A DNA stretch of 64,000 nucleotides from Pavona decussata (lineage: Eukaryota), in contig CDRNST010000215.1 of the NCBI GenBank assembly GCA_977016875.1, positions 2,480,001-2,544,000 on the forward strand, given 5' to 3'. A program made the translations under genes and the position numbers. The notes under the pieces are model-generated. The model made no database searches and was not told the origin of the DNA. It saw only the letters and a program-made list of their open reading frames with translations. Positions 1 to 64,000 of the stretch are shown here, one piece after another; position 1 is the first letter of the stretch, and every line of letters starts with the position of its first letter.

Positions 1-133
1 AAGACACTTCCTCGCTCATACCACGCAAGAAATCTCGCAAATTAGATCTCTCCAATATTAAACCCTTTTAACTTTTAATATCAAAGAAGAAATTCTCCTA
101 TCTTGTCCCCATACTTTTCTTACAAAAGTACCG

Positions 134-373
134 GGCCCGGTTGTTCGAAAGCCGATTAACGCTAATCCCTGATTAAAAGTTAACCGAGGTTTGTATCTCG
201 CTCGTTAAAAATGTTTTTAAAGGCTGATTTTTGGCTAAAGTCAAAGAAAATTCTAAGTCAAAACTGAAGGAGAAAAATCTTTTGGAAAAAAGCTTATTAA
301 CTAGTAATTAAACTCGAATCAAACTTCACGTTAACCCAGGATTAGCTTAATCGGGCTTTGAACAACTGGGCCC
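134..373. mobile_element. MITE, GGCCCGGTTGTTCRAA TIR family (PIF/Harbinger-like), inside an older repeat (about 61-512)
   Basis: TIRs GGCCCGGTTGTTCGAAAGCC and GGCTTTGAACAACTGGGCC; homologous to copies at 48187-48677. Confidence 0.75.
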
Positions 374-682
374 TGGAGATAAAATGTTAAAACATCAAAG
401 AAATTCACCTTAGGTAATCATATCCTTAATTCTCATGACCTCAGGGGTTGAATAAGCATTGATATTACAAGGAGAAATTTGATGCTGATCACTGTCAGGG
501 CTTAAAGGGTAAACAGAGTAGTCTGCTCTTATTATCTCTTTAGGGAGAATGCGACCTAGAAATTTACTTTACATTCAGCGGGTTCTCGTCACAGACATCT
601 CTCGTGATTATATAGGCTCCGCGGTAGCTTGCCGATCCGTCTGAACATGTTTACCTTTCTCTCGAAGGTGTCGTTTACACAA

Positions 683-914
683 TAGGGACCTTCAGATTTG
701 ACTACGAGTACGAGATTGAGTACGAGTACGACTTTCAAATTTCAAATCAGTAACACCTCCAAAACTCTCACTCTTTCCTGTTGTTTACCAGCAGATAGCA
801 AGACTCTAGAAACAAGATTGGTGTGACAAGCGGTTATCTAAACCACGCAAACTAAATTTGAAAAGTCGTACTCATACTCAATCCCGTACTCGTAGTCAAA
901 TCTGAAGGTCCCTA
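683..914. mobile_element. MITE with roughly 55-bp TIRs containing GAGTAC repeats
   Basis: TAGGGACCTTCAGATTTGACTACGAGTAC... and ...GTACTCGTAGTCAAATCTGAAGGTCCCTA. Confidence 0.85.
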
Positions 915-1248
915 ATGTCACTTTTGAAACAACAAGTCACAGACGTTTTGCAGTGTATTTCAGAACAACACCCCTCACAATGTCTTCTGTAAACTTATGG
1001 CAACGACGAGTGGCATCAACAAATTCAACTGGCGAAAAATCGCATGAAGACTCCGCCCAATGTAACCCCGCCAACGGCAACTTGTCTCGGAACGGCGCCA
1101 CTTTCAGCCGTTCAAAGGCAAACTGCGTTCATAAGCCGTTGCCGTGGACTCGCTCAAAATTGACCAACATATCAAGATACCAAATGCACATCCTCCTCCT
1201 TAACCCTCATGAAATTACACAATTTTCCAAAGAAAACACACAACATAC

Positions 1249-4200
1249 TTCCTTTCATCGTAAGGCTGACGGCACACACAGTACAGCTCTTCCTCCTCCA
1301 CCCCGCGGCGGGCCTGGGTACACTCGGCACAGGTCCACTCGTCCATACTTTGTGCGGCTTCTGGCGTGACCTGGACACAAAATCCGTGGAACCAGTTTGC
1401 ACACATATCGCAGCCAATGTAGAATCTAAGAAAACCCAAATGAACAAGAAACGTCAGACAAAATCTTCTAAATGCTAGTCGTAAGAATTCCTATTGTGTT
1501 GTTCCTTGTATACTTATACTTCCCTGGTTTAACTTCATACTTTCCTTAAAAATATTGGGCTTTTGAGAATCCCCACCCTCCCCTCCCATTAACTCCTCTA
1601 AATGTTCCAATGGCCTTGGTTGAGTATGGATATTTTCTGGGACCGTTGTTGAAAATCATGGTGAAAATAAGTTTATTTCACGAGGAGACATTGAATTAAA
1701 CTAAATTATTGCAACCATAAAACAATACTCCCGTGCATCTCATATCGATTATCACAAGTCTCCCAGCGCTCGATTCGAGACGTTTTAACTCAAAATAACA
1801 ACGTAACGACTGAATTAAGACTGCTCATTTTAGTGGCATATTGACCAAGATTAATACCGAAACAATAAGATTATTCGCCCTCGGTTTCTAAGCGGGATTC
1901 AGCCTGGACTATCACGCCCTCGAAATCTCAAGCTCATAATCTCATTGTTGATTTAACCATTCTGATTTCGTATTTGCAACAGACCACGTTGGATGACTAC
2001 TAAATCTTAACAGACCTTTGATGTGATAGTTAGAGATACACGCCGTTACCACTGCACTTTGTTGTTATTGTAAAGATACACGAAACTTGACAACGGAATC
2101 AAACAAACTGAGTAAACAGACAAAGCCTTACTGAGTTGGATTATAAGGCTTCTTGCAAATACAGAACAGCCGTTCATCTTCCACTTTTTTCTTCTTAGCC
2201 TTGGGCCCCTCTGGTGTACTGTGTGAGTTCCTTCTCTCCGAGTTCTCGCGCTTTCTTTTGTGCTTATTGCCAGATTGCAGCGCCATCATAAGGTCCCTCT
2301 CGAGAAGGTCCCTTTTTCGCACAATCTCCTTCTTAAGTGCCTCTTTTCGTTTTTGCAGCAACACTCCAAGTTTGTTCGCCTTCTGTTTCTCCAGCCTCAG
2401 AGCCTGGCTTTCTTCCTTGGCGCGCTTTTTCTCTTCTTTCTTGCGTTCAGCTTCTTCGTTGCGATCGATTTTGTCCAAGATGCAGTCCAGAACCTTTCTA
2501 CAGATGGCAACCCTTGTGGAGCAAAACAAATAAAAACCTCCTTCATTTTCTGAACTACAAAACAGCCCGCTTTGAGAAAGATGTTACGTTCGTCACGTCT
2601 CGGCCACAGACCTTCCACAGTTGTCGGCCGCTCTGACCACTGAATTACGAGGAGACTGGTACTAGGGGCGTTTTGCATTTGTCAGAACTGACCGCTGACC
2701 GGCCAGACTGGACAGCTCGCAAACGGGAAAGTACAAATTTGAAGACCTGGTTATATGGTAGTCCTTCAAATTTCTTCAGAATAGCGGGTAGCATTTTCGG
2801 AAATGTTCAAGTTTGGGAATTTTACAGAATATTGCCTTCAAAATGACCTATTCCATTAACCGACTGACCTAACAAATTGAAAGCGCCTTAGGTTCGTATT
2901 ATGGCCTGGCTTGTCACGATTTCCAATTAGCTCAGTGATCAGGTGTACGGAGAGTCATGTATTCAATTCCAGTCAGGTCGAATATTCTCTTTAATCCGCG
3001 CTCTTGACTTGATGACATCTTTCTCATTTCATTACTGAGCTTAAAATTGACTTGTGTTTATTATTATAAACATTTTCATTACTGACTGATTACATCTTCC
3101 ACAGATCGTGCGTATACTAGCATTTTCGTTCGCGGTCCTTTGCAATTTATTCACTTTAAACGTTGCCATTTATTGTTTAATCACCACACAGTCTGCCTTC
3201 TCTCTAGATCTTGTAATGAATAATCTACGCGAAACATCGTTGACCGCGAGGGTAGCTTGGGCGCCATCAGGCGAGACCGTGCGATTCGCAAGAAAATGAA
3301 TGGAAATGAATGCTGTGCCGCTAGCAACAATGACAAAGTGATGGATCAGAGAATCGACATTCATTGTATCCTACAGTCGGATTGGTTTTACTTACCTGTT
3401 CAAATCTTGTCTTGCCTCCATGGTCATATACTTCTTGTTATGCAGCACAGGCACGACCCCACCCCCCTTGCGGGATTTTGCCTTGCTAGCTTGTTTGACT
3501 TGTTCTTTAGATGAGTGTTTCATTCGAGAAGCAGTCATCGGATTGGCTCGGACAGGAGCTGGCTTGGGAGTAACTGTTGTGACAGGCCGCGTGACTGCAA
3601 CAAACGAGAGAACAGTTTTGTGACCGTTTGCAAAAAAAAAAAAAAAACTATGACACAAACTTTTTTTCTTGACCACACCACCTTAATGCTTTGGACTTAC
3701 CTGCCAGTCAGTAGTGAAACACCCTGTCCCTCCCCTCCCCCGCAAAGAATGGAGAGTACCGCTAGTATATCCTGCTAAAACCAATATACCCTACGCAAAA
3801 ATGGCTGACATTTTAATATTATTTTGTTTGCATTTAAAATTAGCCTCACTAACCTCGTTCTTGAGTTTAAAAATCAAAAGAATATTTCACCTTGAACGAG
3901 GCTAGTAAAGTTAATATGAATAGAAACAAAAGAATAATTAAATGTCAGCCATTTTTGCATAGGATCTATAGTGGTAACTCAGCAAAATTCTCGATTTACC
4001 AGTGTAACCAGGTGTTGTGGCAGCGACGGTAACACGTGAGATTTGACTTGCTGCTGTTGCTGCTGCTGCAGGAGCCGCGTAAACCCGCTGAGTCACTTGA
4101 GGCTTAGGCTGTAATCTCTGTACATACGGAGTCGGTGTGACGCCAGCAGTTATCGTGGTTCGCGGCGCAATTTGAGTTCGCATCTGCGCCGTTACAACCG

Positions 4201-7200
4201 CGGGTTGAATCCCTGGCAGCTTGGTGGGTACTGTGGGGCGTACAACAGGCAGCGTACGGCGTAATGCACCGAGGGGGACGGGTGCGGTAACAGTAGGCTT
4301 GTAAGTGACTGCAGGGTTGACTACAGCAGGCTTGTACACAGCAACTTTTCTTTGTTGAGTCTTGATAGCATTCTGAACCTTCTTTTTGTTCATCTTGAGT
4401 AAATTCTGTTGCTGCTGTCGCGCCTGTTGTTCTTGTTGTTTCCGCTGTAATGCAGCGGCGCGTAATTCTGCTGCTCGCTTCAATGCTTCCTCTTGTTCTT
4501 TCTTTTCTCGTTCCAGGGCCCTCTCCCGCTCAATCCGCTCGTGGTACTGACGGATCTCCCATAGTTCCAGTTTTGCCTAGTCAGAAAATAAAAGGTACTT
4601 CCCTTATTCACCGCTCTAGAAACTCTAAGGAGCCTGGAACGAGTCAGGGATTCTAGAATGTGATTTTTTTGGGGGGGGGAGGGGGGGGGGAGGGGGAGAG
4701 GGAGCGAGGAGGACGGAATTTTTAAAACGTAGAGGAAACATTGTTAATTATGAAACCGATCCAAGGGAAGTGGTCAAATCTACTATACTCGAACAGGACT
4801 CACCAGACCACAAAAGAGATGGTGGCCTCTGCCTGCTCACCTCCACCTCAAAAGATGGCTTCTTTATTGTATAGCCACCCCTCTATCCAGCAGTAAAAAA
4901 TAACAATGAGATTCAAATCTCACTTTTCTTGTTTATCTAGCAATGCTGACTCTTGTTAGCTGAATAGTTGTGTCAACTGAAATTTTAAAGCCAATAAAAT
5001 GTTTCCGGTAATGTTCATGAGATAGGTGGTGTCTTCGATAGATAACCTCCCTTCCCCAGACAAGGTGGATACTCTTCGAACAAACTTGTTATGACCAGTT
5101 TCTTAACAATCACCCCGAGAAGGCGCCGAAAAATTCATTTATTCATCGGTTATGAGGTATGACGATCCAGAATTTCTCACTTGTGCAAGTGTACCCACAG
5201 TTTCTGGAGTGGGGGGGGGGGGGGGGGGGGGGGACAAGACTATAACTTGTGGACAACATGCTAATCACCACCACTCCGCACTGAACAACAAAAGAATGTT
5301 CAGTTCAGACGAGTTGAAATTTAATTCACATTCAAGAAATACTTGAAATAAATCACAAAAACATGGCCGTTGCTACTGAAGAAAGATTTGACGAAGCCCA
5401 CAACGCCAAAAGCTGAGAAGTTGGAAAACCAACATGTGAACCGTGTGGGTGCTACAGGGAAAAATTTATCTGCGGAGTGCCCAGAGTAATTCTCAAAAAT
5501 TACTAGGCTGTTACTAGGCAACGACCTTCATAAATCGATCCAATAGAAACACAAACAAAAAGTAACAAGACGCTTTTGAGAGCGTTACGCGGGATGCTTG
5601 GGTCGATGTAAGCATTCACTTTGAATTGAATGGTTGATTACCTGTTGGAGTTGAGATGGTTGATTGCATAAAATGATGACTTTTTAGTAGTTAGTTATCA
5701 ATCGATTTTATTTTGAAATAACAGCAATCTGACAGACACCGGAAATTCTCGTGATTGTTACGAGCATCGATAACAAATCTTTTCGTCAGCGCTAATCATT
5801 CAGTAAGTTGTTTTCATTGCTTAGGTATCAGTTCGACAACAGCGTCACACACCAGTAATGACCTCTGGTCCAGTTTCCTTCGCTCTGGATTATTCGATCT
5901 GTTTGTCAAAGCGTAATTTCTTCGCTGTGAACTCTCCAATTTCCACCGTTTAAACTGTCCAGTACTACTTAGAAGTAGTACCAAGATACCAAGCCCAATT
6001 TTAGACACGGTCTGCCCTCAGGGCATCCCGCGTAACAGGCTTTACTTGGGAGATGTGTGACTTGAATTGTACTCAGCTTGATTGAACTAACTGGTATAGA
6101 GCTTTTTCATAAATGTTCTTTTCAAAATATCTTAATTAGCCTTACTAACCTCGTTGTAGAGTAAAAATTCTAAGGAATTTTACCCATGCTAACGAGGCTA
6201 GTAAGGCTAATTTCCATGAAAATAAAAGAACAATTTATCGGCTGCCATTTATGAAAAGGTCTAAAGACTATACATTCTCACTAAAGCTATGTCTACTCTT
6301 ACCCTGGGTACCAGAGGTTTTTCTCACGTGTGAAGAGGAGCTTTGTTGACCGAAGACACGAGCGGCGAAGCTGCGAGAAAAACCCTCTGGCGCAGAGCGC
6401 CTTGATTTACCGTGCTAGACAAGACCTTGACCTTGTCTCTAATCTGTTAATCAAATCGGCGGTTTTCTTACAGTGATCACATGCACAAGCGCAAAAAGCA
6501 CATGAAATGCCTCTCCAACGCAACTCTTTCATGTGCGATTCAATAAGCGCGTTCACCGGGCAAATAACTAAAATAATGGCTTTCTTCGGGTAAGTTGTAT
6601 ATCACATCGTATTGAGCGCACGGCATATGCTAGGTAGTAACTGGAACAGCAGTGATTTTCCATAGCCGGTCGGCAAGACCGCCAATATGTCTTTCCTTTG
6701 AATATAGATAATTTACGATGACCTCTCTTTGTTCTGCACTTTGAAGACTCGAAACCGGAAACCGTGCATGAAAAGCCTCTGGCACCCAGGGTAGTATACA
6801 CTATACCTGATAGCTCTTGTGCCGCCACCAAAAACAAATCGGACAGGACTTTTGTTGACACAAAACGCCGATTTCAGATCGATTTTTGTGCGGGAGCGAT
6901 GCTGCGCTGCTTCAGCCTTGAAAGCGAACCAACACATATCGGATAGGTTTTCGTGACACTATTATCTTGAGTTGCGTGAACAGAAAATCGAACCGAAACG
7001 GAGAAGCGAGGATTGGATTCTAGTGGAAATATGGCGGTGGTTTTGGGCCACTTCTGTTCACACCAGGCCGGAGTATTTTTCACAACGGCATAAAATACTA
7101 TCTAGCATAGTGTAGACATAGCATAAGAATCACAAGTGTAAAGCAGATTCTTACCTCAGGGTACCAAGCCTCAAACACTCGTGGTCCTGAAGGTGCAGAC

Positions 7201-10200
7201 CGTTCATCGTCCTCATCATCGGGTTGCAGCACCATCTTAGGCCTCAGTGTCCGGCCACGCTTGCTTTTCGTGGGTGCAGCGGGCCTTGGTGCTTCCACCA
7301 CCGGCTTAGTAAGTGTACGGATTACTTTGCGTACAAGGTACTTGCAACGGAGGCCATCAACGGAAACGAATTTTCTGTCTGTTATTTCTGTTGTCGTTGT
7401 GCCTTGATGAAAAGACAAAAGGGCAACAGTAAAAATCAATGACAGATAGCAAAGAAAAAGGATAAGGGCTCGTCTGTTTTTTAACCTTTACGTAAGTTCT
7501 CTTATATTCGTTCCTTACTCGCCGTATGCAAGCAGTTGATACATCATCTAACGCCCGTGAATTTGTGTAAAGTAAGCAAAATCATGTGCAAACTACACAC
7601 GTACAACAACGCTTCCACCAAAATCATTCATTGACAACGCCATAATCTTCCTATTCACAAAGCGCCCACAGCAACTGTGTGAACCTCACTATGATCTCAA
7701 AACTATCATTCAGGTGATCGGTACGAACGACTTGCTGTACCGGAATCGGATTTTCGGCAAAATAGAAATTAATAAAGCCCTAGCCCACAGGTTTCCATGA
7801 GCGTGAAAAGTGCGTCACCGACGTTCATGTGTCAACGGGCATAAATGCAAGGGCAAATAACTGAAAATGTATAACTGCTTACATTTGTGCAGGTCTTACT
7901 GCCGTACAAACTAATTTATACTAGCATAAATCTACATTTACACTACGCATAACCAGCCTTATGCAAATTACCTGAGCTAGTGTAGACCGTATTGCTGTTT
8001 CCACGCGGTGGCCTGACATTCATTTCATCCCATTTCAAACATGATTGCAGAACCCTTAGCTGCAATCCTGCACCAGCCAGCGTCTTCAAACTCTGTGTGC
8101 GAAATCGCCATGCAACCTTGAACGAAGGACGAGGGATTCCTGCCGGCCAGTTAACCCCGACTGCACGGGAACTATACACATATCCACTGACTTCCTTCAT
8201 CCCAGCCTTCCTTCCAAGCCTTTTGAGTTCGTGCTTTCTTAATGTAAATACACTTTTTACTGAATGACGCAGCGGCCATTTAGCAAGTCTTCGATTAAGC
8301 AGGGCACGAGGATCTTTGATGAGTGGCTCAAGGGATGGAAACTTCTCTTCTTTGATGGGTTTTGCCACCACCTTTGGTTTAACAACAATCTGAGTCTTCA
8401 CCTGGGCAGCCTGTTGCTGTGGCCGCTGCACAGTGATGGTGGCACCTGGTGTTGCTGTGCCAGCAGTCCTCTGAACAGTGGTAATTGGACGGTGTTGTAC
8501 AGCTGCGCCGGACACCTGCAATGTTATACTCTTAGGTACAGCTAGCCCCAATGGAGATCCTGCCTGCTGGGCAATAGCTGCCAGCTGTGAGCCCTGCAGG
8601 GTGATGGACCTGCCGTCTGGAGTCACCAGACGTATGAGCTGTGAAGGCCCAATGGTTGCACCAGATGCTGGAAGACTTGCAACTAAAGCAGCAATGCTCT
8701 TAACTGGGCCAACAGTGGACTGACCCACAGCTGTAGGCTGAGCGCTGACTCTTACTACATTTGATCCCTGTATGCCTGTGCTCTGAACAGGTGGTCTTGG
8801 TGATGGAAGTATGGGCTTAGGGCCTATTGGAACATACTGGGTCGTTTGTCCTTGAGGTCGAGTAGTAGCGGAAGCTTTCTGTGGATGAATGACTCTGACT
8901 GAAGTGTTCTGAACTGCAGGTGCTGCAGGTGAACTTTTGACAAGTGTCGTCTGAATGGACGGACAAACCATAGGAGATCCTCCTGTCACCCCACTCAGAG
9001 GACCTGTTTTGGCTACTCCAGGAACACCTGATACCACAGGCTGCATGCTTATGGAGGACGTTGAGGTAACTTTGGCTGCCAATACTGCGGCTGCTGTAGA
9101 CGCTGTAGGTACTGTAGATGGACTAGCAGTCATACTTACACCTTGTACTGGTCCTGATGGTAATGGAATTGACTGCTGTGATACTGACTGAGATGAAAGC
9201 ATTGCTGACACAGCAGTTGGTGGTGTACTGGACACACTAGTGGTTGTACCTGTTGAATGAGGACTTGCTGTCTTGTCAAGTGATAGCACTGTGGAAACTG
9301 CATGTAAGACATGAGCTGTAGAAGTCTGTGATGTTGTGTCAGGAACTGGCAAGCTTTCCTTAGACAGTTTGGAACTTCCTTCTTCCCTGACTACTACCTC
9401 AGTGTGAGACGTCTCAGATGTGCTTGTCTTTTCTGCTGGAAGTGACACCTGGGAGCAAGAGACTCCATCCATAGCAGAACTGCTCTTAAGTGTTGTTGCT
9501 CTGCTAGACTTCTCCATAGGAGATACCGAGACGACGTCAACATCCATAGGCTCGTCTTCCTGATTGCCGCTCTGCTTAGGATCTGCATTGACAGAAGCTT
9601 GTGAGACAGATGTTGTCACTGCAGTGCAGTCACTTGAGCTGCTTACTTCCACTGTGCTGTCCACTGACTTGGAATCTTGAGCTTCTGCTGTCAAACAACT
9701 GGTGCCCTCAGCTGCCCTTGATTCAACGTCACCTTCATTTACATCTGCTTCATTATCCTCACGCACACTTTCTTCAAGGGGTGGTTTACCCGCAGTATCT
9801 TCAGGAGTCACCGTTACTGTGCTCTGCTCATCACTGTAGTGATTTGCAGGTTTAGCTGTTAACTCGGCTGTCTGTGGTGCCTGTGACGATGAACTGGCAC
9901 TACTTTCTATTTTTTCATCCTTTGAAGCGGTTGTGCAAATGTCCTTTTCTGTAGCACTTGCATCAGCCTTTTCATCGTGGTTACAAAGGTTTTCTGAATA
10001 AAGATTGTCTGAACTACTCTTTGGCACAGTACAGTCGCCATCGTTTTCGACTGATGTAACATTATTTGAAAGTAGACTGCCATCTTTCATAACAACATCA
10101 TCATTACCCTTCATGCCTTCTTCCAAACCAGCCATTTGTTCAAAATGATTGTTGCTTTCCTTTTCAGTCTCAAGCAACACATCATCTAATTTTGGTTTAT

Positions 10201-13200
10201 TTTCTGTTGTCAAACTGCCACTCTCAACAGAACCTGTGAGTTGATTATCAAGTAAACCCTCCTTATTACTTGAAAGTTGTTCTTCCCTCAATTCTTGGTC
10301 ATTGTTCACAGTTAACTCCTCTACAGATTCAATTTCTTCCTCCTTTTCTTGAATTTGTCCATCCTTTGAGTCTAACGACTCCTCCGGCTTTAAACTTTCA
10401 AGTCCTCCTAAAATGTCAGAGTTTGCTACAACGTCCACACTACTTAGTGCTTTTGTTGATGCCTCATGTGAACCCTCATGAACAATATTTTCTTGGTCGT
10501 GATTTACCACATGCACATCAGATAGTTCTGTTAAATCTTCGTTTTGCTTCGATTCTTCACCATCAGTAGCTTTACAAAGTTGACTTTCTAAAGATGAAGG
10601 CTTTTCTTTTTGCCCCTCTTTGGTCAGGCCTGCCTCTGTTGTATTTTCACAGGCATTTTCACTGTCCTTCTTATCCATATCGTCCTCAGAGGCGACAATC
10701 TCTGACTCCTGGCTATGTGCTTGAGACCCTGAGAAATCATCAACATCTTCAACTTTGCAAGAAATATCTAGTATACCTGTATCTTGATGGCCATCAACTA
10801 GAGTTTCTTTTTCAGGGAGAGTAACAATTGAATTTGAAGACATCTGTGCCACTCTTGATTCCATTGATTTTACTGTTTCATCTTCTGCACATGATCCACC
10901 TGGAGTCATATTCATCAGGTCTGGCTTCTCAAAAATATCAGATTGGTCAGAGTCAAGAGATTTACAAACTGCACTTTGAGATTTCTGATCAGAAACATTC
11001 AAAGGCGAATCAGAAGAAAAAGGTTCTTGATCTTCAGAGGTTTCCTTGCCAGATGTCATTTCTGTGCTATCTTTTATACTGCTACCATCAATGGAAGTAT
11101 CTTTAGTTGGGCAATCAATGGAAACATCTTCTGTACATAACTTAGATATTTGATTATTGTCTCTGGTATTGACATCAGTGTAACTAGTCACAACTGGAAG
11201 TAGACTGTCACATTTTTTGATTACATCTGTAGTTTCACTAACGTCTGGACCTAAAGAGATGAGCTCTTTTTCAGAAGTGGTTTCTGAAGAGACCACTGAT
11301 GCCGATGAATCAAGCAAATCCACTGAGTCATTTACAGTTTCTGTAGTAGTTGAGACAGAGGATGCTACAGATTGTTCTGTCGATACACAGTCTGTTGATT
11401 TGCTATCCTCAGTTGATGATGTGGAATCCAAAGTTGACGCAGGTGTTGTCTCTGTAGCGGTTGGTACTGACGATGAAGAAAGAGGTGGACCTGCGCTAAC
11501 CGACTGCAAAAAGCACAAGTCTGGACCTGAAGAAGCCAAAGTATTATTTACAAGGGTTGCTTCAGAACTAGAAGACAAAGATACAGCAGAAGATGATGCA
11601 GTGACTAGTGAAGTGGATGAAGGTGCACTTGAAGAGACTTGGACAACAGATGAAGGAATTTCACCAGTGGAGGATGTTTCAGTTGGTAATATCTGAATGG
11701 ATGATGTCTTTGTTATTGAAGGAGGCTCTGAAACTGATGAGTTAGTGGAACTATCAGCAGTCATTTTAAGAGACGAGGAAACTGTCTTAGATAACAAATT
11801 TGTACTTGTAGACTCTGCTTGAGACGACAAAACAGGTACCACTGGACCTGGTTTAGAAGATGGAGGTTCTTCCAACACAGGCAAAGCCACTGACGAAATT
11901 GGTTGACTTGTTGTATGTGCAAGAGTGCATGATGGTGGCACTGATGAAGAAGATACTGGCACAGCAGAAGGAATCCCTGACAAAACTTGTGAATTTATTG
12001 TCTTTGTTGTCGAATGGACTGATGGCGACGACACATGCAAATTTGTTATTGTGGAATGGACTGATGGATTAACGGATGACTGAACAGAAGTAGCTGTACA
12101 ACTAAGAGTCTGTGGGACAAAATGAACAGGAGCTGAAGAGGCCGTGGATGTATTAGCAGTAGTTATCATCAACGTACTAGAATTTGAAGGACTTGAAGTG
12201 GAAGCTACTGCTGACGTCTGTGCAGATGACTGAGTTAACAATGTAGAAGTTGAACTTGGAGCAGTTTGAATAGCATTTTGCAATGCTGAAGAAGTTGATG
12301 AAGGTGCAACTAGAAGAGTTAAAGTATTCTGTACTGGTGTAGTAGTTGTGACTGCAGTGGTTGTTGTTGATTTAGTTTGAACTCCTTGTGGAGTTGCTGC
12401 ACTTTTCTCTTGTGGAAGAGATACCTTCTGAGAAGACGCCTGTTGTGCAGCTATTTTTGCAGCTTTATCTTGTTCCTTTTTCAACGCTTCTGCCTTTTTC
12501 TTCTCTCTTAAGGTAACAATCTTGTTAGTAGTGTCCAAAAGTTTGCGCTTTTTGTTGCCAAAAGTGTCCTTTTCATTTCGTGGACGTTTCCTTTTCCTGC
12601 ACTGCAGACCACTTGTCCACACCCACCCACCGCCGCCAAACAGCCTGTACTCCTCCCCTTTCTGTTTCCATACTTGGTGATGGGGCATCCATGTGTAATT
12701 CACTGTTAGGAAATATAAAAAAATAACAGAAAAGTAAATACACTTCAATTGCGAAAGTTTGACTTTATCAACAAAGTTGACAAGGTAATTTGGTCATACA
12801 TGTAAAGAGATTTGTGTGCTGACGTTTCTGGCATTAGCCCTTCATCAGAGCAAATTAAGGACAAACAAACCAAGGGCTAACACCAGACAGTGTGCGTCAC
12901 GACCCACAAAGGGTGCTGGGTAAAAATATGGAAATGCCTCATTTGCCTCTGGTCACGATCGAGTAAACATCTCCCGAACAGAAGACTTATGTCGATTTAC
13001 AGTCGCACTGAAACTGGGCATTCAAACTTTGCTTCCTTTTCCAAAATCTATCACTAAAGACAGCAATTTGGCAAATTTTAACGGTCTAGTGGCAGCCGTA
13101 GATGCTTTTTGTTGGATACACAAGGCAATTTCGTTGAGTTATTCCCAGTTCGGAGACAATCAAAGGCGAGAATTTTTTTTGTTTATTCTTATACTAGTAT

Positions 13201-16200
13201 TTTGTGCTGTCACGCCTGCTTTTAGACGCTTTATGATAAACAGATATTTAGACCGCGAGCGGTCGAGTGGTATCTTTCTCCTAAATTCTGACTTCTGCGG
13301 CACGCGATGGATCTATCGAGCGGTGAGGCCACGAGCCGCGAGTTCATTTTTGTAATTTGCATAATTTTATTGTTACTTTGCACGCGTGATCTAAGGAAAA
13401 AGTACGACTGTTCGCAGTGTAATTTTCATTTTTGTCGCTCATTTGTAGTTTACTTTTTTATCTCAGGGTAATAGAGATCTACTTTTCCTTCCTCTATTTG
13501 TTGGAGAGAAAAGCATTCGCCCGTTGGCTTTTTCCGGTCGGTTTCCCGGGAGTTGAGCTACTTTGTTTACACGATCTCTTCATAGATTCTCTATTAGTTC
13601 AATGGCTTCCAACGGAAAAACCATAAAGGGTAGACCCGGGTAGACCCAAAAAAATTCTAAAGTAGAAAGGATAAGCTAGCTTCATGTGCAAAAGTATTGC
13701 CCAAACCCAGCAAGAGTAAGTAGCTTTAGCCTCAAGAAATGCAGTAAATCAATGACCAAAACAACATGGCAGCAGGCGCGAGGTCGTCACCTTTGAAATG
13801 GCTACAAACGCGAACAAATGCTTCAGCTTAAAAAGTAACCTAATCAACATTAAGCCAATTTGTTCCTATAACTTTGAAACAAATTTCGACCGGGAAAAAA
13901 TGTCACAGACTTTGTTAATGACGAGATTCTCGACAGGCTGACCTTTCCAGACTGATGTTCATGAGCGCGAAGACTACTGATCAAATAACGCATTCTGATT
14001 GGTCGAATTTCGTGACGCACACCGCCTGGGCTAACACTCAAAACGTTAACACTCGAATCTCTTTACAGTGGCCAAATTGCCTTATTAACACTGTTGATAA
14101 AACCCCCGGGGGGTACTCCCTTATATGGGCTATATAGGTATGTGCGGCGCCAAAGGGTATGGTTTTTCGGCTGTTTTGGTCATAAATAGGGTATCGCTTT
14201 TAGCTATTTTGCCGCCATTTTGGTAATAAATAGGGTATAGATTTTTGCACTCTAGTCCTGGGTCCTTTTTTTTTTTAGAAAAAGCTACTTCAGGTAATAA
14301 ATAGGGTAAGGGTTTTGGGAAGCAGGCCTCACACCCCTACCCAATTTTTTTTGGAGTACCCCCCCCCCCCCCCCTGGGATAAAACCAAGCATTCGTTTCT
14401 ACTCCTCCACACCCTCTTATCCAAACTGTGATTAGTTTATCACGAGCACAGAAATATTAATAAAATAATAAAAAAATCTAATTTTTCCAGTGGAACTAGA
14501 ACCCAGAACCCAAACTCTAGTCAGATAAGCTGTGATCACAGGTTCATCTCCCATGCATCTTACTTTTTGCTGGAACTAATCAGCTCCCACATCGCATCAT
14601 CATTTATCAATCACACAATGCCACACACTATAACAAACCCTGTATGATCATGTGATAAGAAGAGTCACATAAAATCTCTAAACTTAAGACTCCACTGAAC
14701 ATGTATGTACATACCAAATCCCTTAGGATCCAGTTCAGGTTCCTCTTCTTCTTCTTTGTGATCCTTCTTCTTAGTTCCTACTTGTCGAGCCTCAGACATG
14801 ACTCGATGAAGTTCCACATGACCAACTGCATCATTCCATACAGGCAGATAGCAGATGGGTCTGATACAACTTTCAAGAAAGGACAATGCTGCCGCAAACT
14901 CTTCAGGAGTCTTTGACAAATGAACTGCCCTTACCCAAGTGGAGCGTTGTACTGGCCACGAAGGATGCATAAAAGCAGTTGGAACAGAATTCTCAAGGCC
15001 AACTATAGAAAACCGCAGTGTGTTGAGAATAACATCTTTACTCCCACAGGTATCTCCATGCCACTTGAATTCATTGAGGCTAAACTTGTGAGAGACACTG
15101 CGCTTTTTGTCTCGTTGATCCAATTGCTGCTGTTTGGTTAGTGCCAAGGCATTGCTTGTAAACTGATTGACGTACGACAAGTAATTGGCTTCTTGACCAA
15201 GCCTAAACACAGGTCTTTCAACCTCTTGTTTTGCTGCACCCAAGGTGTTTAACTGAGGCGGACTTGGGGTACCACTAGAGGACACAGCAATCAACTTACT
15301 GTCTGCTACTGATTTAACCAAGCTACTGTTTGTCAACAAGGATGGAGACCCTTGAGTCTTAGCAATGGCAGAACTGTTCACAATACTGCTAGCTTGGGTA
15401 CTTAGCTTGTTGCCACTTGCACTGATTTTAGCGTCAACAGTTTGATTGCTTGACACCATTGGTTGAACAGGTTTGTCAACAGACATCTTGCTGGGTAACT
15501 CATCTTTCGTGACATTCACAGATTTAGCAGAGACTTGGTCCTCTTTTCTCGTCAAGCTTTTATCAGCACCAGAGATTTTACTTTCACTGTCAGATGTACC
15601 CACAGGTTCAGATACAGCAGAGAGTTTACTTTCATTGACAGATTCACATCCAGGCATAGATACAATAGGAGTGTTACTTGCCTTCCCAGATTCACTGGTA
15701 GGCTTTGGTGCAACAGGGATTTTAACTTCATGACCAGATTCATGTGTTGTCTCAGATGTAGCAGGGATTTGACTTTCTTTCTCAGATTCACCCTCAGGCT
15801 TAGATCCTTCTGTCCCTTCCCCATGGCCTGCTTCTGACCTCATTTTAGGGGGATGGGCCTCCTTTTTGTCCCCATCCACACCTGTTTCAGCACTGGTCAA
15901 GCTTGATAAAGTCTTGGCATCCCCTTCAGCAGTATCAAGCTTCTTATCCTCGCCAGGCTCTTTATCAGTCTCCGCTGCTCCCCCTATCTTGGAGTGGTCT
16001 GACAAAACAGGAGACCTTCTTCTAGCATAAGGACTATCTTGGACAGCAGGTCTTCTATCTCTTAGCACCATTTGTTTCTCTGTACTAGGGCTGCTGGAGT
16101 TCTCAGCCTGTTGCCTTGTCACAATCTTCTTTACTTCATTATCAGGAACAAATGTAAGAATAGCAGAGGCAGAGATTGGTTTTGGTGAAGGCACTGCACT

Positions 16201-19200
16201 ACCATCTTCTGCTGGTAAACTGTCTTTTCTTTCAAGTACTGCAAAAATTAAAATAACATGAGATGGTGATGGTAGTGAATAACAAACATATTAAATGTCA
16301 ACTGCATTGGAAAAATTTGTCTGAAATAATATGTGCAAATATGTTCAGTTTTTAAATAATTGGCACAAATGGAGTCAGCTTGGGTGTTCAGTTACGGCCT
16401 CTTAATTCTAATAAGAAGCATTTCAAAACTCAGACACTCAAGTTTTCCCTGGTATTTATTTAAGATAGCAAGTAAATCATGGATATCTGTTGGCTCCAAT
16501 TTATGATCATCTCTGAGGTGTTTTCTGATGGCGGAATGTTTGTGCCCAAATCACATTTGAATTCATAAACAACGCATTCACAAGAGAGGATTTTATATCT
16601 GTCATTTTGAGGTCTTCCAAGATCCTTTTGCTTGTGAATACTGGCTGTAGCTCCTGGTTGATATTTTACGGCAAGATCATATAGCTCTTTGCATACATCA
16701 GTAAATAAAATTTCCCCACTTGAGGTAATAATGTTTTACTTGAAGGGCAAAATCCATCACACCTTCCAATTTTAGGAAACTTCCACCTGTGTGTATTTTT
16801 TATCATTTTTATTTGAAAATGAAAAGTTTTTAAAATGCATGTTTTTCAGCCACACCCAAGTTTCATTTGCTTCGCTGTCCACATTTAAATGATTGAAAAG
16901 GATAAAAAATGCTACTCTCTAGTCACTTCTATTGATGTTATTACATGTATCTCATTCTTTTGGAAAATCTCATTTTTCATTTGTGCCATCCAAGTGTAAA
17001 CAAAAAACCTCTGTTATCAAAAATTTACACTCTGGGTGTTGTCTTTGAAAATCTCTGTTTTTGGACCATTTTCTTTTGTAACCATGGACGAAAGGCTTCA
17101 CTGGATTAACAAAATCAATCCCCATTTTTAAATAAAAATGATAAAAAATTGATCTGTGCAAAAAGAGCCTTACAACTGTAGTTTCCCATACATGGTACAC
17201 ATAGTTACTGATTGAAGTGATCTATATTGAGAGAAACAGCAAAACTGTTCTCACCAGAACTAGATTTGTCTTCCGAGGTGTCCATCTCTTCGGGTTGTTC
17301 ATCCTTTTCCTCTTTCACAGCTGGAGTTGTTATAGGTTCTTCTTTTATTTTCACAGGTCTCGGCCTTCTTCTTGTCAGTCCAGATGGGAGGTTATCTAAA
17401 ATCCACATCAGCATTGTAATTATTCACATTTTGGGACCCAAACAGGTACTCATTGGCTGTACTAATAAAGCCTATTTTTCATATGACAGGAAAATCCCAG
17501 ACAATTGGAGATTTCACTGTTTCCCAACTATCCCAGATTTTGCCGAGATATCGGGAAATCGCCAGACATCTGTCCCAGATTTGAAGTATTCATCAGTGAC
17601 AGATGCCATTTTTATTCCCCAGGAGGGAGTGGGGAACTGGAACAAAGCAATAATTGAGAGGATTGGGAACGAGCTAAAACTGTCGCTGACGTCCCTGACA
17701 GTCCAAACTTCAGTTTTCGTGTGTCGGGAATGGTCGCTGACCATCGCAGAAATCTGGGACACGTGAGAAAATAGAAACACTCCCAATTTTCCCAATTTGT
17801 CTGCAACCATCCCAGACGATCGGGGATGTCTACAATTTCCAGTTTCCTTTAATCGGGAAAGTCTGGGACGGTCAGGAAACAGTGAAATCCCCAATCATCT
17901 CGGATTTTCCCGACATTTGAAAACTGGGCTTAAGGCAATGGGATTAACAGGTTTTGCTTTGTGCTTTCTCAGTTTTTCTTTGTCTACTATTTATTATAAC
18001 CCACCAATTAATTTCAGACGTTCTCTCTAGACAAAACATGTCATGTGGTAAAACATTGGATGGTGGTTACCAGACACAGTTTTAGGCCTTAGTTGTTGTA
18101 ATCCATTCCCTGTTTAATAAAATCTAATAAACTAGTTAGATTGTATTTTATTTGGACACAACAATATTGTAATGCGGTTGCCATCACTCGATGCTTTTGA
18201 TCATTTTCACAGTAAAGCATGTGCATTTCAGAAATCATTCAGAGGGTTATAAAATAAATAAACCCCTTTCCAGATTGCTGATATAGCAGATGATAATGCC
18301 CTCAGCTTAAAGATTATCCTCAAAATTTCACAGTTGCCCTTGAAGCAACTTTTCATTTTTCAGATAACCTTTGCCTTGGGCATTTTCCCCCAATATACCA
18401 GTTGCCTGAAGGGGTTTATTTACTAAATACCCACTTAAATTTAACCAGCCAAATTTTCACATTTTTTTATTTCTAAACCTTGTGAAAGTTAAAGGTATTA
18501 GGGTTAGGTTTTGAACTAAAAACAAACAAAAAGGAAAAATTCTCTGGATCCAGTTACATGTAGTGTCCAACCTCAGCTTTTTAAAACCAACCCTAGAACT
18601 ATTTGGAGGGCCACATAATTTCATATGAAATAGGATAGAGGAAATATAAACATAAGGACCAAGCAATCCCAATTTTATTTCAAATAGTGTAACTTACTGG
18701 AACCAAAATATTTTAATATTTATTTATGTTTTTTATGTTACTGTAAGCTTGCTTTTTGTTATGCCTACACCTAAAGTAAGAAAAGTTTTCGCTACAGTCC
18801 TACCCCTTGCAGCTTCTGTAAGAGCTTCAGTTATTTCCATGTGTTTCACCATGAGTTTGTATTTTGCCTTTAATGCAGACAGCAGCCTCTTTTCTTTGCC
18901 ATCTTCCTCCAAGCTCTGGATTAGATCATCAAGGTGTGCTTTGCAGCTGTAGTACAAGGTTTCATCATTTCCTTCCCTGATGAGAAACAAATTTAAGCAA
19001 CATATCAAACATGAGAAAGAGTAAATAAATGTAAACATATGAGACATTTATTTTGAACTGCGGATGAAAGATCAAATAGAAGAAAGATCCTCGCAGTTAC
19101 TACACAACTGCTTAAGTTGCATAGTAACTGCGAGGATCTTTCTTCTATTTGATGAGAAAGAGTGTTGCATCTGATTTCCAGATACTGAGAAGTAGGTTAA

Positions 19201-22200
19201 AAAAAAAAAAAAACAAGACGGAGCTGCCCATTTTTGACCAACTTTGATGATTTCACGTGTTTGATATAGTTTCTAAAACCATTAATAATTTGACTTCAAA
19301 TTTTAATAATTCTTGAGCTTGAGAAAATGTTTACCATGACCAGGGGCCCATTTCTCGAAAGTCTGGTAACTTACCGGACCCGATAAGTGTCTTTAGTGAT
19401 AAATGTTTCTTACAGAAGTCAATTTTTGTTAGCTTTGAATAATAAATTTTAAAATCTTATAATTCCATGAAAACATTGGCCATGGTACCATGTTTGTAAT
19501 CACTGTGTAATCGGCGCAAAAACATTTCAAAATATACTTACTGGGCCCGATAAGTTACCAGGACTTTCGAGAAACTGGCCCCAGGGCACCTAATATCACA
19601 AAAATTGATGCGAAACTAGGCTTACGATAGGTTGCTATAAATCTTAAGAAATGGATGATGGATAAAAATAGCAAATGGAGAGATGCAACAGGGTCCGAAA
19701 TTGCGCTTTCCTGGTCACCAATGCGACTAAAAATTTTGCGCTGGCGACCAGAATTTCACAACTAGTCGCCAGCGGGCGATTAGCTATTTCATGCCACGAT
19801 CATTAAACAAACAATAACTTTGATTTTCAGCCAAAACGATTAAAAATAAAATTCAAAGCCGCCCGCCAATTGGTTACTTACTTTTTACCTTTCCACTGCT
19901 TTTGAAGTATAAAACCGATTTTCCTGTTATTTTAAATCTATCACAACGCTTCACAGCTCGAGCGGTGCGAAGCTTCGCCGCCATGTTTTAAGAACGAGAA
20001 ATGCTGCACGGTTGTGGCCTGGTGCGAGCAACATGGCGATCCGTCGATCGTCTTGACAGAACGCGAAAGGAAAGATCGTTTACGGTTTTGAACATAGAGC
20101 AAAGAACCAACCGGCAGTTTTTTAATCGGGTACATTTCTTCTCCAAAAGGTAGAGACAAGAGAGGGTATAAAGTTGACTTAAAACATTTAGCAGTCTTAT
20201 GAAACTGCGTATATAGCCGGCATTCGATTCATTCGTCGTGGTTTTCAGTGGTAGGTGTACAAATCTCCATGGGGCCCCAAACGCAAACACGTTCTCTTCG
20301 TTCTGATTCTTAAAAGAAAAATTGGCGACCAGAATTTTCCATCTGGCAACCAAAAATTTTGGTTTGTGTTTCGCTGCGAGGGAAAAATTTTAGTGACACT
20401 TTTTTTTTCTGCTTTTTGGCGACCACATTTTTCCATATGGCGACTGACAAAAAAAATTTCAGTCACCACTTGGCGCCTGCCTAAAAAAGTTAATTTCAGA
20501 CCCTGTGCAACATGTGCTTTTTTTTTACAATAAATTATTGACCTCAAAATGTTGAAATGCTGTTTGTTCAAAGTATCCCCGTCCCTCTCCTTGCAAGCAA
20601 TGTTATTTAAAAGTAAAACAAAATGGCGAGGACGTGTGTGCCGATTTGCTCAACCAACATTGAACCAGGAGAAAGTGTTGGAGTGTTTGTGTCATTGCAG
20701 CTCAACAAGAAAAATTGCCAGTCATAAAGAAAGTGAAGACCTCCTCTTTTGCTGTCTTTTCATCATTTTCAAACTCTGACAAATGCAAATCGTAGATGAG
20801 TTTTGAAGTTCACAGTTCACAATGTTGGTGAAAAGCCACAGTACTGTCCAGATTTAACAGTTTTTGTCTGTTTTGACTTTGGCATCCAGCAAAGAGTTGT
20901 CCTGAGTAGGCAAATAAATGCCTTTCTGTTGCAATGTTCCCAACTATGGCTACAATAACCCTATTGCTAAGATCATCCTTTAGCCTAAGAGGATAAACTT
21001 AAGACTTCCTCGTGTAAACCATATGCAGAAAACATAAGGCACTAAGTTGATCCACCTGCTAGGATTGTACTCCCTCCAATCCCCCATGTAAACAGAGCCC
21101 ACCCTAACAATAGCTGTGGTACTCCTGAAAAAAGGCACTTGTGATTTTATGATACACAAAAGGAAAACAAAAGCAAAATCACTATTAAGATTAAAATTAA
21201 TCCTATACGTTAATAAAACATTAATGCCGAGCACAACCGTGGTTGATTTTTCACACCATAGAACAATCACTCACAGCAAGAACAGAGACTATAAATTGAA
21301 TGGGGATGCATAATTTGATTAGTCCTCCATGTTGGAGAAAATACTTACACAAACAAACGCCTGGCTAAAAACCAGTACTTTCTCTCCTCCCTGTCTACCC
21401 CCAAAGGAGTGTTTCTGAGCCATCCATCTCTATTCCAATCAGGTAGGCAGTCTGTGACACCCTTCAGTCGGTGCATCTCGCATACGGGACACAGCCAATC
21501 GCCATCAGGCACTTCTTCCAACGGCGGCTTCAAACAGTGAAGATGGTAGACAGCAGGGCAGTTTTCACAGCACAACAAATCGCCCATTTTACAACAGTTT
21601 CGGCAGTGATCCTCCGATTCTACCATTCCCTCGTTCATTATGTCGTACCTGACTGAATTTGAAGCGAGAAATTGATCGCAGAGCCGCTGTAGAACCTTCA
21701 ATCTCTTTTCCGCCGATGAGAATGGAAAGGGGTTTTCCTTTTCGCTCGCACTGACAGCCGACGCAACGTCGCCGAATTCCGTCTTATCCGACATGATGTA
21801 GCTCCGAATAACATCAGGCCAAGTAAAGTCGCTTAAACAGTACATGAGAACGTTGAAGCTATCTTTCTCGTCGCTCGCTACAAATGTCAATCCACTAGTT
21901 TCATCCTCGGAGAGGAGAAATCGGATCAACGCGAGGTGTATTTGTGCAAGCAAAGAAGACTGGTCCGGAGTCTTAATTGCCCCGCAAAAGTCTTCAAACC
22001 TAAACGGAGATAACCGAATGATTCGGCTAAAATGTCTAAGGACCTCATAAATTCCTAAGGCTTGTAAAATATACTCCGGCTCAAGTAAAAGATCGTCTGA
22101 TGATGGAGCTAAGTTGATAGGCGTCACGACTCTCAGTGGCTCAACATAACGAATTTTCGTGCAAGGAGTATTGGAAATTGAGGAAGCACGACTAGAAACA

Positions 22201-22406
22201 GAGTCGTTGTCACTATCCGAACCCGACGACTCCATCCCGTAGTATTTCCGCGGCGTTGTCGAACTAAAACCTCGGGTTTTAATAACTTGTGGAGAACAGA
22301 CACGCGGGCTAGGATGTCCGCCATGTTGGTTGGTTGCACTCGAGACATTTGGCGTTTTGGCACTTTGGGACGGATTTTTGGGCGGTCTTCCCCTTCCTCG
22401 CTTCAT
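1249..22406 (-). CDS. BPTF: Nucleosome-remodeling factor subunit BPTF/NURF301, 3'-partial (rest of last PHD and bromodomain lie beyond the window start)
   Basis: Phase-consistent exons: 22406-21349, 18976-18771, 17395-17255, 16238-14715, 12702-7972, 7402-7155, 4576-4000, 3594-3396, 2512-2132, 1425-1249 (about 3,080 codons). AT-hook KRGRGRPPK, DDT region (IYEVLRHFSRIIRLSPFRFEDF), PHD (EDHCRNC...DWLCPVC), RKYWFLARRLFV, HQVWKQKGEEYR, LELWEIR, C-terminal PHDs (LFCICKKPY..FYIGCDMCANWFHG; LYCVCRQPY). Confidence 0.95.
2903..3050 (+). mobile_element. Degraded tRNA-derived SINE
   Basis: TAGCTCAGTG A-box remnant and degenerate B-box; related minus-strand copy near 26340-26450. Confidence 0.45.
3790..3963. 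mobile_element. Small palindromic MITE (AAAATGGC-type TIR); relatives at about 6100-6265 and 42580-42712
   Basis: CCTACGCAAAAATGGCTGACATTTTAAT and ATTAAATGTCAGCCATTTTTGCATAGG; internal TAGCCTCACTAACCTCGTT / AACGAGGCTAGTAA shared with the 6100-6265 copy. Confidence 0.75.
6300..6793. mobile_element. MITE
   Basis: TIRs TACCCTGGGTACCAGAGG and CCTCTGGCACCCAGGGTA. Confidence 0.75.
12818..12851 (-). ncRNA. Minimal type I hammerhead-ribozyme motif (Penelope-associated), stem II closing pair mutated
   Basis: Minus strand reads GCU CUGAUGA A GGGC UAAU GCCA GAAAC GUC AGC: CUGANGA and GAAA cores, GUC site, 3-bp stem I. Confidence 0.6.
12884..14028. mobile_element. Non-autonomous TIR DNA transposon (1,145 bp, 19-bp TIR, 9-bp TSD) carrying an EXO1-like fragment
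   Basis: TIRs CAGACAGTGTGCGTCACGA and reverse complement CAGGCGGTGTGCGTCACGA (17/19); perfect TSD GGCTAACAC at 12875-12883 and 14029-14037. Confidence 0.85.
13014..13620 (+). pseudogene. EXO1: Decayed exonuclease 1 (XPG-N/PIN) 5' fragment inside the transposon
   Basis: CTG-GIQTLLPF...FNGLVAAVDAFCWIHKA resembles EXO1 MGIQGLL..VAVDTYCWLHKG. CTG in place of ATG, donor reads AG|GCGAG at 13165/6, acceptor TCTCAG at 13466, second exon frameshifted. Confidence 0.75.
14105..14378. mobile_element. MITE with CCCGGGGGGTACTCC-type TIRs, 8-bp TSD
   Basis: TSD ATAAAACC at 14097-14104 and 14379-14386; right end GGAGTAC(C)nTGGG. Confidence 0.85.
16355..16750 (-). mobile_element. Penelope-like retroelement GIY-YIG endonuclease C-terminal remnant
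   Basis: Frameshifted translation ELQPVFTSKRILEDLK..CVVYEFKCDL..HKHSAIRKHLRDDH..GKLECLSFEMLLIRIKRP*LNTQADSICA resembles the PLE GIY-YIG C-terminus. Confidence 0.75.
17469..17932. mobile_element. MITE with internal TCCCAGA/TCGGGA subrepeats
   Basis: AAGCCTATTTTTCATATGACAGGAAAATCC and GGATTTTCCCGACATTTGAAAACTGGGCTT. Confidence 0.7.
19071..19153. repeat. Perfect 32-bp inverted repeat (hairpin)
   Basis: ATCAAATAGAAGAAAGATCCTCGCAGTTACTA and its exact reverse complement. Confidence 0.9.
19343..19582. mobile_element. MITE (PIF/Harbinger-like)
   Basis: GGGGCCCATTTCTCGAAAGTC and GACTTTCGAGAAACTGGCCCC. Confidence 0.75.
19689..20505. mobile_element. Non-autonomous CAG...CTG transposon with 5-bp TSD (hAT5-like)
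   Basis: CAGGGTCCGAAATT and AATTTCAGACCCTG; TSD TGCAA on both sides. Confidence 0.8.
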
Positions 22407-22813
22407 TTCATCGATGTAAATTATAGAGTGCAGCCAGATCACATGAAGTAATGTGCATTTAGCTGCCTCCCTTCAGCTTTTAGTGGTATATTCTCCTCTT
22501 TCTCTTCAGTTCACTTCTCAGAAGCCACATTTCTTACTTCGCGGGGAAAGAACACTGCTATAGTCACGTGACCCTCCCAAAATGCATCATGCATATTCAA
22601 CTTAGAATTTTTTGGCTGTTTGAATAAAGGATTATAACAATATTCAAGCTTATTCTTAAAAGAAATTAATCCTAAAGAATCTTGAGAAAAGGAAAACTAT
22701 AAAAAGATGAGGTCAGGTGTAAATTTCCGCCTTTTTCAGACTGTCTCATTTCTTTGCCTTCATACTTCTCCCATAATACCTTGCGAACCAAGAAGACTTT
22801 CTTTCATTCCAAA
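22407..22813. promoter_or_regulatory. Bidirectional promoter region BPTF/AIMP2
   Basis: Divergent start codons with 407 bp between them; palindromic E-box GTCACGTGAC at 22563-22572; YY1-like AAAATGGCGG over the AIMP2 ATG. Confidence 0.75.
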
Positions 22814-35056: not shown

Positions 35057-38000
35057 CTAATCCTCTAATGGAACATTTCTAAAGAGATATCCCATGGACT
35101 CCCCATTGTGGATCCGACGGATGGCTTCAGCCAGCAGTGTGCTGATGTCCACTGTCTTGATCTTACTACATTGAGCCATCTTGGAGTCATGCGACACTGT
35201 GTTAGTGACAACAACCTGACAAAAGCAAAAACATAGGGAATCAGTAGAGCTAAATAGCCTTCAACAAATTGAACATAATTGAATTTTAAGACAGACAAAA
35301 AGAGTTGGGATGACTCGTCAATTAGTTATTTACTGGCAATTGCACTGTAGCTCTCCAATTTCCGTAGCATCGAGCAATTAAGAGGATTGCTTCTCCGCAC
35401 AGGATAAAATGCTAGTCCACTGAATGTTAACTGTCCCTCGCTTGGCTTTTTTAATGTTTTCCCAACGATTCACCAGCAGCCATTTACATGCATTTTAGGA
35501 GAAATGTTTTGTATATTACCCATCAAACACATAAAAAGTGAAACTCTAGTCATCCTGATCAAGTGTTTTTGAGTACAATCAAATTTAAAAGGGCCTTTCA
35601 CTTTCTGATCACGAAAAATAAAGGGCTGAGCATATAACCACCTTATGTCGAATTCTAGACCGATTTTTCGTTTTGCTCAAGTGTCTGAACTTTTTGCATG
35701 TGCAAGGCCGGTTGCATAAGAAAAATTGCAAGAAGTTTCAGAGAAGTTAGGAGCCCTACATGTGAAGTGTTAGGTGCTGCTGCAAAAAATTGGCACCCAT
35801 AACATTTTCTTGGGCGCCCCAGGCTAACGGGCACCTGTTAGGCAGCAGTCTTGTTGTGGCCTTTAATTTAGTCAGAGAAAATTGACCTGTTTTTTCTCTC
35901 CTAGTAATACTTAGTTTTCGAGAAAAACAAGGCCAAAATATCAAGTCAGCAGAAAAGAGTGGACCAACACACAATTTAGGTGAATTAAAAAAAGAAGACG
36001 AAACAGAGCTATGTTCTTTGATTAAATTGAAGGCCACACGTTCCCAGCCCTTTCACTGTTTTGCAATCAAATTTAATACACAGTCAGTGTAACTCTAACA
36101 TGTCTAGTCTCACTTTTCTAATCTCAAACAGCTGAAAATCTCAGTTACATGCTGAGCAACACAACACAGTATTTCACCTCGTCAATGACAGAGTCCTCAA
36201 TCAGGTCTGTAGCATTTGCTGACAAAAGCCCATGAGTTACCATCACTAAAATCTTGTATGCTCCACGTTCTTTTAAGAGCTTGGCAGCTGTGACAAAAGA
36301 TTCTGCTTCATCTATCATGTCATCCTGTAAGCAATGAAAACAAAACAGTTATCTTAAACGTTTTCTTTTTTTTTCTTTTTTTTTTTTTATTAGTCTTTCA
36401 CAGCACCAACATTTACAATGAATGTGTAAACTTCCAGGATTGTGTTTGTGGGGGACAAGATGTGGTGGGGAGGATAGATAGTATAATTTTAGTAGAAAGT
36501 TTAGTCTACTTCTAAAAGAAAGTAGGCAGAAGCGATAACCTCAGAGTAAAGGTGGCAAGGATTGGATGAAAAGCCTGTTAATGGGCTACAACTGATCTAC
36601 AGACCACTGGTCACCAGCTCCAGTTCTTGTGACATAAAGCAACTAGTAGTAGGGTTGTCAGTTTACATTTATACATCTGGCCCGGGTTGTTCAAAGAGCG
36701 GATAACGCTATCCAGTGGATAAACTGCTGTCAAGCAGATAAAATGTACTCCAACTAATACTCTTTGTCCCCTGGATAGCGACTTATCTGCTGGATAAAAT
36801 TATCTGCTCTTTGAACAACTGGGGCCTGGATAAAGAGAGGCAATGATGAGGCAAGCTTCTTGTCAAAGTAAATAACATGGCAATGCAGAGACAGACCTCT
36901 CAGTTTTTCATCTTTAGACACAAATGAATCATTTTTGGGCTGTTTTAAAAAGCAAATAAAGCAAACAACATGTATAATGCTCTAAAACACTCACAACTAT
37001 GATAGCTATCTTTCCTCCAACATCACCCACAACATTGATTGGTGGCTTAGCTTTGGGAAGAAATCCTGAAAAGAGGAGGGAAATTCATAGGATAATAATT
37101 ATTATCATTAATTTTATTATTGCTCTGTTATCCAAATTCAACAATACCTGCCCAATACTAAATATCCAAGAACAGACTAAACTAGACTTGAAGCACTAAA
37201 ATGGCAATAACTGCATTTAAACAAAGTCAGGGGTTTCAATAAGACTTAACATAGGAGTCTTCCCTAGTGTAGTATCCATCAGATAATGGCACAAGGGGTT
37301 GAAAGCCACATCCCTCTTGGAGAAGAATTTTTGACAACTGCAAAGCCTTGAATTACTGTTTCAGTATTTTGAGCAAAATGGCATGTTAGAACCATTGAGT
37401 ATTCTTTATTCCATTCTCAATAAAACAGTTTCATTTCACTTGCTTTGCACTATTGTACTGAATGCAAGAATTATAACCAGCTTTTCACAACAGAATACCT
37501 GCCAGAGCTCCAGTTGGTCATTTGTCGGCTGACTGTTAGCCATTTGTCGGCCAACCTTTTGCTGTTTGTTGACCAACAGTTGACTGTTTGTCGACCCACA
37601 GATTACTAACAGTTGGTGAACAGGTTTAAAGGGGGAGCTGTTTTTCAGTTTTACCAAAAGCATTGCTACCTAAGTTGAAGCTTAGAGTTTCAAGGTGACT
37701 ATTTACCTGGCAGATCCATGGCATGATCAGAAAATGTATAAGCAAATTTCTGTGATTCAGCTAATGCAGGTGGAGGTGACTGACGGCCATCAAGACGCTC
37801 ACTTTCAGGCTCCTTTTGTTCCCCATGAATTACAGCTAATCCAAGCCTTAAGCGCTCAGCAAAAGATGTGGCCCTTAAATACATCACACAATTACAGATT
37901 TGTTGGTATTTTGAATGAATTCTAACCCAATAATCCATGACAAAAATTATGCAACTTCACAAACATTTTTAACAAAACATTTATCAGTAAAATGTACTAG

Positions 38001-39631
38001 GTGACCAGGATTTGCCTTGTTTACTCCTCATACAGGTAGCTTTATATTAAGCCCACAAGTTTGTACCTAACTGACAAACATAGATTTTCTTTTTTACCTT
38101 ATAGCTGAACCAGGATTCCTGGCGACAATTACTGCATTTCTGAAGTCAGCAACCTTAAAATCAATACAACATTCCGTAACTTTCACAGCTGTGACAAATT
38201 AGTAAGTTTCAAGTAAAAAACAACAGCTGAAGGACATCATTTGAATTCTGGGGTCCCAGGTGAAAGTAAAAACAAAATAGAAAACAGCTGTAGTTAGCAA
38301 CAGTGTCTCCAACAAGGATCCTTTTCAAGACTACTGTGGCCTGGATAGACTTCTGAGATTCCTGGGTTTAGTAACAAAACCAATACCACCAAAAACAACA
38401 TTAACATCCATTAATATTTTCAAAACTTAGAAACAAGATGGATTCAGCCTGCAAGAAGAAAAGACTGAATCAAGGCAAGGGAAAAGTATACACAAATAAA
38501 AACGTAGAAAAATGTAGGATTATGTTAACTTATAATACAGCAACATCTGTAACCAGTTGAACCAACATTTCTTATTTAGTACTCTTACCTTATCTGTGAT
38601 GTACTGAACAAGGAATGGTGAAGCTCTCAGATTGTCAACTGGAGCATCATAAAATCCCTGAATTTCCTTGGAGTGCAGATCGACTGTTATGATGTTAGTA
38701 AGTCCTGTGGTGAAAATAAAAACAAGCTGCAATTCAGAGATATTCCATAAAGCAACAACAGTTATGTGAAGAACACAGAACCAGATTTAACTGAAATCCT
38801 TAAAAATTTACCAGGCGAAAACCCAGATACAAGGATGTACTTAATAAGTACTTTAACAGCCAAAATGTTTGGACTTCAGATGATAAACTTCAGACAAAAA
38901 ACTTCCAGATGATTTCTTGGCACATCTTGAATGATTTTTCTGGAAATTCTCGACTGAGCACCCTGCGAGGATATAACAGTGTAAATAGTGGTAAACTCAT
39001 TTATAACACAGCTCCATTTAGACAGTTAAATTCAAACACAACAACCTACTTGATATATCAATATATTTTGAGCAAAAACAGGTTTTTCATCGACTGTTTC
39101 CTGACTGTGGCAACCCTGATTAATACTCTATTCATGTAAAATTTGCTACCAATATCAAACACGCAAGCGAGAGAGAAAAGGGAAGCTGGCACAGCACAGA
39201 AAAGGAATTGTTTGCGTGGCTTCTAATCATACCTGCTTTGCACATAAGAGAAGCAACTAGCTTAGAAGGAATTGATCCTCTTTTGACCATTTTACTTTGT
39301 TTGGAGTATGGCAGGTATGGAATAACACCTGCAAACATAAATGGTTCAAAAATGTTACAAACTACCAACAGGGTTTAGTCTAGTAATTATTGGCTTCTGA
39401 GGGCAGGGCCCATTTTAGGCTCCTGTCAGAGATTTCACAGGGCATTTTGTCATGAAAAGGGGCCCCAAGATATTTCAGCCTCTTAGCATCCTAGCTTTAG
39501 CTAGTTGCAAAGAGCAATGAAATAACTTGATCCCTTTGTACGACAAAACCTCTTGTCTCCATGGAGTATAGGCCTGGGCACAGCACTGGGGCAAAGGTTG
39601 TAACTATGTAATAATAATAATAATAATAATG

Positions 39632-39675
<44 letters not shown>

Positions 39676-42600
39676 CTTTATTTCCGCCTTTTTTTTAATG
39701 TACATAGTTGATTGTTACAATCTTGTAGTGGTAATACATAGAATTAAATTAATTATTAGTTAAAATAATGTGCAAGCAAGGAAGCTTAATGAACCATTTG
39801 GTTATCTTGTTAGCTCCCTGGCTAATTTAGGTTCTAGATAGGGGCAAAAAAGGCAAAAACAAAAATGAAAAAGCACCAATACTGCATTTACTTGAATAAG
39901 CGCCGCCCTCCAATAAGCAAAATAAAAAAGTTAATAAGCACTGCAGCCCGATGCGGTGCTTATTCGAGGAATTCAGTATATACTACAAAGTTAGTCTAAC
40001 ACAGCATTGAAAATTTATTTTTATCAAAAGCGATGTTCTTCAGTTGCAATACGTAGTTCTGTTGTCAAGGCCGTGAACATTGCCGGCACAACAAGCCCAA
40101 CCTCTCTCTTCCTTTTTCCAGTTACTTGTGCAAAGAGTGACAATAAAAAGACGCTTCAGTTAGTTACTGTTAAATTTTCATTCAGATAGCAAATATACCG
40201 TTAAATTAAAAGAAAAAATTTCTTTGTCGCATCCAACTGTCAAATAAACGCCGCCCTCAAATAAGCGACACATTTGAGGCACAAAAAATTTAATAGGTGC
40301 TGCGGCGCTTATTCAAGTAAATATGGTATATTTTTATTTGTGGTAATCCCACAATGCTAACTCTAGAATAACCCCTGTACTATCAATGTGCCAAATGAAT
40401 ATAAAATGTAATAAAGAGAAAAGTTTCATGCCTACCAGTAATCCTCCTGGCACAGGATGTTCTACAGGCATAGGCCAAAATAAACAATTCCATCAGAGCA
40501 TCATTCACATCAAGAGCCTCTCTTGAAAGGAAAATGCCATTGATAATAATATGTTAGAAGTGATATCCTGGCCACTGTTCTTGACTTTCACTTTTGGATA
40601 AAACTGACATATCCTCACAGTGCTTTTTTCTACTTAAGAACATCATAAAGGTGCTAATGAAATGCTGAGGTTAAAAAATTTCGAGGCTCGTAAAAATTTA
40701 TTATGCCTTTTCTCTAGGACTCAACCTGGATCCAAAGAAGACAGTTTTAAGGTTTTAAACTCGAACTCTGACCAACATTGAACTTCTCCTTACAACATCA
40801 CCACTTGATCAAACAACATAAGAATAGAGTAAAAATTAGATTTCCAAATGTGGAATGTGGTGTACTGGCAGGGCTGTCATTAAGAAGTGGGGGCCGGGAA
40901 TTTCCCCCAGTTACTAAGAACGTGGCCCCCGGCTATTTTCATAAGAAAATAGAAGAAAAATAGAACCAAAAGAAATTCTTAGCTGTTTGATTTCCCGCTT
41001 ACCTGTTGTATTGATCCAGCAACTTGAAATCTTAGTGACAGCCCTGACTGGGTACGAGTATAAGGACACGTTTACATTGGGGAATGTAAGTAAGCGAGAG
41101 AGAATTGAAATAGAAAGCATAATAGCGGACCTTAGTGTGTCTCAGTGACTGTGTCTGACTCAGTGAAGTGATTGCTATTCAGTTTTACTTTGCTGTGGTT
41201 CTGTCCAATCTTCCCAATCTCACAAAATAGATGCTGTCAAGAGGGTTTGTTAAATTCTCCTTTGACAAGAAGAAAAAGAGTTAGTCCTGGAGGTATATTC
41301 TATCTCTTACCCAAGCCCTGACTGTATAATGTATACATCCCTTCCACGCACTGACACTCCTATCTGTACTTTGGTCTCTGAAAGGAATAAATGCAAATAA
41401 CTTACATAAAAACAGGCTAACATGTCTAACTACATATAAACGCTAAAAACTTACATAAAAATATTTTTTTCATTCTTTGCAACTCTTTGGAAACATTCAG
41501 AAATTGTTGAAACATCTTCTGAAAACCAGGTAATGTGAGGATGAACATTTATGCATTTGACTTGGTAAAAGTTGGTAGGTATAAGCTTAACAATCCCTAC
41601 AGAATTTCAGTCCCCTAGGTTTAGTAGCCTTCCTTTAGCATCAAGCTGAGCAGGTGGATCATCCTTGCAGACAGATCAACCAAGCACCACATATTTTCTA
41701 CATTTGGTTTACATTGAGAGGGTTGAAATATTTATTAATCCTCTTGCCACAAATGATCCTGCTACTAGGACTATCTTAATAAGAGAGGTGGGATCATCCA
41801 AGCCTTGCAAACCCTTCAACTTTTTGTCATGCTGGCTCCATCTAAGTTGTGATGTATTTCAAAAAATTTCAAACAAAAAAGTTTCCTTTTCAGAATCGAA
41901 AATTTATATTTAGATGTGAGCTTATATTTAGGTAGCTCGTATCTAAATATAAATTTTCAATCCTGAAAAGGAAACTTTTTTGTTTGAAATACAATATGAC
42001 AGGATCAAGAAACAACTTTTTCTCTAACATATTTCAAAAAATTTAGCTTCTAAGCTTCATCTTCAATTTAAATTCCTCCCCAAGAAGAGACCATCGGGGG
42101 AGGATTGCAAGTTCTTTGCAAACCTCCTAAAAAGTCTGTATACAAAATTTGAATAACAGCACCTAGTTTGAAAGTTGAAATGAAGTTATGTAGGTTGACA
42201 TAACCTGAACTTAGAGTTACACAAATTGGTTTTAGCACCAAAATAATATAATTTTTCATTACAAGTTTCACGGTGCTTCACTCCTCTCATATGCTTGTAA
42301 ACCCAAGCAAACTTGTACCTCATGCTCAAAGATCCTCAAATTGCAAGGAGATTCTTTAGCAGGCAATGCTTAACATTAATAAGCAAATATATAAATTTAT
42401 TGTAATTTTAAAGTTACTGCTGTAGTAATACTTATTGAAGTGAAAATGACAGATATTTTTTTTATTTGCTTGATTGAATCTTCATGTTGTCCTTGTATGA
42501 AGGAAGAAGGAAGGAAGGAAAACCAGGAAGACCATATTTGTACATAATTATGATACCGTGAATAAATAAAAATTTATAAACCTTATTCCAAAATGGCTTC

Positions 42601-43022
42601 CATTTTAATATTCTTTTGTTCGCAATCAAATTCGCTTAAGAACAGGGTAAGAAGGGATAATTTGAATACAACCAAAAGAATATTAAAATGGTAGTCATTT
42701 TGGAGTGAGGTGTATGATGATAATGATGATGATGCTGTGAGGATGATAATGATGATGATGATGTGAGGATGATAATGATGATGATGATAAAGAGGGCCAA
42801 CATAAAACTATCACCTTGGTTCTGAAATTTTCCCACATCACACTGGGCAAGCTCTATACCAAGCTTCCTAAAGACAACGAAGTAAACACAAAATCAAGAA
42901 AGAGTAAGCAACCAACCAGATGAGAAATCGAAAACACAGTTTACTAACCTCGCTATCTTCTCCGATAATTCCTTGTTCGAACTTAGTGCAAACACGATCA
43001 AACCGCTTTGGGCAGGATTCAT
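35057..43022 (-). CDS. PRPSAP2: Phosphoribosyl pyrophosphate synthase-associated protein (PRPSAP1/2 co-ortholog), about 363 aa
   Basis: Eleven phase-consistent exons: 43022-42949, 42867-42815, 41377-41311, 40521-40436, 39328-39233, 38704-38589, 38153-38098, 37873-37707, 37065-36995, 36324-36178, 35215-35057. Diagnostic [24 protein letters not shown] insert, [29 protein letters not shown]. Confidence 0.93.
36679..36826. mobile_element. Short MITE, GGCCC..GTTGTTCAAAG family
   Basis: GGCCCGGGTTGTTCAAAGAGCGGATAA and TTATCTGCTCTTTGAACAACTGGGGCC. Confidence 0.75.
39608..39675. repeat. (AAT)n microsatellite, probably the tail of a minus-strand LINE 3' end
   Basis: About 22 AAT units followed by CTTTATT (AATAAAG on minus). 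Confidence 0.85.
39880..40328. mobile_element. Tc1/mariner (pogo-like) MITE, TA-flanked
   Basis: TACTGCATTTACTTGAATAAGCGCCGC and GCGGCGCTTATTCAAGTAAATATGGTA. Confidence 0.8.
40869..41046. mobile_element. Short CAG...CTG MITE with 5-bp TSD (hAT5-like)
   Basis: CAGGGCTGTCATTAAGA and TCTTAGTGACAGCCCTG; TSD ACTGG. Confidence 0.8.
41865..41990. repeat. AT-rich inverted repeat with roughly 58-bp arms
   Basis: ATTTCAAACAAAAAAGTTTCCTTTTCAG...AGCT and AGCT...CTGAAAAGGAAACTTTTTTGTTTGAAAT. Confidence 0.8.
42714..42790. repeat. Imperfect (GAT)n microsatellite
   Basis: Run of ATG/GAT triplets in PRPSAP intron. Confidence 0.85.
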
Positions 43023-43215
43023 TCTATACCTGAAAGAAGATAAAATCAGGCACTATCTTTAGCCTCAGTTTTGTGGCATTAGTCAAAGAAAAGACAAACG
43101 AAACAAGAACTTTACGAGGTAGCCATTCTTCAATTTTGCACCATGCCAGAACACACTTCCCGCCAACCTGAGAAACCAAGCCTCTGGCAAGAGGAGTGGT
43201 TACCTGGTAATCAAG
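43023..43215. promoter_or_regulatory. Divergent or overlapping 5' region PRPSAP/METTL18
   Basis: 193 bp between start codons; minus-strand acceptor TCTTCTTTCAG just upstream of the PRPSAP ATG; YY1-like AAGATGGCGG over the METTL18 ATG. Confidence 0.65.
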
Positions 43216-44190
43216 ATGGCGGAATTCAAGTTCAATTTTGCGTCCACAGAAAGCGATGATGAAACGGATATTTCTCCTAATGAAACTGATTCAAAGCGGT
43301 TCTCTCAACCTGAAAATGTACGCCAAGCAAAGGAGATAGTGATTTCGTCTAATTTTCTTTCATATCTTCCTTCAAAGGTGGAAGAAATGGTAATCGGTGA
43401 TGGAAGTGTCACGATCAAGCACGTGAGTGAATCGAACGTGGAGGCTGTTCTAAAAGAGAAAGGAGGCCGAGGATGTTCCAGTTATGATATTGTAACAGCT
43501 GCTGAATGTAGCACTGACTTGATTCCTTCGGTTTATGAAGGTGGGCTTAAAATTTGGGAATGTAGCGTTGATTTGATAGGGTATTTGATGGAGAGTGGAA
43601 TAAAATTTGAAGGAAAACGCGTTTTGGAAATCGGCTGTGGAGCTGGCTTACCAGGAATATTTACTCTTTTGCAAGGAGCGGAAGTTGATTTTCAAGATTA
43701 CAATGAGGATGTCATCGAGTATGTCACAATTCCCAATGTGCTGCTGAATTTGGAGCAGATAAGAAAGGGCAAAGCAGGTGAATCAGATTCAAGAATAACA
43801 TTGAATCTCCTGCAAGCAGCCCGTGAGAGGTGCCACTTCTTCTCTGGGGACTGGGCAAGTGTCATAGATTTTATCAACCCGGAGCTAGTCGAGGAAAAGA
43901 TGTATGATGTTGTTTTAACTTCAGAAACAATCTACTCCCTTGACTCCTATTCTAAGTTGTACAACTTTATTAAAAGGCATTTGAAGAAACCTGATGGTGT
44001 TGCATTAGTGGCAGCCAAAACACATTATTTTGGAGTAGGTGGAGGAACGAGGAGTTTTGAGGAGATGGTAAAGATGGATGGTGTGTTTGATATATCAGTG
44101 TGTAAGGTGTACAGCGATGGTGTACAACGGGAAATTTTGTGTATGAGGTCTAACATAGAGGATACTAAACAGCTTATAAAGAAAAAATAA
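43216..44190 (+). CDS. METTL18: Histidine protein methyltransferase 1 homolog (single coding exon, 324 aa)
   Basis: N-terminal FKFNF, DLIPSVYEGGLKIWECSVDL, SAM motif VLEIGCGAGLPG, FQDYN, FFSGDW, TSETIY, AAKTHYFGVGGG, GVQREIL. Confidence 0.95.
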   Translation: MAEFKFNFASTESDDETDISPNETDSKRFSQPENVRQAKEIVISSNFLSYLPSKVEEMVIGDGSVTIKHVSESNVEAVLKEKGGRGCSSYDIVTAAECSTDLIPSVYEGGLKIWECSVDLIGYLMESGIKFEGKRVLEIGCGAGLPGIFTLLQGAEVDFQDYNEDVIEYVTIPNVLLNLEQIRKGKAGESDSRITLNLLQAARERCHFFSGDWASVIDFINPELVEEKMYDVVLTSETIYSLDSYSKLYNFIKRHLKKPDGVALVAAKTHYFGVGGGTRSFEEMVKMDGVFDISVCKVYSDGVQREILCMRSNIEDTKQLIKKK

Positions 44191-45145
44191 ATGGAGAAAG
44201 AGATTTATGTTTTATGGGAAGGTAGCCTCCCTCACAGATGCTTTTTTGGCTTGTCACACAACTTTCCTCTCATTGGGGAGGGAAGATTGCATGACAAACC
44301 AAAAGGGTGTCTGTGAGGGAAGCTAACAGGAAGGGTGTGAATAATAAAATTGAACCGTAATAAAGTGTTCTTTTCCAGTTTTTGTTCCATTTGTATAACC
44401 TGATCATGTCCCTTCTGTGGAGTTCCCTGAAAATGATTCACTTCTTGGTTATGTGAAACCTGAAATAATAGCAAAAAAATGGCTGATCATTGAGCTTATA
44501 TAATTCCGACCTTGAAATGAAGAAAGGAAAAACTAATTCAGGGTGCCGTTATGATTTTAGTATTGATAAGGTATGTATTTTGAAAAATAAAATGCAAAAA
44601 CCATACAAAATAGGGTAAAAAAAAATGACTTAAATAGTACAATATTTTAGCCATCCTCAGAGACTTAGTCACCCACCCTGACTGACTCTCAACAACAATA
44701 ACAACAACAACAACTTATTAAATATTCATATCTTTTACAGGAATACACACAGCCTGCATATAGCAGAGCTAATCGAGGCGGGCTGTGTGAGTTAATAATT
44801 ATTACAAACAGAAAATTACAAACATGCTGGCAAATGGAAAACTTAACCCCTCCCCCAGGAAAAATCGGGGGGAGAGACGTGTCCCACTCCCTGATTTTTC
44901 TTGAGGGGAGGGGGCAGGTGTACACAGGCTACAGCCCCCCGACTCCCCTAGCCTTGGGTCTGAGAAATGATGCCACTAGCTTTCCTCCAACACCAGTTAT
45001 CCTCTCTTAAAGAAAGGGAGGATAGCACAACTATAGAAAAATATAATTTCCTAATAGTGCCATGTCAGTACCAGCATCCTGGTTGGTCAGAAATCCCACT
45101 CTTTTTCTGTATTGCGTGACAACTTGCGTGATTGATGGGGTAAAG

Positions 45146-48100
45146 ATGGCGTGAGCTCTCCACACCAAAGTGTATCATGGGTAATTTCCAACATGGCAGT
45201 TCCAGCAGGTGTATGCATAATGCTGTCTCTCTGGTAGCTCACTTTGGATATGGTTAAAACCAATGGGAAGCATCTTAGAATGGCGAGGCGATGCCTACCA
45301 AGTTCTTGCTTGCTGTGGAATTTTCATTTTACTCTCCTGGGTTCTAACAAAGCTCCTTGGTCTGACATGGAAGCGGGGTTTTCGTGTTGGCGATCCTCAC
45401 AAAGGTCATCGATGGTTTATGACAGAAATCCTCGATAAACCAACTTATTGTAACTTCTGCGAACGTCCTCTAGTCAGAGGAGGGTACTGTGAGAACTGTG
45501 CGATTACAGTTCACGAGGAATGCATCGATGGTGCGACAAAAAAATTTGCTTGCAAAGTGCTGGTTCTTTCAAAGAGGAATTACATGAACCATCAATGGGT
45601 ACGAGGTAATTTGCCTCTCTGCAGTACGTGTAGTGTCTGTGGTTTTCATTGCGGCACAGAACCTAGATTATGTGATCTTAGATGTCTGTGGTGTCAGGAC
45701 AAAACCCATGATCAGTGTCTTCGTAGCAAACCAAACGTGTGCGACTTTGGAAAATACAGAACGTTAATTTTGCCTCCACATTGCATCAGTTTGACAGTTG
45801 AAAGTTGGCGAAGTAAGAAGAGATTTGTTGTTCGTGAAGTTAATCCACCGCCGATTAAAAACTGGAGTCCGTTACTTGTATTTGCTAACTGTAAGAGTGG
45901 AGATAATGAAGGAGAGAGATTATTAATGGCATTCAAAAGCTTACTGAACCCAGTACAGGTAAAAGTCATGCTGATGTATTTAACATCAGTTCAAGCCTGA
46001 ATATTTTTTTAAAGCTTTCTTTCGGCAATTACTTAAGGAGGTTCGAAAGGGTTGTTATCCGCGTCCGCGTAACCCACCCGCACCATAACTAAGATGTACG
46101 CGTCAGTGGAATACATCAAAATGTCTGTCAAAAGTTGCATGTGCATAACACTGGAAGTGAAAATGCAGCGTAAAAATTATCGTGCAAATCGGGAATAAAA
46201 GTTGCAGGAAACATTTGTTTTTATCTCGAAATTTTCTGTGGTGACCTATCTTGATTTTTTCCATGCATGCAAAATTCAGTATGCCACTTCAAAATATAGA
46301 AACATTTGTACGAAAGTTATCCGGTAGAATTTTCTGATTGTGAAAAAATGTCTTTTTGGAAATAACGTAAGATCTACTGGATAACTTTTTGTCATATAAT
46401 TTGTCAGAGGAGTTGAAGAATGTAGGGTTCTTTCCAACAAAGCAATAAAAACAGGTCACTGACTTAGTAGTCTCCTACGCAGCCGCATTGCGTGACGAGC
46501 CTAAAAACGGCTGCGTGGGAGACTACTGACTTAGAGATAATTTGCAAAAACTGAAATTTAGAGGTCCTTTCTGTAGAGCTGACATGTTGCCATGGTAACT
46601 GTGATGATGTCAGAGATAGCCTAAAAGTATTGCTCAAACGACTGGGTTCCAAAGATGCTTACAGTTTGTCCACATGATCAGATGCAATTTTTTGCACTCC
46701 TTCATCATTTCACAAACACCACAACAATGAAAAACCCTTACCTCTTTATGCTTCCTTAAGTTGCATACATAACTGCGCTGGCCATTCACTTATTCATCCA
46801 CAGTTCAAATATATGTATTTCATATATAATGTTTACCTTCATAATAATAATAATATCATTCACTGAAGCAAAGTGTAAGAAAGCATGTTGGTGAGTATAT
46901 TTATCCCAAGGCAAGGATGAAGTTGGGGTAAATATTTAGCAATAATTTCTAAGCCTGAGGGAAATAATTATTTTTATAGCTTAAAATCATATCTATATTA
47001 TAGATAAAATAGCACAGCCTATGTTTCCAGACAAAACTAGTTGAATTGAATTAAAATTAAAATTTCAGCAGTCATCAAACTATCAATTACGACCACTGAT
47101 TCTAGAAACGATGTCTAATAATTTGAAACACTTTTTTTGTGTAGCTGGTAATTTATGCTAAACCAATCAGAATGCATAACCTTGTTTGGACTAGCTAGGA
47201 AAAGCATTTTACAAGCTGCCTATATTATTTGCATGGCTAATTAGAAATATCTCAACTGTTTCTCAGCCCACAATAATATTGTATCTTCTTAAAGATTGGT
47301 AGAATGTAACATATTTTTATTTAGGCCTTTTGTTCAACATTAACCCAGTTCAGCCATCTTAATATTTACCTTTCTGTATCTAGGTAGTAGATCTTCATGA
47401 GGTTCCCCCTGAATCTGCACTGGAATTTTGTAAGTTACTGTCTGATCACCGGACACGTATTCTTATCTGTGGTGGTGATGGCAGTGTTGGATGGGTTCTT
47501 GGTGCCTTGGATAAAGTCAAAATTAAGGTTTGTAAATCTTTACATTATTGCTCTTGCCTGTCTTTGACTTTATAAATAGAGGATTTATGTGAGCAGCCTA
47601 CCTCTCTCCTGCTCCCTCCCCTAATTATTTTTCCCATAAAAATTAGGCTAGATGCAAGCAAATATTCTAGTCAGAAAAATTTCGCTACTGCTCCCTCCCC
47701 TAACCTCTGTTTTGAACAAAAATTAGACCAGGGGTAAGAAAATATTCTTGTCAGGAAAACTTCACTGCAAACCCTGGTGTGTAAGAAAATCCACCACTGC
47801 ATTATGTGTACAGTGTTGTGCTAAATAGAATCTTGGATACTAGAGATTGAAGAAGCTGTGTTTTTTATTTGAAGGTAGGGTGGCGTAAGATTAAAGAAAA
47901 AAAAAAGACATGCTCATATCTGGCAAAGAATACTTTTCTAATCAATGATGAATTTTTTTGTCTATAGCTGCCTCCACACATTGCCATTCTTCCACTGGGC
48001 ACTGGTAATGACCTGGCACGTGTTTTGGGATGGGGCAGTGGTTATACAGGAGAAGAAGATGTCAGTGAGATACTGACATCTGTCATGACAGCTAGAGTGA

Positions 48101-51100
48101 TGCCGTTGGACAGGTGAAATTGTCTGAAAGCAAACTTCTTTCTTGGCTACTTGTTTGTATTCAAGGTTTATGATTTTACACACCACGGTCCGGTTGTTTG
48201 AAAGGCGATTGACGTTAATCCACGATTAAAAGTTAACAGAGGTTTTCAGCTCGCTCGTTAAGATTGTTTTTAAACTCTAACTTTAAGCTAGTGGTAAAGA
48301 AAAGTCAAAGTCAAAACTTAAGGACGAAAATTTTATTGAAAAATCTTTATTGTTGTGTAATTAAATTGAACCAAAGTTCTTGTTAATTCAGGATTAGCTT
48401 AATCAGGCTATAATTAAACAACTGGGCCCAGAGCCCAGTTGTTCAAAGCCCGATTAAGCTAATCCTGGGTTAACATAAACTTTGATTCAAGTTTAATGAC
48501 TAATCAATAAAGATTCTTCCAAAAGATTTTTGTCCTTTAGTTTTGACTTAAACTTTTCTTTACCATAAGCTTAAAATTAGCTCTTGAAAATTTTTTTATA
48601 ATGAGCGAGATTAAAACCTTGGTTGATTTTTAATCGGGAATTACCTACCGTTAATCAGCTTTTGAAAAACCGGGCCCAGAGCTAAAAGCCTGGTGGCAGT
48701 ACATTTGAGGAAGTATTAGTCCCTGGGACACATCTCTTGTAGTGTAATTAAGTTACACAAGAGGACTGGTCGCAGAGACTAATGTCCCATGATTTGTTCA
48801 CACAGAGACATTAGAATACTTTTGAAGGGACAAGTCCATGGAAGCGGTCTTTATTTCCAATATTGTTCTGTTTCCTCACAGGTGGAAAATAACTATAGAC
48901 GGTAACAGGAGATACTTTGATGTAAGAAGAAGGAAAAAGGTAAGTTTGGGCATCCTTTTGTTTTCTTATAATAATATTACCTGGCATACATTATTGTCGG
49001 TGCCAAGTTTGAGCAGCATCATTCCAACATTTTCCAAGATATTCTTGATTTTGTGATTTATCTTTGTACCAAGACTATTTGTGACATCATCAGTTTTTGA
49101 ACAAAAACTTGAACATCTCTGGAACAAGAAAAGATATTCAAAAAAAAAAAAAAGAAAATGCCAATCTTGCTCTCTTTGAAAGGCTTTTCAAATGGGCATA
49201 AATTTTTTTTTTACTTCATTACTTCATAGTAATGCTTTGCTGATTTCTTCTGTTTTGTTGTTTTGTAACAAACAAAAGAAATAATTTATTTTCTATATAA
49301 TTTAAATTTTTGTATACAATTTAATTTTATTATAATTTAAACACTGGCTCCTTTGCAACAAACAAATTTAGTGACATTAATTTTTACCAAGAATATTTCA
49401 ATGGATCTCATTCAAAAAGTCAACAATCTATTTACATATAATGCTTAATAATATGTTTTTTTTCACTAAGCCCTTTTGTGTAAATAAGTAATAATTCCAT
49501 TTCTTTCTGTAGGTATTTTGGATGAATAATTACTTTTCAGTAGGCTGTGATGCAAAAGTTGTTCTGAACTTTCATCTTCATCGGGAAAGCCAGCCATCTC
49601 TGTTCACAAGCCGTATCATTAATAAGGTAATAAAAATTTACTCAAAGAAAATTTGATCAACCAAAAAAAAATTCTGTCCTATACACTTAACCAAACTATC
49701 ACACTGACAAATGTTAATGGAAAAATTAACAAATGCTTTTTTACCTCCTTGCAGGCAGTGTATGGATTGTATGGTGCCAGAGATGTACTGGAGCAAGATT
49801 GCAAGGACCTTCATGAACTTGTTGAGGTACAGCTATGATAACCCTAACAACATATATTTTTGATGATATTTATTATCAATAGGCTTTAAATAGAGAATTG
49901 CTATTGTTATGATAAAAAGTGTTTTTAAAATACAGTCAACCATTTGGTAGCTTATCTTCTTTAATATAAGTTTACTTGAAGTGACTTTCTGTGTTTCAGT
50001 TTCTTTACTTAAAAGGTATAATTACATATATATAGTGACATCACATAGAAAATGAAACATGACAGAACTTTTTCCTTAGCTTGAAATGGATGGCAAAAAA
50101 ATTGAATTACCCGAGCTGGAGGGAATAGTTTTCCTGAATATAAACAGCTGGTGTGGCGGCTGTGAATTGTGGGTCAGTGGAGATGAGGAACAGTCTGCCC
50201 CTCCAAGGTTAGTCAGCTGTTATTCACCTTTGCTTTTCAATAACATTTGGTATTTTGTTGGAATCATTTGAGTTATCAGAAATTAACTTTGTTTTTGTAG
50301 TTGTGAGGGATTTGTAGGATCTGGTTGTTAGTATGACCTGGTGCCCATTACCAAAAGCTCTTGAAGAGTTTTTAGGCCTGTGAAATATTTTTTCAACATT
50401 CTGGCCTTAATCCATAGTTCTATTCCCAGAATATATTTAGCATTAATGGAGTTAAGTATGTAATTAAATATGTAACTTTATTTTTTTCTTAATTTACTCT
50501 TATCTTCTTATAGTTACTTTAACTTAGTGTAGGTCTTAATTGTGGACCCTTTTGTCAACCACTTTTTCATGTCTATAATCAGCCCTTTTTTCCCTTCACA
50601 GTATTAATGATGGAGTATTGGAAGTAGCCGGTCTTTACTCTGCCCTTCATATTGCTAGACTACAAGTCAATATGGCCGACCCACTGCGGCTTGGCCAAGC
50701 AAGGTCCATTAAGGTATGGTCCAAAACCGTTTGTAGCGTCCCAGGTGTATTCAGCAAAACCTTAGTTGGGGAGGAGCCGCTTGGAGCATGGACCCAAAAC
50801 CTTGACTATATCCAAAGCAAAAGGTCTTTCTCCGGGAAAATTACGAAACAATGGCATTCTGTAATAATGGACTTTAAGTATGCCTTAAAAACCATATACC
50901 CTTTGCAATTACTTACACAAAGCGTACACTACCACATCTCGGGTCATATCTTGCTCAAGTTTTTGGTCAGGATGGGTTTGACACTTTTTTGCCCCACCCT
51001 CCTACTTTAATGTTGTGGTTGCAATTTATTCTCTCTGTAAACGTTTTTACGTGATCTTCTTGTGGCACATTAATGCCAAATAGGTACATGCCTCCCCCTC

Positions 51101-52471
51101 CCCTCCCCCACCCCACGCCCCAGAGAGCAAGTTTGTTTCGTGGCCGAGCTGTTGAAAGAGGGGATGTTCGTATTTTCAAAGAAGACGCCATAAGAACTTC
51201 CTTTTGTGTCTTGTTTTTGTGCGGCTTAAGGACGGTGACTACTAATTCAAAGGTATTTTGTGTGGCCTATGGATATGCAGGGAAAGATCTTAGCAAGTGT
51301 TATTGAAACCCGAAAAGAAAATTGAGGGTAACCACGCATTTTCCAAAGATAATTACCTTATTCGTACTAATTTTCGCGGGCACTTAATTTCGCGAATTTG
51401 GAACACGAATATTTCGCGAGCATTAATTTTCGCGATTTTGCAAAACATGATAAATTTAGGGCATTTAATTTCGCGAAAATTGACAAAAGACAGACTTAGA
51501 AAACTGTTTTTTATTGAATGAGCACTTAAATAACGATTGATTTACAATCATGATTTGCAATTACGTAATAGAAATAGCGTTGATAATCAGACAAATCAAG
51601 CAAATACTGCAAATCAATCAAATGCTACTGCAATATGGTACTTAATAAAAGTCAATGTAAAAGTCAATTGTAAAAATATGATTTTAAATACCTATGCCAC
51701 ACAGATGACTGCACAAAAGATGAAGAAGACGAGAAGAAGAAATAAGTGATTCAGATGAAGAAAGTGCTGAAGTAGAAGATAAATAGACTGATGACAATTA
51801 CCATGCAGCTAAAAACGCAGTTAATCATTGATTAAAGCAATTATAGAAGTGTATTAAATTTCGCGTGTTTAATTTTCGCGTACCCTAATTTTAGCGAGTC
51901 TTTAATTTCGCGATTTTTCACAAATCGCGAAAATCGCGAAATTAAAGCCTCGCGAAAATTAGTACGAATAAGGTAATCAACAAGTTTTGTAAAAAGCTTC
52001 AAATACATAACTATGTATGGAATTTTTTTCCAACTTGAAACTTAATCTCTGAAAAATGTACGGTTACCCCAAATTTTCTTTTTGGATTTCAATAACACTT
52101 GCTAAGGTATTCGTTTCCCGTATGTTCATAAAACCGCGCAAAAAATACCTTTGAATTAGTAGGCACAGTCCTTAAGAAATCAGAGCGTCTCGGACCATCC
52201 CAAGATGCGCAGAACGTATGCGCGGTAGCAAAAGGAACCACCGTCCCTAACACCCTGATCTTGCCGTTCTTGTGACTCTTATCACTACTGTCATTGACCT
52301 TAACCAATGAACTGTTTCACCTCTCCACAGTTAACTCTAAAGGATACCAGGTCCCTTCCGGTTCAAGTTGACGGAGAGCCCTGGGAAGAAGGCCCTTGCG
52401 TGATCACAATTACTCGCCATAATCAGGCCCTCATGTTGGGCCGGCAAGAAAAAGAGTTGATCTCTCTTTAA
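45146..52471 (+). CDS. DGKE: Diacylglycerol kinase epsilon (about 546 aa; 536 aa if translation starts at 45263)
   Basis: Exons 45146-45150 (ATGGC, inferred), 45238-45958, 47384-47527, 47968-48113, 48882-48939, 49513-49626, 49755-49826, 50080-50207, 50602-50713, 52331-52471. N-terminal hydrophobic segment, two C1 domains, [44 protein letters not shown]; no EF-hand, PH or ankyrin domains, which fits type III. Confidence 0.93.
46033..46760. mobile_element. Old TTAA-flanked TIR element (Kolobok-like)
   Basis: TTAAGGAGG...AAGGGTT at the left end and AACCCTT...TTCCTTAA at the right; degenerate. Confidence 0.45.
48187..48677. mobile_element. Two copies of the GGCCC-GTTGTTCAAA MITE in inverted tandem
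   Basis: Copy 1 about 48187-48428 in the same orientation as 134-373; copy 2 about 48432-48677 inverted; junction AACTGGGCC-CAG-AGCCCAGTT. Confidence 0.8.
51226..52175. mobile_element. TTAA-flanked TIR element (Kolobok-like) hosting a nested MITE
   Basis: TTAAGGACGGTGACTACTAATTCAAAGGTATTTT and AAAATACCTTTGAATTAGTAGGCACAGTCCTTAA. Confidence 0.8.
51354..51975. mobile_element. TA-flanked Tc1/mariner-type MITE with perfect 25-bp ends
   Basis: TACCTTATTCGTACTAATTTTCGCG and CGCGAAAATTAGTACGAATAAGGTA; multiple AATTTCGCG subrepeats. Confidence 0.88.
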
Positions 52472-53045
52472 TAACAATACTGCGGGATTACGTCGCTTTA
52501 AGGAGAATGCTCTTGTGAGAACAAATTTGTAAAGCAGTTTTAAAGCGTCGTTTGTGAATTGTTAGACGGTAACAAATCGAAACGAAGATGAAAGATACTT
52601 CAGGAGAAATCTAGATGCAAGGACTAGGAGCTCTTTCGTCCTAAGGACTAGGGCATAACAGACTGTCAGTTCTACAGGGAATTTTCAGTTTTACCCATTT
52701 AATCGCCACAATGCACAATTCAATGCTCGACTGTCATTTCCCAAAGGACTATTGTCGAAGCCAAATCAGAGTGCCGCGGAAAATACCTCTAAATAGGTCT
52801 CATCTGATTGATCACTCTTTAGGGTTTCAAACGCTTAAGGGCTTTTCGTATCTAAAAGGAATATTGGTGGTAACCTCGCATTAAGGTTCAAATGCCATAC
52901 ATTGCTTTGCATTTTACACTGCTTTTAGAGTTGTTGTTGCTTTATTGTCGCTACCCCCAATTTTAGTCTTTTTGGATTTCAATAATCCTTGATAAGACCC
53001 GCATAGTCATAAACTGTTCAAGAGCACCTCTCTATTACGAGGCAC

Positions 53046-53392
53046 TCGGGAACTTAAACAGCGACGACGGCAACGCCAACGAAAAGGTCACTTGAAAACA
53101 TAACTTTCTTCTATTTGGGCAAATTCGTGATTATTTCAAGTCGTTCAACTTTTACAGAAGCGGTGGACTACCCAGGAACCAAATTGGTAGGAGCGGCGTT
53201 CAAGTTAAGAAAGAGAGTGAAAAATTTCCCGTCGTGTGTTCACGTTCTTCACAAACCTTGAATTTGGTCATTTCACGTTGTTGTTTTGTTGAGGACGACA
53301 AAGAAATGTACCAAAATTTTAAGAAGCATGTGCAATCTATCGCTTTTCGGCGTTGCCGTTACTGTCGCCGTTATTGTTGCTTAAGTTCCCGA
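53046..53392. mobile_element. MITE of the GGGAACTTAAGCA-CGACGACGGC family; relative at about 57519-57855
   Basis: TCGGGAACTTAAACAGC and GTTGCTTAAGTTCCCGA; shared internal ATTTCACGTTGTTGTTTTG with the inverted copy. Confidence 0.75.
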
Positions 53393-56300
53393 TTGTCCTT
53401 AATCGATAGCCAGCGTTACAGCACACGTGCAGAGTCCGCACGCGACGGTTCCTTGGGACTTAACGAGTTCAGATTTTCACGCTATAAAGAAACAGAGAAA
53501 GAAACGAAAACAAGAAGAACGAAAACGTACGCGAATGGAGGTATTCCGTGCAGTGTTGTGGGTGGCACAAAACTGTCAGGGAAGTTATTTTACTATTTTG
53601 CGGTATTTATAACTTGGGTCCAAGTTAAATTAAGCTTCATGAAGCAGTACTTAAAAGAACTTTCATGAGAAACCGTGCTATTAAAGTACATTAACAAACA
53701 ACTGTGTAACAGAAGTCTCCTAACCCTTCCTACCCCTCCCCCGCCGTAAACTTCCTTCACTTAGGAGTGGTTCGAGAGCGCAATGCTGTCTAACTTCGAT
53801 TCTCCCTCATTCCTAGACCGGCTTGCTCCAATTCCGTTAATGTTCTTGAGCGAATGAGATAACATGAGTATGGAGCGCGGGGTGCAGCTGAGGTATTCTT
53901 GATTGTGCGCTTGTGAAGGCCTCACAATTTGTCGACCAATGTCTTTTTTGTTGGTGAAAAGCGGTCGGGATGAAAATCGACCTATCTTTCAAAAAAGTAT
54001 AGCAGTGCCATCGATTTTTATACTGAATCGGGCCGATTTTCGTCCGCTCACTCATTGTCATATCGGTCCGATTTATAGGTTTGTGTAAATTAGCCTCAGT
54101 AGGTGAAACAGGAGGTCCCTTGTATGGTCTCGGAGAGCAGTTGTCGGCCGACCGAATAACGAGCCTGACCGTTAAGGTCGTTCGTAGGGGCGCGCGCGAT
54201 CCACCGGAAACGGCTTTGACGCCAAAGGCACTAACAACCCACATAACGTATGTATTTTCAATTGACATTTGCTGGCTTATTTCATTTGCCGTTGTCAAAA
54301 TGAAATATGTTAAATACCATGTGCAATTTAAGGCAGCCATAATTAACAAATTAATCCACCGTACAATGAGTTCCTTTGAATGCGACATAACACCGATTAC
54401 CGAGGCCTTTTCTTACTTAACAACTGGTCCGATATTGGGGGCAAAAACATAAATTAACTTAATCCTTCGACAAGGCCATGGCTTAGAACACGATGGCTGT
54501 CTGATTGCAGCAGCCGTCGCCAAGATGTCCCGACGAGAAACTTTGACGATTGCTTGGTGATTTGGAAGGTTGGTGGATTTTATGATAATTAGCATTGCTC
54601 GTAGCAAGAGGTAGACGGATATTGTTAGTTAGATGAAACAATTTGGTGTTTGCTTCAGTGACGCCAAGTAAGCCGAATCAGTAAGCTATTTATTATACAT
54701 AGTATATCATTCACCCATCAGTCTAGTTGAAAACCTACAAAGCAGTCGTAACAAACACATCACACTGAGAAAATACAGTACTATGATGATTATACATAGC
54801 GGTGCTTTCCACAGACTCAAAAAGTAGTACCACATTCAATGCCATAAGACGTAAGTTGCTCTGGCTTATAGAGAGTTTCCAGAGTCCTAAGATTTGATTA
54901 TTTATTAAATCGCGTTAATTGTAGATTCCACTCAGTACAGATTTCCATCGAGTTAAATCCCTCAGATGCCACTAGCGAGGCGAAATGTGATCTTGTTAGG
55001 TTATATAAATTATAGGGACCGTTTAGTCATCGGGAAATTACTCTTTGTTGAGTTTTGGATTAACAAGCTAGTGAGTTCATTAAAACATGCTAATGTAGAG
55101 TCTCCTTGCGTCTCCGGATGGTTTAAATTAGATACATCAGTATCTAAATCTATCTAGGTGTATCAGCCATTCGGGCCAGCCCTACATTTTAATGAACTCT
55201 TTCATTTTACACAGCCAAAAGTGGAAACAAAAGTGAACCGCGTGCAAAATATTGAGATAACACTTGCCCAGTCCCCGTATGGCTTTCTCCCAGGCCCTCA
55301 CGATCAATTCATTTCGGTGACGTAACCGAGGCGAACGGCCGGGGTAAGCCTCGCTTTTTCGCTCGGACCACGTGACCCGAAACGGATTGACCGAGATGAA
55401 ATACAGAGAGAGGCCTAGGAACTAGGAAACGATAACAACCCAGATAACACTACAGCTACATGGCACTGCTAAGTGGCTTCCACTGATCGGCAAGTGTACG
55501 CTCTCACAATTTTGCCTCAGTTGTTTCCTATCAGGAGTAAGGGAGGTCAATTCTTAATGTCCTAAAATACCTCAAATAGACAAATTAAATGTACATGTGG
55601 TCAAGTACTAAATTCAACAATGGCTATCCGTTACTCTCTTCCATTTTGCCTTGTTTTTGCGTCTTTTAGGTCAGATTGAGAATAATCATTTTCGGTTGTT
55701 TTGCATGATTAACTTTTTCAACCGAGTATCACTGAACTTGGCTGAAATGGTTGAAGGAGTGGAAAAATATTCCTCTGACTTCAGTGAAATCAACCAAACT
55801 CCAGCGAGAACGAAACAGTGCGTCCCCAGTTTTAGAACACATCCTGGATTTCCCGTCAATGGACGTTCAAAGTAATTGCAAAATGCAATGTCATTTTATT
55901 GGACTCGTGTCCAGTGTTGGCCATGGTGGTGCAAAACCATGGACAAAGAATGGTTGAAAGTTAGGGCGCCAGCGTTGTGAACCGGAATTAAAATTGTTTC
56001 ACGGTAGCCCCGACTTCAATCCCTCGGCCACGCCTGTGATAAATCCAACTGGTGAACTGATTGTTTGTAAATGAACTGTACTCGTTTACACTAGCACACC
56101 AAGGGTACATTGTAAAGGACAAAACTTGTGCAACACACACTACATCCTTCCAACATGAAGACATGTTGTCTTTTACAGCCAATGAGATACGACGGAGTAA
56201 TTGCAAAGCTAAACCAATCAAGAACTTTGTCTCCCTTTTCACTGGTTACATGCTTTTTAATCAACGTTTGATTGGTTGATTACACGCGCTTGTAACTGAA

Positions 56301-58324
56301 GCTTGTAATGATTGGCCCACGCTGCCAATGAATCGAATAAATCTCGTATGTAGTACAGTAAGCGTCACAAGGGTTTAAAATTCAGCACTCCTCAATTTAT
56401 TCCAACATGTCCGCCTGACACGAAGTCAACGCTCACTCACTCGTGCTCGCTCCATCAAGTGTCCCGTATGTAACGCGTGTAACCGCTGTACAGCGTCTTC
56501 ATACTCTGGACGAACAATTCAGTTGGTTTCGATCTACATAACATGCACTAGTCTGGGAGCAATTACCAGAATACACTTTGTTGCTATTACTGGCAGGCCT
56601 ATAACACGAGGTATTGTTTGAGGAAGGAGGTCTTACAAACGAGATTTACGGTATTAAGTATAAGCACACGCCTCCTTCTTCAAGTGAAAACAAGCTCATG
56701 ACGTAGCACGCTCCGCTGTCTAAAGCATCACTTATCATTATTAAATTCATTGAGTCTGACTAACATTTTGAGAACACAAACAGAAAACCCCAGGGAGTTA
56801 AGTTGTTCATTTAAACAACAATTTACCAGAGAATAGTCAAGAACAATACAGGCAAATGAACTAAGGGCATCGGAGAAGCGGAAGACTCACACATAAACCA
56901 ATTAAAGTCTAATTAAGGTATTTCAGTCATATCCGAGACATGTTTCAATTGTTCAGATCATTTTATCGCAGCTTGAGTGGAATCTTAGTAATTCGTGCCC
57001 TGTGTGAGTTCCAAGAATTCAGTTCTCCGACTTCTCGCGTGAGTTAGTTGTTGGGAAGATTTCGCTTCAAAAAACCGTAAGTACTCGCTTACCAACTGAC
57101 TAAACTTTGTTTAAAACTTCGGAAACTACACCCGTCTCTGTTTTTCAGTTAACGTACGTGTCAACAACTGATCGCCATCTAACTGTTTAATAACAACTAT
57201 TTCCCATTGATTTGACACTGATATTAATTATAACACCATAATCATAACATAACCTTAAACTGAGAAAACTATACCAAACGCCATTGTTTCTTGGAAAATG
57301 GATAGACTCAAATATGAGGGACGCGTATGTTAAATGTATAATAAAGTACACAACAGCTAATGTGAAAATCACAGAGAATAAAGAATCAGTTCAAATATTT
57401 ATCGTAAAGAATTGTTAGAATCTGCACAGCCCTTTCGCGGTTAGATGATGCATTCTGAGATTTTATGTGATATTTTGACAATGAGGAGGCCGCATTCTCC
57501 TGTACACAGGGGCTTAACTAGGGAATTTCAGCAGCGACGAGGGCGACGGCAACGGCAGTACCACAAAACAATAGGTTTGATGATGAAAAACAATCGCTCT
57601 GTACGTCCTTTATAAAATTTATAGATTTCTTTGCCCTCCTTTACAAAACAACAACGTGAAATAACCAAATTCAACCTGAGTACACGACGTGGAATTCTCT
57701 TTCTTAACTTGAACGCCATTCCTACTAATTTAGACCTTTGAGTGGTTACCCCTTTTAATACAAGTTGAACGAGTTGAAATAATCGTGCAGTAGCACAAGT
57801 TATATTTTCCAGCGACGTTTTTGTTGGCGTTACCGTCGTCGCTGCTTTTAAGGTAACTGACAGCTACTTGGGAACTAAAAAGTTCCCACTGAGGTAACTG
57901 TTCTTATCTTATGGTGTGTTCTCCCTGGAGTTTTTGACTAGACACTTTCGTACACTAGGCGCAATACATCCAGTTAGAAACAAACAAACATTCTACAGCC
58001 TATAATATCCCCTTCCCCCTTCAGGGAGAGGGGTACTCAATAAAGCTTCATACGGGGTGGACTCCGCCTGGAGATTCAAACCTTTCCCTTTCACGTATAA
58101 ACGTTTGCTTAAAATGTTTTCCTTTTCATTAACCTGCGAGAGCAGACACCTTTTCAATAAAGGCGTCTGCTCTCGCAGGCTTCACTGTCATACACATAAA
58201 ACAAAAAACATAGAGACCCGTTTTTTATACCTTAACGATAAGCCAAAGCCCCATTTTTGCGTTGACCCATCTTTGCGTTGAAATTTGTGCCAGAAGTTTC
58301 TGCTCTGTGCTGAATAACCTTTCT

Positions 58325-58545
58325 AATCATCATTCTCCTCTTCCATGTTCTTCTAGTCGAGAGTTGAGCTGCATGCTCTCTCTCCTTTCAGCCTCTTTTA
58401 TCGTCTGCTGCGGATATTGTCTCCACCCACGTTCTTAGTCCTCTGTCGTTAAGCTGCCTTCAGTCCCTTTCCATTGCCCTTCTCTGTTTCCCACTGGCGA
58501 CCTCGTTTCCTCTTTTCGTCTAGTAATGCAACCCTTTTTGATACT
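58325..58545 (-). mobile_element. Degraded RTE-type LINE 3' end
   Basis: Minus translation RVAL..KRKRGR...GLRTWVE..AADDK resembles the RTE ORF C-terminus; frameshifted. Confidence 0.5.
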
Positions 58546-59572
58546 TGGATTTAACTCCTACTATTTCAGTCTATTTTCGGAACCTTTTAAAATACTAAAC
58601 TTTTAAATTTCACTACCCGTTCGCGTACTGGTCCCCTTCGGGCGGAGCCCACCGTATAACCCCGCCATATGGAGTATCCCCACATCTGAGATAAAGGAAA
58701 TTAAAGTTCATGGCTGAAGCTGCAAGACAACTCTGCTTGGTCAACTACACTGAGTTCTGTGAGTTGTTTTTCTTAAGATCTGAAAGCTTCCGGCACAGAT
58801 TGTGACGAAAGAACAGCTTCATTTAGTTACTGACATCGTGAAACGTTTTATTCGCAGCCTATAAAAAGTCTAGTATCGAATTTTTCGCAATGTCACCTTC
58901 CTTCCTGGCCCTGGACGGGGGAGGGGATTTCCTCGGAATTTTTGGCTGAGGCGTGCGGCTTATTTCAGATCAAAATATGTAATTTTGCGGTATCCTCAGT
59001 TTCGGACCTTCTTTAAAATGTATACCCATCTTCAGACTTTCAGACCAAAATTTTAAAAATCTATTCCCATTTTCAGACCATACCGGCAAAATAACCATAA
59101 CCTTTGGTGCCGCACATGCCTACTGATTGCCTGTATCGAGGGGAGTACCCCCCCCCCCCCCCCCTCTGCCACCACCGAGGCTTCCCTTTCATTAAACCTT
59201 CAAGTCATTTCCTGACGATGAGATCATTTCGAGCTAAAAACTCAAAAGGACATGCACTTCTTTTTTGGTAAAGTTTTTAGGGCAAGAAATTTGTGAGGCT
59301 CTTTGAAAAGGTTGTTCATCAGATGGGGATGCTCCTGAACCATTCATAGGTTATCACGACTGGGAGCTGAGAAGTCATTGGTAAAGAAAACTTCAAGAAA
59401 TAGTTAACTTGATGTCGTTCAGCATTAACTATTTCCTGTGTTCGCTATCCAGTTCTCCTCTCTTATTCCGAAAGCTGTAAAGAACCTGATAATGCACAAA
59501 GGAATGTATTTGAACATTACAGAAGGATTTCTGTAGGATCAAACAAACTGTCCTTAATGTTTATAAGGATGT

Positions 59573-59670
59573 GCTGACGTTTCGAGCCCTTCGTCAGAGC
59601 GAATCAGGGAATTGTAGGTTGTTTGTTTTTATATAGTTAGCAGTGAAGCCGTGCTATTGGTGGGAGCTCT
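59573..59670 (-). repeat. Penelope-like terminal repeat with hammerhead core, stem II deleted
   Basis: Minus strand GCU CUGACGA AGGGCUC GAAAC GUC AGC at 59600-59573. Confidence 0.6.
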
Positions 59671-60512
59671 CATAACAGTAATACTTCAGACATTTTGACA
59701 GACACTTTGTAGCATTTACCAACCGCAGAGATTTCCTTTGATTCAGTTAATTTACTGCTTTACTTATAAAAAAAATAATAAACTTTGCATTATTTAAGAA
59801 ACATAGAAAACTAGTGCGCAAGCTTACATGACCAGTGCAAATACGTGTATGAAAGGAACTTTGTGAGATGAAATTTTTAATTTCACTCTTACTTTATTAA
59901 ATTGGGTGACTTTGAACTCTCCCGTACTCCCAAAATGTGACGTCATACCCGTATTGAGAGCAACAGAAATCAATTAGAACTGAGTCAGTGTTGAGAGAAT
60001 TGATATCTTAATCTTAGAAATGAATGGCGTCACAGACGTGTCAATGGAACAGCTGGAAAGGCTCGAAACAATAGGTGTTATGTTGGAGCAATTGATTTTA
60101 TGAGGTACCCGTGAAGTCTCACAATACTCGCTCAGGTTATACGCCTTCAATTATAGAGGGTGTGGTGTTAGTGTTTAGTGTGTGTATCCTCGCTGAATCA
60201 AAGTGAAACTAGTTCGTATTATTTAAGTTCAAATCTAGGGCTTGGTTTATTCTATTACGGCGAAGAAACAGCAGGTGTAGAAATTTTTTGATCATGTTAG
60301 CAAAGTTCAAATTATATTTGGCCGATTTGAACATGTTGGGGCGGTCGCTGGTAACTTAGATTTGGAGTTAAATAGCGCACTCCAATTCATTATCTCTTGA
60401 TGAAAGTTGTTATCATTTTCAATTATTAGAAAAAGTTTTGGCATTTTTAGGAATGAATTTAACAAAACTATGATTGGATTCCTTTTAATGACTGGCGGAC
60501 TTTTTCCCCATA

Positions 60513-60695
60513 GAATGTTTGGTTTTATCAACAGTGTTGATAACTAAAGGTAAATTGGCCACCTTAACTCAGTTAGAGATTCGAGCGCTACGGTGGCCAA
60601 TTTACCTTTAGTTATCAACACTGTTGATTAGGCCAAACATTCGTTTCTATTCCCCACCAACGCAGCATACAGTTTCTTTAGAAACAAACTCCTTT
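60513..60695. repeat. Fold-back repeat of the same Penelope-associated family (37-bp perfect core)
   Basis: ATCAACAGTGTTGATAACTAAAGGTAAATTGGCCACC and its reverse complement starting at 60592. Confidence 0.8.
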
Positions 60696-63492
60696 AATCT
60701 TTTTCTCAATAGGGCCTTTTTGCAATGTTCACTTTAAATCGATCTTTTGCACCTGCGTCGGTTTCACTGATTATTTCATGAATACGTCTGTGAATCAATC
60801 AACCACTCTATAGACGCTGACAAAGGAATCAAAATAAGCTATTTTTCTTCCGTGCTATTCATTGACTTAAACTTAATTTAAAACAATGATATTGGCGAAT
60901 TCATCGTTGTAAAGCTTCGTTGGACACCAAAAGATGAAAGGAAAGTAAAACAATTAAGTTTATGTCGAGCAAAAAGAGAAGTTATGCAACAGATAATTTG
61001 TAAATTTTGCGTCGTATTAAACTTCAAAATTGACTGTGTGCTGCAGAGCTTGTTAAGTCTTTGTTATTGCTTTCATTGACACAATGCTGAACCACCCAAT
61101 CGACTCGACACCACGTGTTTATACCCGTAGTACCAACCCTAGGGTTCATAAATATTCAAACACAGCGTGTTGCCATTTGATAACAGCTGTTACACACGTG
61201 TTGCGTAAGGTAGATAGAAGGAAGCATGTGTCATAACAGTTGAATACCCGGCGATATCAGGTAGTAAGCCAACTCAGCAGCGGTGCTTTTATCCTGGGGG
61301 CGCGTTTGGAATAACAGTTCGAGTTCTGAGCAAACGAATTCGTTTTCATAGAAAGGTGAGGACATTCAGAAATATTTAATTAATTATAAAAGCGCTGTTT
61401 TTTGTTTCAAATCAGGTTTAAAGATTTCTTCCTTTTTTTGCTTTTGTTCTTTAACAGATTCAAATGAAAAAACGGTATTATTAACTATACTTAGGTTCAG
61501 ATTTTTTAGCCGCTTTTAAAATTTCCTCGCCAATATTGAACTGTGTAGTTTTCTGTTTTTGCTGAAAATATCAGCTTAGCAAACAGGCTACGAATTGCCT
61601 TTTAGCTGGTTTTAGTGATATTTGTAAATGACAAAACCTAATTTGCCCTTTTGAATTTTGTCAAAAAAATCTCAACCGTATGTTGAACTTTTTGATAGAA
61701 AGGCAATATCATATCTTAAATTTAAATGTCTGTAACAGGAGCGCTGAGGCCAGTAAGGAGTTAAGTAACTTGTTAAAACGTATAAAGATTGCAAAGAAAG
61801 GAAAAATGGTCTCAAGTCAGAACTCTGAGGAAAAAACAACACCGGAAAAATAGCAACAAAGAGATAATCTCCCCTTTTCAAAAGCACAGTCATTTACGGC
61901 TTTGTTTTTGAAGTAATAAAACGGAGAAGGAATAATTTTCTCTTTCCTTCATAAGGACATTTTCACCACATCATTTTCAGAGTCGCCCCTCCTTCCGCTG
62001 CGGCACTGATTTCATTGTAAATTATTTGTTGATATTTGTCAATGCGCAGAAAAATTTGATTGATTGTTTTTTTTGAACATATTCATTTTTGAACACGGAA
62101 CAGAACAACTTGATACTCAACGATTAGATTTATATCCGCTTCAAAAATAGATGACCGTTGAATTTTCGTCTCCCTATTACGCGCGCCTTTCCGGTTTTTT
62201 TTTTAGTGGACGAAAATAATAGATGCTGTAAATTTGTATTTGAAATCTCAGCAGGTAAGCCTTGGCTTTAATGAATATTAATACCCTTTTCTCAAGTTTG
62301 AAACGATTGCTCTCCTGAGTAAACATTCAATCTCAGCCAAAAAAAATATATTAAAATTTAACATCAAACCACTTGCTGCAAATGTAAATAGATACTTTAC
62401 TATTCATAAACTTTATGCAATTAAACCATTTGCTACTGGAAACAATACTTGGGGAGCGGTGGAAATTAGATTAAGGATATAAGTTTCTGTAAGATGAATA
62501 GGAAATGATTTGGTTTACTCTGTGGTTTCATGTTTAGTTAAGCCCGACAGTGCAAATAAGGCCACAGGTAATGAAAACATTTTTTGCAGCGAGCTACCTG
62601 CTTTGCCTCGGCAACGGGTAAAAAAAAGTATCAAAAAAAAAAATGTCTGGATGAGCGAAAAGTAAAGAACAATCCCGCAATTTTTTTTCAAATGCAAATA
62701 CAATCCATCACCGGTCGCTTCTTTGTATCTATTTTTGTTTCAAAGAGAGAATGATTTTCGACCAAGTAATGTAAAAAGAAACAGTGCATTAATTCTTAAT
62801 TGAATTTGTCCAGAATAATATATCTGCGATTTAAGTACAATTGGAAGAAGTTTGTCTCACGCCAAGACGGACTCTGGGGTCTATAGGGTGAAATCTTGAA
62901 GTATGGCCATACTCGGGGCCCGCCAATTCAAATAAAAGCTTTAATGTCGAGCATTACTTTCTTGAAATTGTGTTTAATTGATTCGCCTTCTTCTTTCTTT
63001 TTCATTTTCAACTTGTTCATTATTATACATAAATATGCATGTTGTCTTGTCTGTTAAATGTAGTCGAAGTTCGTTCGGCACGCGTTTGGCAAATGGCCTG
63101 CGGCAAATACACGCATGATGAAAAACAACTTTGAACTCATTTTTGTCCCTTTGAAGGCTGAGCCACTGACAGGCTGTCACAGCCGCCCTTTGTCACAGAA
63201 GCAATTTTAACACAACAAATACGTTCTGGTAAAAGCTCGCATTCATATGCAAATCCCGCTCGGAAGAGCTAAGCACCTCAGGCACTTGAATAAGTTGTTT
63301 TGTTTTCTCGCACAATAACAGCATTATCGTTCTCCCAGGAGGGAAAGCAACGCTCTGCCATTGGACAGTTCCTTACCACTGTGGTTATTGCAAGATCCTT
63401 GCCTCGTGCCATCCCAAGTGCAAATTAACATCAGTGTTTTTAGTTGGCGTTATTAATCAGTCACCCAGAAACACATCGCTTACAAGCAAGCC

Positions 63493-63599
63493 ATGGGTGC
63501 CACTAAGGAACTCCGGGGTCTGTTTCTTTGGTTTGTTCTGCTCAACTATGGCGCCGTTTGTTCTACTGGCTTAGAGGAGAGCTGTATTTGGAGAGGAAG
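63493..63599 (+). CDS. METRN: First coding exon of a meteorin/meteorin-like secreted protein (3'-partial)
   Basis: GCC-ATG-G start, signal peptide, then EESCIWRG(S) ending AG|GTAAGA (phase 2). Resembles the meteorin-family N-terminal ExCSWRGSG motif. Only one exon is visible. Confidence 0.68.
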
Positions 63600-64000
63600 G
63601 TAAGAAAAAAGACATGTTTTAGCAGTTTGGTGTTAACACCAGCCGTCAGTAATTAGAGTTCTTTTGAATCACTGTTCAAAGCAACTCGTGCCGATTGCGT
63701 AGGAAATGGAACGAAACGAAAATATGCTTGATGCGCCAGGAATGGTCTCTCAAAAAGGAACCCCAAGAACCTCTGGTATTCTTGTAGGCTTTTATTCGAG
63801 TCTTTGTATGGTGTTAGGTGCATCTAGAAGGTATCATAATCATTAGAAACTTCCGATGAAATTACTGTTGCCTTAAGTGGCTACGTTATGATACGTTTCT
63901 GCTTGGCGCTCGCGCAGTCCAACTTAACTGTTTACACGGAATATTGTGTAAAGAGAAAAAAAGAACTGTCAAGTCAATTCTTTACAACCTTGAAGAGTAA

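Follow-up and report, generated by a model that had tools for sequence, protein, structure and literature searches.

Among transposons, XPG-type nucleases are a hallmark of Academ elements. In AcademX the XPG nuclease is part of the transposase protein and integration leaves a 3–4-bp target site duplication (TSD), and AcademH, which carries a helicase, has a sublineage with an XPG nuclease as well. TSDs of 9 bp are typical of Mutator-like elements (MULEs), and the Drosophila P element generates one of 8 bp. The HIRAN domain binds DNA at its 3′ ends, and 5′ ends are processed by EXO1; to our knowledge, a transposon-encoded end-processing factor of the EXO1-HIRAN kind is not known for P, hAT, or Mutator elements. 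In published descriptions, AcademH elements have a 9–10-bp TSD, and Academ elements carry either a helicase or a nuclease (PMC10045372). AcademH has been reported in Basidiomycota (PMC10799480).

The window analyzed here, 64,000 nucleotides of Pavona decussata DNA, contains a non-autonomous cut-and-paste DNA transposon at positions 12884–14028, and this transposon belongs to a multi-copy family. The element is 1145 bp long, has 19-bp CA...TG terminal inverted repeats (TIRs), and is flanked by a perfect 9-bp TSD. Its features, in window coordinates, are:

12764–12840 and 14038–14101, no strand: left and right arms of the foldback, MITE-like host repeat hit by the insertion; its inverted-repeat pairs I1 and I2 span the insertion.
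12875–12883 and 14029–14037, no strand: left and right copies of the TSD, GGCTAACAC; a 9-bp TSD is likewise seen in 24 to 26 of 30 copies.
12884–12902, plus strand: left TIR, CAGACAGTGTGCGTCACGA, with two G-to-A changes relative to the family form CAGGCGGTGTGCGTCACGA.
12903–13013, plus strand: subterminal leader on the nuclease side, aligned with L034, L050, L037, L036, and B. belcheri L052.
13014–13165, plus strand: relic of an EXO1-like exon 1 (XPG_N), with a Pfam XPG_N match and an EXO1-only match in the PDB.
13166–13466, plus strand: relic of a phase-2 intron, GC...AG, matching intron 1 of both L034 and the presumed host EXO1 in position and phase.
13467–13552, plus strand: relic of exon 2, extending to the position of the FDG motif, by alignment with L034 exon 2.
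13553–14009, no strand: internal 3′ segment, the presumed transposase-side end of the parent (one 13-bp block only).
14010–14028, minus strand: right TIR, TCGTGACGCACACCGCCTG, a perfect match to the family form CAGGCGGTGTGCGTCACGA.

The two TIRs match at 17 of 19 positions in the window copy and perfectly (CAGGCGGTGTGCGTCACGA) in most other copies. With at most one mismatch allowed, the TIR 19-mer occurs 157 times in the 602-Mb genome, and its abundance is not due to chance because a reversed control gave no matches. At least 40 full-length copies of ~1.14 kb with 85–95% identity were identified (out of 386 first-look candidates), together with shorter, paired-end derivatives of 311 bp and 738 bp. 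In 24 of 30 fetched copies, which have unrelated flanks, the 9-bp TSD is perfect, and in one of 30 it has a single mismatch; two further copies (L006 and L029) also have a perfect TSD when small indels at the tips are allowed. Hence, the TIRs and the TSD that a sequence-only reading had proposed are both present here and recur across the family. The K2P distance between the window copy and the family majority sequence, a majority-rule sequence built for local comparison only, is ~6%, and the window element is one old copy of its family. The repeat that flanks it is itself high-copy (833 first-look candidates). The longest open reading frame in the element, 108 aa, covers just the nuclease stub and read-through of its intron, and an intact transposase gene is absent.

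Sequence comparison identifies the internal fragment as derived from an EXO1-type XPG nuclease, nearer to EXO1 than to FEN1, GEN1, or XPG. Exon 1 matches Pfam XPG_N (PF00752) with an E-value of 2e-4 and 22.1 bits against a cut-off of 22, and the copy on contig C31 (L010) scores higher, at 26.7 bits. The sole PDB match of exon 1 is human EXO1, residues 1–39 (E = 2.4e-5). Exon 2 by itself has no Pfam match, and its homology is recognized because it aligns to exon 2 of the related gene at L034 (see below); in these searches the exons were used singly. The two decayed EXO1-like exons and the phase-2 intron between them had been read from the sequence without database searches, and the profile search now confirms the XPG-N similarity.

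The nuclease stub is dead. The position of the start codon is CTG in the window family and ATG in related families, the intron has a GC instead of a GT donor, the FDG motif has become FSG in the family majority, and exon 2 of the window copy is frameshifted relative to that majority. Moreover, XPG_I is absent from the stub, which has no complete catalytic core in an open frame. Because homology to the nuclease gene stops at about 13552, the deletion junction is placed near this position.

The closest relative of stub exon 1 in the genome is exon 1 of L034 (contig C274), where the identical TIR precedes a near-intact EXO1-like gene. Both XPG_N and XPG_I (58 bits) are recognized in this gene, whose exon 2 bears the FDG motif; its XPG_I exon matches EXO1 at 6e-12 versus ~2e-3 for RAD2 and FEN1. 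In pairwise comparisons of 47–51 residues among ~10 sequences, stub exon 1 is 59–63% identical to L034 exon 1, and its identity to host EXO1 is 46% over 39 residues. These values bear on a Pack-type origin, which the sequence-only reading had offered as its first option: an unrelated non-autonomous transposon would have taken exon 1, intron 1, and exon 2 of the host EXO1 gene as DNA and then amplified. The intron fits this scenario, since the first intron of the presumed host EXO1 (C126) has exactly the same position and phase, and the host EXO1 identities (46% for exon 1 and 65% for the L034 XPG_I exon) are not below those between transposon lineages. However, the stub is nearer to the TIR-linked gene than to the host gene. 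In amphioxus and in several diverged families the gene keeps the same spacing from homologous ends, and across genomes it carries a HIRAN fusion and has a transposase as its partner. The recurrent ends, the HIRAN fusion, and the pairing with a transposase therefore place the capture long before the window family formed, and Pack-type capture as the origin of this family is very unlikely. The retained intron had also been taken as a sign of a DNA-level origin. This still holds, but at an older level, as the position and phase of intron 1 agree between the presumed host EXO1 and the transposon gene.

The homologous ends are seen in blocks of sequence. The leader holds three cross-family blocks, at 12907–12927 (CAAAG..TGGGTAA), 12938–12947 (CTCATTT), and 12961–12973 (GAGTAAACATCTC), which may constitute transposase-binding and/or promoter sequence. 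End blocks in the order CAGGYGGTG, CAAAG..ATGGGTAA, CTCATTT, and GAGTAAACATCTC stand before the EXO1-like exon 1 in L034, L036, and L037, and the same blocks are common to two further 1.1-kb subfamilies (L049–L051). A B. belcheri element (L052) has the tip and the first block as well, at its nuclease-side end. At the other end, the CCAAT-like block at 13996–14008 (AATCGACCAATCA, reading inward from the right tip) is common to the right end of a 14-kb element on contig C345. This 13-bp block is all that the 3′ ~480 bp has in common with a transposase-side end; the 3′ half of the family-majority sequence gave no matches to the transposase-side regions of C345, C38, and C35 with blastn or tblastx.

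Collectively, we favor the interpretation, with a probability of roughly seven in ten, that the family arose by internal deletion from a P-like two-gene transposon line with its own EXO1-like nuclease. The reasons are that the same TIR precedes the L034 gene, that the end blocks together with the EXO1-like gene recur elsewhere and in amphioxus, and that this gene is, from its sequence context, a conserved partner of a transposase. Descent by deletion from a family with its own EXO1-like nuclease was the second option in the sequence-only reading, and it gains support from L034 and from the recurrence of ends and gene. The parent would have had, from left to right, a TIR, a leader of ~110 bp, a multi-exon EXO1-like gene, a multi-exon transposase gene in convergent orientation, a leader with a CCAAT motif, and the right TIR; in longer relatives, the EXO1-like nuclease appears fused to a HIRAN domain. 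The deletion would have removed everything between nuclease exon 2 and the last ~480 bp. What survived would be the cis sequences needed for mobilization in trans, i.e., the 19-bp TIRs and the subterminal blocks, plus the dead nuclease stub.

L034 has one end only and is 81% identical to the window family over its first 90 bp, and it is therefore considered a sister rather than the master. No autonomous copy with the TIR of the window family at both ends was found in the assembly, and none of the genome-wide 19-mer TIR matches lies near a transposase match. As to the long copies that had been anticipated, a near-intact EXO1-like gene does stand behind the same TIR at L034, but no copy with a transposase between these TIRs was found. 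The only far-apart matching TIR pair, in a 5.1-kb copy on C12 (L031), was considered as a long master and rejected, since it consists of the 1.1-kb element and ~3.9 kb of nested repeats with no long open reading frame.

The pairing with a transposase is apparent in two-gene relatives. An EXO1-like gene followed by HIRAN faces a large convergent gene on C38 and C345; partial orders are present on C49 (XPG then HIRAN) and C273 (large gene facing XPG), and HIRAN faces the large gene on many other contigs. In B. belcheri, the convergent pair consists of a 635-aa gene that encodes XPG_N, XPG_I, and HIRAN and a gene of 1181 aa, and three more assemblies have HIRAN-like genes convergent with homologs of the large gene. 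A complete element in assembly GCA_035083965.1 (L055:6874-16997) has 25-bp TIRs and a perfect 9-bp TSD (GTTTCAGGG), and encloses the transposase and a HIRAN-like gene. On C345, the right tip of the 14-kb element is missing 8 bp, and the element lies between copies of a 758-bp direct repeat in place of a 9-bp TSD. Inverted repeats were looked for in the C35 and C38 elements and none was found, and the C38 element is cut off at its nuclease end by a host NHL-repeat exon. L053 and L054 have no clear element ends.

This lineage encodes a divergent DDE transposase that folds like those of the P element and THAP9. It has the RNase H fold and the architecture of the P element enzyme, with a helical insertion of ~130 residues interrupting the RNase H domain in its first half. 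The nearest structural clusters include P/THAP9 and one unnamed cluster that is mostly from Basidiomycota. Matches to PF21787, a Pfam model of P/THAP9 transposases, were obtained in 18 of 47 members (E up to 0.1), one of them above the cut-off (27.9 versus 24.6) and most members below Pfam cut-offs; P0009 and the coral exons have no match. Pfam scans of eight long members detected no N-terminal THAP zinc finger, and gave weak Myb/SANT-like matches only. It is probably by such a P-like transposase that the window family is mobilized, and the 9-bp TSDs are explained if integration proceeds through the proposed 9-bp staggered cut.

Given the typical TSD length of MULEs, the element might instead be a non-autonomous member of that group, with its likeness to the P-like two-gene elements reduced to a shared captured end. 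No master with these exact ends was found, which leaves the mobilizing enzyme to be deduced. Yet both ends, not one, have blocks in common with the two-gene element on C345, and the complete P-like/HIRAN element (L055) has a 9-bp TSD of its own. The TIRs are short (19 bp) with CAGG tips, and MULE domains are absent from every scanned open reading frame, as are MULE genes from all related loci. A MULE origin is thus extremely improbable, and the link to Mutator drawn in the sequence-only reading is not supported, because the associated transposase is P-element-like.

The lineage might also be one already cataloged as Academ, in the animal AcademH branch; the finding would then add a non-autonomous member to Academ and no new type of element. 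The XPG-type nuclease, as a hallmark of Academ, points in this direction. The 9-bp TSD fits the 9 or 10 bp of AcademH, and Academ elements are described with a helicase or a nuclease (PMC10045372). In addition, the neighboring structural cluster is mostly from Basidiomycota, the phylum with reported AcademH (PMC10799480). However, no helicase lies within or beside any transposase gene examined (the long transposase homologs and the annotated neighbors at six loci), and the transposase is recognizably P-like. Its partner is HIRAN, with or without EXO1, encoded by a separate convergent gene and not by a fusion with the transposase. Among the papers searched, none combines Academ with an XPG nuclease, and none links a HIRAN domain with a DNA transposon. 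We regard the assignment to Academ as doubtful, albeit with some weight.

We further suggest, tentatively and with the odds against it, that the deletion derivative described above stems from an undescribed P-like branch in coral and amphioxus, having 9-bp TSDs and a convergent HIRAN gene, with or without an EXO1-type 5′ nuclease, that acts in the transposition machinery. In such a branch, the role of HIRAN would be to hold the 3′ ends that result from staggered cleavage, and that of EXO1 to resect or trim the 5′ strands. The EXO1-HIRAN protein is predicted to aid transposition: plausibly, it would bind the 3′ overhangs of P-type staggered cleavage and resect or trim the 5′ strands, allowing repair of the gaps and of the donor break.

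Taken alone, the 1.1-kb element is a dead passenger of an ordinary kind, and what makes it valuable is the lineage to which it points. An EXO1-like gene has resided in this transposon lineage long enough to be common, with the end sequences, to coral and amphioxus, and a P-like transposase and a HIRAN protein go together in it. Since HIRAN binds 3′ ends and EXO1 processes 5′ ends, this pairing suggests that some cut-and-paste elements may supply their own repair or end processing instead of relying on that of the host. If true, the accessory protein would be a transposon-encoded end-processing factor. The abundant 1.1-kb family offers a natural mini-transposon for testing self-supplied end processing. 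There is also a warning for annotation: in the genomes of coral and amphioxus, "genes" of the EXO1-like and HIRAN types may be cargo of transposons.

How does this lineage compare with known systems? Relative to P element/THAP9, the TSD is 9 bp in the window family and in the L055 element versus 8 bp for Drosophila P, a weak Myb/SANT-like N-terminus is found instead of a THAP finger, and both the ~130-residue helical insertion in the RNase H domain and the second, convergent gene (HIRAN with or without the EXO1-like nuclease) are distinguishing features. With Academ it has in common cut-and-paste movement, an XPG-family nuclease, the 9-bp TSD (as in AcademH), and presence in animals; it differs in that no helicase was found and in encoding the nuclease in a separate, convergent, HIRAN-fused gene, in contrast to the fusion with the transposase in AcademX. 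The window family resembles Ds derived from Ac, and KP and other deleted P elements, in retaining both ends and remnants of parental genes, in being moved in trans, and in its uniform length and tens to hundreds of copies; unlike these, it has no intact parent with identical ends in this assembly. As in Pack-MULEs and other Pack-type elements, an intron-bearing, host-like gene fragment lies between TIRs, but here the fragment is what remains of a gene long resident in the lineage itself, rather than a recent capture from the host. Finally, stub exon 1 and the L034 XPG_I exon match eukaryotic EXO1 far above FEN1, GEN1, and RAD2, and intron 1 has the position and phase seen in the presumed host gene. 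Host EXO1 is expected to carry a mismatch-repair-binding tail after the nuclease core; the stub, in contrast, is truncated and dead, and its intact relatives have HIRAN after that core.

The element at 12884-14028 is in itself ordinary; the notable part is the lineage that lies behind it, two-gene transposons of P-like type that make 9-bp duplications and have a HIRAN or an EXO1-HIRAN partner. In the window copy, the 19-bp inverted repeat at the ends has two mismatches, and the following features are discerned:

12875-12883 and 14029-14037: 9-bp duplication GGCTAACAC, flanking the element on both sides
12884-14028: element, 1145 bp, with ends CAGACAGTGTGCGTCACGA and TCGTGACGCACACCGCCTG
13014-13165: first EXO1-like reading frame
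13166-13466: intron, phase 2, GC...AG, interrupting the EXO1-like frame
from 13467: exon 2, counterpart of the second EXO1 exon

The element inserted into the loop of a foldback, MITE-like repeat, the arms of which (12764-12840 and 14038-14101) are 78-82% complementary. This repeat is itself high-copy (833 first-look candidates in the genome, hundreds of copies), and its copies often appear as neighbouring plus and minus matches. The right flank of the element (14094-14430) runs into another common repeat (...CCCCGGGGGGTACTCCCTTATATGGGCTATATAGGTATGTGCGG...), apparently one of the abundant short interspersed elements in the coral genome. On the other side, a minus-strand open frame of 1601 codons, rich in Ser/Thr (7943-12748), comes to within about 135 bp of the element. 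It probably represents a very large host-gene exon, with the element positioned just upstream or in a neighbouring intron.

The element belongs to a mobile family and is not a chance pattern. A genome-wide search for the inverted repeats, which the sequence-only reading had proposed as a check, was run on the 602 Mb (1180 contigs) of the coral genome and showed them to be multi-copy, with 157 sites for the 19-mer CAGGCGGTGTGCGTCACGA at up to one mismatch versus 0 for the reversed control. Searching with the whole element gave 386 candidates, 40 of which were scored; about 30 are full-length (1.11-1.16 kb) with 85-95% identity. Perfect 9-bp duplications, unrelated in sequence, flank 24 of the 30 fetched copies, and one more has a single mismatch; among the others, L006 and L029 also have a perfect duplication if short indels are tolerated at the left tip. 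Target-site preference is weak and limited to G at position 1 and C at position 9 of the duplicated 9-mer. The Kimura distance to the majority-rule sequence of the family averages 4.2% (range 2.3-6.7%; window copy 6.1%), indicating an amplification burst that is old but coherent. In addition, the 19-mer search found paired inverted-repeat ends 311 and 738 bp apart, which show further deletion derivatives.

Inside the element, a leader of ~110 bp precedes the frame at 13014-13165, which translates as LGIQTLLPFPKSITKDSNLANFNGLVAAVDAFCWIHKAISLSYSQFGDNQR. The XPG_N similarity on which the sequence-only reading had staked its interpretation is present: the frame scores 22.1 bits against Pfam XPG_N (cut-off 22; E 2e-4), and its sole match among all PDB sequences is human EXO1, residues 1-39 (E 2.4e-5). 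The observation made in that reading is thereby confirmed, and its intron was correctly placed in both coordinates and phase. In the family majority, CTG replaces the expected ATG, the intron has a GC donor, and FSG stands where the FDG motif is expected. Since the majority already carries these changes, the amplifying master was already a dead deletion derivative. The nuclease stub is dead and without a coding role, and the element, with its cis ends intact, is non-autonomous.

Two origins had been considered for the stub, Pack-type capture of host EXO1 or deletion from a family that encodes its own EXO1-like nuclease. A locus on contig C274 (L034) opens with exactly the 19-bp repeat of the family, and over the next 90 bp its identity to the family is 81%. 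Its gene is much better preserved than the stub, with exon 1 (MGIKTLLPFLKNV...CWLHKAIASSLSRFDDERR), a short phase-2 intron, exon 2 (...KKIQPLVVFDGILLPGKE...) and two further exons, the last of which holds the XPG_I core VVAPYEADAQIAYL...TEDSDLLAYGC. This XPG_I exon matches EXO1 at 6e-12, versus only ~2e-3 for RAD2 and FEN1. Compared with L034, exon 1 has 59% identity in the window copy and 63% in the family majority; identity to the presumed host EXO1 on C126 is 46% over 39 residues. The position and phase of intron 1 are common to L034 and the presumed host gene (phase 2, with 25 codons between it and the G of FDG); in the family, the corresponding distance is 24 codons.

Moreover, the ends are shared across loci. 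The tip CAGGYGGTG lies upstream of EXO1-like first exons at L036 (C345; CTGGTGGTG) and L037 (C96), followed in both by the blocks CAAAG..ATGGGTAA, CTCATTT and GAGTAAACATCTC. An element of Branchiostoma belcheri (L052) has the same tip form at its nuclease-side end, where the first block is also clear and the later ones are weak. A recent Pack-type capture does not fit, as exon 1 is nearer to L034 (59-63%) than to the presumed host EXO1 and the ends are common to several loci; the deletion-derivative option is supported by L034 and these shared ends. The element would thus have inherited the stub of the lineage's resident EXO1-like gene, which presumably goes back to an ancient DNA-level acquisition of a genomic EXO1 copy by an ancestor of the lineage. 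L034 is single-copy past its first 90 bp, and its other end has been lost in a tandem array, which makes it a sister to the family rather than the master; no master copy with the family's exact ends was found among the inspected sites. The array, directly after the truncated gene (L034:3100-8700), has a period of ~1.6-2 kb, and each unit carries a ~99-codon ORF (MVASILVRGRNCTRKTSPITR...). At L037, the region behind the EXO1-like gene with its homologous left end (L037:6100-9460) carries minus-strand ORFs, Cys/His-rich and without Pfam match, that are unrelated to the P-like transposase. The EXO1-like module may also travel with another kind of element.

Longer relatives in the coral show what accompanies the nuclease; here, exons were searched singly, by reference, and not as joined spliced models. 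On C38 and C345, a HIRAN-domain ORF (Pfam 3.8e-7 and 2e-9) comes after the EXO1-like exons on their strand, and beyond it lies an opposite-strand gene of at least four exons without Pfam match. Genome-wide, many contigs carry HIRAN ORFs in tail-to-tail arrangement with the last exons of this large gene, and XPG_I matches accompany such pairs on C38, C345, C49 and C273. In a transposase and HIRAN element on C35 (L040+L041, G000:C35:3751220-3759290), no EXO1-like part was found upstream of the HIRAN exon. The 14-kb two-gene element on C345 (L048+L036+L047) lacks 8 bp at its right tip and has no 9-bp duplication; on either side of it lies a copy of a 758-bp direct repeat (98.7% identity; G000:C345:70016-70773 and 84991-85752). 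Possible causes are a rearrangement, an aberrant transposition event or, given the small contig, an artefact of haplotype duplication. A CCAAT-like block on the transposase side (AATCGACCAATCA), ~25-40 bp in from the tip, is common to the window family and the C345 element; beyond it, nothing recognisably common was found between the family's right part and the transposase-side ends. This block is consistent with derivation of the right part of the 1.1-kb element from the promoter end of the parental transposase gene.

A HMMER search with one 332-aa exon of the large gene against 1.84 billion representative proteins returned 865 relatives at E ≤1e-3, including full-length models of 750-1180 aa. 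Partners were seen in four genomes:

B. belcheri, GCA_019207075.1 (L052): 1181-aa gene convergent with a 635-aa gene containing XPG_N, XPG_I and HIRAN
B. lanceolatum, GCA_927797965.1 (L054): HIRAN-like ORF convergent with the homologue
GCA_035083965.1 (L055): HIRAN-like ORF convergent with the homologue
GCA_039555335.1 (L056): HIRAN-like ORF convergent with the homologue

In GCA_964340395.1 (L053), a partner gene was not seen. The L055 element (6874-16997, 10.1 kb) is complete; it encloses both genes between 25-bp inverted repeats (TAGAGGAGGTCGC...) and has a perfect 9-bp duplication, GTTTCAGGG. Hence, the 9-bp rule belongs to the transposase lineage, and the nuclease module, found neither here nor on C35, seems to be optional. 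The B. belcheri element (JAFMNY010000011.1) sits inside a 387-bp satellite array (L052:1-9455 and 21943-26605). This copy is one-ended, since only the nuclease-side end is preserved intact, with no end on the transposase side and no closure of the satellite phase.

These data lead to a model in which a P-like DDE transposase that recognises the CAGGYGGTG tips and subterminal blocks would have mobilised the window element in trans. The target would be cut with a 9-bp stagger, and gap repair would leave the duplication. The P element transposase leaves long 3′ overhangs at excised ends, HIRAN in HLTF binds 3′-OH ends, and EXO1 is a 5′ to 3′ exonuclease and flap nuclease. Speculatively, the HIRAN and EXO1 modules of intact elements could process transposase-cleaved ends; an equally speculative alternative is that they drive resection of the donor break, the element being copied back from the sister chromatid.

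The lineage transposase is P-like in fold. Whether ranked by features or by shape, its nearest named ESM Atlas clusters are P/THAP9 transposases; Pfam TNP-like_RNaseH_N is matched by 18 of 47 family members (one above the curated cut-off), and the homologues conserve acidic residues at IKAD, TDGE and DDVE as well as a DxxH motif. Unlike in P/THAP9, the N-terminus is Myb/SANT-like in appearance and not THAP. No paper linking HIRAN with DNA transposons was found in the literature searched. Within AcademH, one sublineage of animals additionally encodes an XPG nuclease. Academ elements encode helicase or nuclease, and AcademH makes 9-10-bp duplications (PMC10045372). The 9-bp duplication is thus shared with AcademH; on the other hand, no helicase was found in the examined homologues or their genomic contexts, and HIRAN, with or without EXO1, is encoded as a separate partner gene. 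Unless it proves to be a catalogued Academ, the lineage is at least a new variant.
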